A stretch of 63,776 nt of DNA, filler included, from Diploschistes diacapsis (Eukaryota), in assembly GCA_023645945.1 (NCBI GenBank). It is 7 parts of 7 records of this genome, joined end to end, with 100 filler letters (N's around TTAATTAATTAA, not from the genome) between each part and the next. Parts side by side here need not be neighbours in the genome. Positions count along the whole stretch, not along the records: positions 58,009 to 63,776 come from JALAIB010001484.1; 6 more parts are not named here. One strand, given 5' to 3'. Of this stretch, positions 1 through 63,776 are shown in pieces. A program made the position numbers and the translations under genes. The notes under the pieces were generated by a model. The model was not told the origin of the DNA. It worked only from the letters and a program-made list of their open reading frames with translations, and did not search any database. Each line of letters begins with the position of its first letter. The stretch's first letter is position 1.

Positions 1-231
1 GGGGATGAGATGGAGAGCTGGAAAGTGAAGGGGAGAGGGAGAGGGAGAAGAGGAGGTAGCACATTGGATCCTCGCCTTCTCGTTCGGTCGGCGCGATGAT
101 GTCGGAGTGGACGGTTTTGGTCGCTGCTTGAGGTTACTGTTTGGTGTTTGCGAACGTGTTTTTAAGAGAGGTGTTGGGTCGGACAGGCAACGGAGCGTTT
201 GGAATTGGCACAGGGAGAGGTGGAGATCCAT
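1..231 (-). CDS. Possible 5' part of a hypothetical protein running off the contig end
   Basis: ATG at 231, frame open for 77 codons to position 1 (MDLHLSLCQF...SPSPLHFPALHLIP); no family recognised with confidence. Confidence 0.25.
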   Translation of the reverse strand, partial: MDLHLSLCQFQTLRCLSDPTPLLKTRSQTPNSNLKQRPKPSTPTSSRRPNEKARIQCATSSSPSPSPLHFPALHLIP

Positions 232-2615
232 GGTAAAATGCTGATATAAGACTTGCTATTTGCGAGTTTTCTGCTTGAGAGAATGGGCTTTGTGGGTTTT
301 TTGTGGGTGCACTGGCTTGGCTGGTCCAATGCTGTAGAAAGGTGTGGATATCGTGAATCAAAGAAGAGGATACTGTCATCTTGTATTACTAGACAGTAAA
401 CGGTTTCGGGGTTGATCCAGAAGTGCTATAGGATCTACTGATCATAGGTTAATGTTCCATTTGCTTTGAGTGATGGGATATTTATAAGAACGGCATGAAG
501 TCATTGTTTGATATCAAACAGCTACAGAGCTGACATGTTGTGCGCAGTCCTATCAGCCCACGGAGTCAATAGGACTCAGCATGAAGTCAATCCTTTGACA
601 AATCTTCATGGGCAGCTTTGTTCTGCATGGCATCGAACATTCTTGTCGGCTCACGTCAACGGAAGTCCCAGTACACCTCTACAACCCCTCCCATTAAGCC
701 AGCTTGTGTATTTCTCCCTAATTCTGTCATATACTGGAGTTTCAAAGAGTTTAATCTATGCACGTACTCACTTCAAGAAGCCAGCCAGCGCACTCGATAT
801 CCCTTTGGTGATATGGGAACAGTAACATCCACGCACACAAGCCCGAACCCCAAAGACGCAGCCTCCAATGCCCTCGTTTGGGACCACGTAGTAGCCAACT
901 TTTTAGAGCAAGTTATGAGTGAACGTTCTCACACCGATTGAAGCTGATCTTCCTAGTTGAAGCAAATCTCGTCACATATACCAGGACGGCAGCACTTGGA
1001 AGGGGTGATCGCATCGAAGTATTTCTCCACGTGACGGTGGGTGACAACGACCCTGTTAAACACTTGTACGCCACAGCGGATCTTTTAATCCTGGATTTGC
1101 GCGCACGCTGGCAACGAAGTATGGGTAGATTTGACTGAATTTATGTCCGTAGCTGTCATGTGCCACGAACTACTGCGATAATCTCGGGCTGATTTCCGAA
1201 CGAGCGAGGGTTTGGTTAAATAGCCAGCATCCATAGCGCCATGTCGATGTCTGACCATCTCGACCAGCTTCTGGAAGAGCTGTTGCGTCTCTGTTGAGTA
1301 TGAAAAAGCCCTGTATCAAAAGAAGTTACGAAGCACGCCGTCACATTTCATCAAGTGTACCCATACAGCGGAATTCACATTTCAAGCTTTTTGGTATGCA
1401 TCATTCTTGGTAAAGCATAAGAGGTTAGTTTCAGCGAATGGAGTGTAAGCAGATACAAGTCTCGAAAGATATTCATGCTTGGAAGAGGATTTTGGAAATC
1501 CGCGATGGGTTAAATTGATAAAGACGGGCAATAGCCTAGAAAAAACATCCAACAGGCTGAACTAAAGCTGTATACAGCATGGTCACTCTATGAATTTAGC
1601 CTGCAATTCATGCGCCTTACTCCGAAGAGATCAAAAAGCAAGGCGTTTGGTAATGAGTAGGCAGAGTATCTTGGCACGAGAAAAATCCTTCAACAACCGG
1701 GCATGAGATCAACCCGGTGCTGTACACACTAATGCCGAAATAATAGAAGGAAAGTAACAAAGACGAAACAGTAGGAAAGGCTGTAGAAATGGTGCCCAAA
1801 TGATCATCATAAAAGCGACATAAGATTCGTCTTGCAAGTGCTTGTAATTGGTATCGTCTTATTCCTCGCCCATCAAGCCCCGATGCCGATTATGCCATTG
1901 AAACGTTCATTTCAAATCGTTCGCCCATCGATCGCTGTTCTAAGCAGATTCTCTCTTTCCTTCCTTCACCTCTTTCTATGTAAGAGTCAGCAACCGTCAT
2001 TGAGTCTTAGTTGTCTTAATCATCGGCTGGTAATGGATGCCGTGACTGCTAATTGAGAGCTAAGCACTCACAAGAGCCTTCATCGTGCCGTGGAGTGCAT
2101 GCTTGTGATTCCGCCTAAACTTAGGATCTGTGCCCTTGAGAGACGGGTAGCGGTGCGTGCGAGGCTTCTTGATGCTGCAGACGAAGATCGATTAGCGATC
2201 AGGTTCGGAAGTATCATGTCAGGCAGATTGCAGGTGTTAGAGATTCTCGAAGAGATGTGCTTCCAGGCACCCAAGCGATCGAAGAACCTACCCGTTCCTG
2301 TGAGCTTTCTTTGACTGATTATGCTGAGACGAGTTCTTTGATTCTGAAGCAAAGAAGTTAGTATAAAGTAACGGTGATAAAGCTCAACTACTCACTAGCC
2401 ATCGCGACAGATGTGTGCTTTAATGATCTGTTCTTGTCTGTCTGCGGTAACAAAATGTCGTTATCGCAAAACTCGCTTAGCATTTGGTGGTAGGGCTTGA
2501 GGTGGTCCGAGCTCCTGGATGTTTCTAGTACTTACTACAGTATACCTAAATCTCAAACTTTGCAATTCTTCAAGCAACATTGAACCTTGTACAGAATACT
2601 AGCGATACATCCATA

Positions 2616-5005
2616 ATGGCTGCTGGCAGAAGCCGGCTCATCACGCTCAATGCTCCAGTCTCAGACGATTCTTTGCTGAGCAATAAAGAGAAGATCATCT
2701 TATTCAAAAGTTCAAAGCAACACGGCTGCGTGTTTCCGCCATGGAAAGCTGAACCATCCAGCAAGGAGTTCGTGGATTCGTTCGTTGATGGCACGGAATT
2801 TCAGCTCTCCGCAGAACAGACAGAGGCTCTCCATGGTTGGAAACGGCCATCAGACGATAATACTGTCGATTCGGATGTCTTGACTCTATTAAACACAGAC
2901 CTGGTGCAAGACATAACGACGGACTGTTCTGTCGTTGCAAGCCTATGTGCTGAAGCTGCCCGTAACAGGAAGCTCGGATGTGATCATGAAGGTGTCTTGC
3001 AGTCTTTTATTTACCCTCAAGGACGAGCCTCTCAGAATGGCAAGTATATCTTCAAGTTACATTTCAACGGATGCTTCCGAAAGGTAACCATTGATGACCG
3101 CTTGCCTCTATCTTTGAAGTCCCGGGCTCTGCATGTGGTTGACCGTAATAATTGCCGAAACACACTGCCCGCCTTGATCGAAAAGGCTTACCTAAAGGTA
3201 AGGGGAGGTTATGACTTTCCTGGTAGCAATCCCGGGACCGATTTGTGGGTTATGACGGCCTGGATTCCCGAACAGCTGTTTCTACAAAGGTTTGTCTCTA
3301 CGCCGGGACGGAATGCGCTGACCTTGATCGTGCTGAGAGCTTTGTGATTAGTGAGGATGTGATTCCGCATGCCTTCTGGAAGCGAATATTCAACGCTTTC
3401 GACTATGGGGATGTAATAATTACGCTCGGAACAGATAGACTGTCATCAGCAGAAGAAGAAGTCTTGGGACTCGCAGGCGGACACGCATACGCAGTCGTTG
3501 ACATGAAGGAACACGAAGGTTATCAACTTTTCTTGATCAAGAATCCCTGGTCTAAAGGGGGTACATGGAGCGGCTATATCGATCCGTCGAACCCATCCGT
3601 CAAATCACAGCCAAAGCAGTCTGAGCCCTTGGCTCCAGGAACGTTCTGGATGGACCTTTATAATGTGATACAGTATTTCCAGACCATCTACCTGAACTGG
3701 AATCCTGGCCTGTTCGGGTTCAGGCGAGACACGCACTTCGCTTGGGATGTGGTTAAGATGAATCCTGGCTCTCTAACACGGAATCCGCAGTATTTACTAT
3801 CCAGCCAGAAAGGAGGCACTGTGTTCCTAGTCCTTACAAAACACTTTCAAGAGCATGACACCGCTGTCCACGTGGGTAGGAGCAGCGGGAAAGATCAAGG
3901 ATACTTGGGTTTGAGTGCGTTCGCAACTGCGCATCGTTTAACAGTAACTCGTAGACCACTCTTTAAGAGCAACTATATCGATGCGCCGAATGTTCTTCTC
4001 CGATTTGACTTTCTTCCAAACGAGACGTACGTGATAGTGGTTTCTGAACAGGAACTGCCTCGTTGCGAAACGAACTTTACCTTATCCGCTTTCTCAACGC
4101 ATTCGTTAACCCAATTCTCTCCAGCTCCCGAGAAATACACTCACACTAGCACGATCGAGGGATCCTGGACCGTCGGATCAGCTCAAGGGAACGTTAGCCA
4201 TGAAGACTACGACAAAAACCCTCAATTCAGCCTCACAATCACAGAGGCATCCCAAATTGGTCTGCTGATCGAATCCAGCAACGGCGAGTTCGCCGTCCAC
4301 GTCAAGCTTGTCTGGGCAGACGGCAACCGTATCACATTACCACTCACAACCAGAGACATCTGCGGCGATAGCGGCGAGTACGTACGAGGCTGCGCGCTCG
4401 CCGAGATCCCATACATATTACCGGGCACGTACACGATCGTCTGCTCGACCTTCGAACCGGGACAACTAGGCAGCTTCGACCTGCGCGTCAGCGCCATGAC
4501 TTCGAGATTCACGGTGAAGCCTATCCCACACGAAGACGCGGGCATGCTGGTACATCATCTACCCAACGCAGTATTCAGAAGGGACATAGACCGTGTCCTC
4601 GCGCCAATCGAAGTATCCCATAATTCTCGACTACGCTTCAACGTCCAGCCAGCCGCGCAGAGGTCTCAGCCCTCGCTATCTCTATCCCCGCTCAAGATAT
4701 CCGTCGAGTATGGCCAAGGCCCTAACAAGAGCACGCTTTTAACATCCGGGGACTTTTCGAACCAGCGACAGATACGCACGTCCGCCATCGACGTTAGTCC
4801 CAAGACGACCACTCAGGCTGGACCGGGTCTCTGGCTGGTCGTTGAGAGGCTGGGGAGCTCGCAGATGGCGGCCGACGAAGAGGTGCAGGTTGCGGTGCTG
4901 AGCGACATACCCGGCGTGAGGGTTGGTTCGTGGGGGAGGGAGTCGGATGTGCCGATTGAGCAGTTGAGGGAGCGATTCGCTGCTAGTTCGCTTCTTTCTC
5001 GGTAG
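2616..5005 (+). CDS. palB: Calpain-like cysteine protease PalB/Rim13 (ambient pH signalling)
   Basis: DLVQDITTDCSVVASLC (catalytic Cys), GHAYAV (His), IKNPW (Asn), LIEKAYLKVRGGYDFPGSN, calpain III-like C-terminal domains; one GT..AG intron 3290-3351 joins the two ORFs in frame. Confidence 0.95.
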
Positions 5006-5786
5006 GAGTAAGCTACTAGCTTCAGAGAAGTGGTCAGGAGCTGGCCACAAGCTGTAGGATATCGAGTCCAGAGGACCAGTGGCTTGGTATCACTTGGAAG
5101 GAGTAGCGCTCATGGAGCAGCTCCGTGTTCGATGGAACTTTGCCTGGCTTAGACACGAGATATGCACTCCAGACTCGCTATGGCAGAGGGTCAAGCATTC
5201 GACAACAAGCACTATATTGCGTAAGCAGCACGTATACCTGCGATAGACAGCAGCCGGGAAATAAAAGGAAAGCGTATATTCCCCCCCCCTTTTTTTTCCC
5301 CTTGTTTCCCTACACGCTTCCCAATACCCCCTGACCCATCTCTGTCTGTAGGACTTTATCGCTCCCCCAGCCCTGCACAACATAGCACCCCAACGAAACC
5401 AGTTCTTCTGCTTACGGAGGATCCAATGGAAGGAATATCGAGCTGAAGTCGTGCTTGTGTTCAGTACGGGCAGTTGAAATATTTCAGCTATCTATTTCAC
5501 TTATGTACCCCCCCCCCAATAACCGCGTCCGTCGTGTGACTAAGTACATCTGTATCTGTTTTTTCCAACCAACGCAAAGTGCTGTGTTCTGGCAGTACCG
5601 CCCTACAACTCGAATCTGCCCAAGCCAAAAACGCACTGATGCATTAAATGGCCCCTAACCCGGTATCGCTCCCGTGCCTCCATATCTCCCATCTCCTCCA
5701 TCCCATTCCATGCCGAGCCATCTCCCCCACCTCTTCTCTCCTCTTCTCTTCTCTCTTCTTCATCTCCAACCCCCACCGTCTCTTAC

Positions 5787-5886
5787 NNNNNNNNNNNNNN
5801 NNNNNNNNNNNNNNNNNNNNNNNNNNNNNNTTAATTAATTAANNNNNNNNNNNNNNNNNNNNNNNNNNNNNNNNNNNNNNNNNNNN
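5787..5886. other. Artificial contig spacer (N44-TTAATTAATTAA-N44)
   Basis: Six-frame-stop linker between N runs; identical at six places. Confidence 0.98.
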
Positions 5887-8800
5887 ATACTCCCACCACC
5901 GCCACCCGCACCCAAACTCCCCTGATCCGCAAGCACGAACCGACTCCTAACCCTCACCTCCCCCGGCCCCACCTTCACACTCTTCTCGCTCCCACTAGCA
6001 CTATCGTCCACGAAAAACAGCGTCTCGCCTAATTCTTCTCCGCCACCCAGCATCGCATGGTTCCTCACGCTGATTTGGAATTGCGTATCCGGCGTGCACG
6101 CATGCCGTAGCGTCTCTCCGTCCCTGCCGTTGTCCCATACGACAGGCGCATCGGGCGACGACGCTTTCAGCGGCTTCGTCTTCAGCAGTTCTTTCGCGTG
6201 GCCCTTGGACCCCACGGGCGAGCTGGGTAGCTGTTTGACGTGCACCTGCACCTTGGTGCCGACGGGGTAGCCCGAGGCGGAGAGAATGGAGATCTCGGCG
6301 GTGCCGGCTTCGCTGCCCTTGCCTGGGGTGCCGCCGCTGAAGGATTTCGCACTCGGGGAGCGGGCATGCTGAGGCGTGCTTGGCGGCTGAGTCTGCGCGC
6401 CTGGTGTAGAGGGCGGGTGGGGAGTACTGTCGTCGTCTATGATTGCGGGACCCGGTTCGCCGGCGGGGCCTTCGATGGAGGGAAGCGGGGTGTCCGGGCC
6501 TGTTGCGGTCCTAGGAGTAGAGAACCCGTTGGTGTATGTGTCATCGATGGGCGTCTTGCCGCCATCACCACCGCCATTGCCGTGGCTGCTCTTGAAGCCA
6601 TGCCGCATAAATGACGCACCCTTGATGATACCTCCGCCTACCGCACCGCCAACCTTTCCAACACCCTTCACTGGCGCGCCAATAACTTTGCCTGCTGGTC
6701 CGATGGAGCCGGAAAAGGTGGAAGAGCCCTGGCGGGTGCGGGTCACGTAGTTGGCTTTGAAGAGCAGGCGGAGACGGATGGCGCCCGCAGTGTTGGGACC
6801 TTTGCTGCCATTGAGGATCAGCGTGACTTCCCGCGATTGCATTGGCTCGAGAATCTCGAGGTTGATGTCCGCCTCTCCCAAGAAATCGGCGCGCTCGCCA
6901 AAGTCCCAATCCATGACTTTGACGTGGAATTTGGCGGCTGTCCTGGAGGGGACGGGTACTTCGAAGAACTCGTTCCAGGCTGGATGCAGGGTCTTCTTTT
7001 GGACTTTAGTCTTGTACACGCTCTCACCATTTAGTTCAAACTTGCAGAATGGGTCGCTGAAGCCATTGCGGTCGGCAGATGGAAGATCGGCAGCGTCAAG
7101 AACATCAACGCGGAGGGAGCCCATGTTATTTATGCTCTCGCTAGGGTCCAGGCGCATCTTGATAGGAAGGTATTTCATGAGCACCTTCACCTTGCTGGTG
7201 TCCGGTCCGGACCCTATAGTGAGTTCGCTTTCTGTGTACTGCAGGGCTGTCAGCTTTAATATGATACGTTGAGTGATTCAGAACCATACAAGACAGCGCT
7301 GCAGAACGGGCAACAGGTCTCCACTAAGCTTCGCAATAATATCCTTGTCGTCTCCATCACCTTTCTTGTCCACCTTCTCAACCAATCGGACCGTGATTCT
7401 AGAGAAGTCCAATTCTCGCACCATTGCGTCACCGGCTGCGGGAAGCGTTAGCCAATGAACATAACTTAGTAGTCTCTCGAGGAGCTTTGCTTACTTTCGC
7501 CAAAGTCACATTTCCTTGACCGTGCTTTGCTAGAAGTGTAAGACGGGAATGCCATATCGTCCATGAGCACTTCCAAGGTGAGATTGGGCCGGGAGAGCTC
7601 CGCACTGATGAGTCTGAAAACAAGCAGCCCGGATTCTAGCAACGTAGTCAGCAAAGCTGGGACACGAAAAGCATATCAAGATACTTCATACCATAATGCG
7701 TGAGCTCGTCGGGGGTGAGTCTTATCCTCGGCACCTCTTCAGGCTCTGCCATTCCGTTCCCCTGCTTCTGCTCCTTCTCTGCCTGGTCAAGCTGAGCAGC
7801 AAGACTCGTGTCGATCTTGCCAGCTTCCTTCTCCTTCTCATTGACCTTGTCTACGGCGTCACGCTCTAGGCTCTGCCTGCCGCCTGTTGTGATACTGCCC
7901 TTGGACAATGTCCTGGTGTGGGCGTGCCCAGTCCTGGTGGCTTCCTCGAGATCCCTCTTCTCAGCTTCCTCTTCTTCGGGATCGATGACTGGAATTGTGG
8001 GATAGAAGGAAGCAGTGAAGGTCAGGACACCCTTCGGAGTTCCCTTTCCCAGCATCCTCAATGGTGCTTTATGCTGCTGCTTCTCGTCCTTGACCAAGTA
8101 CTCGCCATTATCTCCCTGTCGGATGTAGTCGGCTGCTGCAAGTTCGACAAGCCCCAGCGAGCGGTCCTTACCAATGTTCTGGTAGTCCATGACTTCGAGA
8201 GTAAGTCGTTCCCGAGCGGTGTGAACAGGCACGTACACAACTTCGTCCCAGTCCGGGTTCAGGTTGTTTTGGAACGTAACAGTCCTGCCCTTTTCGATGC
8301 CCGAAAGTAGAACACGCACGTATGGATCGGATTTGCCCATGGTCTCAACGTTCCGTAAATCTCTCGCGTTCTGGAAGTGAAGTCTCATTACGCCAACCGG
8401 CTTCATGTAGCCTTCACCAGCACCGAAGACATCTCTGAGCCCAACGGGCCTCCAATTGACCATAAGCTTCACGCGGCCAGTAGATACTCCTGCCAGGTTG
8501 AACCACTCTTTGCCCTGCTCCATCATTGTCATCATGTCGTCCAGCTTGATCTGGTAAGTACCGATGATCGGGTGGGTGCCGATGTCACGTTCATCCTTGA
8601 GAACCACGCCCAGCCTCGCGTTCTTGCGATCGGTGACGAGGAATTCCTTTGCGTTGTCGGTCCAGATCGGCTGGTTCGTCCGCTTCCGCTTGTCCGTTTG
8701 ATGTATCTCCTTGCCGTTTAGGAGCAGCACGGCATAGGGGTTGAGCTGGCCAACCATGCTCTTGCTGCCGTCAAGATCCTTGGCCTGCTCAACTGTAAAC

Positions 8801-10756
8801 CTTGCGATACCGGTGTTGGATTCCGGTGGCGGCTGCATTTGGCCGTTCTCAAGCTTGAGGCCCTCCAGAACGGGAAAGAAGCGAAGATCGGCTTGGATGA
8901 CGCCACGATGCTTGTTACCTGACGCGACAACTTCGAGCTGCAGGTTTTCGTAGTCGGTTGCTTCTTGGCATTGTTCCAAGGCGAAACTGGCAGTTCCAAG
9001 GTCCTTGTCCTTCCTGAACTCATTATAGTCAAATACCTGCAGTTGCAGTGTATCCGTAAGCGACGTGACGATGACGTAGATTGTCTCATTGAAACGAGGG
9101 TTCGAGGTCTCCTTTACGGTTTTGGTCTTTCCGACTGGCGACCTTCCATTCAGAGAAGCGACGATGTATGGATCTGTTGAGCCAGCAAAGTTGTCGGGGT
9201 TCTTGAGACCTTGCGCTCCGTAGATTGTAAGTGCCACAACGCCGATGGCTTGATCGACAGGACTACCGGCGAGCATTTTAGCGATCTCGATTGGGAAGAC
9301 ATTAGGCTGGTACATGATGGGACCAAGGTTGGCATGAATCTGTTCCTTGATGAAAGATTCGAGGCCGGGAATGAAGTTGATATCAAAGCCTAGCACATCG
9401 CCTCCGAGAGGTTTGCACACATAGTCAATGTCCGGCCGACCAAGGAAGCACATGTCCACTTTGTCAATGTGGGGGAACATGATTTGGAGCTTGATCTTGA
9501 CCCTCATGAGGCCAGAGAAAGCCATGTCCTCAACGATAACGTCAAGACCCTTGCTGACCATGCCTTTGCCGATCCTCACCTCCAGCACGACTTTCGGATT
9601 GATCTTGTTCTTTAATTGGCGAGCAGTCATGTCCGTAGTGTCATTCGGCGTGAAGCTGAACTTCCAGTCCATGACTACTTCCTCGTCATTCGCCCTGGGG
9701 TAGGTCTTGACGTGCTCCAGGCGAGGTGGCTTGGTGCCAAGGGTGAAGAACTTCAATCGGAGGCTGTCGAGAAATGCCGGGGTAGACGTGCTGAGAACCT
9801 GATCGACCGAGCTTATGACCGTCTGGCAAATGACTGGAGCATAGATGGGCCAAAATTTGACCAGAAAGCTGTTCATCCACTCGAGCGACTCGACATCCTC
9901 CTCGAGCTTGGCTTTGACCATTTCGCGGTGTAAATCATCACGAAAGTTCCTCCTGGTGCGTCGGATCGAAGTCCTATAGTAGGTGCCGCAACTTGTCATG
10001 ACCAAGAATAACCATCCTAACCCGCCGCCAAGGACAGCAACAATCCAGGAAGCCAAGCAAGCAAACACGATGATGGCGGCATTATGGTACCAATCTGTTC
10101 CGTCAGTAACGGTCCTCTGATAGCATGCCGTGCATTCGCGTACCTCCAAAGAACTTCTCGTCGAGCCTGCTCTCGAGCCAAGTCTGGTGATCAAGAAGAC
10201 TCGCATCCGCTTCCTCCGCAGTAAGATCGCCCTGACCAAATCTGGGAGCCCATCCAGTCTTCTCCTCGTAGCTCTTCTTCTCATCTGTACTAATGTGTCC
10301 ATTTGCTGCTCCGTCCTCCACGTCCGTTGGGGTTTCGACTGCGCCGTTGGCTGTCGGGCTGGGAAGGTCGTACTGGTCTGGCCCTCCACCCTGAAGCATA
10401 TTAGCCCGCTGATATCTTGAAGACTATGAGAAACCATTTACAATATCCGTAACGACGCCAACACCGTGCGCCTTATCTCGATGGAAGCCTGCTGGTGCGA
10501 CCTATAGCAAAACATCAGTACCTGCCTTGCAAGGGGGACCTTCTCGAGGTCGCCAACGTCCTACCGCTTTAGCTGCATCAGCTTTCTCAGCAGGCGAGGC
10601 ATTGGGATCGAACTGAAAGACCGGCACGCCAGCCTTCTTACTCTCGTCCGCAATGGCCTTCTGCGCATCTTCGGAGGTGGTGTTGCTATTTGGGTCGCGC
10701 GCCGCTTCTTCGATGCCTTGAGCTTTGAGCTCCGGCGCATGGTAAGAGTGGACCAT
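5887..10756 (-). CDS. Tricalbin / extended-synaptotagmin (TM + SMP + multiple C2 domains), 3' end cut by contig end
   Basis: WYHNAAIIVFACLASW TM segment, ESLEWMNSFLVKFWPIY SMP start, repeated C2 motifs (TDPY, LNPY, KSDPY, ADRNGFSDPFCKF); several introns link ORFs 10502-10756, 10103-10399, 7648-10437, 7466-7654 and 5835-7190. Confidence 0.95.
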
Positions 10757-11726
10757 CCTTGATAATTATGCTATGGCAGATTGCTTGCCAGGCATTGACT
10801 GCAGTTCTTCAGGTTTGCAGCCAGGCTTCTCCGGGGACAGAAAGCACTCAGCTCATAAGAGCGCCGAGGGGAGCACCGTGTGCTGCTTGAAGTTGTTTCT
10901 GGGTCAGACAAAATGGGGAGTGAAGGAGCGAGGGCAGGTATCTTGGGTAACTGAAGAGCCTCCCAAGGCGATGGACCAATCAGAACAGGATCGAGGAAAC
11001 CAGGGAAATCTCTTTCCGGGGAAAAGAAAACCCAGTGACAAGAAGCTTTGCGTGAGAAGCTTGGCAGACGTAACGAAAAAAGATAGGACTAAGGGAATTA
11101 AGTAGCTTCCACAGCAGAACAGGCTCACAGAAGCTCATCCCGACTGCAGTACGACCTGCCAGATCCAAAAATGAATTAAAAAAAGAATGGAAAGCACCCA
11201 ATTATCTTTCTTCATCGCCAACAGACACTGTCTTGAAGCTCAGAAATATTCTCATAAGTCCTTGGGTTCAGTGAGCTCCCCTGCGGGAGCTACTTTAGTA
11301 GTTGTGCCGCCAGTGACTCAGGGGGAGTGAGCCCTTGTGGCTGACCCCCCAAATGCCCCCCCTGTCTCCGCCACTCGTGCATCTCCAGCCACAAGTTCTT
11401 TCGTCAGCTTGAATTTGTAAAAAGATGTGGAGCAATCTAATCCGACAAGCTCGTGCGAGTCCTGCTTCAGCTTGATCAGACGATAAGAATTAACGCACAT
11501 GATATGTCGGTAACAATAAGCTTTGGTTTTTGGATTGTGTTATGAGGACAGGGTACATCTCGAATCGCTAATTCGGCAAAAGTAAAGCAGACGTGCCACT
11601 TCCATACCGTCCGAACCTGTATCTGATTTCGATATCCACAGCATCCTCCGTTTTTGCTCCTCCTCCCCTCCTCACCTCAGTCACCAGTATAGCAAGCTAC
11701 AGTTTCCCATCACAAGTCGAGCGTAA

Positions 11727-13712
11727 TCATCTCGTCCTGATAACCCCCGCGGCGACTAGCTTCTGGATCTTGCTCCTGATGCCCGCATTCTTCATGTGTT
11801 CCTGCAGCGCCGCCGGATCGCTCTTGGCCTGCTGGAGGATACTCTGCATGACCGGGTCTCCGAGGATCTCCATAATCTGCAAAAACAAGAAAGTGTCAGC
11901 ATTCGTCAAGATTTCTCGATGAGACGGCTCCTGTCCGAGAACTCTCACCTGCGGATCCTTCTGAATCCTCTCCATCGTCTGCTCCTCCGTCTCGCCCTCC
12001 CTGCCTGAGAACTGCGCCTGCAGCGCCTTTTGCTGTTGGCTCTCGATCTCCCTCCTGTTCGCCCCTCCTTCGTCGTGTTCGCTCGCCTCCGTACACACGT
12101 CCAGGCACTTGCTGTAGTCCTTCATCGCGAAATACGCCTGCGCCTTCCTGAGGTACGCCTTTATGAACTTTGGATCCCGCTTGATCGCTTCGTCGCAGTC
12201 CGCCACCGCTCCCGGGAACGTCATCAGCTTGATCAGCGCCGCCGCTCTGTTCGCGTAGCCCCTCGGATCCTGCGGCGCGCGCTTGGTCATCTCCGTGTAC
12301 GCCTCCACGGCGCCGGGCCAATCGGCTTCCTTGAATTTCTGGTTGCCGAGCTCGCGCGCTTTGTCGGCTTCCTCGGGCGAGACGTAGGCGTCCTTGTCGG
12401 CTTTGATCTTGGCCTTTTCGGCGGCGCGGAGCTTGTTGAGAATGTCCGGGGTGCGGTGCTCGGTGAGGGATTTCTGGTAGTTTTCCACCGCAAGAGAGAG
12501 GTCACCGAGCTTTTCATAGCAGGAGCCGATGCGGCTGAAGGCCCTAGGATTGGGATTAGCAACGAACGAGGCGGGAGCAAGGGTAAGCCGAGGACATACT
12601 TGGCGATGAGCTTGAAGTCAGCAAGCATCTCCCTTCCTTCCTGAATGGCAGTCTCGCATGTCTTGACGGCACCTTCGTAATCACCCTTCTCGTATTGTGC
12701 TGCGCTCATGTTGGTCAGGTATGTGATGTCCTTGTGTGTCTCCCATGCCTTGTTGTAGTGGTCTATCGCTGCGTCGAACTGCCGCTTCTTGTAGCTTTCC
12801 GTGCCGAGCGCCTTCTCCTTGTCCGCTTCCTCTTTGGCCTTCCTCTTGGCCATTGACTCTTCGTCTTCCGGCTCGGGTTCGGGCTCGGGCTCGGGTGCCT
12901 TCCTAGGCTGCGATGGTCTGCCAGAAGGAGGAGCATCCGGCATCGGCACATCTTCTTCATATTCTCTGGCTGCACCGCCCGATGCAGCACCTCCTTCCTC
13001 TCCCGGCATAGCGGTAGAAATGTCAATACCCATCAACACGCCCATTACCTGCAGTATCCTTGGATCACCCATCTCAGTACCGATGCTATTCGGGTTCTGC
13101 CTTACGCGCTGGAGCGTGGCCATGAATTGCGGATCGGATAGGTACGACGACGTTTTCGGGTTGCTGGCAATCTTCTGGATCATCTGTGGGTCGCTGAAGA
13201 TGCCAGACAGACCACCCATTGGGTCCCCACCCATACCATCCTCTCTTGCCTCTGCTTCTATAGCGCGCTTAACCGAGGCGAGACCGGATTTTGCTTGAGC
13301 GTTTTCGGGATCCAGCTTGAGAGCTTCTTCAAAGGCATCATTTGCGCCGACTAGACCGTACAAGTCAGCACGAAGGCCATGGACCAGCTCCAAGGGATAT
13401 TACCAAGATCTCCTGTTCCGTGTAAGGCAGCGCCTTTCCGGCCCCAGCCTTTCGCCCAGTCTGGCTTGAGCTCGGTCGTCTTGTTTGCGTCTTCCAGCGC
13501 CTTATCATAGTCTTTCTTGGATGCATAAGCACCCGACCGGTTTGAGTAGAGTACATGATTTGAGGGTTCAATAGCTATGGCCTGCGAGAATTTGTCACTA
13601 CCTTTATGTCAGCTTTGATCCGAGCATGAGAAAGCTGGGGAGCTCACATTGCCTCGTCGAATTTCTTTGCTGCGAAAGCTTTGTTGCCTTCAGCTTTGAG
13701 AGCATCTGCCAT
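11727..13712 (-). CDS. STI1: Hsp70/Hsp90 co-chaperone Sti1/Hop (TPR1-DP1-TPR2A-TPR2B-DP2)
   Basis: Starts [19 protein letters not shown] blocks; DP repeats ([33 protein letters not shown]); ends [14 protein letters not shown]; several canonical introns. Confidence 0.97.
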
Positions 13713-13812
13713 GGCTAGTGTAATCGCTACTCGAGATCAAATGCTTTGCAATAATTTAGTGGAGTGAAGTTCAGTAGAGGCTCCCAATGTGGGCTATAAA
13801 ACCGAGCAATGT

Positions 13813-13845
13813 TTCTAGAATTCAATGGAAGGGGCATGAAGCTTC
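13813..13845. promoter_or_regulatory. Heat-shock element (Hsf1 site) with embedded STRE upstream of STI1
   Basis: TTCtaGAAttcaatgGAAggggcatGAAgcTTC: five nGAAn/nTTCn units in 5/10-bp register, about 100 bp upstream of the STI1 ATG; AGGGG at 13830-13834. Confidence 0.75.
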
Positions 13846-14033
13846 AAAAGCCGGATTAACTCCCGGACCAAGGTTTTAACTCTTTTTGATCGTACCTGCC
13901 AGGGGTCAGGGGCTCGTTAATCGAGACGCTAAAAATATTTTCAATTGCAGTAAAGTCTAGGGTCCGTTTCAATTCATTCAAGGCTGCAATACTCTACTCT
14001 TTTCTATTAATATATGGCCAGCAATCAGGGCCT

Positions 14034-15611
14034 TTATGCTTTTGCGAAAAATCCCCACCCTCCCCTCCTGACCCTCACGAAGGCGAAGCATACGGTGCCA
14101 GCAGCATAGCAGGCCACCGTAAACGCAATCAACCCCCGGTAGTTCCCACCATCTCTCGTCAATATCTCGCCCGCAATCGGCACGCCCGTCAAGCATCCGA
14201 CGCTGACGACAGTATAGCAAGTAGCGTAATATCTCCCGTACTCCTCCACATCGCATAGCTGTCCCACGCACACAGGCGTCAAGCTGATATTGCTCCCGCT
14301 TGCGAAACCAAAGAAGATCGAGAATAGGACCGCAAGGACTATTCTGCAGTCCGGTACAACAGTAGCTGGAATAAAGAAGACGAGCAGAGAGAACAGGCAG
14401 AGGAACATGGTGATGATCATGGTGTTGAAGCGGCCAATCACATCCGCCGCGTAGCCCGGTATCCAGCGTCCGAAGAATGAAGCCGCGTTCAGAATCGCCA
14501 GGAGCTCGAACGCGAATGCCTGGTTTCCCACCCCGTTGTCCAGCGCCCATGATGAAATATACGTGAGCGGAATGAAGAGGCCCCATTCCATGAAGTACAC
14601 TCCCGCTGTAGTGACCGCGAAGTTCAGCTGTCTGAAAATGCGAAAGTCGGGCCAGACAGATCCGCCCGGTCTCGGCGGCAGACGGGAGCGGATGAGCAGG
14701 TTCGCGATGCAGACAAGGAACAGGTCGATGAATGCCATGATCCTGATGGCCCATGTCCAGCCGATGGAGATTAAAAGACGCTGGAGAATGAGTGGAAAGA
14801 CTACGCCGCCTACGGAACCACCTGTGGCTGCGAGGCCAGTAGCGGTGCCGCGTTTGATGGAGAAGAAGTGTGCAATAGAGGACACGGCGGGCGTAAAGAT
14901 GAGGGACGTACCGACGCCGCCGGCTATGGAGAAAGAGAGGAGGAAATGCCAGTATTCTAACGGTATTCAATGATTGGACTAGCAGAGTGCAAAGCACTCC
15001 CTGTAAGGAATATAGTAAGGCCTACCAGTAGAATTGGCGAGTCCAAAAGTCCCTGCAACAAGGCAGATGCTCCCCCAAAACACCAGCCATCTCGGCCCTT
15101 TGGCATCGAAGATTGGGCCTATCTGCACGCCGCAGAAGAAGGAGAGAAATATATATATCGAAAAGATCCAGCCAATGCTCGAGGAGTCGTACTCCGCCAG
15201 TTGGTGCGCAGAGACATAGGCTTGCAGCACCCCAACGGTGTTCATGAGGCCGAAACAGGCAAACATGCCAGAAAAAGAGCCACAGACGACCAGCCATGCT
15301 CGCAAGCCACCTTCGGGGTACTCAGCCTTGGGCTGCAGGACCTCAGGTTGTGTGACCGAGGCGGCTACGGGCGTCACGGTCCTGCGGATGGCAGTAGTAC
15401 TTCCGCCGGATGATGCATTCTCATCAACGAGCGTGTCCTTTTCGATATCGAGACGATTAGTAGCGGTAACAGGCGTTCTGCTAGTGCTGACTCTCTCATT
15501 TTCGCCTTGGTAAGGAATTGGCTCCTTTTTGCTGAAGAGGCCAATATCATCCCGCAGGTGAGGTGAGGTCTCCGCATGTTGTGAACTGCCGGGACTGATT
15601 GTCGAACTCAT
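14034..15611 (-). CDS. MFS monocarboxylate-porter family transporter (Mch5-like)
   Basis: YPEGGLRAWLVVCGSF, GVQIGPIFDAKGPR, HFFSIKRGTATGLAATGGSVGGVVFP, ADVIGRFN; one intron at about 14959-15025. Confidence 0.93.
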
Positions 15612-16176
15612 TATGCGCACAACGCTCAGCTTGAGAGGAGAGGCTCGCAAAGACCGCTAGTCAAAATGGTGGGGCTCATGATGAAATACTTGCGGTGGAG
15701 TCCTGGTGGTTAAAATTTCAGTGTGAGCCGTGGGCTGATTGCCGATTTTCGGCGTATCCCAAGGATCGCCCCAATCAACAAATCAACAAGAAGCTGAAGG
15801 AGCCATAGTCGCTTCGTTGGAGGCAACTAGGCACACAAGTGTCCTTTGAGGCTCGTGGAAGTTGGCGCGATTGGGTGGCTTTAGCAACATCGAGTAGCTA
15901 TTGTATCTCCCGTGGTCGATATTTATAGGCAGCTCTGTGATGAATATAGGTAGTAACACTTGGAAGAGAGAGTCATGGCGAGAATGACACGTAAGCTTGC
16001 ACGCAGACATTAATTGTTGTAACCAAAGCATAGGGTAGCAAAAACCCAAACCTGAACGTGCACGCCCATGTCCGAACAGCGGTCACCCAGTGCTCCCCGC
16101 CCCCAAAATACTGGCCAACAAAGCAACTTGGGTATCACGAAGTCATTAATCATACAAGAAGTCCAGCGCAATAAGC

Positions 16177-16948
16177 TCAAAATCCCCAAACTATCGCCGC
16201 CACAATAGAGGCCATGACCCAGTAACCAGTCACATCCATCGTACCTTGCCTCAAACTCGCTCCAGCTGAGCTCGTTCCGTTCGGCAGGGTGCCGTTGATG
16301 ACGACAGTCTTGGTCCCATTGACAGTCGTAACATTCGCCACACTGCTATTCTGCAGCATCTGGGTGACCAAGGTCTGATTGTTCGTATCGTCACAACCGC
16401 AAGGATTGTACGGTGAGCACAGGCAATCAACCGGTAGCGAGTCGTTGCGGTGTGTGTTCGGGTCGACGTAGTAATAAGGATGCGAATACGGATAAGAGTA
16501 GGCGCCGTAAAGGAACAGAGCACCCGCGCCAAATCCTAGCGCGCCGCCAGCGAGAAGAGGCGTTGGGGCAATACCGCCCGGCGAGCGGCCACCAGCAGAA
16601 TATGACATGGATGAGCCGCCTGGATAGCTACGGCCGCCTCCAAAGCTAGGAGAGGAGCTGTCGAAAGTTAGCTTTTTTGCTCGCAACGTGAATGACAGAC
16701 TTGAGGCATCAAACGTACGATGTACTGCCACTACGAGCGCCAGAACCTGAGGATGCCGACCCGGATGAGCCGCCACCGCGTCCTCCGCCTGAACCGTGAC
16801 CGCCTCCGCCTCGTCGCTTTTCCAGGCGCTGCGCGAAGGTATCTGAGTGGTCTCCGGATGCTGTATATACGGGATTCAGAGGTATCGAGAGTGCGGATGC
16901 AATGGCCGGTATCAGCAGGAGGACCTGTGTTATCGAAGAGAAATGCAT
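16177..16948 (-). CDS. Secreted/membrane-anchored glycine-rich protein with Cys cluster
   Basis: Signal peptide MHFSSITQVLLLIPAIASA, LEKR site, Gly/Ser tract, VDCLCSPYNPCGCDD, several N-glycosylation sequons, hydrophobic C-terminus; intron 16658-16718. Confidence 0.85.
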
Positions 16949-18389
16949 GATAAGCTGTGTGCTGTGAGGTGATTAGGATGATCGAATAGATGTTTTCAGG
17001 GAAGTTGTCGCAGTATGATAAATAAGAGTAAAAGATGGGTATTCGTTGATAAAATTTTGTACTTCAGTGCGCAAACAAAGCAAAGGGGGCGATTGTTCAC
17101 ATAAACGTGATCGTACTTCAATGACTTCATGATGCCTAGGCACTAATTATGAAGTAGCTCGTATGCCACACTACAAACGGATCGAGCGATCGGCAAAAGT
17201 CAAAAGTGACCACGAGCGGGTTGTGGCGGGTTGTGGCGGTGCACCATATCTCGCAGAGCCCGATTACCTAAGTTTACCTAAATTGAAGGCACAGAGATAC
17301 GGTCTGCTCGGTACGGTAAATCAGCATCAGGAGGATCATTGGGACGAGAGAATCCGTTTTAGGGGCGAAGAGAAAGAGCAAGAGGGAAGAGAAGCCGGGG
17401 TTGAACGCCTAGTATATGTATGGTGCAGGGGAATATCAGGAAATCTACTTGGTTTGCACATAAAAAAAAGGCCTTCAAAACATGCATGGGAAAGCTTCTT
17501 GCCGTCTGAGGAACAACCTCTCTCTATTCAGATAGCTCAACAATTTAAAAGCTGTAGTAGGCAAGTACTGCAGTGATCCGCCACACGGTTTTAACACAGG
17601 GCAAGCCGCAGGCGGGCGTGTAGGACGGTCTGTAAACAGGACGTCTTCTTCCAGCTTCGGCATACTGAGTAGCATCCGTAAGGGCTCGCTCGATCTTGGA
17701 GATTGATTGTTTAAAAGATCTTGCCTCGATGCCATGCAGTGCTTCCCTAAGCAAGCCCATGCCAAGACTTCGATCCACGGCCTGGGAGCCCACGCCCACC
17801 CAGTCGCCCTAGAAAGGTTTGCGTTCGAACATCCGGACGCGCCATTCCGCTGTACATCGATACTGCAGTGGTATGTATTAGTTTTTTAGCATCTGCGACT
17901 CCTGTGAGCATGCATTACCTATTGTCTTCTTTTGCGAGGCTCACCTCTGCATGTGCGTGCTTCGTGTTGCTGCTTACTGACAATGCCTTTCCTGTACTCT
18001 GAGAAGTGTAGCCGCTGTCTCGACCGACAGGAACACGTGACTTGATGTATTGTAACGGGTCTGATGGTAACAAATCTTCAACTGGACCTTCAGATGAGAG
18101 AACCTGCACAAGGTTTCTGTCATCAGAAAAGGGTGCCGCTATTCAGTTTGCCTGCCCATTTTCAACGTCAAAGGCGTGTTCTGGCCCTCGCTAACACGCC
18201 TAATCGCTGATAAACACATTCAATAATAGCTAGCATGTGTGCATGCATTGCAATGTGCCGATAGTCGTGAGCTTCTGTTGATTTCCGAAGCGCTGGCGAT
18301 TCGAATGTATGCGCTCAGTAGGCCGCCCAAACCGCTCGGTTTCTGTTGCTGGGAAAAACCCCTCAAACTGTTGTGATTAAGCAATCTCT

Positions 18390-20423
18390 TCATTTTGAGC
18401 GATCGGGGTCTTCATAGATGAACTTTTGCACTTTTGGGCTGAATTGCAACAACTTCTTCTCCGAATTCCACAGAGGACTCTCACGCAGGGTCTTCCTTGG
18501 TACGCCCTTTTTCTTGGCCCTCGACTGCCACACAGCCAGTGGCATGTTCTCCGGCGGTCTGCTGCCCGTATATTTGAGCTTGTAATCCTGCATCGCTTTG
18601 CTTTCGTAAAGACCCTTGTCTTCGACTCCGGGGGCGTTGAGGAAGCTGCGTGATCGGACTGAAGGGTGTATGAACTCGTTCGTGTTCTTGAGCAGTTTCC
18701 GCGTTGGACGACCCGTTGCAGAATCGATGCGGTAGTAAGCGCCTGGTGTACGTATTTTCTTCCCCCCGAGAGCAAATATCGCTTTCCTCGAGTTGTATAT
18801 TTCACCTGTTTCATGTCAGAGGCGCGCTTTCAAAAGGCTGTCCCAACATACCAAAGGACCAAGGCCGAGGCTCCTGGCCGGACTTCTCATAGTACGAGTA
18901 CGTTGCATGGTGCTGTTCTTGTATGTAGTTCGGATGAAAATCGATAAACGGTTCCAATTGGGCAATCATCCACGCGAGGGTGATGTTGGAGACCTCCTGG
19001 TCAGGGTAACCCCCGCCCACATTCGAATGTACACCGGGAAACCAAACTTGTCGAAGAATCTATCAACCGTTTAAAACGCGACTGGCTGGCCCCACGAAAT
19101 GGGGTACGTACTGTAGTACTCCTGCTGGATTTTTCCCACAAGGCAGGCGTGAAAGCTGCCCTCTGCTCATCAAGGGCCAATGCTTGAAACGCGTTTTCGA
19201 TGCTTTCGTCCAGGCCGGTGTCGTAGAAGGAGTACTCCTTCATCTTGCGGCTCTGAAGACCAATCCGCTCTAGAATTGGTATACGGGGTATACCAAGTGA
19301 TCCTTCGAACCCGTTACTCAGATCGGTCCCACCAGAGGAAGTATGTAGAACGCTACGTACCGACGGTTTCGAAAACCCCAATTGCTTTGATCTTGATGCC
19401 TAACCGTGTAAGACCACGCTGTTCAAGATTAATCGCTATTTACTAAGAGGGTCAAAGTTGGTATTACGGATTGAAGCTCGTTCCTGTACTTTGGATCGCT
19501 GGCGCTTGGCTTGTTATGGAACGGGACATTTGGGAAGGGGGAGTCGTAGTTGTTATCCAGACGGTGCTCGTAATCCTCAAAGACTACGCCGAGGAACTCC
19601 AAGCCGGGCTTGGTCAACAGTCCAACTACGGTGATCATACCAGCAATGCTACGAGCGGTAAATGCGCCCCTCGAGAAGCCGACGAAGAAGATCTCGTCTC
19701 CTGGGGTGTAATTGTTGGCGACTGCATCAGAAAGTCAAACACGACCCCTCGTCGGCGCTTTGGTACAGCGAAAACTTACGGAACGAGTAGCCCTCGCGGA
19801 CATTGTCAGCAAGACCTGCCCCCGCCCCGCCACCCACGGTCCGGGTAATGGGGCCACCGGCGGTGCCTACACCAGCCTGGTAGTAGACGACCTGAGGGAT
19901 CCGATCGGAACTGGTGGACTTGATGGCCCTGCATAAGCGCGTGACATTACTCGGCACAGGCACTTGATTGTGCTTTAGGCCGCTGTCTGCATCGAGCCAT
20001 GTCCCTGCACAACATATTGGTACATGTACATGAAGAACCGACATTATCAACAACTAGGAAAGGCTTCTTACCATCGCATGCAACAATCAGGCGCTTGCGA
20101 GAACCCAACACTCCAGAAGGCGGGGCAGGCGGATAGTAGGATGAGGTTGCCGACGCCGGAGGGATCCCGATGGGTGGCGGCCTCGGCCCGCCGACATGGT
20201 TCCTCGGAGGCATAAGCCCAGCAGACGGTGGAGCGCTCGGGCCCGGCGGCGGGTGTGTGCTTGTAGGTCGAGGTGCCGCCTGCAACGCGGGTGAGTGCGC
20301 CGTCAAGGCTCCGGAGTATAATGGCCGAGCCGGCGCGTATCGCGAGTAGGGTCCGGCTGGATAGGGAGATACAGGAGGAGGATGCGGAGAGATCCCGGGT
20401 GCCGGAGAAGGCGTTGCCTGCAT
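18390..20423 (-). CDS. DUF2235 (Tle1-like) alpha/beta-hydrolase with Pro-rich N-terminus
   Basis: KRLIVACDGTW, SNVTRLCRAI, VVYYQAGVGT, GFSRGAFTARS nucleophile motif, AFQALALDEQRAAFTPALW, VGGGYPDQ..SNITLAWM; about six introns. Confidence 0.9.
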
Positions 20424-21524
20424 ATTGATCGTTTGAAAGGCGGAACGGTTAACGGTTTCCTGAATAGGTATTGATGATATGCATGGGTCACAGTGACGTA
20501 TCGCGGTTAAACTTTTTTCGAAGTTACAAGCTCATTGAACTCCATAACCGTGACGGGAAGAATGAGATCGAAGACTGAGTGCGAAGAATGTATAGAAAAA
20601 AGGACACATCAATTTCGCGCGACATCTCTATAGCGTTGGCCATACTTCTTGAAGCTCTAAACTCGCGAGGCTGGGGAAACTGACAGCCAACGACGCTGTA
20701 GATGCAAATTGACCCATCGGATAGCGGCTCCGTTATTATTGATTGCTTGAACCAATCAGCATCATTATGTCACGTGAAAGCATAAACGGTACAAATAAGT
20801 TATGCTTGTACAACAATCTTGGAAGTGTCTAATCTAAATTCCTGGCAGAGAATCCTCTTGCTTGCTAGCCGGGGACCGATCAAGTGGCATCGGAAGACCC
20901 AGAATAGCAGCGGCTATCAAAAGTGTTGCTACTGCCTTTGTGCGCCTGGACCTAACAGTGCAGTCGCACAAAAGCTCTCTGAGGAAGCAGAGGCTGCTCT
21001 GCTGCAGAGTGCATGCCAAGCAAATGACCCCTTAATCTAAGGCTGGCAATTTTTAAGCCGGACTCGGAGGAGAGGAGGGGGAAAACGGCCGACAAGTCTA
21101 AAACTCCTTGCAGAGCTGGCATTCAGGTTTCTGCGGGTCCGAGTGGTACGCTACTGTCCACCATCACAATCGCGTCGCAAAAAGAGCATGAATGAGCATT
21201 GAGTGAATTGGTCCCTGGGTTTCGCTTCAAGCAAAATCAGGATTCATAGAATTGTGGCATTTCTTTGCAGATGTTGGTTACTGTAGAAAAAGATGGCTGC
21301 CTACCTAACTATATTCCAAAAATCAGGTCACCCAAATTAGGTAGGAATTGCTCCCGGGATCATACAGGATTTGGGAGAGCTTTGTAGAGATCAAAATGGC
21401 CATAACACGGCAGTGGTGGGTTTCAACGGCAGGTGTGCAGTAGGGAATAACGGAAAGCGCATGAAGTAGTCAAGCAAGAGAACTCGAGAGACGTGACGTT
21501 CTGGTTACTAATAGTGACAGGCCA

Positions 21525-21626
21525 TGTTGGCGTGTTGGCGTGTTGGCGTGTTGGCATGATCCCGGCTAGAGACTAGAGACTAGAGACTAGAGAACTAGAG
21601 ACTACAAAGTGGACGTGGACGTGGAC
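21525..21626. repeat. Three adjacent short tandem repeats
   Basis: (TGTTGGCG)x~4, (CTAGAGA)x~5, (GTGGAC)x3 within about 100 nt. Confidence 0.9.
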
Positions 21627-22555
21627 AAGTCTGTAGCCAACCGAAATGAGGGATGGTGCCCCGGGCGCACAAGCACTCGCTTGTATGGTGCCAGGAGCCG
21701 CCTCCATGTTCCATATCCGTATCGTTGCAGTGAGTGAGTCGAGGTTAATGCAGCACTTTTGGGTATGTAGGCGGTTACAACTCTACCAAAGTAAAAACAG
21801 CAACAGCAATTGCAGAAAGCAAAAAATTAAAGCCATAAGTTCTTGCAACAATGCGTTTGTGAAAAGTGTGTAGAGTAGTAGGCGACAGGCTGAGAAGAGG
21901 CGAGAAGGGGCGAGAAGGTTTTTCGGAGGGTTTGTCCGCACAACCTCGTATTTGGGGTAGATTGGAAATTGGATGTGCGAATCCCCTGCATAAAAATGGG
22001 TAAAAATGGATAAGGTCAGAAAGAACAAACAAGGAGTTAAGCAAAAGTCATTACATCACACAGTGGGTCAAAGACCCATGGCAGTCGAGCTGAAGTACTA
22101 GTGCTATTTACTGTTTATCACACTGTAACTGGGAGGAAGTAAGTAAGGAGTTCTCACGAGCTTGGTTTTGGCCGGTTTAGCGGCCAGGAACGGGCGAGCT
22201 CCAGTTCCCAGTTGCCCAGCCACCGGCCGGTGGAAGTGGAGGGGAGCTCGACGCGCTACTGCAGTCATTAAAATATTCAACCCAAATCCCAAACAACCCC
22301 CTAAATATACCATGCAGGGTTGCGCTACTTAAACATTTCCACTCCTTCCTCGCTCCTGCCCTTCTCTTTTCCTCTTCACCCTCACTCACCCTCACCCTCA
22401 CTATCAAAACATCAGGTCATCAGAAGTTGCTACTTAGCAATAGACATTCGCTTGTCAATTCTAATCAACTCGGCACTCTCCTTGTCAACTAATTCTACCA
22501 TTAATTACCAACAACAACCATCACCGAGACATCTCTCATCAAGCAATTAGCCACC

Positions 22556-23134
22556 ATGCGCTCTTCATACGTTGTTTTGGCCATTGCCTCTGCCGTCTCG
22601 GCTCAGGTCTTGTCCGAGTACTCTGACGGTCAACCTCAGCAGCCAACTGCGACCACCATCCTTCCGGTCGTTTCTGAGTCTTCCGAGGGTCAGCCCGAGG
22701 CTCCCACCTCTACTGCCATGGTCATTACCCCCGCGGCTCCTAAGCCCACCACTGTCGCCCCCGTTGTGTCTGAGTCCTCCGAGGGTCAACCCGAGGCTCC
22801 CACTTCCAGCGCCGTGGTCGTCCCTCCAGCAACCAGCGTTGCTCCCATCGCCACCAGCATTCCGGCTTCCACCATCCTCCCAGTCGTCTCCGAGTCGTCT
22901 GAGGGCCAGCCCGAGGCACCCACTTCCACCAAGGTTATTGTTTCTGGCACTCCTGCTCCCATTGGCAGCAACTCCACTCTCGCCACCACTCTTGCCCCAA
23001 CTCCTGTCAGCTCTGCAGGTGCAGGTGCCTCCACGAGTGCTCACGCTGTCTCCACTGCCGGTGCTGCTCTCTTCGGCTGGAGCATGGATGTCGCTGGTCT
23101 TGCCGGTGTCGGTGCTCTTGCTGCTCTCCTCTAA
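22556..23134 (+). CDS. Cell-wall mannoprotein with PIR-like repeats and probable GPI signal
   Basis: Signal peptide; SEYSDGQPQ plus three VVSESSEGQPEAPTS repeats; Ser/Thr/Pro-rich; hydrophobic C-terminal tail after STAGA; strong codon bias. Confidence 0.88.
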   Translation: MRSSYVVLAIASAVSAQVLSEYSDGQPQQPTATTILPVVSESSEGQPEAPTSTAMVITPAAPKPTTVAPVVSESSEGQPEAPTSSAVVVPPATSVAPIATSIPASTILPVVSESSEGQPEAPTSTKVIVSGTPAPIGSNSTLATTLAPTPVSSAGAGASTSAHAVSTAGAALFGWSMDVAGLAGVGALAALL

Positions 23135-25151
23135 GCATTTCGGCACCATCTACGGCTTTACGTGCTGCATGCAACAACTTTCCCATCAACGACTTCACGG
23201 CTACCCTTTAGGATTCAAGTTGCTGGCTCGATCTACTTTCAAGAGTACAATATTTGGTTCAACGATTCTAATCAGGGGCGTCGACACAGGAAGGCATGTA
23301 ATGAAATGGACAAGGGACACGTGAAACAACTTGATCAAAAGTCGTGTATCTTCTTTTCGACGAACATGGGTTTTACGGCGTCATTAATTTCTACTTCTAC
23401 TACCCATTGGGCTACGGGAATCACTGGCGCTGGTTTTACTCCAAGAACATAGTCCCCGTTCTCTCTATGCGATGTCCAGAACAACTGTAATGGCTGAGGA
23501 AAGGGAAACTTTGTCTTAGTTACTAGCATGCGTCCGACTTACCAGAGGACAGGATAATTAATTAGATCGAGAGAAATACATGCTTGGAATCATCATTTGC
23601 CTGTGTTTTGACGTGCTCGAGAATCTTAGTCAATTTTGTAGTCTTATCAAGGATCCGTTCCATGCAATAGATGGAAATAAGGGATGGACTCCACTGCATA
23701 GTTACGGTCGCACCGCATCGCGTCCCGCTCTACCCAAGCTTTCCAAGGTATCTAACAAACTTGAACGTTTTAGAAAGTTTTTGTACCTTTGAAAATTTGT
23801 TAAAAGCGTACCAGATTCATATACCAAAAATCGCTTTTAATCCAATCCAGCTTTCGTGTTAATCATTTCTTAACGAGACTTGAACACTCGATAGACAGTA
23901 TTATATATCTTGTTTAATATTATGCGAGTCTAAAAATATACCAAGAAATACTATTATTTCATGTAACTTTTACGCAAGGTTACCGGAATTCTAATACACC
24001 GTATTTTACGTGGCATTTACTTTATTAGGTTATATATACGCTAGCAAGCGTACACTTCCATCAGGGGTACTGTGGAAAGCTCGCCCGCATTCGGAGCTCG
24101 AAACAGATATCAAAACCACTGCACTATATACCATTACCCATTTCCCTCTGCAAAAGCTTCTAGTGTACATGACAGCTCACAAAAGCCATACTGTTTTTAC
24201 TTTTTGTCGTCCACGGGGGGCCGTGGAGTATCTGGGATTGATCGACCCTAACTAAGCCAAGGGGTCGAGCTTTCAACTTCACATCCCATCAAATGCCTAC
24301 AGCTGATCCACCCGCTCTTCCCATCGAACGAGAAACCATAACTTTTGATAATATTACACCTGCACGGAGGAGGGGGGACTACGCAGATACAAGAAAGGTA
24401 CAAAGTACTGGGCACACACACACACAAACGAAGAAGATCCAAGTAATAATAAAAAAAAGTACGACAAACGAAAATAACGCCCGGAGAACTTGTTTACCCT
24501 ACCGCCTTAGTAATACCGCATCCCAAGTTAGCATCCCCCTTCCACAAGCCCTCCAGGAACAAATACAAGCAACAATCGAAGGCTCGATCCCAATCACCGA
24601 AGATTCTGCATACATAACCAATATCCCCCCCCCCCTTCTTCAAGACTATCGACCTAGCTATACCACCCTTGTACCTCTGCGTGCGATACTATCTCACCCT
24701 CGAGCCGCGGAGGCTGGAGCTCAAAGCTCGCGAGTTCGGAAAAAAAATTGGGGGGGGGGGTGGAAGCCGCATGCAGGCTATGACGCCATCATTGATATTT
24801 TAGTTCAAAGGAGAAGAAACCGACAGGGAGCTGAAGGGCGGCTCTTGAAGGGTTTTCAACGGGCTTGTCAGAAGCCACCCCCTACCACCCCCGCTGCCTA
24901 AATATCTACAGTACCTTTTTTAATGTCCAAGAGTCCAAGGACCGGACCGCACTAGATACACTACTCACTCGGCCAGGCGAGCGCTGTTGGCGGTGCATGT
25001 AGTCACATTCCTCCTCCTCCTCCACCAGCCAGGTCCAGCGTTTTCGCCTACCAGACCAGTCCGAAGAGGGATCCGCTATTTACAACCGACCCACTCCCTT
25101 CTTCTCCATTCCGCAGTCGCTTCACTCGCAATCTCCAATTCCCTCCAAGTT

Positions 25152-28100
25152 TTACTGCTCATCCTCCTCCCCCCTGTCAACCTCGGAGCTCTCTCTCCCC
25201 TTCTCCCCACCCTTACCTTTCGCTTTCTTGCTGATGACCCTCCCCCAGCTCAAGCTCGCCCTCCCGCTCCTGCCGCCATTCTCCTTGTCGCCGCCGGGCG
25301 TGCTGCTCTCGTCCGCCGTGCCACCGCTCTTGGCCGCGAGATAATCCTCGCCCGCCTCCTCGTCGACGTCTACCGGCGTGCCCGGCTCCCCCTTCTCCCC
25401 CTTCTCCTTCTTCGAGCTGCTGAAGATGCTGCTCCTCTCGCGCCATGCGGTCGAGAATTTGCTGCTCGAGCTTTTCCGCGTGATTCTTTGCATCAGGCTT
25501 TCTTTCGGCGCCGAGGACGATGAGGGCGTGGAGCCTGAGGGGGGCGCGAGGTCAGAGTAGGTGTTTGAGGAGCTGGTTTCCAGCGCGTTGTCGCCGTGTA
25601 GCGAGTCGTCGTTTGTGTGGATAGAATAGGCGTCCCGACTTAGGCGGGGCGAGGAGTGGGACTTGCCGTCCGATAAAGAGAGGAGATCGGAGTTCGAGGA
25701 GCGCGAGGGTGGGTTGTGGAGAGGGTGTTGAGAGCGTTCCTTTTCTTTATCTCTATCTTTGGCGTGTTTTTTGGTCGGTGCATTTTCTTCCTCGCGGTCT
25801 TCGTCTTTGTCCTTTTCTTTGGTTTTGGACTTGGACTTCGAGGACTCAGGTTCGCCGCTTTCGAATTTCTCGCTCTTGTGTGTTTTCTTGGGGAAGAGGC
25901 GCGCTGTGAAGGATGGAGCGGCAGGATTGAGCTTAGGTGCTTTGATGGCTCGTTCCTTGTCTTTCGAGATTGTGAAGCGCTCTGTGCCGATAGGTGCGGG
26001 TTGAGGTGGTTTCAAAGGTCCGAATGTACCTTGAAAATCGTCCGGCTCAAGCGGGGTAGAACCGAGCGAGAGGTTGCTTGTAGAGCCGTGCTGTAGCGAC
26101 TGGCGACGCGAAGGGTTGCGGGAGCGGTTTGAACCGATTGCTGTGGGCCAAGCGCCGCTGCCAAGAGGGCTGCTACGTTGGCGGTTTGTATCTTGCGAGC
26201 CCCATCCAAAGGGTTGGCTGTCCGAGGAAGGGCGGGGCAGGCCATGCTCGTGGGAGTATGTGGATGAGGGACGTGGCGACGACGCGCGGTCGGTAGGATC
26301 CCTGGCTTCCGTGGGATCCAATTTGGAGCCAAAGAATCCTCGTCTGGTTTTTCGAGGAAAAGGAGCAGGTCCTGCGTCGCTTTCAATGGCAGTTGAGGAT
26401 GCTCGGGTAAGCAGATTCGCCATTGGGCTGGACCAGACGCTGGAGCCGAGCTTCCTACGCCCAGGGGCTGATCCTATCGTGTCCTGCTCGTTTGTGGGGA
26501 ATGACTGACTTTGGCTTGACTTAAGGGACCCAAGTGGGGGAAGATCTGGGGCGTCAGACTTTGGTCGGTTCCGATTAAAGTTGAAAAGGCCAGCTCGTCT
26601 GCGATCATGGCTTGCACCGCTCGTCGCAGGTATATTCGAGGTGTACGGCGATCCAGTTGATCCAATCGATTGACGATCGGCATCACCTGGAAAGGTAGCT
26701 GTGTTAGCGAAACTGTCGCGTGGGCTTGATAGTAAACTGGCCGAAGCGCTGTGCATGGACAGAGGAGACTGTGGGTCCTGACTGTTTGGGTCGAAGCCGG
26801 ATGAGCCATACTCCATGCTATCAAGGGTGGGACGGTCTCCTCGATCTGTAGTGGCTGGGAGATCATCGTCACCAAGAAGATCTGAAGGGAGCAGATTGTT
26901 TGCGGTGGGGCTCATTGGTGTACCAGCCATCAATAGGTCAATATCCTTCTGCGATATGCTGGAAAAGCCTGTCCCGGCTCTGCTGGGTGGGCCGAACGAA
27001 GGAAAGGCTGAAGTTTGTAAAGGGTTGTGCATGCTTGAGATGCCATTGAATACACTCGGGCCTGGATAAGTAACAGAGCCAAAGGTCGAAGTGCTGAGAC
27101 GATTACTGGCTTGTCTGTTTCTTCGTTGCGCCGCGTACGCTGTAGTATAATCATATCCGGACATCGGTCCATACCCGCCTAATTCCTTAACTCTCTCGTC
27201 GTTCATACGACTAAGAGCTTCCTGCTCGTGTACAATTTGAGCGTCAGCCTGGCAATAAATTAGTTCAGGACAAGGGTCGCGATTAGGGATACATACGTCG
27301 GCATTCATCTTCCATAAAAGGGCATACTGGTTTTGCATGTCCTGCACCCTAGCCTCATGTCGCTGTTCTTCTTCCTTTTCCCGCCTGTCTGCCTCTCCTT
27401 CCTCCTCACCCTGTTCTTGGTCTGCTTTTTTCCTATTATCCTCTAGGTGCTTGATGTTGATGCCCCATTCCCGAATCTCTTCCTCCAGCGCCTTGGTTTC
27501 GGCTTGTGTGGTCTCAATAACATCTCGTACTTGGTCCATCTTCTTCGCATGTATCTCTTCAAGAGCCAACTTCTGAGCTTTTAGGCTCTCTGTCTTTTCC
27601 TGCAACTCGATACTGTCGTCAATCCATCTCTCAATATCGTCTCTCATTTTTTGTCTCTCAGCCTTCTTTTGCTGGAGCGCCTTCTCTTTGGCCTGCCGGC
27701 GCCTCTGCGCTCCCTTTGATTGTTTCTCGAGATCATTTACTTGCCTTCTGAGTTCCTGCGAGGCTCTATCTTTTTCTTCAACGGCTCGCTTAAGAATGTC
27801 GCGCTCTTCAGTCAAGGATGATCTCTGGTTCTCGGAATCGTCGATTTCCTGCAAGAGCTGTGTCTCGACCTCCTCCTTCTGCCGCCGGAGCGTATCAAGC
27901 TTCCTCGTCAACTTCGTTATGGTCTCGTCTGAATCCCCTTCGTTGCTGCCTAGTGACTCACGGGCCGAAGGGACTGGTGCCTGCTCAAAACTTGACACCG
28001 AATAAGACACACGGCGCCCAGAGATAGTTCTCTTGACGTTGGGTTCCGTGCTCGAAAGAAGCTTGACACCGCGGTTGCCATCCTTTGGAGTAGTTTGTAC

Positions 28101-28580
28101 TTGTATCATTTTGGAATACGTCGAGTTGCCGGCGCCATTTGTAGCAATAGCGCGAATGCCATAGTAGAAGCCCGGTTGAAGCCCCGTCAACTGAACTGAC
28201 CCGTCTGAGTGCTCGAACTCGTCAACTAAGCAGAAGTTAGAACACAAAATTTCAATCTGAGCAGGAAATTTACTAGTAATTCCATTGATCTGAATACATT
28301 GCCGCAGTGGCGAGTGGTAGTTTTCTGGAGGTTTCCAGTATAAGAGAATTGTATTACTAGTTATACTCGATAACGATATATCCGGCACAGGAGGCACGTC
28401 GATTCCTAGGACTTCTTCAAGCTCGTCGACGGGTTTCTGAAAAACCAAGTAGACACGGTAGGTAATCCTAGACGAGTGAGTGAGTGTATTAGGGCACAAC
28501 GGGTGCAGACGTTGAAGCGGTTGTTGAACTTACCACAACGTCGACAGCAGAAGAAAGCCCGTCCATGGAAGACCCATCAT
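25152..28580 (-). CDS. Fibronectin type III domain + coiled-coil protein with N-terminal hydrophobic anchor
   Basis: Spliced N-terminus MMGLPWTGFLLLSTLW|ITYRVYLVFQKPV (GTAAGT donor); FN3 motifs ILLYWKPPE, LTGLQPGFYYGIRAIATN; long coiled coil; Ser-rich tail with LNPAAPSF; small in-frame introns likely near 28230-28275 and 27250-27297. Confidence 0.85.
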
Positions 28581-29104
28581 CGAGCAATCTATGGAGGCTA
28601 GGTCGCAGGCGATGAGCGCCAGATCTGAGAGGTTGACGCTCAAGGCCATGGCAGCCCGTGGTGCGGATGGATTTTTGTTCGGACAAATTCAACGACGGTT
28701 GTCTAGCTTCCACTCGCTCCGCTAAACGTCAATACTAGCGCAAGCCACACCAGATGCTACCTAGTAGTCACTCACATATGATGCCACAAGATTCAACTTC
28801 TCACATATTTTCTGCTTCTATCCAATACATACGGTAATTAATTGTATCTACTACACGAAGACTGTACGAGAGGTAGGCGTGTGGATAATGTATAGGACGC
28901 ACTTGCCTGCCGTAGATGCACTACGAGACCATCTGTTTGCTACAGTGCCCGTTGCCCAGGGCTAACGCTCCTGATTATGATTCAAGAAGCCACCGTTGAA
29001 CCGCAGATTTTATCATATAATATTATAATATAATCTCTACGACTGCCATTGAATTCGACAACTATCCGAGGTCAAGCCGGCATGATATCCGGGCCTTCGG
29101 CTTA

Positions 29105-29314
29105 ACGTGTTTCACCACACAACGGAACACACCACTAAGCGGAACACTACATTATAATGTAATTGCGCTAGATCGAGCGCTTCCATATTTAGTTTAGTTT
29201 CTAAATTTTAAGCGAGCTCTTGAGCTTAGCCTGGCTCTGTACGAAGCCCCACAACGACACATTATAATGTAGTGCTCCGGTTAGTGGTGTGTTCCGTTGT
29301 GTGGTGAAACACGT
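29105..29314. mobile_element. MITE, Tc1/mariner (pogo/Fot1-type), 210 bp
   Basis: 56-bp TIRs starting ACGTGTTTCACCACACAACGGAACAC (2 mismatches between ends); TA on both flanks; no ORF. Confidence 0.93.
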
Positions 29315-30132
29315 TAGTCTGGGTTGTGGATTACTATTTAACATGTAGTTTCTAATATGTGTATCTTTGTGAATTGGAACCGGTTCCTGGCCTCGAGGGA
29401 CGCTGCTTTACACTTCCTCTTCACCGCGCCTTTACTGGGTGTCCCATGTAACCACGCGATCGATCGTGTAGTTTCGTAGGATTACGTTCTGTATCCCAAT
29501 CCTTCCTCCCGGTTCAATCTCGTCGTCCAGTGGCTTCGAGTCGCAGCTTTGTGGACCTGTTCATCGCAGCCATAGGTTCATTTCGTCCCCAGCGAAATCA
29601 ACAAGGCTTGCCCAGACCTTTACGCGATAACTGATTTGGTTATTCATGGACGGGATAACTATAATGTAACTGGATTGATTAAATTTCCCAAAAGAGTCCT
29701 GTTGTTCAGCCTCCGTGATCGATTGGGTTAGAGCAGCGAACTTACAGTGTCACTCGGAGGCTAGTACTAATAGAGTAAAGGGCGTCCCTGGATGGCGGCG
29801 GAACAATAGTTCCGCCGAGATTGACGCCATGACGGCGTGCAATTGGCGGCTTCCACCGGCCTAAGGCCAAGGCTGGCGAGCGTGCTGTGGGCTGATACAA
29901 GCACGTCCTCTTCTTGCAGCATAGGCAGTCATTTCGCTCCTTCACATGCGACATTATTGTGTTCTGCGGTATTTCTAAGAACATCGTGAAAGCAAAACAG
30001 CCTGAACATACTACATCCCAACGCTCCTCACCTGCAACCGTCTGTAGGCTCTGCCCCGGTCCTCCCTTGCATACAGTGCCCGGCAGAATCTCCAGTAACG
30101 CATGCAATCATTCAACGATCGTTCTTGAAGGG

Positions 30133-32643
30133 ATGCAGTATGTTCGAAGCATTAGTGGTTCTGTCTCAAAGACATGGAACTCCATCAACCCAGCGACCTT
30201 GAGCGGTGCCATCGATGTAGTCGTCGTTGAGCAACAAGATGGTTAGTGCCCAACTTGACCAGCGTAATCGTACTGACAGATTTCAAGGTTCGCTTGCTTG
30301 CTCCCCATTTCACGTCCGCTTCGGCAAATTTTCTTTGCTCCGACCCTCAGAGAAGAAGGTACTGGCAACCTAAGCCTGTCAATTTGCACCTTCGCTGAAG
30401 TCCCCCAAGGTCGAGTTCAAGGTCAACAATGTTAAGCAAGATTATTCCATGAAACTTGGTGAGGGAGGAGAGGCATTTTTTGTCTTCGAGACATCGGCAC
30501 ATATCCCAAAAGGCCTACAAACGTCGCCGGTCATCTCGCCCGCAGCTAGTCCAGCTAGCTACTCTCAAGAAAGAATACCAGAGGAGCACAGTCTACAAGA
30601 GCCAGAGCCATTAGACCTGAGTGCAAATGACTCCCGAAAAAGACCAAGGCCAAGTTCCGCGTTTTTGGAAGCGCAAACCATGTCAATTCCCGGCGCCAGT
30701 GCTCGGGCTCACGACGACCTAGGTATGTTCGATGGCCTGTACTGTCGTTGGCTCTAATCGTGGAGCAGGTAGAATTACGCCAGCGTCTGGCTCGCCTTCG
30801 GAAAATGATGTTAATCCAATGTCAAGTTGGTCGCTCTCATCAGACGCTACGAAGCCGGCCATAGCGCGCTCGAACTCGGACGAGCTCCTTACAAGTCTCA
30901 CCGCGGAGGAAAAATCCATGATCCTTGAGCGAGGCTCAAGGTCAACAAACTATATGCTAGAGAGCGTGTCTGGACAAGGTCAGCGAGTCATGGCCCAACC
31001 TCGTTTCCGATCCACAAGCCCTCCGCCCGTCACAACGCAAGAAGCCGTCAACCGAGCCATCGCTCTATCGAAAAAGCTATCCAGCTCGAACATAAGGTCG
31101 GAGGTTACGGATTCGGGGGATCTGATGCTTGATATGGAAGGTTATAAGAGTAGTGAGGAGGAAGCACTGCGAGCCGAGCTGGTTGCACGTAGGGTGCTCG
31201 CAGAGGAGCTTCAGGGCAACTACGATATTGGAGCCTTGATCGGAGCTGACGAACGGGGCAACCTATGGATATACAGTAGCGAAGAGGCTAAAGAAGCGGC
31301 GGCGCGCAAGAATCTTCCCTTACTTCGGGCAGACGACATACTTGATGATGCCGCCTCTGATCCGGGCCATTCAAGTGATGAGGAACGAAGCACCAGTAGT
31401 GTTGCACCTTCTTCATTAGCGCAGCCGAATCCATCGCATTGTCTTGACATAGGCCTTGTAACACCACCGAAGACTCCCCCAGACGTGCCAGACATGGCAA
31501 ATTCTCCAACGAGAAGCTATGCAAAGACACTCCGATTGACTAGCGATCAGCTGAAAGGCCTGAACTTGAAACCTGGAGCCAATGCCATGAGCTTCAGTGT
31601 GAACAGGGCAGCTTGCCAGGCTTATATGTACTATTGGACTTATGACGTGCCTGTAGTCATCTCCGATATCGACGGCACAATTACGAAGTGAGTCAAACCC
31701 CTTGATGCGAGAGAGTTGCTGAAATCCGTCAAGGTCTGATGCATTGGGTCACGTCTTGAATATGATTGGCAGGGATTGGACTCACTTGGGAGTGGCAAAA
31801 CTTTTCAAGGACATCGTTGCAAATGGCTACAACATTATGTATTTAACAAGTCGTTCCGTGGGCCAGGCAGATACCACGAGGACCTATCTTGACGGCATCA
31901 ACCAAGAAGGCCACAGGCTACCAAAAGGCCCCGTGATCTTGAGTCCCGATAGAACCATTGCAGCCCTCCGGCGAGAAATATATCTTCGAAAACCAGAAGT
32001 GTTCAAAATGGCCTGTTTACGAGACATTTCTACCCTGTTTGGGAAGGACAGGAATCCATTCTATGCTGGATTTGGAAATCGAATCACCGATGCCTTGAGC
32101 TATCGGTCAGTCAAAATTCCACAGAACAGGATATTCACCATCAATCCCAATGCCGAAGTGTCAATCGACATCCTGACCCTCAACAAATACAAGAGCAGCT
32201 ACGTATCTATGCGAGAGCTCGTTGATCACTTTTTCCCACCCGTTGGTCTGCTCCTGCAGAGTGGAGGCGAGGGGTACACAGACTTCAGCTACTGGCGATC
32301 AGCCCCTTTGGATATCGAAGATTTCTCGGACAGTGACAGCGAAGAAGAGCAATCAAATCTTCGGTTGCGAGGTTCACGGCGGAGCGCCAGTGAGGACGAA
32401 GGGAGTGACGCAGACGACGAAGACGCGCGCCTTGATGCTCTTTCGGACAGCTACCTTTCTCGAGACTCCATCGACCAGGGTGGCGACCTCGTGGATTCTA
32501 TTCTAGAGAGCATAGAGGATGGGGAACTGTTGAGGCGAGAATCTGTCCAGCAAGATGACGGGCAAACGCCGCTGGCCCCAAACGAGGCTGAGGAAGATCC
32601 TTTGAAGGATGTAGCAAGCAGAGCGCAAAAGCGGATGCAGTAA
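30133..32643 (+). CDS. PAH1: Lipin / phosphatidate phosphatase (Pah1/Ned1)
   Basis: N-lipin WNSINPATLSGAIDVVVVEQ..CSPFHVRFGKF; HAD motif ISDIDGTITK; LTSRSVGQAD; FYAGFGNRITDALSY; four introns. Confidence 0.97.
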
Positions 32644-33477
32644 ATCCTGTCTGCTTTCACATACCAGTGGAGTTTGCTATGTCTATGATGTACGATATGG
32701 GATTTCGCATGGGGTTCGGCTGCATGCATAACAAGGCAGGCAAAGCGGGCATTCTTGGTGTTCTTCGTACCGATATTCACATAACCTGTGCGGTGTTTAG
32801 CGACTTAACGCATCATCAATGCTACATGATCCATATCAATAATCAGAGCCCAAGAATCCTATGCTTTCAAGACAAGTGAGTTATCCATAATCGGCAAATG
32901 GGCCGGGATAGGCAAGCTGTCAGTCCTCGCCCTAAACTAAAGTGTATCTCTCCGTATCTCGACCTTCATCGTTGGAATAATGTGCATGATCGAATAGCCT
33001 GCCGTTTCTTTAATTTCTTGATGGTTTTTTGCCCTCCATCTTCTTGACGTATGTTATGCGCAGGGCAGAAGTAGTTTGGCATACGAGGTACGGAAATGGC
33101 AGCAAGTTATACCACATGATCTAGTTAGGGCTTCGAAAAACTATGAAGCGAGAGGAAAATACCGTTGTCAGTTATCTTCACCCCTAGAATCCACCGTTAA
33201 TAGCTCCAGGCATATACTAGTCGGAAAACTTCCATCAACGTCATTATAGAGTTTTATATCGCTCGAGTATGCCCATCATCGATAAATGGCAAAATCAACT
33301 CACCTGACGCGCTAAGCAATGGAAGGTTCACAGATGGACGGAGGACCCACAACTCGTGGGCCTCATCGTTAAGTAGATACTAGCAAGTGATTGTGAATAT
33401 TGTTTGGATATAGCTCTCTCCATGCGTCTATGCAAGCGCTTCTGTCAGTATATTGTAGGGCGTTCAAACCATCCAGT

Positions 33478-34392
33478 ATGCATGCATATCCGAAAAGCTT
33501 GTTCTCCCGCCAGCAGTCTTCAAAGCCTCCATTTTGGCTAAAATATCGGTCCGCGAATTGGTTCGTTAGCATCACCGTGACTGTTGCTATTTTCACTGTA
33601 TGACACAGCCGGAGTCCTGTACACTCCACCTTCCTGAAAGACTCTTACCCAGTTGCTAGGATCTATTTCTCTACTCCGTCGTATGTAGATTGCTGCGCAA
33701 TCCGGCTAAGTACCGTCTTCTCACCAACCAGATCGTCCCTGTGATCCCGTATGCGCTCTCCGACAGGGCCGGAGTGCCTGAGAATGAAGGTTCTTCGTCA
33801 GCCCTTGACCTCCCTAAGGTGGTTCGTTCTAATAGTTCATGCCAGTTCAATACTGGGTCTCGATCTTGCTCGCCGCCTACGGCGCCGCTCTCCTCGCCTC
33901 GTCCCGCAAGTCTCTCTACCACATCCCATATCCCACCCCTTCTCACTGCACTCCAGCTTTCGCCGGCTGGATCGCTGACCGCATGTCCTCCCGCCGCATC
34001 CCATACCTCGCCGGCCTCGCCGTTCTCTGCGGCGCCACCACCATGCTCTGCCTTGGCCGCAGCATCGGCATTCTCGTCACCGCCCGCGTTCTGCAAGGTC
34101 TCTCCGCCACGGTCGTCTGGGTCGTCGGCTTGACCCTCGTCGTGGACGCCTACGGATCGGCCGGCGTGGGCGCGGCCATGGGCACGGTTTCCCTCGGATG
34201 GACGGTGTCGATCCTCCTGGGCCCGATGCTTGGAGGCATCGTCTACCAGCAAGCAGGCTACTACGCCGTGTACTACATGTGCTTCGGCCTGATCTTCTTC
34301 GACATCGTGCTCCGCCTGCTCCTCATCGAGAAGAAAGTCGCGCGGCAATGGTTCGACGATACCTCGATCCCCGACCCCGAACCCCATGTACC
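33478..34392 (+). CDS. MFS transporter (vesicular amine transporter-like), 3' part lost at contig end
   Basis: Spliced exons give ..YRSANWFVSITVTVAIFT|DLFLYSV|IVPVIPYAL..WVSILLAAYG..GWIADRMSSRRIPYLAGL..ARVLQGLSATVVWVVGL..LGPMLGGIVY. Confidence 0.88.
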
Positions 34393-34492
34393 NNNNNNNN
34401 NNNNNNNNNNNNNNNNNNNNNNNNNNNNNNNNNNNNTTAATTAATTAANNNNNNNNNNNNNNNNNNNNNNNNNNNNNNNNNNNNNNNNNNNN
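34393..34492. other. Artificial contig spacer
   Basis: N44-TTAATTAATTAA-N44. Confidence 0.98.
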
Positions 34493-34820
34493 CCTCCTCC
34501 TCCTCCTCCCCCACCTCCTCGGCCACCTCGACCACCCCCTCTCATCATCATCATGCCTCTGCCGCGACCGTCACCTCTTCCTCCGCCGCGACCTCCACCC
34601 TCGCCGCGCATTGGCTCAGCGTCGCGGGCATAGAGGCCAAAGTCTCCGTCCCAGTAGGCATCCCGTTGTTGGATATGCTTGTCGGACGAATGTCTGGCTT
34701 CCGCCGAGACGGAGGTGATGGCCGTCGCCGCTATGAAGGCGAGAACGACCTGGCAGAGAGAGTTAGCGAGTGGTATTGTGGGGTCGGACAGGACGGCAAT
34801 ACCTCTGTAGAGAAACGCAT
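34493..34820 (-). CDS. Small secreted prepropeptide with YARDAEP processing motif and Arg/Gly-rich tail (truncated)
   Basis: MRFSTE|VVLAFIAATAITSVSA signal (intron 34750-34802), then QQR-DAYWDGDFGLYAR-DAEP-MRGEGGGRGGGRGDGRGRGMMMMRGGG to the contig end. Confidence 0.7.
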
Positions 34821-37176
34821 GGTTGGGTGTGGTGATATACAATATGGATGGGTTCAATATGTCAAGGATGAATAGGGGGTAATGCCTCCAGAGGCCCTAC
34901 TGAAGGGGAAAAAACTTTTATAAAAGAAACTACTTTCTTGCAGCGTGAAGGTGAGTTGAAAGTTGTAAGTTTCGATGGCTAGAGATCATACAAACTCGAG
35001 TCCGTACGACAGTCTTATACACATGGCCAATTTCAGCACCGAATCCATCAGTGTCCTTCCATGACCTCTCATGGTCGCGGACAATCCTTATTGGCAACAC
35101 TGCCCCAATCGCTCCTGATGGATGTGCTAAAGGATTGTTGAAAACATTGTGAAGCAGATCCAGCGCATGTTTGTTGGTTGTCGTCAGCGGCATGCACTTT
35201 GTCTAGCTTTGCCGGACAGGCCGTTGTACTCCGTACCGTTACGACGAGCATGATGGAGCAAGACCTTGAAGGGTAGGACAATGGGACCTGTGGTTGGCCA
35301 GCCCCGAGCTTGCAACGACCATTGGTCAAGGTGCAAGGCTAGGGATGGCACACAATATACAAAGAAGGCACGTAAACAAGCATCAGTGGACATAGGAAGA
35401 TGAAAGAGGCAAGTGAGTTGCAGACATGGAAATGAGAGGAAGAGCGTTGCATCTTCGGATAGTGAGGCACGAAGCTACCGGGACAGTACGTTGTAAGTAC
35501 TTCGCAGAGAGGAACGCGCACACAGAGAAGGATTCGCAACCGATGTTACCAGAACACAGATAGTTGGGAAATAACGTGGAATCCCGCCAAGTTTGAAGAT
35601 GACTGACTGACTGACTTTGCCGTGAAGATTCTCGATTCTCGATATGGTAACTTACTCTTGCCCAGGAGACGGCAAGCTGAATGTGTGGCTTGGGACTTTG
35701 TGGGTTGCAAAGAATGGAGAAGAGACAGAGCGGAAGGATGGTGAGCCGGATCCCGTGAGTCCCGTGACAGAGGCAAAAGAGAAGCTGAAACAACGCCTGC
35801 AACAACCGGCCGAAAGATATTATATTTATTATTGTATTTATTGTGCCAGCTTTTTGATCACCCCTTGCTTGCAGCTCCAAGGTTCGTCTTTCATGTTGCT
35901 CTATAACCCATCATACGTGATGTGTCCATGGGTTCCTGCAGTTATGCTTGACTGAAGGTTATCTGGAGGCTGTGCTCGCCACTCAGAATCGCCTTTATCG
36001 CAACAAGAGCCCTGAGTTAGAACCGCCGACGATAGCCTTGTTATCAATCTACAACCAAGCATTGACAATACTATAGTATGCATGGCAATATGCAACGTAA
36101 ATATACGAAGAGGGAATTGAGCTGTCTTGTCTTGCACCGGGTGGTGGGCGGAACAACTTTCAGCCCTTTCCCGTTACTAGAATGGATTTACGTGCCACAT
36201 AGCATAGCACGTCGTCACTTCACCTTGTTCTAGCCCCTACAACGTTGGCCTCGCTTTGACTGAGCTGGAAGCTTCAAGTTGCGGCTGCACTCATTTGCCT
36301 TTGAAGCTGAACCACGTCCGGAGTAACTCCGTTTGACCTCTTACGGCCCCCAACAGAAGGTAGCTGCCTAGCAACTGACTTCATGGAATGATCCGCTAAC
36401 ACAACATAGCAACTTCGATATCCGCTTCTCGTTAGACCGTCGGATTGTATGTGTACACATGTGGACTGCCTTATGAAGCGTGAGGGTCTCACAATTGTAT
36501 CTGGGATCTGGTCGAATCTCTGACGGCAAACACTGGTCTTGGACAGCCTCCTGAGAAAAGTCGGAAATATCGAGTATTCTCGTCTCGAAGACCGGCCCTC
36601 CACCTCTAATGGCTGCAGGATTAAATAGGATGCCGTAGTACGAAGTGGCGTTGATGAAGGGTTCCTCCTTATGATGAGATCGATCCGATGGAAGAGGTGA
36701 GTCTTCCATGGGTTGATCGTTTACTCCCACGGTCAACCACCTCGAGCGGAATGTATAAACGTCAATGCCATGAGGGGATCCATGCACATTGATCCGACAG
36801 CGATAATAGACAAGAAACGAATGTATTAGTTATACAAATTCGAACATGCACCATAGAAGCACACTTCATTTCCCTACTAGCACCAAGGGGTGCAGGTTCT
36901 CTATCAAAGCCTTAGAGCCGAAGGAGTGAAGCGCGTACTTGCACTGGTAGGATACGCATACACGGTATTGATCCGAAGGGATAGTTAGTATATGGCTTGA
37001 AGAGAGCAGGTTTTGAAACCTTTGGAGCTCAGGAATTGATCTTTTATCACATATCAAAACACCCTGGCACTAATCGGCGCTAACCTTTATTCGTACATAA
37101 GGGGTCAAGCTTGGCGCCAAGATATGTCGCGCATTCCATTATGTCAGCACTTATCCTCTCCTCTGGTCTAGTCTAC

Positions 37177-38017
37177 CAGGAGGTTGGATTCGATTATTTA
37201 TATATGGTATAGTACAGGAACTCTGCATCGTTACGTTTACATCGGCCTAACAAATCCCGTACATTGGCGCTGGAACTCCCCTTGGGACAGGCAGACTTGG
37301 GCTTTACAGACCTGCATGAAAAGAGATCTCATGCGGAGATGATAGCAAGCCTTTCACCAGCAACACCTCTGATTGCCGATCCTGCTACACGCTATGACGG
37401 TCCGATTACGGTGGCAAGGACCGTCAAAGCTTATGCAAGGAGTGGGTAGCAGGTCTGCATATCGAAGATCAGGTTCAAACTACGAGTGCGGCCATTTACA
37501 AGGTAAGGAATTGGTAAACTGAGACGTATTTCTGACTCGTATCCGTGCTGCCGTTACCGCGAGAAAGTCAATCGTCAGCGATATTGTGATCATCGCACGT
37601 ACAGATGCCCTGCAGAAATAAGGCTGGGAGGGGGCAATTCAGCGACTGAAAGCAGCCCGAGAATGTGGTGCAGAGGTCGGTTTTCTTGAAGATATGCGCA
37701 CAAAAGAAGAGGCACAGAAAGCTATCAAAGCTCTTGACTTTCCCCTCCTCTTAAATATGGACCATGGTGGATCAACTCCAGCCATATTCGTTGCTGAAGC
37801 TCAAGATATGGGGTTTAAGATCATGATCTTTCCTTGCGCTGCATCGAGCTCCGCATACTCTGCAATCAAGCGATGCTTCCATGGATTGGCAGAAAAGGGT
37901 GAGCTTGCGCCTGAAGGACAGATGCCCCAAAAAGAGATCTTTGGGATCGTTGGGTTGGGCGACAGCTCAAAGGTTGACGCAGAGGCTGATGGGTTTGCAT
38001 ATTCGGACGGCGTCTGA
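37177..38017 (+). pseudogene. Pseudogene of ICL/PEP-mutase superfamily lyase (2,3-dimethylmalate lyase / OAH-like)
   Basis: GFDYLYM, LGQADLG, TPLIAD, AGLHIEDQVQT, CGHLQGK, IIARTDAL, LLLNMDHGGSTP, GFKIMIFP; frameshifts near 37445 and 37485, in-frame TGA 37520-37522 and TAA 37619-37621. Confidence 0.88.
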
Positions 38018-39129
38018 TCATGTAATAGTTCTCAGGAATCTTTGTTTCGACTATATATTCCTGCAGGTTCTATCTTACCGGAAGAACCAACATCGTCGTG
38101 GATAAGGTAGGTCGAGAAATCAGTCTTGGAGTAGTGTCGGTTCTTTCGAAAGCTCGTGGTAATGCCGTAAAGGTAGGAAATGCGAAGCGATGGTCACCGG
38201 ACACGAGATGAGAAAAGCAGTACCGGATGTATGAGCCTCATGCCTGATCCAATACGGGATAACATGGTCGCCTAGATGCAGATTCGACTGAGATTTCGGC
38301 TAACTCATGGCAATGGCGACATTCCTGGCTGCTATATGTTCTCCGTCGTAATGAGAGTCATCGTATATAGCAAACTGGATACAGAGAAAGCCATCAACAC
38401 GAAACGGCTCGCGATCCTGCTGTAAATGAGGTTTGCTGGCTCCGGTCCTCATGCTTGACTAGACCAAAATTGGCACATTGCTCCTTTTGCTTCCCAGATT
38501 CTGAGTTCTTGCCAGTTATGGAGGCATTATCACATACCCCCCTTCGTAGTACTCAACTTCGCCACATGCACATTGTCATGTCGCTTCCATGTAGATTTAT
38601 TTTTTCATCCCCACACTCTCTTTCTGTTCAGAAGGTGATTGGTTTTCCAGCTCCTGCATGTCTCGTCCCCGCACGCTCCACGCACTCCAAGCCATTATCG
38701 ACGCTCACGTCTCATAGGAGATGAGGCTTTTAGGGCAGTGATCCGAAAACTTTTATCATTGGGGGTGCGGTTGAGAAAGGCTCACAGACGGAATCTAGCC
38801 TGCGCTCTCAATGCAACGCAGCTGCACTATCCTGAGAAAGGTATTGATTGACTAGAGAGCCTGAAGCACATCACTGTTGCGTACTTGGGATTGCGGGGAA
38901 TTCACGAACTCTTGCGATGCTTCATTCTATCGTTCGGGCTGTCGGAAAGCAGTCTGGCCATGCAGGCAGTAAGTGGGGTAGAGGAACCGCAAGCTGAGTA
39001 GCTGGAGGGCGATAAAAGAATGGAGACAACACCCCTCTGAGCTTCTCCAGCCCTCATCAATACCCCTTTTCATTTGAATGAACGATATTCGGGACTCAAT
39101 AAAGACAAGAACCCTCTCTTAAAAAAGCA

Positions 39130-40247
39130 ATGGCACACCAAATCCCCGAGAAGCAATGGGCGCAGGTCATCGAGAAGACCGGCGGCCCAATCGCGTACAA
39201 AGAGATCCCAGTCCCAAAGCCAGGCCCTGACGAGGTCCTTGTCAACATTAAATACTCTGGCGTCTGCCATACAGATCTCCACGCTGTCAACGGCGACTGG
39301 CCATTGCCCACAAAGCTGCCCCTTGTCGGCGGCCATGAGGGCGCTGGTGTGGTGGTAGCCCGCGGCGAGCTCGTCAAGGATGTGGAGATTGGCGACCATG
39401 CAGGTATCAAGGTAGGTAATTTCCTCTCCCGCACCGTGGTTATCGGACCCACTAACTAAATATTCCGCAGTGGCTGAACGGCTCTTGCCTCACCTGCGAC
39501 TTCTGCCAGCAGATGGACGAGCCCCTCTGTCCCAAGGCCCTCCTCTCCGGTTACACAGTCGACGGTACGTTCCAACAATACGCCATCGGCAAAGCCGCAC
39601 ACGTCGCACGGATCCCCAAGGATGTCGATCTCGAAGCCGTCTCGCCCATCCTCTGCGCCGGCATAACCGTCTATAAGGGCCTCAAGGAATCCGGCGCGCG
39701 GCCAGGCCAAACCGTAGCCATCGTCGGCGCTGGCGGCGGCCTGGGCTCGTTCGCGATCCAGTACGCCAAGGCCATGGGTCTCAAGGTGATCGCCATCGAC
39801 GGCGGCGACGAGAAGAAGGAGCACGTGACGAAGCTGGGCGCGGCGCACTACGTCGACTTCACCACCTCCTCCAACCTGGTCAAGGATGTGCAGGCCGCGA
39901 CCGAGGACGGGCTGGGACCCCACGCCGTGCTACTCGTCGCCGTGAGCGAAAAGCCCTTCCAGCAGGCCTCAGAATACGTGCGGCCCCGTGGGACTATCGT
40001 TGCCATCGGTCTACCTGCCGGCGCGTTCCTCAAAGCGCCGGTCTTCGAGACGGTTGTTCGACAGGTGTGTATCAAGGGGAGCTATGTTGGTAACAGGAAG
40101 GATACGGCGGAAGCGATCCAGTTCTTTAGGGAGGGCAAGATCCAGGCGCCATACAAGACGGTTGGGTTGAGCGAGTTGCAGAAGGTTTACGATTTGATGC
40201 ACGAGAGTAAGATTTCGGGGAGGTATATTGTTGATACTAGTAAATAG
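39130..40247 (+). CDS. adh1: Zinc-dependent alcohol dehydrogenase (ADH1/AlcA type)
   Basis: [30 protein letters not shown] structural Zn site, [31 protein letters not shown]; intron 39412-39470. Confidence 0.97.
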
Positions 40248-40277
40248 ATATATTAATCTAAAGGCATAGATTAGGGG

Positions 40278-40377
40278 NNNNNNNNNNNNNNNNNNNNNNN
40301 NNNNNNNNNNNNNNNNNNNNNTTAATTAATTAANNNNNNNNNNNNNNNNNNNNNNNNNNNNNNNNNNNNNNNNNNNN
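40278..40377. other. Artificial contig spacer
   Basis: N44-TTAATTAATTAA-N44. Confidence 0.98.
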
Positions 40378-41490
40378 ATTTATTTTAGGGTTTTATAATT
40401 TAGATCCTAGGCTTTTAAATCTCTTCGATTTAATTTATGTTAGATAACGTAATCGGTACCCGCGTTCGTAACCGTAACAACTACCGAGAAACGTAATTTT
40501 AATAAACGATTCAACGTAATAAAGTAAATGTTAATCCGGACTTATAACCTATTTAATAACGTAATAGATGTATTAAAATCTAAAAATCTATTTAGGAAAT
40601 TATCCTATTTTATAGACTTTTATCCTTATAAAATACGTTAAGCCCTATTACCTACACTATTCCTAAACCGGTCTAGTTGGGATTCCAGGAGGTTCAGCTG
40701 AACTGAACCTCCCTCTGGAACTTAGTTAGACTCCCAGCCATGCCTTCTGCCTGTCTGCTCAACACTTTTTATTTTAGAAACCTTCGACATAAATTTCTAC
40801 TACAACTCAGAAGTATGGGGGTCGGCTGTCCTTTCTACATTGAAAAACATCATTTCGAATATTATGCTTCCTCTTTCAAATATTATCAATTTTTAGGTAA
40901 CGTTAGAAGCACCTATTATAAAAGAACTAAAACATAAATATATAGATATTAAGTTACCTGATATTTCTTTACTAATAAAAATTCCTTTATTAAAAGATCT
41001 TCTTCTATCGTTCCGACATTTCTTTATCAATCTAAATATTAATTCTTAATCTAATACTCCTGTTTTAAAAATTCCTATCTTTATACCATTCCGAGAATTA
41101 GAATAAATTATATCCTTAAAACACTCAACAGTTCTTAAATCAGAATATTTAAAAACGCTTACGATTACATTTTATCTAAAATCAATTAACGATTTCTAGT
41201 TTATTAAAAACGTTATAATTTTAATTAAAACAAAAATAAACCTTTAGAATTAAGAAATATTACGATTCAAAACTAAATATAACAACTAAAAAAAAAATAT
41301 AAAGAACTTAAAGACATTATTAACACAATATTACCGAATAGAGATATCATTATTTAAACATACTTAAAAAATCCCTTTAACGTTAAAACGATATTTAAAT
41401 ATTTCGGTAATAAAGGTTACAAAAACCTAAAAATAAAAAAAAATAAAAAAATAACAAAAGTAAAAGAAAATAAAAAAAAAAGAACCCGTT
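40378..41490. repeat. AT-rich, RIP-like degenerated repeat/duplicated sequence
   Basis: Abrupt shift to very high A+T, abundant TpA, scarce CpA/TpG, many stops; sharp return to normal composition at about 41490. Confidence 0.8.
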
Positions 41491-41719
41491 TAAGACTCAG
41501 GCCTAAGGCGAAGCTCCCCGAAAAAGAAGCTGCATCGGATATCTCAGACTTTTCAGAAAGAGTATACGAAGATGCAATACAACCGAATTAGGGGGAGTGT
41601 GAGAAGGAGCAGAAGCAGGGGGACATGATTAGTCATACAGAATATATATAATCCGCTTACAGACATCTCTTGCAGAGCAATACAATCCTTCTTCTCCACC
41701 AATATAACTGAAACTTCAC

Positions 41720-42669
41720 AAGCCTTGATAATGTCTTGTGGTTCGGTTTTGGCATCCAACATGTTGTCCGAATCCTTGTGACTACAGCGCAGGGGATGTC
41801 TGCACTCGCGGTTGTCGGTGGCCTCTCGGAAACTGTGTCCTCTGAAATGGTAGCTTCTGTCCTCGATCAACTACCCGTGGTCTATGGCCCCCGCAAGAGC
41901 TTCGGCCGGCTCTCCTCCAGTGGGAGGCCTTGGTGGCCAATTGCTCCGGCGTTGTGTCAACCACCAAGTTTGCTTTGGTTGCTGAACAGTTTATGAGCTT
42001 GAACGGACAATCCCCAACCGCTCCCTATCCGTTGGGAATCAAGGCTTTGGAGACAAAAATTCGAGACTGTGAAAGTCAGAAGAAATTGCCGCTGCTCTTC
42101 AAGCTATTGGACGGCTGTCTTCTGGCTCTCTAGCTGCTATCGAACTTCGTGGGGGCGCCGTCTATGGACTTGTGGCAGCTATAACTTTCTGGTTCTTGGC
42201 CTTGGAGTCTAAATTTGATGAAGCACCATTGTTCTCCACCGGAGTGTATCAGAGGAAGAACCTATCCACGTACTTGTCTCATATTCCTCTACTGAAGATC
42301 CTTTTGATTCTTTATAGATGAGAGTAGCTAGCCGTTCCTACAACATCATAGTATCTCTTCAGTGCTTAGCCAACGGCTCATTGACAGTAACAACCTGATT
42401 ATGGCCTTTTCTGGTAGAGTGTTGTGGAACTCAGCGATCCGGGACACTTTTGGCACTGTTGGTCAAGAGCTTTTGAAAGCTCGTTATCACTTAGCCAGGT
42501 GCTCGGGAATGGAGCGAGGATCTCATCTAGGCTTGCCATAGACATTAAGAATTCTCGCTGGAAAAATTCACGCACTTCTTTTAAGAAATCTATAGTTCGC
42601 ACCGACATTAGCTATGGAATACCATTATTTATTTCGCTACAGCACGGCTACCTGGACGGGCTGCTTTAG
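41720..42669 (+). pseudogene. Pseudogene of an uncharacterised Pezizomycotina family (WFGFG motif)
   Basis: DNVLWFGFGIQHVVRILVTTAQGMSALAVVGGLSE then frameshifted ALVANCSGVVSTTKF and IELRGGAVYGLVAA segments, resembling a recalled family consensus; several stops and frameshifts. Confidence 0.6.
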
Positions 42670-42828
42670 ATCGGCAAGTAATGGTGTGCGCTGAGTACCC
42701 TTGGAAAAAGGGCAGGAGCTATTCATGGTGATGATCAGAATTATAATGACCGCTACATCGCGTTTACTTCTCACAGGCGCAACTTTCTATTTAGATATCT
42801 TGCGAAAGCTCCCTGACTACCCGAAAAC

Positions 42829-43406
42829 ATGACGCTTCAGTTTGGCCGCACATACACAATTACTAGATATTTGGCACAGCCAGGCAGTGCCAATTTAAAG
42901 GCGTTCAACTACCGGCCGTTACCGACATCCGCTTCATCTCCAGACACTAGCAGCTCAGACCTGGAAGTGAAGCTTGCCGTACTAGAAAGCACAAGAGAAC
43001 CGTTTTTCGAATTTAGCTTTGAGAAGGCGGGTGAACTGCTCTTCAAAATAGGACCAGCAGACCTCGCTGAGCGGCTTGTCAGATCTTCATCTTCCGTTTA
43101 CTGCCCTGCCGTCGATGCCCTGAGTTGAAAACGCCTTTGAGTTCGATTTTCACGGTCGACGGCGGGGGCAAAGTTGACACACAAGCAGACGTTACATCAG
43201 GAGGGTTGGTCGTTGTCCGCGGGATTCAAGGGAATCCAATTGCTCGCTGTATAGCTCTGCACCAAAACGCTAAATATGCTGTAATGCCGAGATATTGGTA
43301 TGATAACATGGGAATCCCCAAAGATGCATCAGTACAAGACCAGAAAGGCATTCTCTATCCGAAGGATGTGATTGTGAAGTTAGACGAATGCTGGCCTGTT
43401 GAATAA
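42829..43406 (+). CDS. Hypothetical protein in two overlapping frames (intron, frameshift or pseudogene)
   Basis: Two consecutive protein-like ORFs 42829-43128 and 43125-43406; no canonical in-phase GT-AG intron found. Confidence 0.3.
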
Positions 43407-44312
43407 GGGCCAGGTTTTATCGTACAAACGAGCGGATAGACATCTTGCCTGTTGTATACATCGTGTAGCAAAAAGCCTTCCTTTCTTCCTTAGGCATACA
43501 TCAACCGTCACTTAAATTGTTGGCCATTATGGTGAGCCTTACCGTTGTTAAAACGACACAGACCTACTAATTACCCAAGGCTTATACAGCCTAGTGGAAA
43601 AGCCTATGCAAAAGGATAACCATTCACACCTGTCAATAGCTTGCTCGCAAACGCTTTGGTCTCTGTATATGTAGTTTGAATTCGCTAACAGAAGACCCGT
43701 TCGTAGGGACGTTGAAATATAGTCGGTTGGTGGGTAATCATGAGGCACCTTGTTGCTTAGCGTCTTGTTTGTGGGACGGGGTAGAATATCGTCCCTAACC
43801 TGGCCAGCGAACTTGGAGTCCAGACGTGCGCTTTTGCCGTAGAAAACCCTTCACCTCTGGCTGTTTCTGATACCTTGCTGATGCCTGCTTTCCATTGAGT
43901 CACAGACGGATGCCTGACTCGGTATAAATAAGAAGGAATACGGTGATCTTCTTGCCTACCGTATGCACATGTTTTCTTCGCCTTTGAGTGGTGAACGATA
44001 GCATCCGGAATGCCTAAAATGCCTCTGTGGTCTCCAGCAGCTATGACGGAGGTTGATCAATCAGCCAATGCGCCTGTATCACAGCTTGCTTTCATGCCTT
44101 GCGAGGAAAGTGGTGGAAAACAAGATTCATAGAGCAGAGAGGAAACAGGGTAGGGATAAGAGTAATGTGCGAGCTAAGGTAAAGATATAAACCCCCAAGA
44201 CTGAATGCGCTGTACTTTAGCGTAAACTTACTAAAGGATACGCCTAAACTCGTGTCGTTCTACCTATAGTACTCTGCTAATCGAACCTTCAGAGAATCTA
44301 CAATACAATGGC

Positions 44313-45205
44313 CAAGAACAGACTGTCGCCGACGCTAACTTCCGTATTACCCATGGAGTTCTATGAGGAGCTCCCGGAGCCACTACTACTACCGGAATTG
44401 GTTTCAATAGTATTGGGGCTGCTGAAGCTGGTCCATCGCTGCTGTTGTAACCGGCGATCTCGACGTTCCATTATCAAGAGCAGAGAAGAAGTGGCCCCGA
44501 AGAGCGTGCGGGTATCGAAAGAAGTTGATGCCACCGACCATGCCTATGATGTGATCGTGTTGCAGGATATAGATATCGCCAAGATAAACAGTAGGATTAT
44601 CGACCATAGGGATCATCTAGGTGTAAGAGCGGTACTTACCTCCTGCGCTAGTCGCTCGAGGTCTTGAATACCGTCCTCTATTATGCGACTGGTGGGGAAG
44701 CAGCAAGAGAACCAACCATCTGCATCACCAGACCGAATGGTGGCACTGGCGAATAGCTCATTGACTGCACCGTTCGACTGAATATTATACCATTTCACAT
44801 CAACACCATTGAGATAGATATTGGCGGTCTCGACCCAGACTTGGATCAATTGAGAGGACTTTGAGACCGTCTTCGCCACCAAATCCTTGAGAACTTCTGA
44901 ATTGGAAAGGTCCATATCACTTTCCATGCGCTGGCCTGTAGGTTTTATAGAGATAATTGCTGATGGTCAACCGGGTGTCTGCCTAAATAGACTAATCCAA
45001 ACCTCAGGCCTATCATCGATGAATATTCTTCTCACAGTGGTCAGATTTACTAATGTTACTACCAACATGCTTTCATTATATGCATATTGGCTGCAGTAAG
45101 ATGGCCTGGATGTGCCAAATCCGGCTGGATTACCACTCTGACTGTTATTCCTTCGAACTTCTCGTCGATGATTCGCTAAACAGTAGACGTTCTGAGGCTG
45201 GAGTT
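44313..45205 (-). pseudogene. Relic of a non-reducing polyketide synthase (product-template domain and ACP end)
   Basis: [112 protein letters not shown]; stops, frameshifts and deletions. Confidence 0.85.
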
Positions 45206-45680
45206 CGTATGGACTGCCATCGCTGGAATGTGCCACAGTTGACAGATGGAAGTCATTTCCAGCGAGAGAAATATTTCATAGAAGGAAAGCATACGCAAGA
45301 AATAAAAGAGCTAGAGTTATACAAATGAGACTAGAAAAAGTGAACACTTTCTGCAATGGCAGGGAGTAGAGACAAAGATTGATAGTGCAAATATCAACAG
45401 CGTAATCCTGTAAAAGAGTGTAATCAGCGGTCTTTTCTTCATTGAAAGCATTAACTCTAGAAGGCATTTCTATTGCAGTCTCATGATGCATCGAATATTC
45501 TCGGAAAAGAACTTCGTCAGGAACAGAGAGTAGGAAGTACTTTTGTACCCATTTGCTCAGCTCAGCCTCGGCAATTATTATGATGTATGAGTATGGGCCA
45601 CGTCGTGAAAGAGAGATAGAAACAGACACCAAACTAGGATATAATTCTTTTCGAAAGCATAAGAGCAAAGGATCCGGAGG

Positions 45681-46161
45681 ATGGAACAGCATAAATTGAA
45701 TGGTGAGATGTATAGCTTCGATGCTCATCCCAAGGATACGGTACCCCTCTTGAGACTTTCCCTACGCAAGCTTCAAGACTTCAACCCTGAGGAATCAGAG
45801 CGCCTTTTCAAAGCATCGAAGGACCTTGGCTTCTTCTATCTGGACCTGGACGGCGCTGACAATAGCCAAGCTATGCTGCAGGATGTAGATGCGCTATTCA
45901 GTCTTGGGGAAAAGCTGTTCAATGAAGAGCTGGAACCGTACGACTTTGGCCTGGAGGGATCATACTTCGGGTGCGCCGCCATCTCATATGCACTCTCATC
46001 TTACCAAGCCTAGAGGTCGCGACCATTAATCGCTCCTACAGCTACAAAGGCTATGGAAAAGGCACCATCAATAAGGCCGGCGACCGGGACCGCAATGAGT
46101 TCTTCAACGTCTCCAAAGACGACATCCTCTCCCTCTCATCACCCCTCCCTAGCCCCTGCAT
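45681..46161 (+). CDS. 2-oxoglutarate/Fe(II) oxygenase N-terminal part (truncated at contig end)
   Basis: VPLLRLSLRKL..ESERLFKASKDLGFFYLDL..SYFG|YKGYG..DRNEFFNVSKDDIL, typical of the DIOX_N region; one intron. Confidence 0.85.
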
Positions 46162-46261
46162 NNNNNNNNNNNNNNNNNNNNNNNNNNNNNNNNNNNNNNN
46201 NNNNNTTAATTAATTAANNNNNNNNNNNNNNNNNNNNNNNNNNNNNNNNNNNNNNNNNNNN
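46162..46261. other. Artificial contig spacer
   Basis: N44-TTAATTAATTAA-N44. Confidence 0.98.
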
Positions 46262-49231
46262 AGCGTGTACCCCGTCCAAGCCGTCATCCCCCCGCCCTCC
46301 ACCCTCCTCGTCCCATTGACCGCCCCATTCTCCCTCAACACGCGCGCCAGCGCCCTATCGTTCCTATACTCCGCCCTATCCAGCGCCGTGCTGCCTAGGT
46401 CGCTCTGCGCATTGATGTCCGCGCCCGCGCCCAGCAGCAGCAGCACCACGCCCAAGTGGCCCTTGTTCGCGCCGCCGATCAGCGCCGTCCAGCCTGCGCT
46501 GTCGTGCGCCTCCAGCCGCGCCCCGGCGTCCAGCAGTAGCTTGCAGGTCCCCGTGTGGCCTTGCTCGGCGGCGAGGAGGAGGGCCGTTTGGTTTTGGGCG
46601 TTCTTGGCGTTGATGTCCAGGGCGTGGGCGTCGTGCGTGGTAGTGGTGTTGGTGTTGTTGGTGGGTATTCGGGTGATGGCGTCAGTGTTGGCGCTTACGG
46701 GGCCGTTGCCGTTGCCGTTGCCAAAGGTGTCGGTAGCCGCGCTCCGAAGCAACCGCACCATGCCCTCGTGCCCGTTGAACGCAGCGGCCATGAGCGGCGT
46801 GAAGCCCGCGTTGTCGGCGGCGCCGATGGATGCGCCCTCGTGTAGCAGCAGGCGCACGACACCTGTCTGGCCGCGCTGGCACGCGTGCTTGAGTGCTGTC
46901 GAGCCGTGTGTGTCGCGCGCATCGACGGCTGAGCCTGCGGCCAGGAGAGCGTGCACGATGTCCTCGTGGCCATTGGCCGCGGCGCCGTGGAGGGGGGTGT
47001 AGGCGCGGAAATCGCGCTCCTTGTTGGTGGTGGTGGTGGTGTCGCCGTTGTTGTTGTGATCTCTGCCGGTCGCTGTGGAGTCTGCGCGCGAAGAATGAGA
47101 CGGTGACTCGATCCAGGCGCCCTTGGCTAGTAGCAGCTTGACGATTTCTGCGTGGCCGCGCTCCGAGGCAAAGCGGAGCGGCGAGCGCCCTACGTCGTTT
47201 TTTATCGAGGTGCTGGCGCCGCGGTCGAGGAGTAGCTTAGCGATCATTACGCGGCTGTGCTCGATGGCGGTCATGAGGGGAGAGAGGGTTTTCGATTTGC
47301 CGGTACCGTCGACACGGGCGCATTTGACCACGACGTCGGACACGGATGAGGCATGGTTCGAGGGGTGCAGGCTGAATCTGGGCTTGCGGGATTTGGGGAC
47401 CGAATAGCCCTCCAGGAGGTAGTGGACGACTTTAAGATGGCCATCGACAATTGCCCAGCTGAGTGCCTTGGCGGAGTCGAAATCGCCGGCGAAGCCGGCT
47501 TTTGCAAGGACTTCGACCGGATCGAGGTCTTGAGGAAACGGATAGCCTTGTCTGGAGAAATGCATGTTGTTCGAGGAGCCAGAATCGGTATCGAGGCTTA
47601 GCCCAGCCGGGGGGGATAGTGTTGATCCCTTGTCCATCGAGGATCGTTTGCGAAACTCAAAGAGCGTTCGTGCGGGCCGGTGGCGGCTGGAGGTATGGGG
47701 TCTTGGTTTGGGGGATAGAGGCGGAGAAGTCGGTAGCGTCCCTACCGGTGCTGAAGTCTGGAGCTGCAACTCCGTCTCTTCTCGAACGTCCTCGGGAAGC
47801 TTGTTGAGCATCACGTCCGCTTCCAGATGCGAGCCTTTGCCGCTATATATAAGAACAAGAAGCTGGATCCCTTCGTAGTACTGCTTCGAGTTCTTGCCGT
47901 ACGTTGTGGTCCGAGCGTGCACGCATTTTTGGCAGTGCCGCAGCGCTTCTTCGTAGCTTTTCTTCAAGTAGTACACGCGAGCCAGTTTGAGATGTGCGTC
48001 ATTTATCATTTCTCTATTTTCCTGAGTAGCAATGCTCTCCCGGATGAGAGTAGACAAATGCTCATCGGCCTTGTCTAGCTCCCTCTTCTGGAGATAAATT
48101 GTGGCCAGAATGAGTCGCTCCCGAGTGAGATCCTGCTTGAGGTACCTCCCAGGGCTTAGTTTCTGCGCGTATTTCAGCGCAAGATCGAGGTTCTCAGCCG
48201 CCTGCTCAGGATTGTGGTTCTCGTAGTGCTTCTTGCCAGCTTTGCTGAGCGCCAGCATCAGGTCCAGGTCGAAATCTTCTTCCGGGTTGAACTCATCCTC
48301 CTCGTTATATTCGCTGTGGGCTACAATCCTGTGCGAAGAACCACGGTCCATTTCAGTGGAAACATCAGAGCCCATCTGGTGTACGGGCAGGGTGCTCGAC
48401 ACATGCTCGTCTTCGGGTTTGATTTGCTGCTCAACCCACATTTCAATGTGTGTGGCTTCACTCATATCGTATAGATGGCCTCGTCGTGATGTGACGCTTG
48501 CGCTGCGCACACTTTCCTCGTACGATGAAGACTTGAGACCTGACAGAATACTCGCTCTGGAGAGGACCTTTTGCGCAGTTCTCCGGAGGTGCAAGGCCTC
48601 CAAAGCCTCCCCCTCTTCGCCATCGATGGATGACCATTGACTTTCCACGGTGTATTGCAACTTGTTCGCCAGGTAGAAAACATTATCCATCCTTGACTCG
48701 GTACGGGAAGCGATGTCTACGCATATGTGGCTGGGATGGCAAATCAGTAAATAATAAAAGCGACGGCGGCAATGCTGCTCACAGATTGATCATAGTCAAT
48801 GCTAGTTGCAATTTCTTAGTATATCGAGCAAGCTTGACACTATTCATATCAAAGCCCTCCTGGTTGATCCTGGAGCGCATGGCAAGCGAGGCTGACTGAT
48901 CATCGCACCTTTGAATATCGATCAAGAGCGGCATCAACTCTCTCAAGTATTGGCCGCACCCACAAACTGAGTTGTACACCGACGTCCATACTTCTTTGTC
49001 ATTTTCTGACTCTACCCAAGATGGTAGCTTTGCGATTTTGCCCATGCTCGCGCCAACCGCATCAAATGCATTTTTTAGGCCGATCGCCTCCTCTACAAAC
49101 TGCCTAGAATGGTCTCCTGCGCCTGTAATGGCCCTCGCGATGTCAGAGGTGGTGGAAACCACCTCGAAGCACGCCTTTGTCGACGATGCGATGGCGTCGA
49201 GCAGGGAAGAGATGGATACTCGGCGGTCCAT
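46262..49231 (-). CDS. Protein with fungal STAND-type helical N-terminal domain, TPR-like repeats and ankyrin repeats
   Basis: Exon 1 helical domain ending KKLQLALTMINL; TPR-like LARVYYLKKSYEEALRHCQK; ankyrin motifs SPLMTA, SPLRFA, TPLHGA, TALKHA, TPLMAA, TALLLA, TALIGG, TALDRA; intron about 48692-48783. Confidence 0.88.
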
Positions 49232-50009
49232 TCTTTAGCCGATACTGGATGTCACCCCAAACCTGGAAGCTTGGAGCTACCGCTGCAGGGCTTTTGAGCG
49301 CCTTACGATGCGCATGCAACGAGCCTCTCAGCAGATTTCTATCATAACGTTCGCATGTATGCGCACTTGCGAATACGAAGTCTCTCATAGAGGTCGAATG
49401 GAGGAGAATCGAACGGCTAGAAAAATTAAATCGGACAGAGAGCGAAATTCCCAGAGCCAGGTTTCGCAGTAAATATAGTGTCAGCCGTTGCAGTACCAGA
49501 ACCGGAGGACTTTTAACTTTAATAGGGTCGGCAGAAATCCTTTCTCTGCCTCGCGCTTACTTACATTTAGAAGTGCTTAGGCCTTATGCCTAGTAGGGAG
49601 AGGTCTCTACTTGAGCGTTCCACGTTCCACAGCCTGAAGAGGGGAAACGTGGACGAATTATGAAGGCTGGCCATCGGTGAGGAGCGTGTTCATTTGCTCC
49701 GTTCCTCCAACTTTTGGTGAGGGGAAAGGATTCTCTCCTCCTCAGGCTGACACTCGGCATAAGGCGATCATCCTCTAGTTTGTCCTGTATCTCTGGAACA
49801 ATCTCCAGCATGAATCTTGTCAGACGGTGAAAGCGGGTGATGGGAATTCTTGCTGCTCCAAGGTTGCAAATAGACATACCGCCTTGAGAAATCGTTGATC
49901 GTGCCGTGTCGTGGTAGACTGGCTGGCTGTTGCTTTTGTATACTCAAGCATCCTTGCCTTTTGATAGTCTTCACGACTAAGTTCGGTGGCATAAGGTGGA
50001 GCTCTGGCT

Positions 50010-50254
50010 CCATGTTTGGACGATTAATATGCGATTAACCGGCAATTTATCGGACCGATTATTTATTCAGTATTTTATATAATACTTATGTAGTATTTAT
50101 GCAGTATCTCTACAATATTTATGCAATCATTTTATAATATATTTCCATTATTTATGGGACCTTTAATAGATAAGCTATTTGGCCCGATTAATCACCGATC
50201 AATCAATTAATATTCAATTAATAATCGATTAAGTGTTAATCTGTCCAAACATGG
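50010..50254. mobile_element. Non-autonomous TIR element (hAT-like MITE), 245 bp
   Basis: TIR CCATGTTTGGAC(A)GATTAA at both ends; direct repeat CTCTGGCT at 50002-50009 and 50255-50262; AT-rich core with CGATTAA subterminal repeats. Confidence 0.88.
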
Positions 50255-50663
50255 CTCTGGCTCGAGCTTGCGACAAGCACTATAGCGCTGATTAGTGCGC
50301 GTAGGGCCCTTTCACCATATATCAGGACACGTTGAGCTTCTTTCAGCGCTAACCTTTATTCTGGGGAGTTCTTCGTAGCTGGTCTTTCGCTATCACCAAC
50401 GTTCTGTCCCCATGCCGAAGGTTTGCATCTTCGGATATCGTGGTTGCACCTCCAGGAGTAGTCTGGCTTCTGCTTACTACTTCCTTCACCTCTCCAGGTA
50501 CCGTCACCTCAAGATCCTTTGTTGGACTGGCATCTCAGAAACGGCTCAAGGATGCTGAAAAGTAGGTTGATTTCAATCGCAATTACCATTTCTTCTTTTC
50601 TGGGCTTTAGCCAATGTAGATGCTTTCTTACTATTTGATCTGTTGCAGCCATTCTCGAGAGTC

Positions 50664-51810
50664 ATGGCAAACTATATGCCTATACATGAAGCTCATGGAG
50701 CGCGTTATGTCCTACATCCAGACATAATAAAAGATAAAGGTCGGGCTGTCGAGGCCATCTGCTGGACTGAAACAAGTATCGCGCTCTGCATTATTTGTGT
50801 CCGAATATATGCAAGACACTATTAAAATGCTGGGGCCAGATGACCACGTGACAGTTGTTGCACTGATGTGCCCCCGCAGTCTACACCGTTCGAAGGCTAT
50901 GCACTCACACTGCTAGCTTTTCTTAATCGTTGCAAGCATCCTCATAACCTTCAGCGCCAAATGGGGTGGTTTCCGGTACGTTGACGAGATCCCTCCACGA
51001 AACTCAAGCAGCATCGCCCTATACAATCTCGTCGCGCAGACCTCAGTCGTTTTCGCGTTTGGGGTGGGCAAGATCTCTGCTGGCTAACTCATGCTCAGAG
51101 TCATCACCAAGACTCTGAAATGAAGCCGAAGAGCCATCTGGGTCGTCATCAGCCTGACGCTATTCCACGACACCTTAGCAAGCATCCTGACCTTTCTCTC
51201 GTGCTCACCGCTCGCAGCGCAGCGGGATCATGATCTTGTGCAGAACTGCTGGAGTTGGGAACAGAATGCGGCGAATTTCTATACGGGCAGCAGTGCGTTT
51301 GTCGCAAGCTTCCAGCCTCCGTTTCTAGTCCATCCGAAGTTCCTGCCAGAGACGTAGTATGCAACATCCTATTCGACATGTGTATCCTCCTCGGTCTTGG
51401 TCTGGCGTAAATGGTGAATTTTACTCTAATTTCGCCCCCGTCCTCACGAGTAACTCCTCCAGCTAACCTCCGCTCCTTGTCCCCACCCAGCGCCGCAATC
51501 TGCAGCACAGTCAAGCTCCCCTACTTCCAAAGCCCAAACACCGCCGACTCGACTTGGAACGCGTATGAGCTCTGCGCCCTCTCCGCCAGCGAGCTCTTCC
51601 CCATCGTCGTCTGCGGCAGTGTGCCGCCGCTCAAACCTCTCTAGGACAAGCACGTGCGCGGGAAGACGCACCATGCGAGTTTCGGCGCGAGCAGGTATGA
51701 GCGCTCGTTTGGTAACATACCGCACCGTGGCGCTCGGGATAAGGGGGGGTAATGTGGAGATGGGTGATTTAGGAGAGGATGGGATCGGGAAGGAGGAGGA
51801 GAATGAATAG
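50664..51810 (+). pseudogene. Pseudogene of a PTH11-like integral membrane receptor
   Basis: ICVRIYAR, LGPDD, GVGKISAG, AAICSTVK, DSTW..SASEL..IVVCGSVPPLKPL motifs; frameshift near 50822, stops at 51085 (TAA), 51121 (TGA), 51642 (TAG). Confidence 0.85.
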
Positions 51811-52039
51811 GCGCAGAAGAAAATGGGAAGGGGAAAGGGCACGGAAGAGAATCAAAGAGAGAAAGAGAGCGTAAGAAGGGAGGTATCCTGTTCCAATACA
51901 CCCTTAGTTCTAGTCAAAAAGCTTTTGGATGTTTTAATATCGACGGGTTTGGGGCTGCAGCAAGGAGACCGATCATCAAAACCTCATATTGATCACGATA
52001 TCAGGCCAGCAATCTGCCTTGGAGCACGTGCCGTACTCC

Positions 52040-52139
52040 NNNNNNNNNNNNNNNNNNNNNNNNNNNNNNNNNNNNNNNNNNNNTTAATTAATTAANNNNN
52101 NNNNNNNNNNNNNNNNNNNNNNNNNNNNNNNNNNNNNNN
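52040..52139. other. Artificial contig spacer
   Basis: N44-TTAATTAATTAA-N44. Confidence 0.98.
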
Positions 52140-52657
52140 GAGGTAAAGAACGGGAAAAGAGAGAAAGAGGAGGGGGCTAGTGGGGAAAATGATATGTGGA
52201 AAATATGCCGGCCCCGGTGTCGTCAATGCCTCCCTATCTCTAGGGCGAAACGATCAGCTTCAGCAAACGCTAATCTATTCAGCATATGGTGTTCGCCGAT
52301 ATATACTGAATACTGCTTAAATGGCCGCACATCCTATCATCTCACTCCACTTATGATATCTACAGCACGGTGCATCACTGCCCCTATTCTACTCCCCGTC
52401 ATCTCATTCATGGTTCCAGCTGTGCACAAATAAGTCTCCTCCTGTTCGGCACCACCCTGCACGCATCTCGAAGCTCTTATGGTTTTAAGAAATAAACGGT
52501 GAAACCCGAAGGCTTGAATGTTTTAATATATTTTTAAATGTTTTGAAACCTTCTAGAGTCCTCTAAGGCTTCTTAAGAACCTATTAATTAGCTAGATTAA
52601 CCTATTTAGGTGACTTTTCTGATAAGATAAGTTATTAACCCCAAGGTTTTAATAGTA

Positions 52658-52866
52658 ACGTCTTTCCCCAGGAAACGGAACACCCCACGAAGCGGAACAC
52701 TACATTATAATGTAATTACGCTAGATAGTTTTAAGCGGGCTTTTGAGCCCCACAACCACACATAAAATTATTTGTACGAAACTAAATCTGTTTTCAACTA
52801 CATTATACGAAGGTGCAGGGATTGTGTTCCGCTTCGTGGGGTGTTCCGTTTCCTGGGGAAAGACGT
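52658..52866. mobile_element. MITE, Tc1/mariner (pogo/Fot1-type), 209 bp, related to the 29105-29314 element
   Basis: Perfect 43-bp TIRs ACGTCTTTCCCCAGGAAACGGAACACCCCACGAAGCGGAACAC; TA on both flanks; internal blocks shared with the other MITE. Confidence 0.95.
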
Positions 52867-53759
52867 TAACCATTGTGTTGGATGAGTCAGCGATGTATCT
52901 CAATTAGAATTGAAGAGTAGGGTCGCTTTAGCATGCCATGGAGTTCTTGGTGACTTCCATGACCATTAGTGCGAGAAAGACTATTGACCACGCAGCTACA
53001 AGGCAATATCTATTGATCGTACTACTACTATAGTATAGTATACGCAATGGTGTGGCCAGTCATCGCCAGGCAGCCGTTGAGAGCCCTACATGCCGACGGT
53101 AAGAGATAAAGGTCAGCCTTGTTTGTATCTATCGACACGGTCCTCTTCAGCTTTGCGACTTCAGGTCTGTCCGTCTAGATTACTATTTGGTCCAGACAAA
53201 CAAACCTGGATCATGGTCTGAATCTTGCATCTGTGTTGTTTATCTTTCCTTTACCTTTTGCACCATTCTTCATTCGACGATCAATGTCTGATATTACGCT
53301 TGTTCTGAGAGGCAGCCTTGTTTGTGAGTCCATCTCCACTTGAGAGATCACATCGCAGCGTGACTTATGAGATCTAATCATCTTCCCTCCCCTTTCGCTA
53401 ATCCTTCAAGGCTCAACTCCCGTTTTCAATTGACGGTGTCAGTTAGCTTGGTACTTCGCCAGAGCTCTCAAACCCTCCGCACATCATCTACTCCAACACC
53501 AACTGTAACGTAACCATTCACTCGACGGAAATCAATCCATAAGGGCCTTTCAATCAACCAACCACCATCTCTCACATCCAATCATCTCTTGAAAGAGTAT
53601 CAGACACTACGCAACAGTCTCCCTACGTGCAGATATTTTCTGAACACTTGGCCCTTTTTTCCCTTATCATATAAAGGTCTGCAAAGCCAAGTACCTGCTA
53701 CCTGCAGATCACATAGGATTTCTCCTGTCTCTGTCAAGACCAGCTCCTCGCCTACCGCC

Positions 53760-56700
53760 ATGAGCTCAAGCAAAGAGCTACCGCATGGAGGCTCCTTTCA
53801 CAGTCACAGCCCTCGGAATGAGACTGACCGTCTCTTCCTTGCCCAAAACGCGTTGCCTCAGATGACAGCCCGAGGTAAAGCAATTGAATATCAATGGCTC
53901 TCCGATACAGCCTATCAAAATGCTGCTACCTCTGCATCAGCACGAGTAGCTAGTAATACAGGCTCTTGGGAGAACAATGAACTACCTAATTCAAATGATT
54001 GGGGAAACAATGCCAATGTTCAGCAGACTTTGCCGAACAACAACCGAGCTCGGAGAGAGACGAATGCGAACATTGGAGAAGTTGCCCGCACTGATTATAG
54101 TGTAGTACCGGCTCGAAACTCGTCCACTGCTCCTACAAGTCCAAAGTGTCTTAAGCGGTCGATACTCGATGCTAGAATAGAGGAGATAGGATCCCAGAAG
54201 CACTGGGTCGAGTCCAGCCCTGATGATGACACCTTTGTCTTTATCGATCCTCCTTCTCTTCCTAGCCATGCAAGCGCATACAGAAGCTCATACACCGACA
54301 CCGACATCCAGGATCAATTTTCCAGGCCCTTCCCTATTCAAAGCAGGCTCATCAAGAGCCTTCAGTCACCCTTCTTTGATAGAATGTTTTCTGACAGATA
54401 CCAATCTTCGCTACGATCAAAACGCTGTACTCTACCACTTCCACCTGGCTTCAAGTACGTGTTGGATTTGACTCCAAAATCCGAAGGGGATGAAGCTGTG
54501 CAATATGTTGAGGATCTTTCATGTCCCGTTGGCGTGCTCCACTGGCCGGAGAGCAATGCACGTTGGGAAGTTTCGCCAACGCTGGTCCTGGGGCGCGATG
54601 AATTCACTTCTGATATGAGTGAGATTAACAAGCGGTGGGTCGGCGAGACTGGACATACTTCCCAGGACGGTCCGGCGCAGAACAAGGAGCGAGACCAAGG
54701 CGAAGCTGGCAGCGACTCCCGAGAAGGAGCTCATTCAACCAATGGTAGCAATGCTGTATTTATCAACGAGCTTATTGACCGAGAGAAGGAGCCCGAATAC
54801 ACACCGACTCGGCACAGATTGGCTATTCGACGGTTCCTGCGCGCTCTTAAAGGCCAGGATCCTTGGTTTGACTCAGCCGTCAAAGTCTACACGACGGTCA
54901 TGGTCTCTAAAGCCTTCGATATCCGAGGTTTGAATCCAGTAACGGACTATGCTGCTCGCTGGCTCTGTGCCGAACCCAACTCTCGCTTCATCGAGGCGCT
55001 TCCCGAAGTCACGCTCAAGATGGCTGAAGTCACGCGAACCCAAGTACTTGCGAGCGATGCTTTCGCTGTCCTTGTCGGAGAAGCTGTTCTTGATGGTGCT
55101 GTTAACTATAATTCTCCGAATATGACTTTTCTTGGTCGTCGGCGCGAACCAATTGATGAAAGCTGGCAATCCAGGATTGAGTATGCCAGGAATTCTCTCA
55201 CAGACCGAGTCAAAGAAACGTTTGATATATTGGCGGGTGAGCAGATGGAATGGTTACATGAGTTGAATTCAATGAAATTATTGAGGCAGAGAGGACCCAG
55301 CCAGTCTGCGGCCCAGGAAGATGCATACCAGAGTCTGGCACAAATTTTGAAGGGATATGTTCGGGGAGCGATCTACCACATCCTGTGCTCAAAGTATCAC
55401 TCTCTGGAGGGGCTCTACAATGTTGACAAAAAGGGAGGAGACATGTTGTACCCCAGGCAAGCCATCTCTTACCCTTGGAACACATTGAGTCCAAGCACCA
55501 AGATATACACGAGGGTCTTCTGGGACCTGTTAAGCAGCGTCCACTTCAGGGATCACTATTATTGCGAGACTTCTACAGAAGACATGAGCACGAACAAAGA
55601 CTTGGTCCAAATCAAACGCGCTTTTGCAGGTCGCACAGAGAACTCTTCTGGTCTCGGAAGTACCAGTCTCTACAAAACCGTGAGGTACAGCGAGCTGGCG
55701 AAGGCTGTGCGGCTATGTCAAGGCGACCATTCTGCAACAGGCAAGAATTTGGCCCATACTACGAAGGATGCTCGGCCCTGCACTTTTTTCGGGTGCATGC
55801 AAGATCGCCCGCTCTACTTTAGCAAATGCTTACATTGTTTGAGGCGTTTCTGTTACGATCATATTGACGTGAACTCGCATGTTTGCAGTGATCCTATCTG
55901 GGATCACGCCAATGATTGGGATGCATCCGAAGGCATCAACACTATTGAGTATTTTCCTGATTCCGCCCCACGTGGTTATTCTGACACAGAGCCTTTTTTC
56001 AGACAACCCACAGCATCAACAAACCCTGGAGCATCCGTGACGTCGTTGGGCCATATTTTGGACGAGGGGGCACCATATCGTAATTCAGCTGGAGGTTCCT
56101 TATTCGGGACTGCATATTATGGCGGGCCTAACAGAGACGACGTCGAGAACTCGAACGCGCGCATCGTGCCTCAGCTGAGTAGCGCAACCACAAATTACGA
56201 TGAGACTTCGCAAGGGTCCTTCTCCTTCAGCCATGAAGTTCATATTGAAGCTAGACAACTCATGAAAGAAGTCGGAAACTACGTGCAAGACGTTGGACGA
56301 ATGATAAGCGGTGCTGCGGAAGGGGGCCAGTTAGGCAGGACTGTTGATGTATACCTTACAACAACGCTGCTCTGCCTCAATGAAGCTGAGATAAAGTACT
56401 TGCCACTCTGGGCCGGTGGCTTGGACGATGGAACGAGCGGTGTATACACGGGAGCCGTGCCTCACGCAAGCGACGGCTTTACAGGGCCACCTGCCGCAAC
56501 CAACGAGCTTGGAGTTCCTGGATTAGGGGGTGATTACGATATGGCGGACGATTGCAGGACTATAGCAACTTCTGCCATGGCAAACGACGCGTACGGTAAT
56601 ACAATGCATGACAAAAAAGAGGTCTGTGCAGTTCGTGGCATTGAGCCTGAGTACTGGAGCTATGTGCCCAAAGGTGCCAGAGCACAAGATCTATCTTCGT

Positions 56701-57260
56701 CCGAGCTCAAGAAAGGCGACATTCTGGGGGTCATCTCTGATTCCGGGATGCTGACGCCCGCTGGTGCCACAACACCCCAAGAAGAGGACACACTCGATGA
56801 CATTTTCGACCAGGACGAGGAGTTCGGCTCTGACGACGACTTCGCGGCTGAAAGATTGGACAATGGAGATCAGGGAAAGGATGATGCGATGGGGTATCAA
56901 AGCAGCAACAACCCTGACTCCTATGTTCTGGATACTGAATCTGTTAGCTACGGTGGCTTCTCAGACCCGGAATCGTCTGTTATGGGCACTGTTGCGCCCA
57001 CCCACACCACTCACTCGACCAAACCGCAATCATCTGCTGCAGGAGTTGCCACGCCAACTCACACTACCGGATCTTCTGAGCCCGAATATGTCGACCTTGG
57101 CAAAGCAGCAGCGAAACTAGAAAGTCTTCGAGCTGGCAACACAACTTCTAGCAAACGTCCTGTGGCGAACGATGTCGGTTCAGAGATCAAAAGTGCTAAT
57201 GCGGACGATTCCTATCGCTACAAGGATGACCCTGAAGACGAACTTCTTACACGCCCCTAG
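53760..57260 (+). CDS. Large uncharacterised protein (about 1166 aa) with internal AN1-type zinc-finger motif and acidic tail
   Basis: Single uninterrupted ORF with CGCCATG start context; globular core (FVFIDPP..KYVLDLTP..WAGGLDDGTSGVY); C-x4-C-x10-C-x2-C-x4-C-x2-H-x5-H-x-C at 55779-55886. Confidence 0.85.
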   Translation: MSSSKELPHGGSFHSHSPRNETDRLFLAQNALPQMTARGKAIEYQWLSDTAYQNAATSASARVASNTGSWENNELPNSNDWGNNANVQQTLPNNNRARRETNANIGEVARTDYSVVPARNSSTAPTSPKCLKRSILDARIEEIGSQKHWVESSPDDDTFVFIDPPSLPSHASAYRSSYTDTDIQDQFSRPFPIQSRLIKSLQSPFFDRMFSDRYQSSLRSKRCTLPLPPGFKYVLDLTPKSEGDEAVQYVEDLSCPVGVLHWPESNARWEVSPTLVLGRDEFTSDMSEINKRWVGETGHTSQDGPAQNKERDQGEAGSDSREGAHSTNGSNAVFINELIDREKEPEYTPTRHRLAIRRFLRALKGQDPWFDSAVKVYTTVMVSKAFDIRGLNPVTDYAARWLCAEPNSRFIEALPEVTLKMAEVTRTQVLASDAFAVLVGEAVLDGAVNYNSPNMTFLGRRREPIDESWQSRIEYARNSLTDRVKETFDILAGEQMEWLHELNSMKLLRQRGPSQSAAQEDAYQSLAQILKGYVRGAIYHILCSKYHSLEGLYNVDKKGGDMLYPRQAISYPWNTLSPSTKIYTRVFWDLLSSVHFRDHYYCETSTEDMSTNKDLVQIKRAFAGRTENSSGLGSTSLYKTVRYSELAKAVRLCQGDHSATGKNLAHTTKDARPCTFFGCMQDRPLYFSKCLHCLRRFCYDHIDVNSHVCSDPIWDHANDWDASEGINTIEYFPDSAPRGYSDTEPFFRQPTASTNPGASVTSLGHILDEGAPYRNSAGGSLFGTAYYGGPNRDDVENSNARIVPQLSSATTNYDETSQGSFSFSHEVHIEARQLMKEVGNYVQDVGRMISGAAEGGQLGRTVDVYLTTTLLCLNEAEIKYLPLWAGGLDDGTSGVYTGAVPHASDGFTGPPAATNELGVPGLGGDYDMADDCRTIATSAMANDAYGNTMHDKKEVCAVRGIEPEYWSYVPKGARAQDLSSSELKKGDILGVISDSGMLTPAGATTPQEEDTLDDIFDQDEEFGSDDDFAAERLDNGDQGKDDAMGYQSSNNPDSYVLDTESVSYGGFSDPESSVMGTVAPTHTTHSTKPQSSAAGVATPTHTTGSSEPEYVDLGKAAAKLESLRAGNTTSSKRPVANDVGSEIKSANADDSYRYKDDPEDELLTRP

Positions 57261-57908
57261 AGGTCCCTTGGATAAACTCACAGTAATTGCTTTTTCACCG
57301 TATTAGTCTTGATCCAGCAAATCTTTTCCATGCCTTCCTTGGATCTGGCCCCTGTATGGCCTTTGATGGGATTCTTATATAGAAGCTCTATGGACCTTAT
57401 CTACCGCGGCATTGCGTTCAGCTCCACTGCCACCTGCTTTGTTGACGAATCTGCGTTGGAAGTTCTTTCGGTTACCCACGAACGGAACGACGAGATATTA
57501 CGACCGGCTCTCAACATGAAGGATTAGACAGGCAGGGTGCTTTTGGCGCAAGACGCAGAGCAGAGCTTCTTAGAGTTCCATGTAGTATTAGAAGCATTCA
57601 TCTATTCTCATTTACCAAAAAAAGCCACAATATCCTCATGCTTATGCACTGTTGGGAGGAAGCGCACACATCGCACTTTTATTTCGTAGCTCAGCGACTC
57701 CTCATGCCAGCCCACAGCCACTCACCATGCATGTAAAATGTACACAACGGTCCATTCATCCTCTTCTCCCAGAATCATCCTCTATGGTTACAGTACTACC
57801 TCTGTAGTATTAGACATCCCTTTCCCTGTCCACAGCACTCCATCGTAAGATATTTCCTGCTCCATGCCCCCATATCCTCTTACCTTTCGTCCATAAATCA
57901 ACTTATAT

Positions 57909-58008
57909 NNNNNNNNNNNNNNNNNNNNNNNNNNNNNNNNNNNNNNNNNNNNTTAATTAATTAANNNNNNNNNNNNNNNNNNNNNNNNNNNNNNNNNNNN
58001 NNNNNNNN
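57909..58008. other. Artificial contig spacer
   Basis: N44-TTAATTAATTAA-N44. Confidence 0.98.
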
Positions 58009-59036
58009 CCTTCGATATTCTTTGCTTCAAATAAACCGTGCACGTATATTGAGATGTAGTGGGAAGACATAGAAAATTCAGAAAGATCGGAAGTGTCAAC
58101 TCCGATAATTTACTTATGTAATAGCGTTTATTTCGGTCAGAATAACTGCCCCCCTGTATACGCGTTCCCCATCCATCAAAACATCTCGAAAGCCTTCACC
58201 CTACGCGGTCTGCATGTGATGCTGGCTTATTTTTACTTTCCCTTTAACCTTAAACTCTCACACGTCCCTTCTCTAGCCTCCTCTTCGAATGTTTACAAGT
58301 TCCTCCAACAGCAGCTATCTAAAGGGCTTTATCCCTCCTACACATAACAAGAACACGGCCCTCAAGTTCTACCATTATTGAGCCATTTCCCCTTCTGTTC
58401 CGAGTGTTGACCGCTTGCTTTTCCAATTACGCCAATCTAGACTCGGAGAGCTATCTACAAGAGCTTTATTCGCCGAAGCGAGATACGACTGGCCCTACAA
58501 GTCCCTGGCACTCCAACGAGTCTAACAAGCCTACGCAGTTCGGATCCTCTGATGGGCTTAGCTCTAGTCCAAAAAGCCGCCGACAGCTCTAGGAGGGCTT
58601 CTCGTGTCACTGCTGATAGAGCATGCCTCCGCCCTTGGAGGGTTGATTGGTAGAGGGAGGATACGAAGGAATGTCCAGTGTCGATCGCATGAGACTGTCG
58701 AAGCCAGCTTGCCCTAAACTCGCATTAGATTGGCCGCATTTGAGAAGCGCACTTCGAGCTCTCTAGGTTCACAAGCAGAGAACCTCTCCTCTCCAGATGC
58801 GCACTCCAGGGGTCGAGGAACCCTCGGAGCAAAGACTCTGCCGCAAACAATCCTGCAGACTGACACTCTTTTGATCATGTTAGAGAAGTCCGCCCATCCT
58901 TTCACACGGCTTTGCTGGCTTTTTTGTCTCCTAGGCTTCTCCCTGCGGTATAAAGCAGACGACCCCAATTCTTACAGAACACCTTAGCGGTGCTTGGAAG
59001 CCAAGAAGAGTTATCAGAAGTTCAGCTCGAGTCGCC

Positions 59037-62000
59037 ATGTCGTCTTCCGGGGCGGAAAACACAGACGTCACCTCTATCGTATGTGCACGGGGCTCACAGA
59101 GTGGCCTCCCACGATCTCGGTTTTCCTAATGTGTAGCCATTCATACTAACCAGCCGCCAGAAACCTGTATCATCTCTACGATCGCAGTTCGAAACCCTAG
59201 CTACCCAACTGTCTATTACACCCACCCCGTCTGCTACGCTTGCTCCGCCTCCTGGCGGGCCACCTACATTTCCGACAGGCACGGAGCGTGAGAAGCCACG
59301 AGCGTCCTTGGACATTGCCCGGCCGTCATGGAGTGGTACAAGGGAAAACGATGGAAAGAGAAGCGTAGAAATGGGCAATCTGTCGGAAAGGCCGCAGAGG
59401 CAAGAGCTAGATCCGGGCAGCGCTTCCAAACAGCGACCAAAGTCCATGGTGTCACGGGCACCACTGTTGCCTCCTCCGGCAGTCCTGCTTCAACCTCCTG
59501 CTTTCTCCTTTCGCGCGAAATCATCTCATACAACGGCCCAGGGTTTGGAGAAGTCGGTGAATGCTGAATCGAAGGACCAGGATATAAAAGCTAAGGGCCA
59601 TGTTCCTGTCTTCCTCTCTCCTGCTGGGTCACCAGAACGGATTGAAGAGAACGGACGCAGAATACCGCCAGCTATTTCTCTTCCAGGAGCAAAACGGGCA
59701 CCACCTCCTGTCAATAGGGCAAACAAGCCAAGCACACCCACCACTACAGGCTGTTCTTCCCTTGAGCCTGGCCGCACTCCGCAAGCCAAGGAAGGAAATT
59801 CACCCTTCAGCACTCCGCCTAGTAGCGATGAAAGTCCTACCAAGAGTAGTTTTCGTAATCTTCCCATCACAAGGCTTCCCGATCCGTCGAATCTCAGTCC
59901 AGATAGTGCTCCAAGGAGTTACTTCTCGACGCAGCACAACAGGCAACTTCCTGCTGACTCACGACGAGCATCTACTGCCCCCTCACAGCGCTTCAACAGC
60001 CCGAGGAGAGAAGGACGTATCGGTGTGTCCCCCGAACGTACCCTCGATCTTCCTGAACACAGGCCTCAGTTACCTGTGCGAAGGATATTGGAGAATGCGC
60101 ATACGGGGCCTGCTCAGCATTTCACGACTGGGAGATTCCCGGTGCATCAAGGGAGGAAAAGAATAAGCGCCCAGCCTCCTCCCCGCCCGTCCGATGAGAC
60201 AAAATCCAATCGTCAAGTTGCAGAGTTTCTCCCTCCGCCTAGGCGGAATCCTGTTGCAAATGGGCTGAGCACGGCCAAAGCTTACCCTAAGATTTCACAT
60301 AGCGCTAGGATCCAACCAGTTCATCGAGTCGTCAGTGAACCAAGCACACCGGGCGCGTCTACAATAACAGATTCTCGAGCCTCTTCTAGGCAAGGATTTG
60401 ATTCCGATGGCCAAGACCCGGAAGCATCCAACACTCCGGCAACCTCAAATGCCGTCTTCCCGAGTGCATCACAAACGAATCGTCGCCCGCCACGATCGAA
60501 GGTTAGTGTGCAACAAGTCTACACCGATCATGACACCAAATTATTCGATATCTGTGGGCGACATGTCTGCTATACTGGTTTCCATACCAAAGCGTGGGAC
60601 CTGGTAACGGGACGACTTATACTAGACATGTCGATGGGTGAGCGTGACCTAAAAGTCACGGCTTTGGTCTTCAAGCCAGGGGCCACAACGGAAGAGGAGG
60701 GTCAAAATGTCTGGCTGGGCACCAACTATGGTGAGATCCAGGAAGTGGACCTCAAGAGCCAAGGTGTGACCGCCACTAAACCAAATGCCCACCAGCGAAG
60801 AGAGATCATCAAGATATATCGGTATCAGAACGCTATCTGGTCTGTTGACGAGGACGGCAAATTTCATATCTAGCCTCCGGACAAACAGGGGCTTCCTAGC
60901 CTACAACTTGTACCACTCTCTTACCGAGTGGCTCGTGGTCACACCTTTTCGATGGTCGTGAATCATTATCTTTGGTATACTGCCGGCAAAGGCATCAATG
61001 TCTATAATCCAATGGGAGGAGACAATCATTTCAATATAACAACAACGCCGCTTGTCCAGTCCGGTGTCGGAGAAATTACCTCCGGCGCTTTCATCAGCAG
61101 TCAACTCGACAAAGTCTTCTTCGGACATGCCGATGGCAAGGTCACCGTATACTCGGTCTCACAATTCACTTGCGTGGGTGTAGTCAATGTAAGTGCTTAC
61201 AAGATAAATGCACTCGTAGGCGCTGGAAATCACCTTTGGGCAGGTTTCAGCACGGGAATAATCTATATTTACGATACAAGGACGACACCATGGCAAATCA
61301 AAAAGGAATGGCAGGCACACGCGAGTCCAACTACCAATATACTTGTTGACCGGAGCAGCGTCTGGAAGCTTAGTAATTTGCAGGTTGCTTCCATTAGACT
61401 TGACAACACAATTCGACTTTGGGATGGATGGCTGGAAGACGACTGGCTCGAGGCTGATATGCAGGACCACGATATCGACTATTGCGAGTTCAGCGAGCTC
61501 AAGGCAGTCGTTGTGACTTGGAACGCCGGTGCCTCTACTCCATCAAGCCTCCGCAACGACGAGGAAGACAGCAACTTCTTCCGGGAAGTGATCCAGCCTG
61601 GCCATCCACCGGACATCCTGGTATTTGGCTTTCAGGAACTCGTGGACCTGGAGGACAAGAGGCTTACGGCGAAGAGCATATTCAAAGGCAGTAAGAAGAA
61701 AGACCCGATGGACGCTGAACATATGAGCCACCAGTACAGAGCGTGGCGAGACTATCTTGCTCGAGTGATCGATGAGAACATGCCTTCGAATAAGCCCTAT
61801 GCGCTTCTACACACGACCAACATGATTGGTCTTTTCAGCTGTATCTTCGTCAAAGCCTCTCACAAGAGTCGAATAAGTAACCTGGGCGTCACCGAAGTGA
61901 AACGTGGACTGGGCGGGTTGCACGGCAATAAGGTCAGTCCAGCCCTTGTGAACTAACTTTGCGTCTTTTTCCAATGTACCATCTATAGGGCGCTATCATC

Positions 62001-62873
62001 ATCCGCTTCATCCTCGACAATTCTTCCCTGTGCTTCACAAACTGCCATGTCGCCGCCGGTCAGACGAAAACTATGGATCGCAACAACGACATCGCCGCCA
62101 TCCTAGAAGCCTTCGCTCTTCCAAAGGAATCCGACCCCGATCGTCGCATCGATCACTTCATCGGTGGCGGTAACGGCAGCATAATCACCGACCACGAGAT
62201 CTGCATTCTCGACGGCGACCTGAACTACCGCATCGACACCATGGGCCGCGACACCGTCGTCAAAGCCATCAAGTCAAACAACCTCGCCAAACTCCTCGAG
62301 CGCGACCAGCTCCTCGTCTCGAAGCGCCGCAACGCCGGCTTTCGCCTACGGCCGTTCAACGAGCAGCCCATCACGTTTGCGCCGACGTACAAGTACGACG
62401 TGGGCACGGACCGGTACGATTCGTCGGAGAAGATGCGCTCGCCGGCGTGGTGCGATCGGATCCTGTACAAGGGCGTGGGCCGCATGAAGCAGTTAGAGTA
62501 CCGGCGGCACGACGGGCTGAGGGTTAGCGACCATAGGCCCGTTAGTGGGATTTTTAGGCTAAGGGTGAAGAGCGTGGTGGGAGAGAAGAGGGAGGGTGTT
62601 TGGAGGGGTTGCGAGCGCCGGTTTGGAGAGGCGAAGTTGAGGCTGGCGAGGGATGCGAGGTCAGTTGGTTCTCATTTCTTACTCCTGTTCCTTTTTCAAT
62701 TGCCCGTTCTTTTGCTTTTCCCGTCTTCTTGATGCTTGCTTCTACGAACTCCTTTGCTAACTTGTGCCCCATCTTGTTTTCCTTTTCGCTCTGTCCACAG
62801 ATTAGACTACCTGATCAGCGTCCTTGGCGTCGAGCAATCCGAAGCCGCGCGACTCGTCGATGGATTGGAATAG
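59037..62873 (+). CDS. Inositol polyphosphate 5-phosphatase (Pro-rich N-terminus, WD40-like region, IPPc domain) with one internal in-frame TAG
   Basis: Exons 59037-59078, 59161-61932, 61989-62659, 62801-62873 give 1185 codons; motifs VVTWNAG, VFGFQELVDL, HGNK|GA, NCHVAAGQ, GDLNYRID, FAPTYKYD, PAWCDRIL, SDHRPV; TAG at 60871-60873. Confidence 0.92.
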
Positions 62874-63776
62874 AAAACGAAGCAAATTCTCTTTTTCTCT
62901 TTTCTGGAGAAACTTGTGACATGTGACATGTGAAAAACAATAAGATCCCTTCCATCCTGAGCGCCCAATTTTTTTGTTTTGTTTTTACGCCTTGGACTTG
63001 GTTGTACTACTTCCGTATGTAGCGTAGCAGATCCCTCCCCTCCTCTCTTCATCTCACCTCACCCCCCCCTTGAAAGGGATATGCGCACGAGAAGGAGCAG
63101 GGTGGCCTATGACGCAAGCAACGACTCGTAACAAAATCTGGCAGTTTTGAGCAAAAGTGCGACTATGTCTTTTGCAATTCTAGGATATGCTCTCAGAGAC
63201 GGATGACCTTCTTTCCTCTTTTTTTTTAAACTTTTTCTTCACGAAACTCGAAGGGGGTAAATAAGGGTGGAGCGGGTGGTGTACTGTATATACATAAAAT
63301 TGTTGTTCGCACTCAATGAGTGTATGCAACGATAGACGAACCCCGTATGACAGGCCTGGCAATGAGTACGAAGTACCGTACGTACAGCGCCGTTTTTGAT
63401 TTTTTTTTCTGGCTCGGCGATGCCAGCCAGTCTCGTTGGTGGTGCTGAAAGTTCGAAAAACATGGAAACGTTGTTTCTGTGCGCCTAGGCCAGACTTCTG
63501 CCAGAGTACGAGGATATTGGTTGGGTTCTTTCGACGTTGATACCAGGTGTAAAAACATTTTTTTACAATTCACGCTGCGTCTGAACAAGACAAGTTACTA
63601 CTGTACGAGAAATGTTTTGGTTATTTTTCAGAGCGATATGCCTGCTGGCTTGGCATAGCAGTCTTGGCACGCTTCTCGCAAAGCAAAGCAAAGCAAATGC
63701 GATATCTAAAGTTCTATGTGTGGCCTTGAATATACAGTATGGAGGAGGTAGGTTCAGCCGTCAAATGACATTTTTG

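Follow-up and report, generated by a model that had tools for sequence, protein, structure and literature searches.

A genomic TAG at an invariant tryptophan codon of an otherwise intact gene for a predicted WD40-propeller 5-phosphatase in the lichen fungus Diploschistes diacapsis

Among the closest described counterparts of the locus reported here are the PSC (premature-stop-corrected) pseudogenes of Fusarium graminearum, otherwise intact genes with a UAG where relatives have a sense codon. The available text of PMC10776026 counts 71 of them and derives their TAG codons mainly from TGG. The bases preferred at Fusarium editing sites are C or U at -2, U at -1, A or G at +1, G at +2, and A or G at both +3 and +4, with a hairpin loop around the site; +3 is the third most important position (PMC9600606, in the part available). 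Editing of mRNA in fungi is documented only in Sordariomycetes and Pyronema, and a full-text literature search found no report of it in Lecanoromycetes. The taxonomic range of mRNA editing in Pezizomycotina is treated as unsettled in the accessible sections of PMC11156358, and lineages with duplicated Ame1 are regarded as editing candidates by the authors of PMC11087585, as far as its available text goes. Here we describe a TAG in a gene of D. diacapsis, which a quick tree puts within Lecanoromycetes. The premise of an earlier, sequence-only reading of this DNA, that the organism lies outside the classes with documented mRNA editing, thus stands.

The gene lies in a 63.8-kb window (the whole stretch of D. 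diacapsis DNA that was analysed, 63,776 nucleotides with filler). We modelled it by tblastn with full-length homologues and took the start, splice sites, and stop directly from the sequence (Table 1). The conceptual coding sequence of 3558 nt contains stops at codons 585 and 1186 only, the latter being the gene's terminal TAG at 62871-62873. Exon 1 was placed from the N termini of homologues, which read M...(S/T)I(K/R)PVSSLRS, with KPVSSLRS resuming at 59161. Direct reading of the sequence gives GT..AG ends and a CTAAC branch site in all three introns.

The predicted product is a WD40-propeller inositol polyphosphate 5-phosphatase. The Pfam profile PF22669 (Exo_endo_phos2/IPPc) is covered over its whole length, in two halves split by intron 2: profile positions 1-116 match residues 793-933 of P0001 (75 bits, cut-off 27), and positions 116-287 match the window at 61989-62732 (193 bits, cut-off 27; E 1.1e-56). 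The catalytic motifs of 5-phosphatases are WNxxx, GFQE, NxH, GDLNYR, PxWCDRIL, and SDHxPV. Here, VVTWNAG, VFGFQELVDL, FTNCHVAAG, GDLNYRID, PAWCDRILY, and SDHRPVS align with homologues and with OCRL-1, and the exon 3 motifs CH(V)AAG, GDLNYR, PTYKYD, PAWCDRIL, and SDHRPV are intact. For the propeller, PF23754 (Beta-prop_IP5PC_F) scores 19.1 bits on P0001, below the cut-off of 27, and generic WD40 propeller families match weakly; many homologues carry a precomputed PF23754 or PF24807 annotation.

Table 1. Features of the 5-phosphatase locus, in window coordinates
Feature	Position	Strand	Details
Whole gene, predicted WD40-propeller inositol polyphosphate 5-phosphatase	59037-62873	+	4 exons; 1185 codons plus own stop
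Exon 1	59037-59078	+	14 codons, MSSSGAENTDVTSI
Intron 1	59079-59160	+	82 nt, GTATGT...CTAAC...CAG
Exon 2	59161-61932	+	924 codons; carries the internal TAG; placed by alignment to P0048 and Pfam
Exon 2, N-terminal region, rich in Pro and poorly conserved	to about 60489	+	
Exon 2, WD40 propeller	about 60490-61500	+	followed by first third of catalytic domain
Candidate cryptic intron	60840-60899	+	60 nt, in frame, GTCTGT...CCTAG
Weaker candidate cryptic intron	60822-60899	+	78 nt, in frame, donor GTATCA
Predicted RNA hairpin	60852-60878	+	minimum-energy folding
Internal TAG in frame (codon 585), at a WD40 Trp position that is invariant	60871-60873	+	candidate edited base, A at 60872
Downstream ORF, from first in-frame ATG past the TAG	60952-61956	+	334 aa, identical to P0122
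Intron 2	61933-61988	+	56 nt, GTCAGT...CTAAC...TAG
Exon 3, remainder of 5-phosphatase catalytic domain	61989-62659	+	placed by PF22669 and OCRL-1 match
Intron 3	62660-62800	+	141 nt, GTCAGT...GCTAAC...CAG
Exon 4	62801-62873	+	C-terminal LDYLISVLGVEQSEAARLV motif common to homologues; ends with normal stop

Around the internal TAG, the sequence reads AAA TTT CAT ATC TAG CCT CCG GAC. The same frame is open for 578 codons on one side (59137-60873) and 360 on the other (60874-61956). Codon 585 is the sole internal stop in the 1185-codon gene and lies upstream of the catalytic domain; the 5-phosphatase reading frame is broken there. No second stop, frameshift, or splice-site loss was found in the 1185 codons, the three introns, or their branch sites. 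The sequence-only reading had been accurate on these points: it had assigned the TAG to codon 585 of 1185, an exact match with our model, had described the frame as open on either side, and had considered the other parts of the gene, including the introns and IPPc motifs, undamaged. In the protein database, the upstream part is the 500-aa ORF P0237, and the downstream part appears only as the P0122 ORF (100% identity to the window; one member, on one contig of 5631 nt).

A Logan contig from the lichen metagenome run X1 is 5631 nt long and has a mean word depth of 89.4; positions 59000-63000 align to it with 0 mismatches and 0 gaps. As this contig gives identical letters, the TAG is no artefact of the record's assembler; as X1 is probably the source sample, the agreement comes without a second individual. 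A search of sequencing runs listed X1 as the only DNA run with this stretch of the gene and listed no RNA run. What X2 and X3, from the same study, contain is limited to short, divergent fragments of the catalytic domain that do not reach the TAG. The TAG at the Trp codon of this otherwise intact gene is a real genomic feature. It is a disabling lesion of the genome, as a nonsense null allele would have, and it also has the form of a PSC, a UAG at relatives' sense codon in an otherwise intact gene.

All 120 homologues listed (the best 120 of 236 at E<=1e-3) have W at codon 585, and all 80 metagenome loci kept (the best 80 of 172 confirmed) have TGG there, bearing out the Trp that the sequence-only reading had placed at this position. 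Sharing of the TAG by relatives, a point raised in the sequence-only reading, was seen in none of these best 120 homologues and best 80 loci. None of 235 collected proteins ends at the TAG site, and a further search for proteins ending there (three matches from 36 candidates) returned only the window's own P0237. Protein searches and the metagenome scan found no relative above 58-64% identity, apart from P0122 and P0237; this range is that of the nearest proteins, and 64% is the figure from the tree. Judged from these alignments, the TAG is private to the D. diacapsis lineage among everything searched, and the ancestral codon is TGG.

Relaxed constraint was not detectable in the gene by conserved-column comparisons. 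The window deviates at three of 77 conserved columns, with a family median of 0.039 (93 homologues), and the deviation is similar upstream and downstream of the TAG. In a full-length set of 14 homologues (16 collected, less two with large gaps), the window has 23 deviations over 267 columns, which places it at the top of the set (others, 1.9-7.1%); all 23 are conservative changes. Assuming indel-to-substitution ratios of 0.05-0.15 and neutrality, a null allele has an age ceiling, at the 95% level, of about 0.5-1.1% neutral divergence. Constraint does not separate RNA editing from a young nonsense allele, since a null allele below that divergence would look alike. Within the gene family, lone nonsense lesions occurred in one of 80 loci (the best 80 of 172): in a relative, L075, the codon for the catalytic Glu of the GFQE motif is a TAA, and the alignment, about 680 codons long, is open elsewhere.

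On balance, we lean towards reading the TAG as a young loss-of-function allele of the 5-phosphatase gene. A single G-to-A transition would have converted the TGG of invariant Trp-585 to TAG, either in the lineage or merely in the thallus of this lichen-forming Lecanoromycete. With the TAG read as a stop, translation would end at residue 584. An mRNA that escapes nonsense-mediated decay would yield only the Pro-rich N-terminal region and approximately the initial third of the WD40 propeller region (some 127 of its 345 aligned residues), without the phosphatase domain. The allele would be recent, and the remainder of the gene would still be perfect because the time was too short for a second lesion.

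Several observations argue for a null allele. The TAG is genomic, at depth 89; the same codon serves as the ordinary stop of the same gene; and it is private among the best 120 homologues listed and the best 80 loci. TGG to TAG is a plain transition that makes up 5-10% of the nonsense paths in the coding sequence, and the TAA of L075 is a lone nonsense lesion that editing cannot revert to Glu. Against a null allele stand the count of second lesions, which is zero, and the conserved-column deviation, which equals the family median and is the same on either side of the stop. Because the gene is strongly conserved across Ascomycota, a null allele that is common in the thallus is also unexpected a priori. 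Moreover, a UAG at a Trp codon is the exact type of lesion that restorative editing repairs in fungi, and the predicted hairpin has the A in its loop.

Restorative A-to-I editing of the mRNA is the strongest alternative, one that we consider less likely. An ADAT-type Tad2/Tad3 enzyme with a stage-specific cofactor would deaminate A60872, turning the UAG into a UIG that is decoded as Trp. Full-length enzyme would be made only where editing is active, such as ascogenous tissue, and elsewhere there would be a truncated product or none. The fuller claim, that a lichen-forming Lecanoromycete restores Trp-585 by ADAT-type editing and has the enzyme only in editing-competent, probably sexual, tissue, is in our judgement unlikely. 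In favour of editing, the UAG replaces an ancestral TGG in an otherwise intact, constrained-looking gene; this is the site signature of the 71 F. graminearum PSC pseudogenes (PMC10776026, available text). The same text reports stops at PSC sites in single species of other Pezizomycotina classes, where editing is unestablished. Lecanoromycetes possess orthologues of Ame1 (DUF726), which fill 49 rows of Supplementary Data 6 of PMC11087585; five species appear twice among the first 30 of the 49. The accessible part of that paper also describes an independent origin of editing in Pezizomycetes.

Other data weigh against editing. No Lecanoromycete case is documented in the literature. According to the available portion of PMC11156358, mRNA editing was sought without success in the Eurotiomycete A. 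nidulans and the Leotiomycete B. cinerea, and according to that of PMC11087585, the Ame1-Tad3 interaction reportedly arose inside Sordariomycetes; both points favour a null allele. The private nature of the TAG (in no relative among the best 120 homologues listed and the best 80 loci) counts against editing, as does the word 'inositol', which occurs 0 times in Table S1, the F. graminearum PSC genes. No similar stop is present in other recognisable genes of the 63.8-kb window. Here we noted 17 same-frame ORF pairs (at least 90 aa per side) split by one stop, of which the phosphatase pair alone lies in a Pfam-recognisable gene. The other split pairs, where checked, coincide with real genes that lie on a different strand or in a different frame, or they lack a Pfam match. 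The Pfam scan took 107 of 110 ORFs of at least 110 aa, and the other three, the phosphatase exon ORFs, were scanned separately. Rfam families in the window were not found at the gathering score.

The flanking bases bear on both readings. C at -2, U at -1, and G at +1 match the F. graminearum rules, as does the predicted hairpin with the A in its loop, in a fold of +-30 nt as used in PMC9600606, and these matches favour editing. By the same rules, in the available part of that paper, the C at +2, C at +3, and U at +4 are depleted bases; with +3 ranked third in importance, they count against editing and for a null allele. Three of the six flanking bases thus fit Fusarium preferences, and two of those three, U at -1 and G at +1, are inherent in any TAG. 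The sequence-only reading had listed both the -2 C and the +3 C as mismatches. This holds for the +3 C, but the -2 C is enriched.

The stem it had proposed, GGA(C)GGC/GCCUCC with the A at the end of the loop, recurs in the minimum-energy folds of 61-, 101-, and 149-nt stretches. In the predicted structure, GGA(C)GGC (60852-60858) pairs with GCCUCC (60873-60878) around a 14-nt loop (60859-60872) whose final base is the A of UAG. The +-30-nt fold has an energy of -18.8 kcal/mol and a z of -2.0, with nine of 200 shuffles as stable; z is -1.0 and -1.4 for the longer stretches, and a 31-nt stretch around the TAG gave no fold. In our comparison, a predicted 14-nt loop with the A at its 3' end seems unlike an anticodon loop, which argues against editing. 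Base rates favour the ordinary null allele and leave editing as a live minority hypothesis.

We regard translational readthrough as very unlikely. A near-cognate tRNA would occasionally decode the UAG, helped by the C that follows, to yield a little full-length enzyme. C is the leakiest base after a stop (+4) in eukaryotic readthrough, and the downstream frame is intact. The strong UAG readthrough motif is UAG-CAR-YYA, and UGA-CUA is also a readthrough context; the sequence here is UAG-CCU-CCG, in which the +4 C alone fits and the known promoting motif is absent. Basal readthrough typically amounts to no more than about 1%. Since readthrough of UAG uses tRNAs for Gln, Tyr, or Lys rather than Trp, it would replace the invariant propeller Trp. 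The stop also precedes two introns, and the mRNA should therefore face nonsense-mediated decay.

Equally improbable, in our view, is that the TAG is not the germ-line state, being instead either a systematic error of the sequencing or a variant, somatic or from a minor genotype, of a chimeric thallus that both assemblers picked. The single run found to contain the DNA is X1, probably the source sample, and because contigs drop rare variants, a TGG allele could hide in that sample. Against this, the two assemblies agree with 0 differences in 4 kb at a mean word depth of 89.4, and there is no homopolymer or repeat in the sequence around the TAG.

We give the least credence to a cryptic in-frame intron that skips the TAG and yields a protein shortened by 20 or 26 residues in the propeller. 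In the sequence-only reading, the donors at 60822 and 60840 had been said to shift the frame; they do with the TAG's own AG, but with the AG at 60898-60899 they give in-frame introns of 78 and 60 nt. Both candidates have a typical fungal intron length, the donor GTCTGT resembles the gene's own GTATGT and GTCAGT, and pyrimidines (CTTCCTAG) precede the acceptor. However, neither has a CTAAC/CTRAC branch site at the usual distance, which the real introns have in three of three cases, and the donor of the 78-nt candidate has no G at +5. The segment is coding and gap-free in the best 120 of 120 homologues listed and the best 80 of 80 loci and has invariant residues; the 60-nt candidate would excise 20 conserved residues, WSVDEDGKFHI-W-PPDKQGLPS. 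Such candidates are expected by chance, as there are 25 in-frame GT/GC..AG pairs of 40-250 nt near the TAG.

Reassignment of the UAG codon was rejected because the gene itself terminates with TAG, and leakage of RIP is unsupported because the indices of the gene are normal (TpA/ApT 0.70, (CpA+TpG)/(ApC+GpT) 1.14), a distance of about 19 kb separates the gene from the nearest RIP-like block, and the window has no large repeats. A lone minus-strand CpA-to-TpA change is indistinguishable from any other transition.

If the TAG is a null allele, a lichen fungus in the wild would carry a natural knock-out of a phosphoinositide/inositol-phosphate 5-phosphatase that is strongly conserved, a case mildly informative on the dispensability of the gene and otherwise ordinary. 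If it is repaired in RNA, the range of fungal mRNA editing would extend to the largest lichen-forming class. Restorative mRNA editing would then be known for the first time outside Sordariomycetes and Pezizomycetes, with either a third origin, perhaps tied to the Ame1 duplications listed for some Lecanoromycetes, or a much older one, and 60872 would be a PCR-sized site in a genetically intractable organism. The main value of the locus is that it reduces the question of editing range to one cheap experiment at 60872.

Compared with known systems, the locus resembles F. graminearum PSC pseudogenes such as PUK1, AMD1, and FgAMA1/PSC33, each likewise an otherwise intact gene with one TGG-derived UAG (PMC10776026, PMC11156358, in their available text). 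It shares with those sites the U at -1, the G at +1, and an A in a predicted hairpin loop, and FgAMA1, like the predicted phosphatase, is a WD40 protein. Unlike the F. graminearum genes, its host is a Lecanoromycete, a class with no documented editing, and it is known from DNA alone. It also differs from Fusarium editing sites in its depleted bases at +2, +3, and +4, and the 5-phosphatase family is not among the 71 F. graminearum PSC genes. Many Fusarium PSC sites are conserved across species, according to the accessible parts of PMC10776026 and PMC11156358, whereas the D. diacapsis TAG is in no relative searched.

Ordinary nonsense alleles and nascent unitary pseudogenes, such as L075 with its TAA, likewise have one transition-type lesion in an open, conserved gene and are private to one genome. 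Compared with L075, whose TAA is not restorable to Glu, the lesion here is of the sole type that fungal editing can reverse and is present at depth 89.

With respect to the encoded protein, human OCRL-1 and INPP5B and S. pombe synaptojanin (4cmn, 3mtc, and 1i9y) match the catalytic domain at E values of 5.6e-36, 1.9e-34, and 2.9e-29 with motifs aligned, a comparison that covers the C-terminal two thirds of the domain only (4cmn_A for OCRL-1). Unlike the window's predicted protein, these three have no WD40 propeller. In plants, the 5PTase12-14/FRA3 group are WD40-containing inositol polyphosphate 5-phosphatases. The fungal WD40 5-phosphatase orthologue of Trapelia coarctata, MMC30_004059 (P0030), has the same domain order, an N-terminal beta-propeller followed by Exo_endo_phos2/IPPc, and is 63% identical to the window over 472 aligned of 481 WD40-plus-first-catalytic residues. 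The fungal orthologues and the window share the GDLNYR, PAWCDR, and SDHRP motifs, and what sets the window copy apart from them is its in-frame TAG.

We built the gene model for the phosphatase by tblastn with full-length homologues and direct inspection of the window sequence. The gene has four exons and 1185 codons, of which codon 585 is the sole internal stop. The three introns measure 82, 56, and 141 nt; each is bounded by GT..AG and contains a CTAAC branch site. The TAG occupies 60871–60873, with its A at 60872, within AAA TTT CAT ATC TAG CCT CCG (60859–60879). The frame is open for 578 codons upstream and 360 codons downstream, and translating 59137–61956 with the TAG as Trp gives no further stops. 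The sequence-only reading had described the same anatomy: a TAG at codon 585 of 1185, three intact introns, and no other lesion.

Features of the phosphatase gene and of other open frames in the window
Feature	Position	Strand	Basis or description
Exon E1	59037-59078	+	tblastn and sequence
Exon E2	59161-61932	+	tblastn and sequence
Exon E3	61989-62659	+	tblastn and sequence
Exon E4	62801-62873	+	tblastn and sequence
Cryptic intron candidate, 60 nt	60840-60899	+	GTCTGT..CCTAG; among best of 25 pairs
Cryptic intron candidate, 78 nt	60822-60899	+	GTATCA..; among best of 25 pairs
Tle1-like phospholipase catalytic domain	19004-19399	-	isolated ORF, partial Pfam match (profile 185-242 of 287)
PEP mutase	37622-38014	+	isolated ORF, partial Pfam match (profile 157-236 of 240)
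Long open frame, 1248 aa	53514-57257	+	no Pfam match
Long open frame, 1125 aa	25155-28529	-	weak fibronectin type III match only (Pfam)

Seven other recognizable genes lie at 2550–40244, encoding a PalB-type calpain, a C2/SMP tricalbin-like protein, STI1/HOP, an MFS transporter, a DUF7732 protein, lipin/Ned1, and a zinc alcohol dehydrogenase; an ORF-level scan detected no in-frame stops in them. The two isolated ORFs could be the remains of former genes or belong, as exons, to further genes, and may be the broken pseudogenes mentioned in the sequence-only reading. Inverted-repeat elements at 29103–29316 and 52656–52868, with arms of 45–58 nt at 97–100% identity, have a 71-nt stretch in common (89% identity) and are MITE-like; comparing the window with itself revealed no other repeats. 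Paired N runs (528 N in total) occur at intervals, several spaced near-regularly about 5.9 kb apart. No repeated sequence underlies them in the self-comparison, and their appearance suggests masking more than a biological feature. The phosphatase gene is free of them.

Pfam searches matched WD40-type propeller families upstream of an Exo_endo_phos2 (IPPc) domain, whose two halves flank intron 2 and score 75 and 193 bits (cut-off 27). The second half also aligns with 5-phosphatase domains of known structure, those of OCRL-1 (E 5.6e-36), INPP5B, and S. pombe synaptojanin, including the NCH, GDLNYR, PTYKYD, PAWCDRIL, and SDHRPV motifs. Because of these Pfam and structure-domain matches, the predicted protein is taken to have a Pro-rich N-terminal region of low conservation, followed by a WD40 propeller and an inositol polyphosphate 5-phosphatase domain, an architecture common to hundreds of fungal homologues. 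The TAG falls in the propeller region, 127 residues along an aligned 345-residue stretch, upstream of the entire catalytic domain.

The named best matches come from the lichen fungi Trapelia, Circinaria, Icmadophila, and Agyrium. In a quick maximum-likelihood tree built from 27 rows, the window sequence fell within a Lecanoromycetes clade (SH-aLRT 97), in an Ostropomycetidae-like part, sister to five sequences (SH-aLRT 98); its end branch is 0.33 versus a median of 0.21, with several neighbors similar. Among 5.8 billion clustered proteins, none was closer than 58–64% identity except the window's own ORF pieces downstream (P0122) and upstream (P0237) of the TAG.

The TAG is present in the sequenced DNA. 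A Logan contig (5631 nt, mean word depth 89.4), assembled independently from lichen metagenome run X1, probably the source sample of the window DNA, matches 59000–63000 with no differing letters and no gaps. Because the contig is identical, an assembler artefact is ruled out, although a variant peculiar to that thallus would look the same. The proposal that the TAG replaces a Trp also held: the aligned residue is W in all 120 of the best homologues (from 236 with E ≤ 1e-3), and this column is among the invariant ones of the protein alignment. This set is biased, since a protein predicted from an ORF crossing the site can never show a stop there; we therefore also compared relatives' DNA. The aligned codon is TGG in 80/80 metagenome loci (the best 80 of 172 confirmed relatives), none of which has an in-frame stop in the 297-residue region; none of these relatives shares the TAG. 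Homologue models P0194, P0123 (Variospora sp.), and P0138 (Arthroderma sp.), from unrelated taxa, begin 7, 9, and 19 residues past the Trp site; possible causes are introns, faulty gene models, or breaks close to this position.

Conserved-column comparisons with 93 and 14 homologues gave no detectable sign of decay. In the WD40 region, 77 columns reach at least 90% conservation, and the window differs at 3 of them (1/25 upstream of the TAG, 2/52 downstream), equal to the median of the others (0.039); 54 of the 93 homologues deviate at least as often. Along the full length (16 homologues collected, two with large gaps dropped), it deviates at 23 of 267 columns (8.6%), the top of the set (others, 1.9–7.1%); every one of the 23 is a conservative substitution (V/I, R/K, E/D, L/V, Y/F, and similar), and no other lineage in this set is as isolated as the window's. 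Under drift, and assuming indel-to-substitution ratios of 0.05–0.15, the probability of no second disabling mutation reaches 5% at approximately 0.5–1.1% neutral divergence. Thus, either the TAG arose very recently or it is tolerated because the gene remains functional.

To gauge how often lone nonsense codons occur, we searched the same 80 loci with the conceptual protein carrying X at the stop; 79 gave an alignment. Stops fell inside an HSP in 43 loci, and all but one lay in unconserved stretches that, judged by eye, resemble short introns read through. The exception, in metagenome locus L075 (2623–2625), is a TAA that replaces the catalytic Glu codon of the GFQE motif, where the alignment is otherwise open over query residues 189–870; A-to-I editing could not restore it to Glu. 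Lone nonsense codons therefore occur in roughly 1/80 assembled copies among these best 80 of 172 relatives. TGG>TAG makes up 5–10% of nonsense paths in the phosphatase CDS. We lean, at slightly better than even chances, towards a young null allele.

Restorative A-to-I editing of the UAG is unlikely but is the leading alternative. In its favor, a long conserved gene is perfectly preserved, and the lesion is exactly of the editable kind. Against this, the TAG is private, the measured rate shows that lone nonsense codons arise anyway, no editing is documented in Lecanoromycetes, and the flanking context fits only by half. Editing sites in F. graminearum favor C or U at −2, U at −1, A or G at +1, G at +2, and A or G at both +3 and +4, with weights −1 > +1 > +3, and more than 62% lie in hairpin loops predicted from ±30-nt folds (PMC9600606). 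In the context C U [A] G C C U, positions −2, −1, and +1 match, although −1 U and +1 G come with every TAG; the bases at +2, +3, and +4 are depleted at Fusarium sites. Of the two mismatches noted from sequence alone, +3 C stands, and −2 C in fact fits the preference. The suggested GGA(C)GGC/GCCUCC stem does form in the predicted ±30-nt fold, with A60872 at the 3′ end of a 14-nt loop (−18.8 kcal/mol, z −2.0; 9/200 shuffles as stable), and recurs in 101- and 149-nt folds (z −1.0 and −1.4). Overall, the match to Fusarium rules is middling and changes the odds little.

Readthrough, cryptic splicing, and artefact are, even jointly, quite improbable; a small share of the odds is assigned to no explanation. 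UAG readthrough is inefficient, and the residue it incorporates is Gln, Tyr, or Lys, not Trp; a C after the stop is its sole favoring feature. Splicing could remove the TAG, as 25 in-frame GT/GC..AG pairs span it. Donors 60822 and 60840, previously held not to rescue the frame, would form in-frame candidate introns with the acceptor at 60899. However, both lack the CTAAC branch site present in 3/3 real introns, and either would remove at least 20 conserved propeller residues. TAG is not reassigned in this organism, since the gene itself terminates with a TAG. RIP is not indicated as the cause, the gene's dinucleotide indices being normal, as in the rest of the window; the sole RIP-like block is AT-rich 40001–42000 (GC 0.355; TpA/ApT 1.11; (CpA+TpG)/(ApC+GpT) 0.84).

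Fungal mRNA editing has been documented for Sordariomycetes and for Pyronema (Pezizomycetes) but was not detected in cleistothecia of A. nidulans or apothecia of B. cinerea; its range within Pezizomycotina is described as open (PMC11156358). The Ame1-Tad3 interaction is reportedly Sordariomycetes-derived; for Pezizomycetes the same paper proposes a separate origin, and it names lineages with Ame1 duplications as candidates (PMC11087585). Supplementary Data 6 of that paper has 49 Lecanoromycete Ame1 rows, with five species doubled among the first 30. For lichen-forming fungi, our search of full-text literature turned up no account of nuclear mRNA editing. The nearest comparison is with the 71 premature-stop-corrected (PSC) pseudogenes of F. 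graminearum, whose table contains no inositol phosphatase; their TAGs, like the one described here, come chiefly from TGG, and other classes, too, include single species with stops at PSC sites (PMC10776026).
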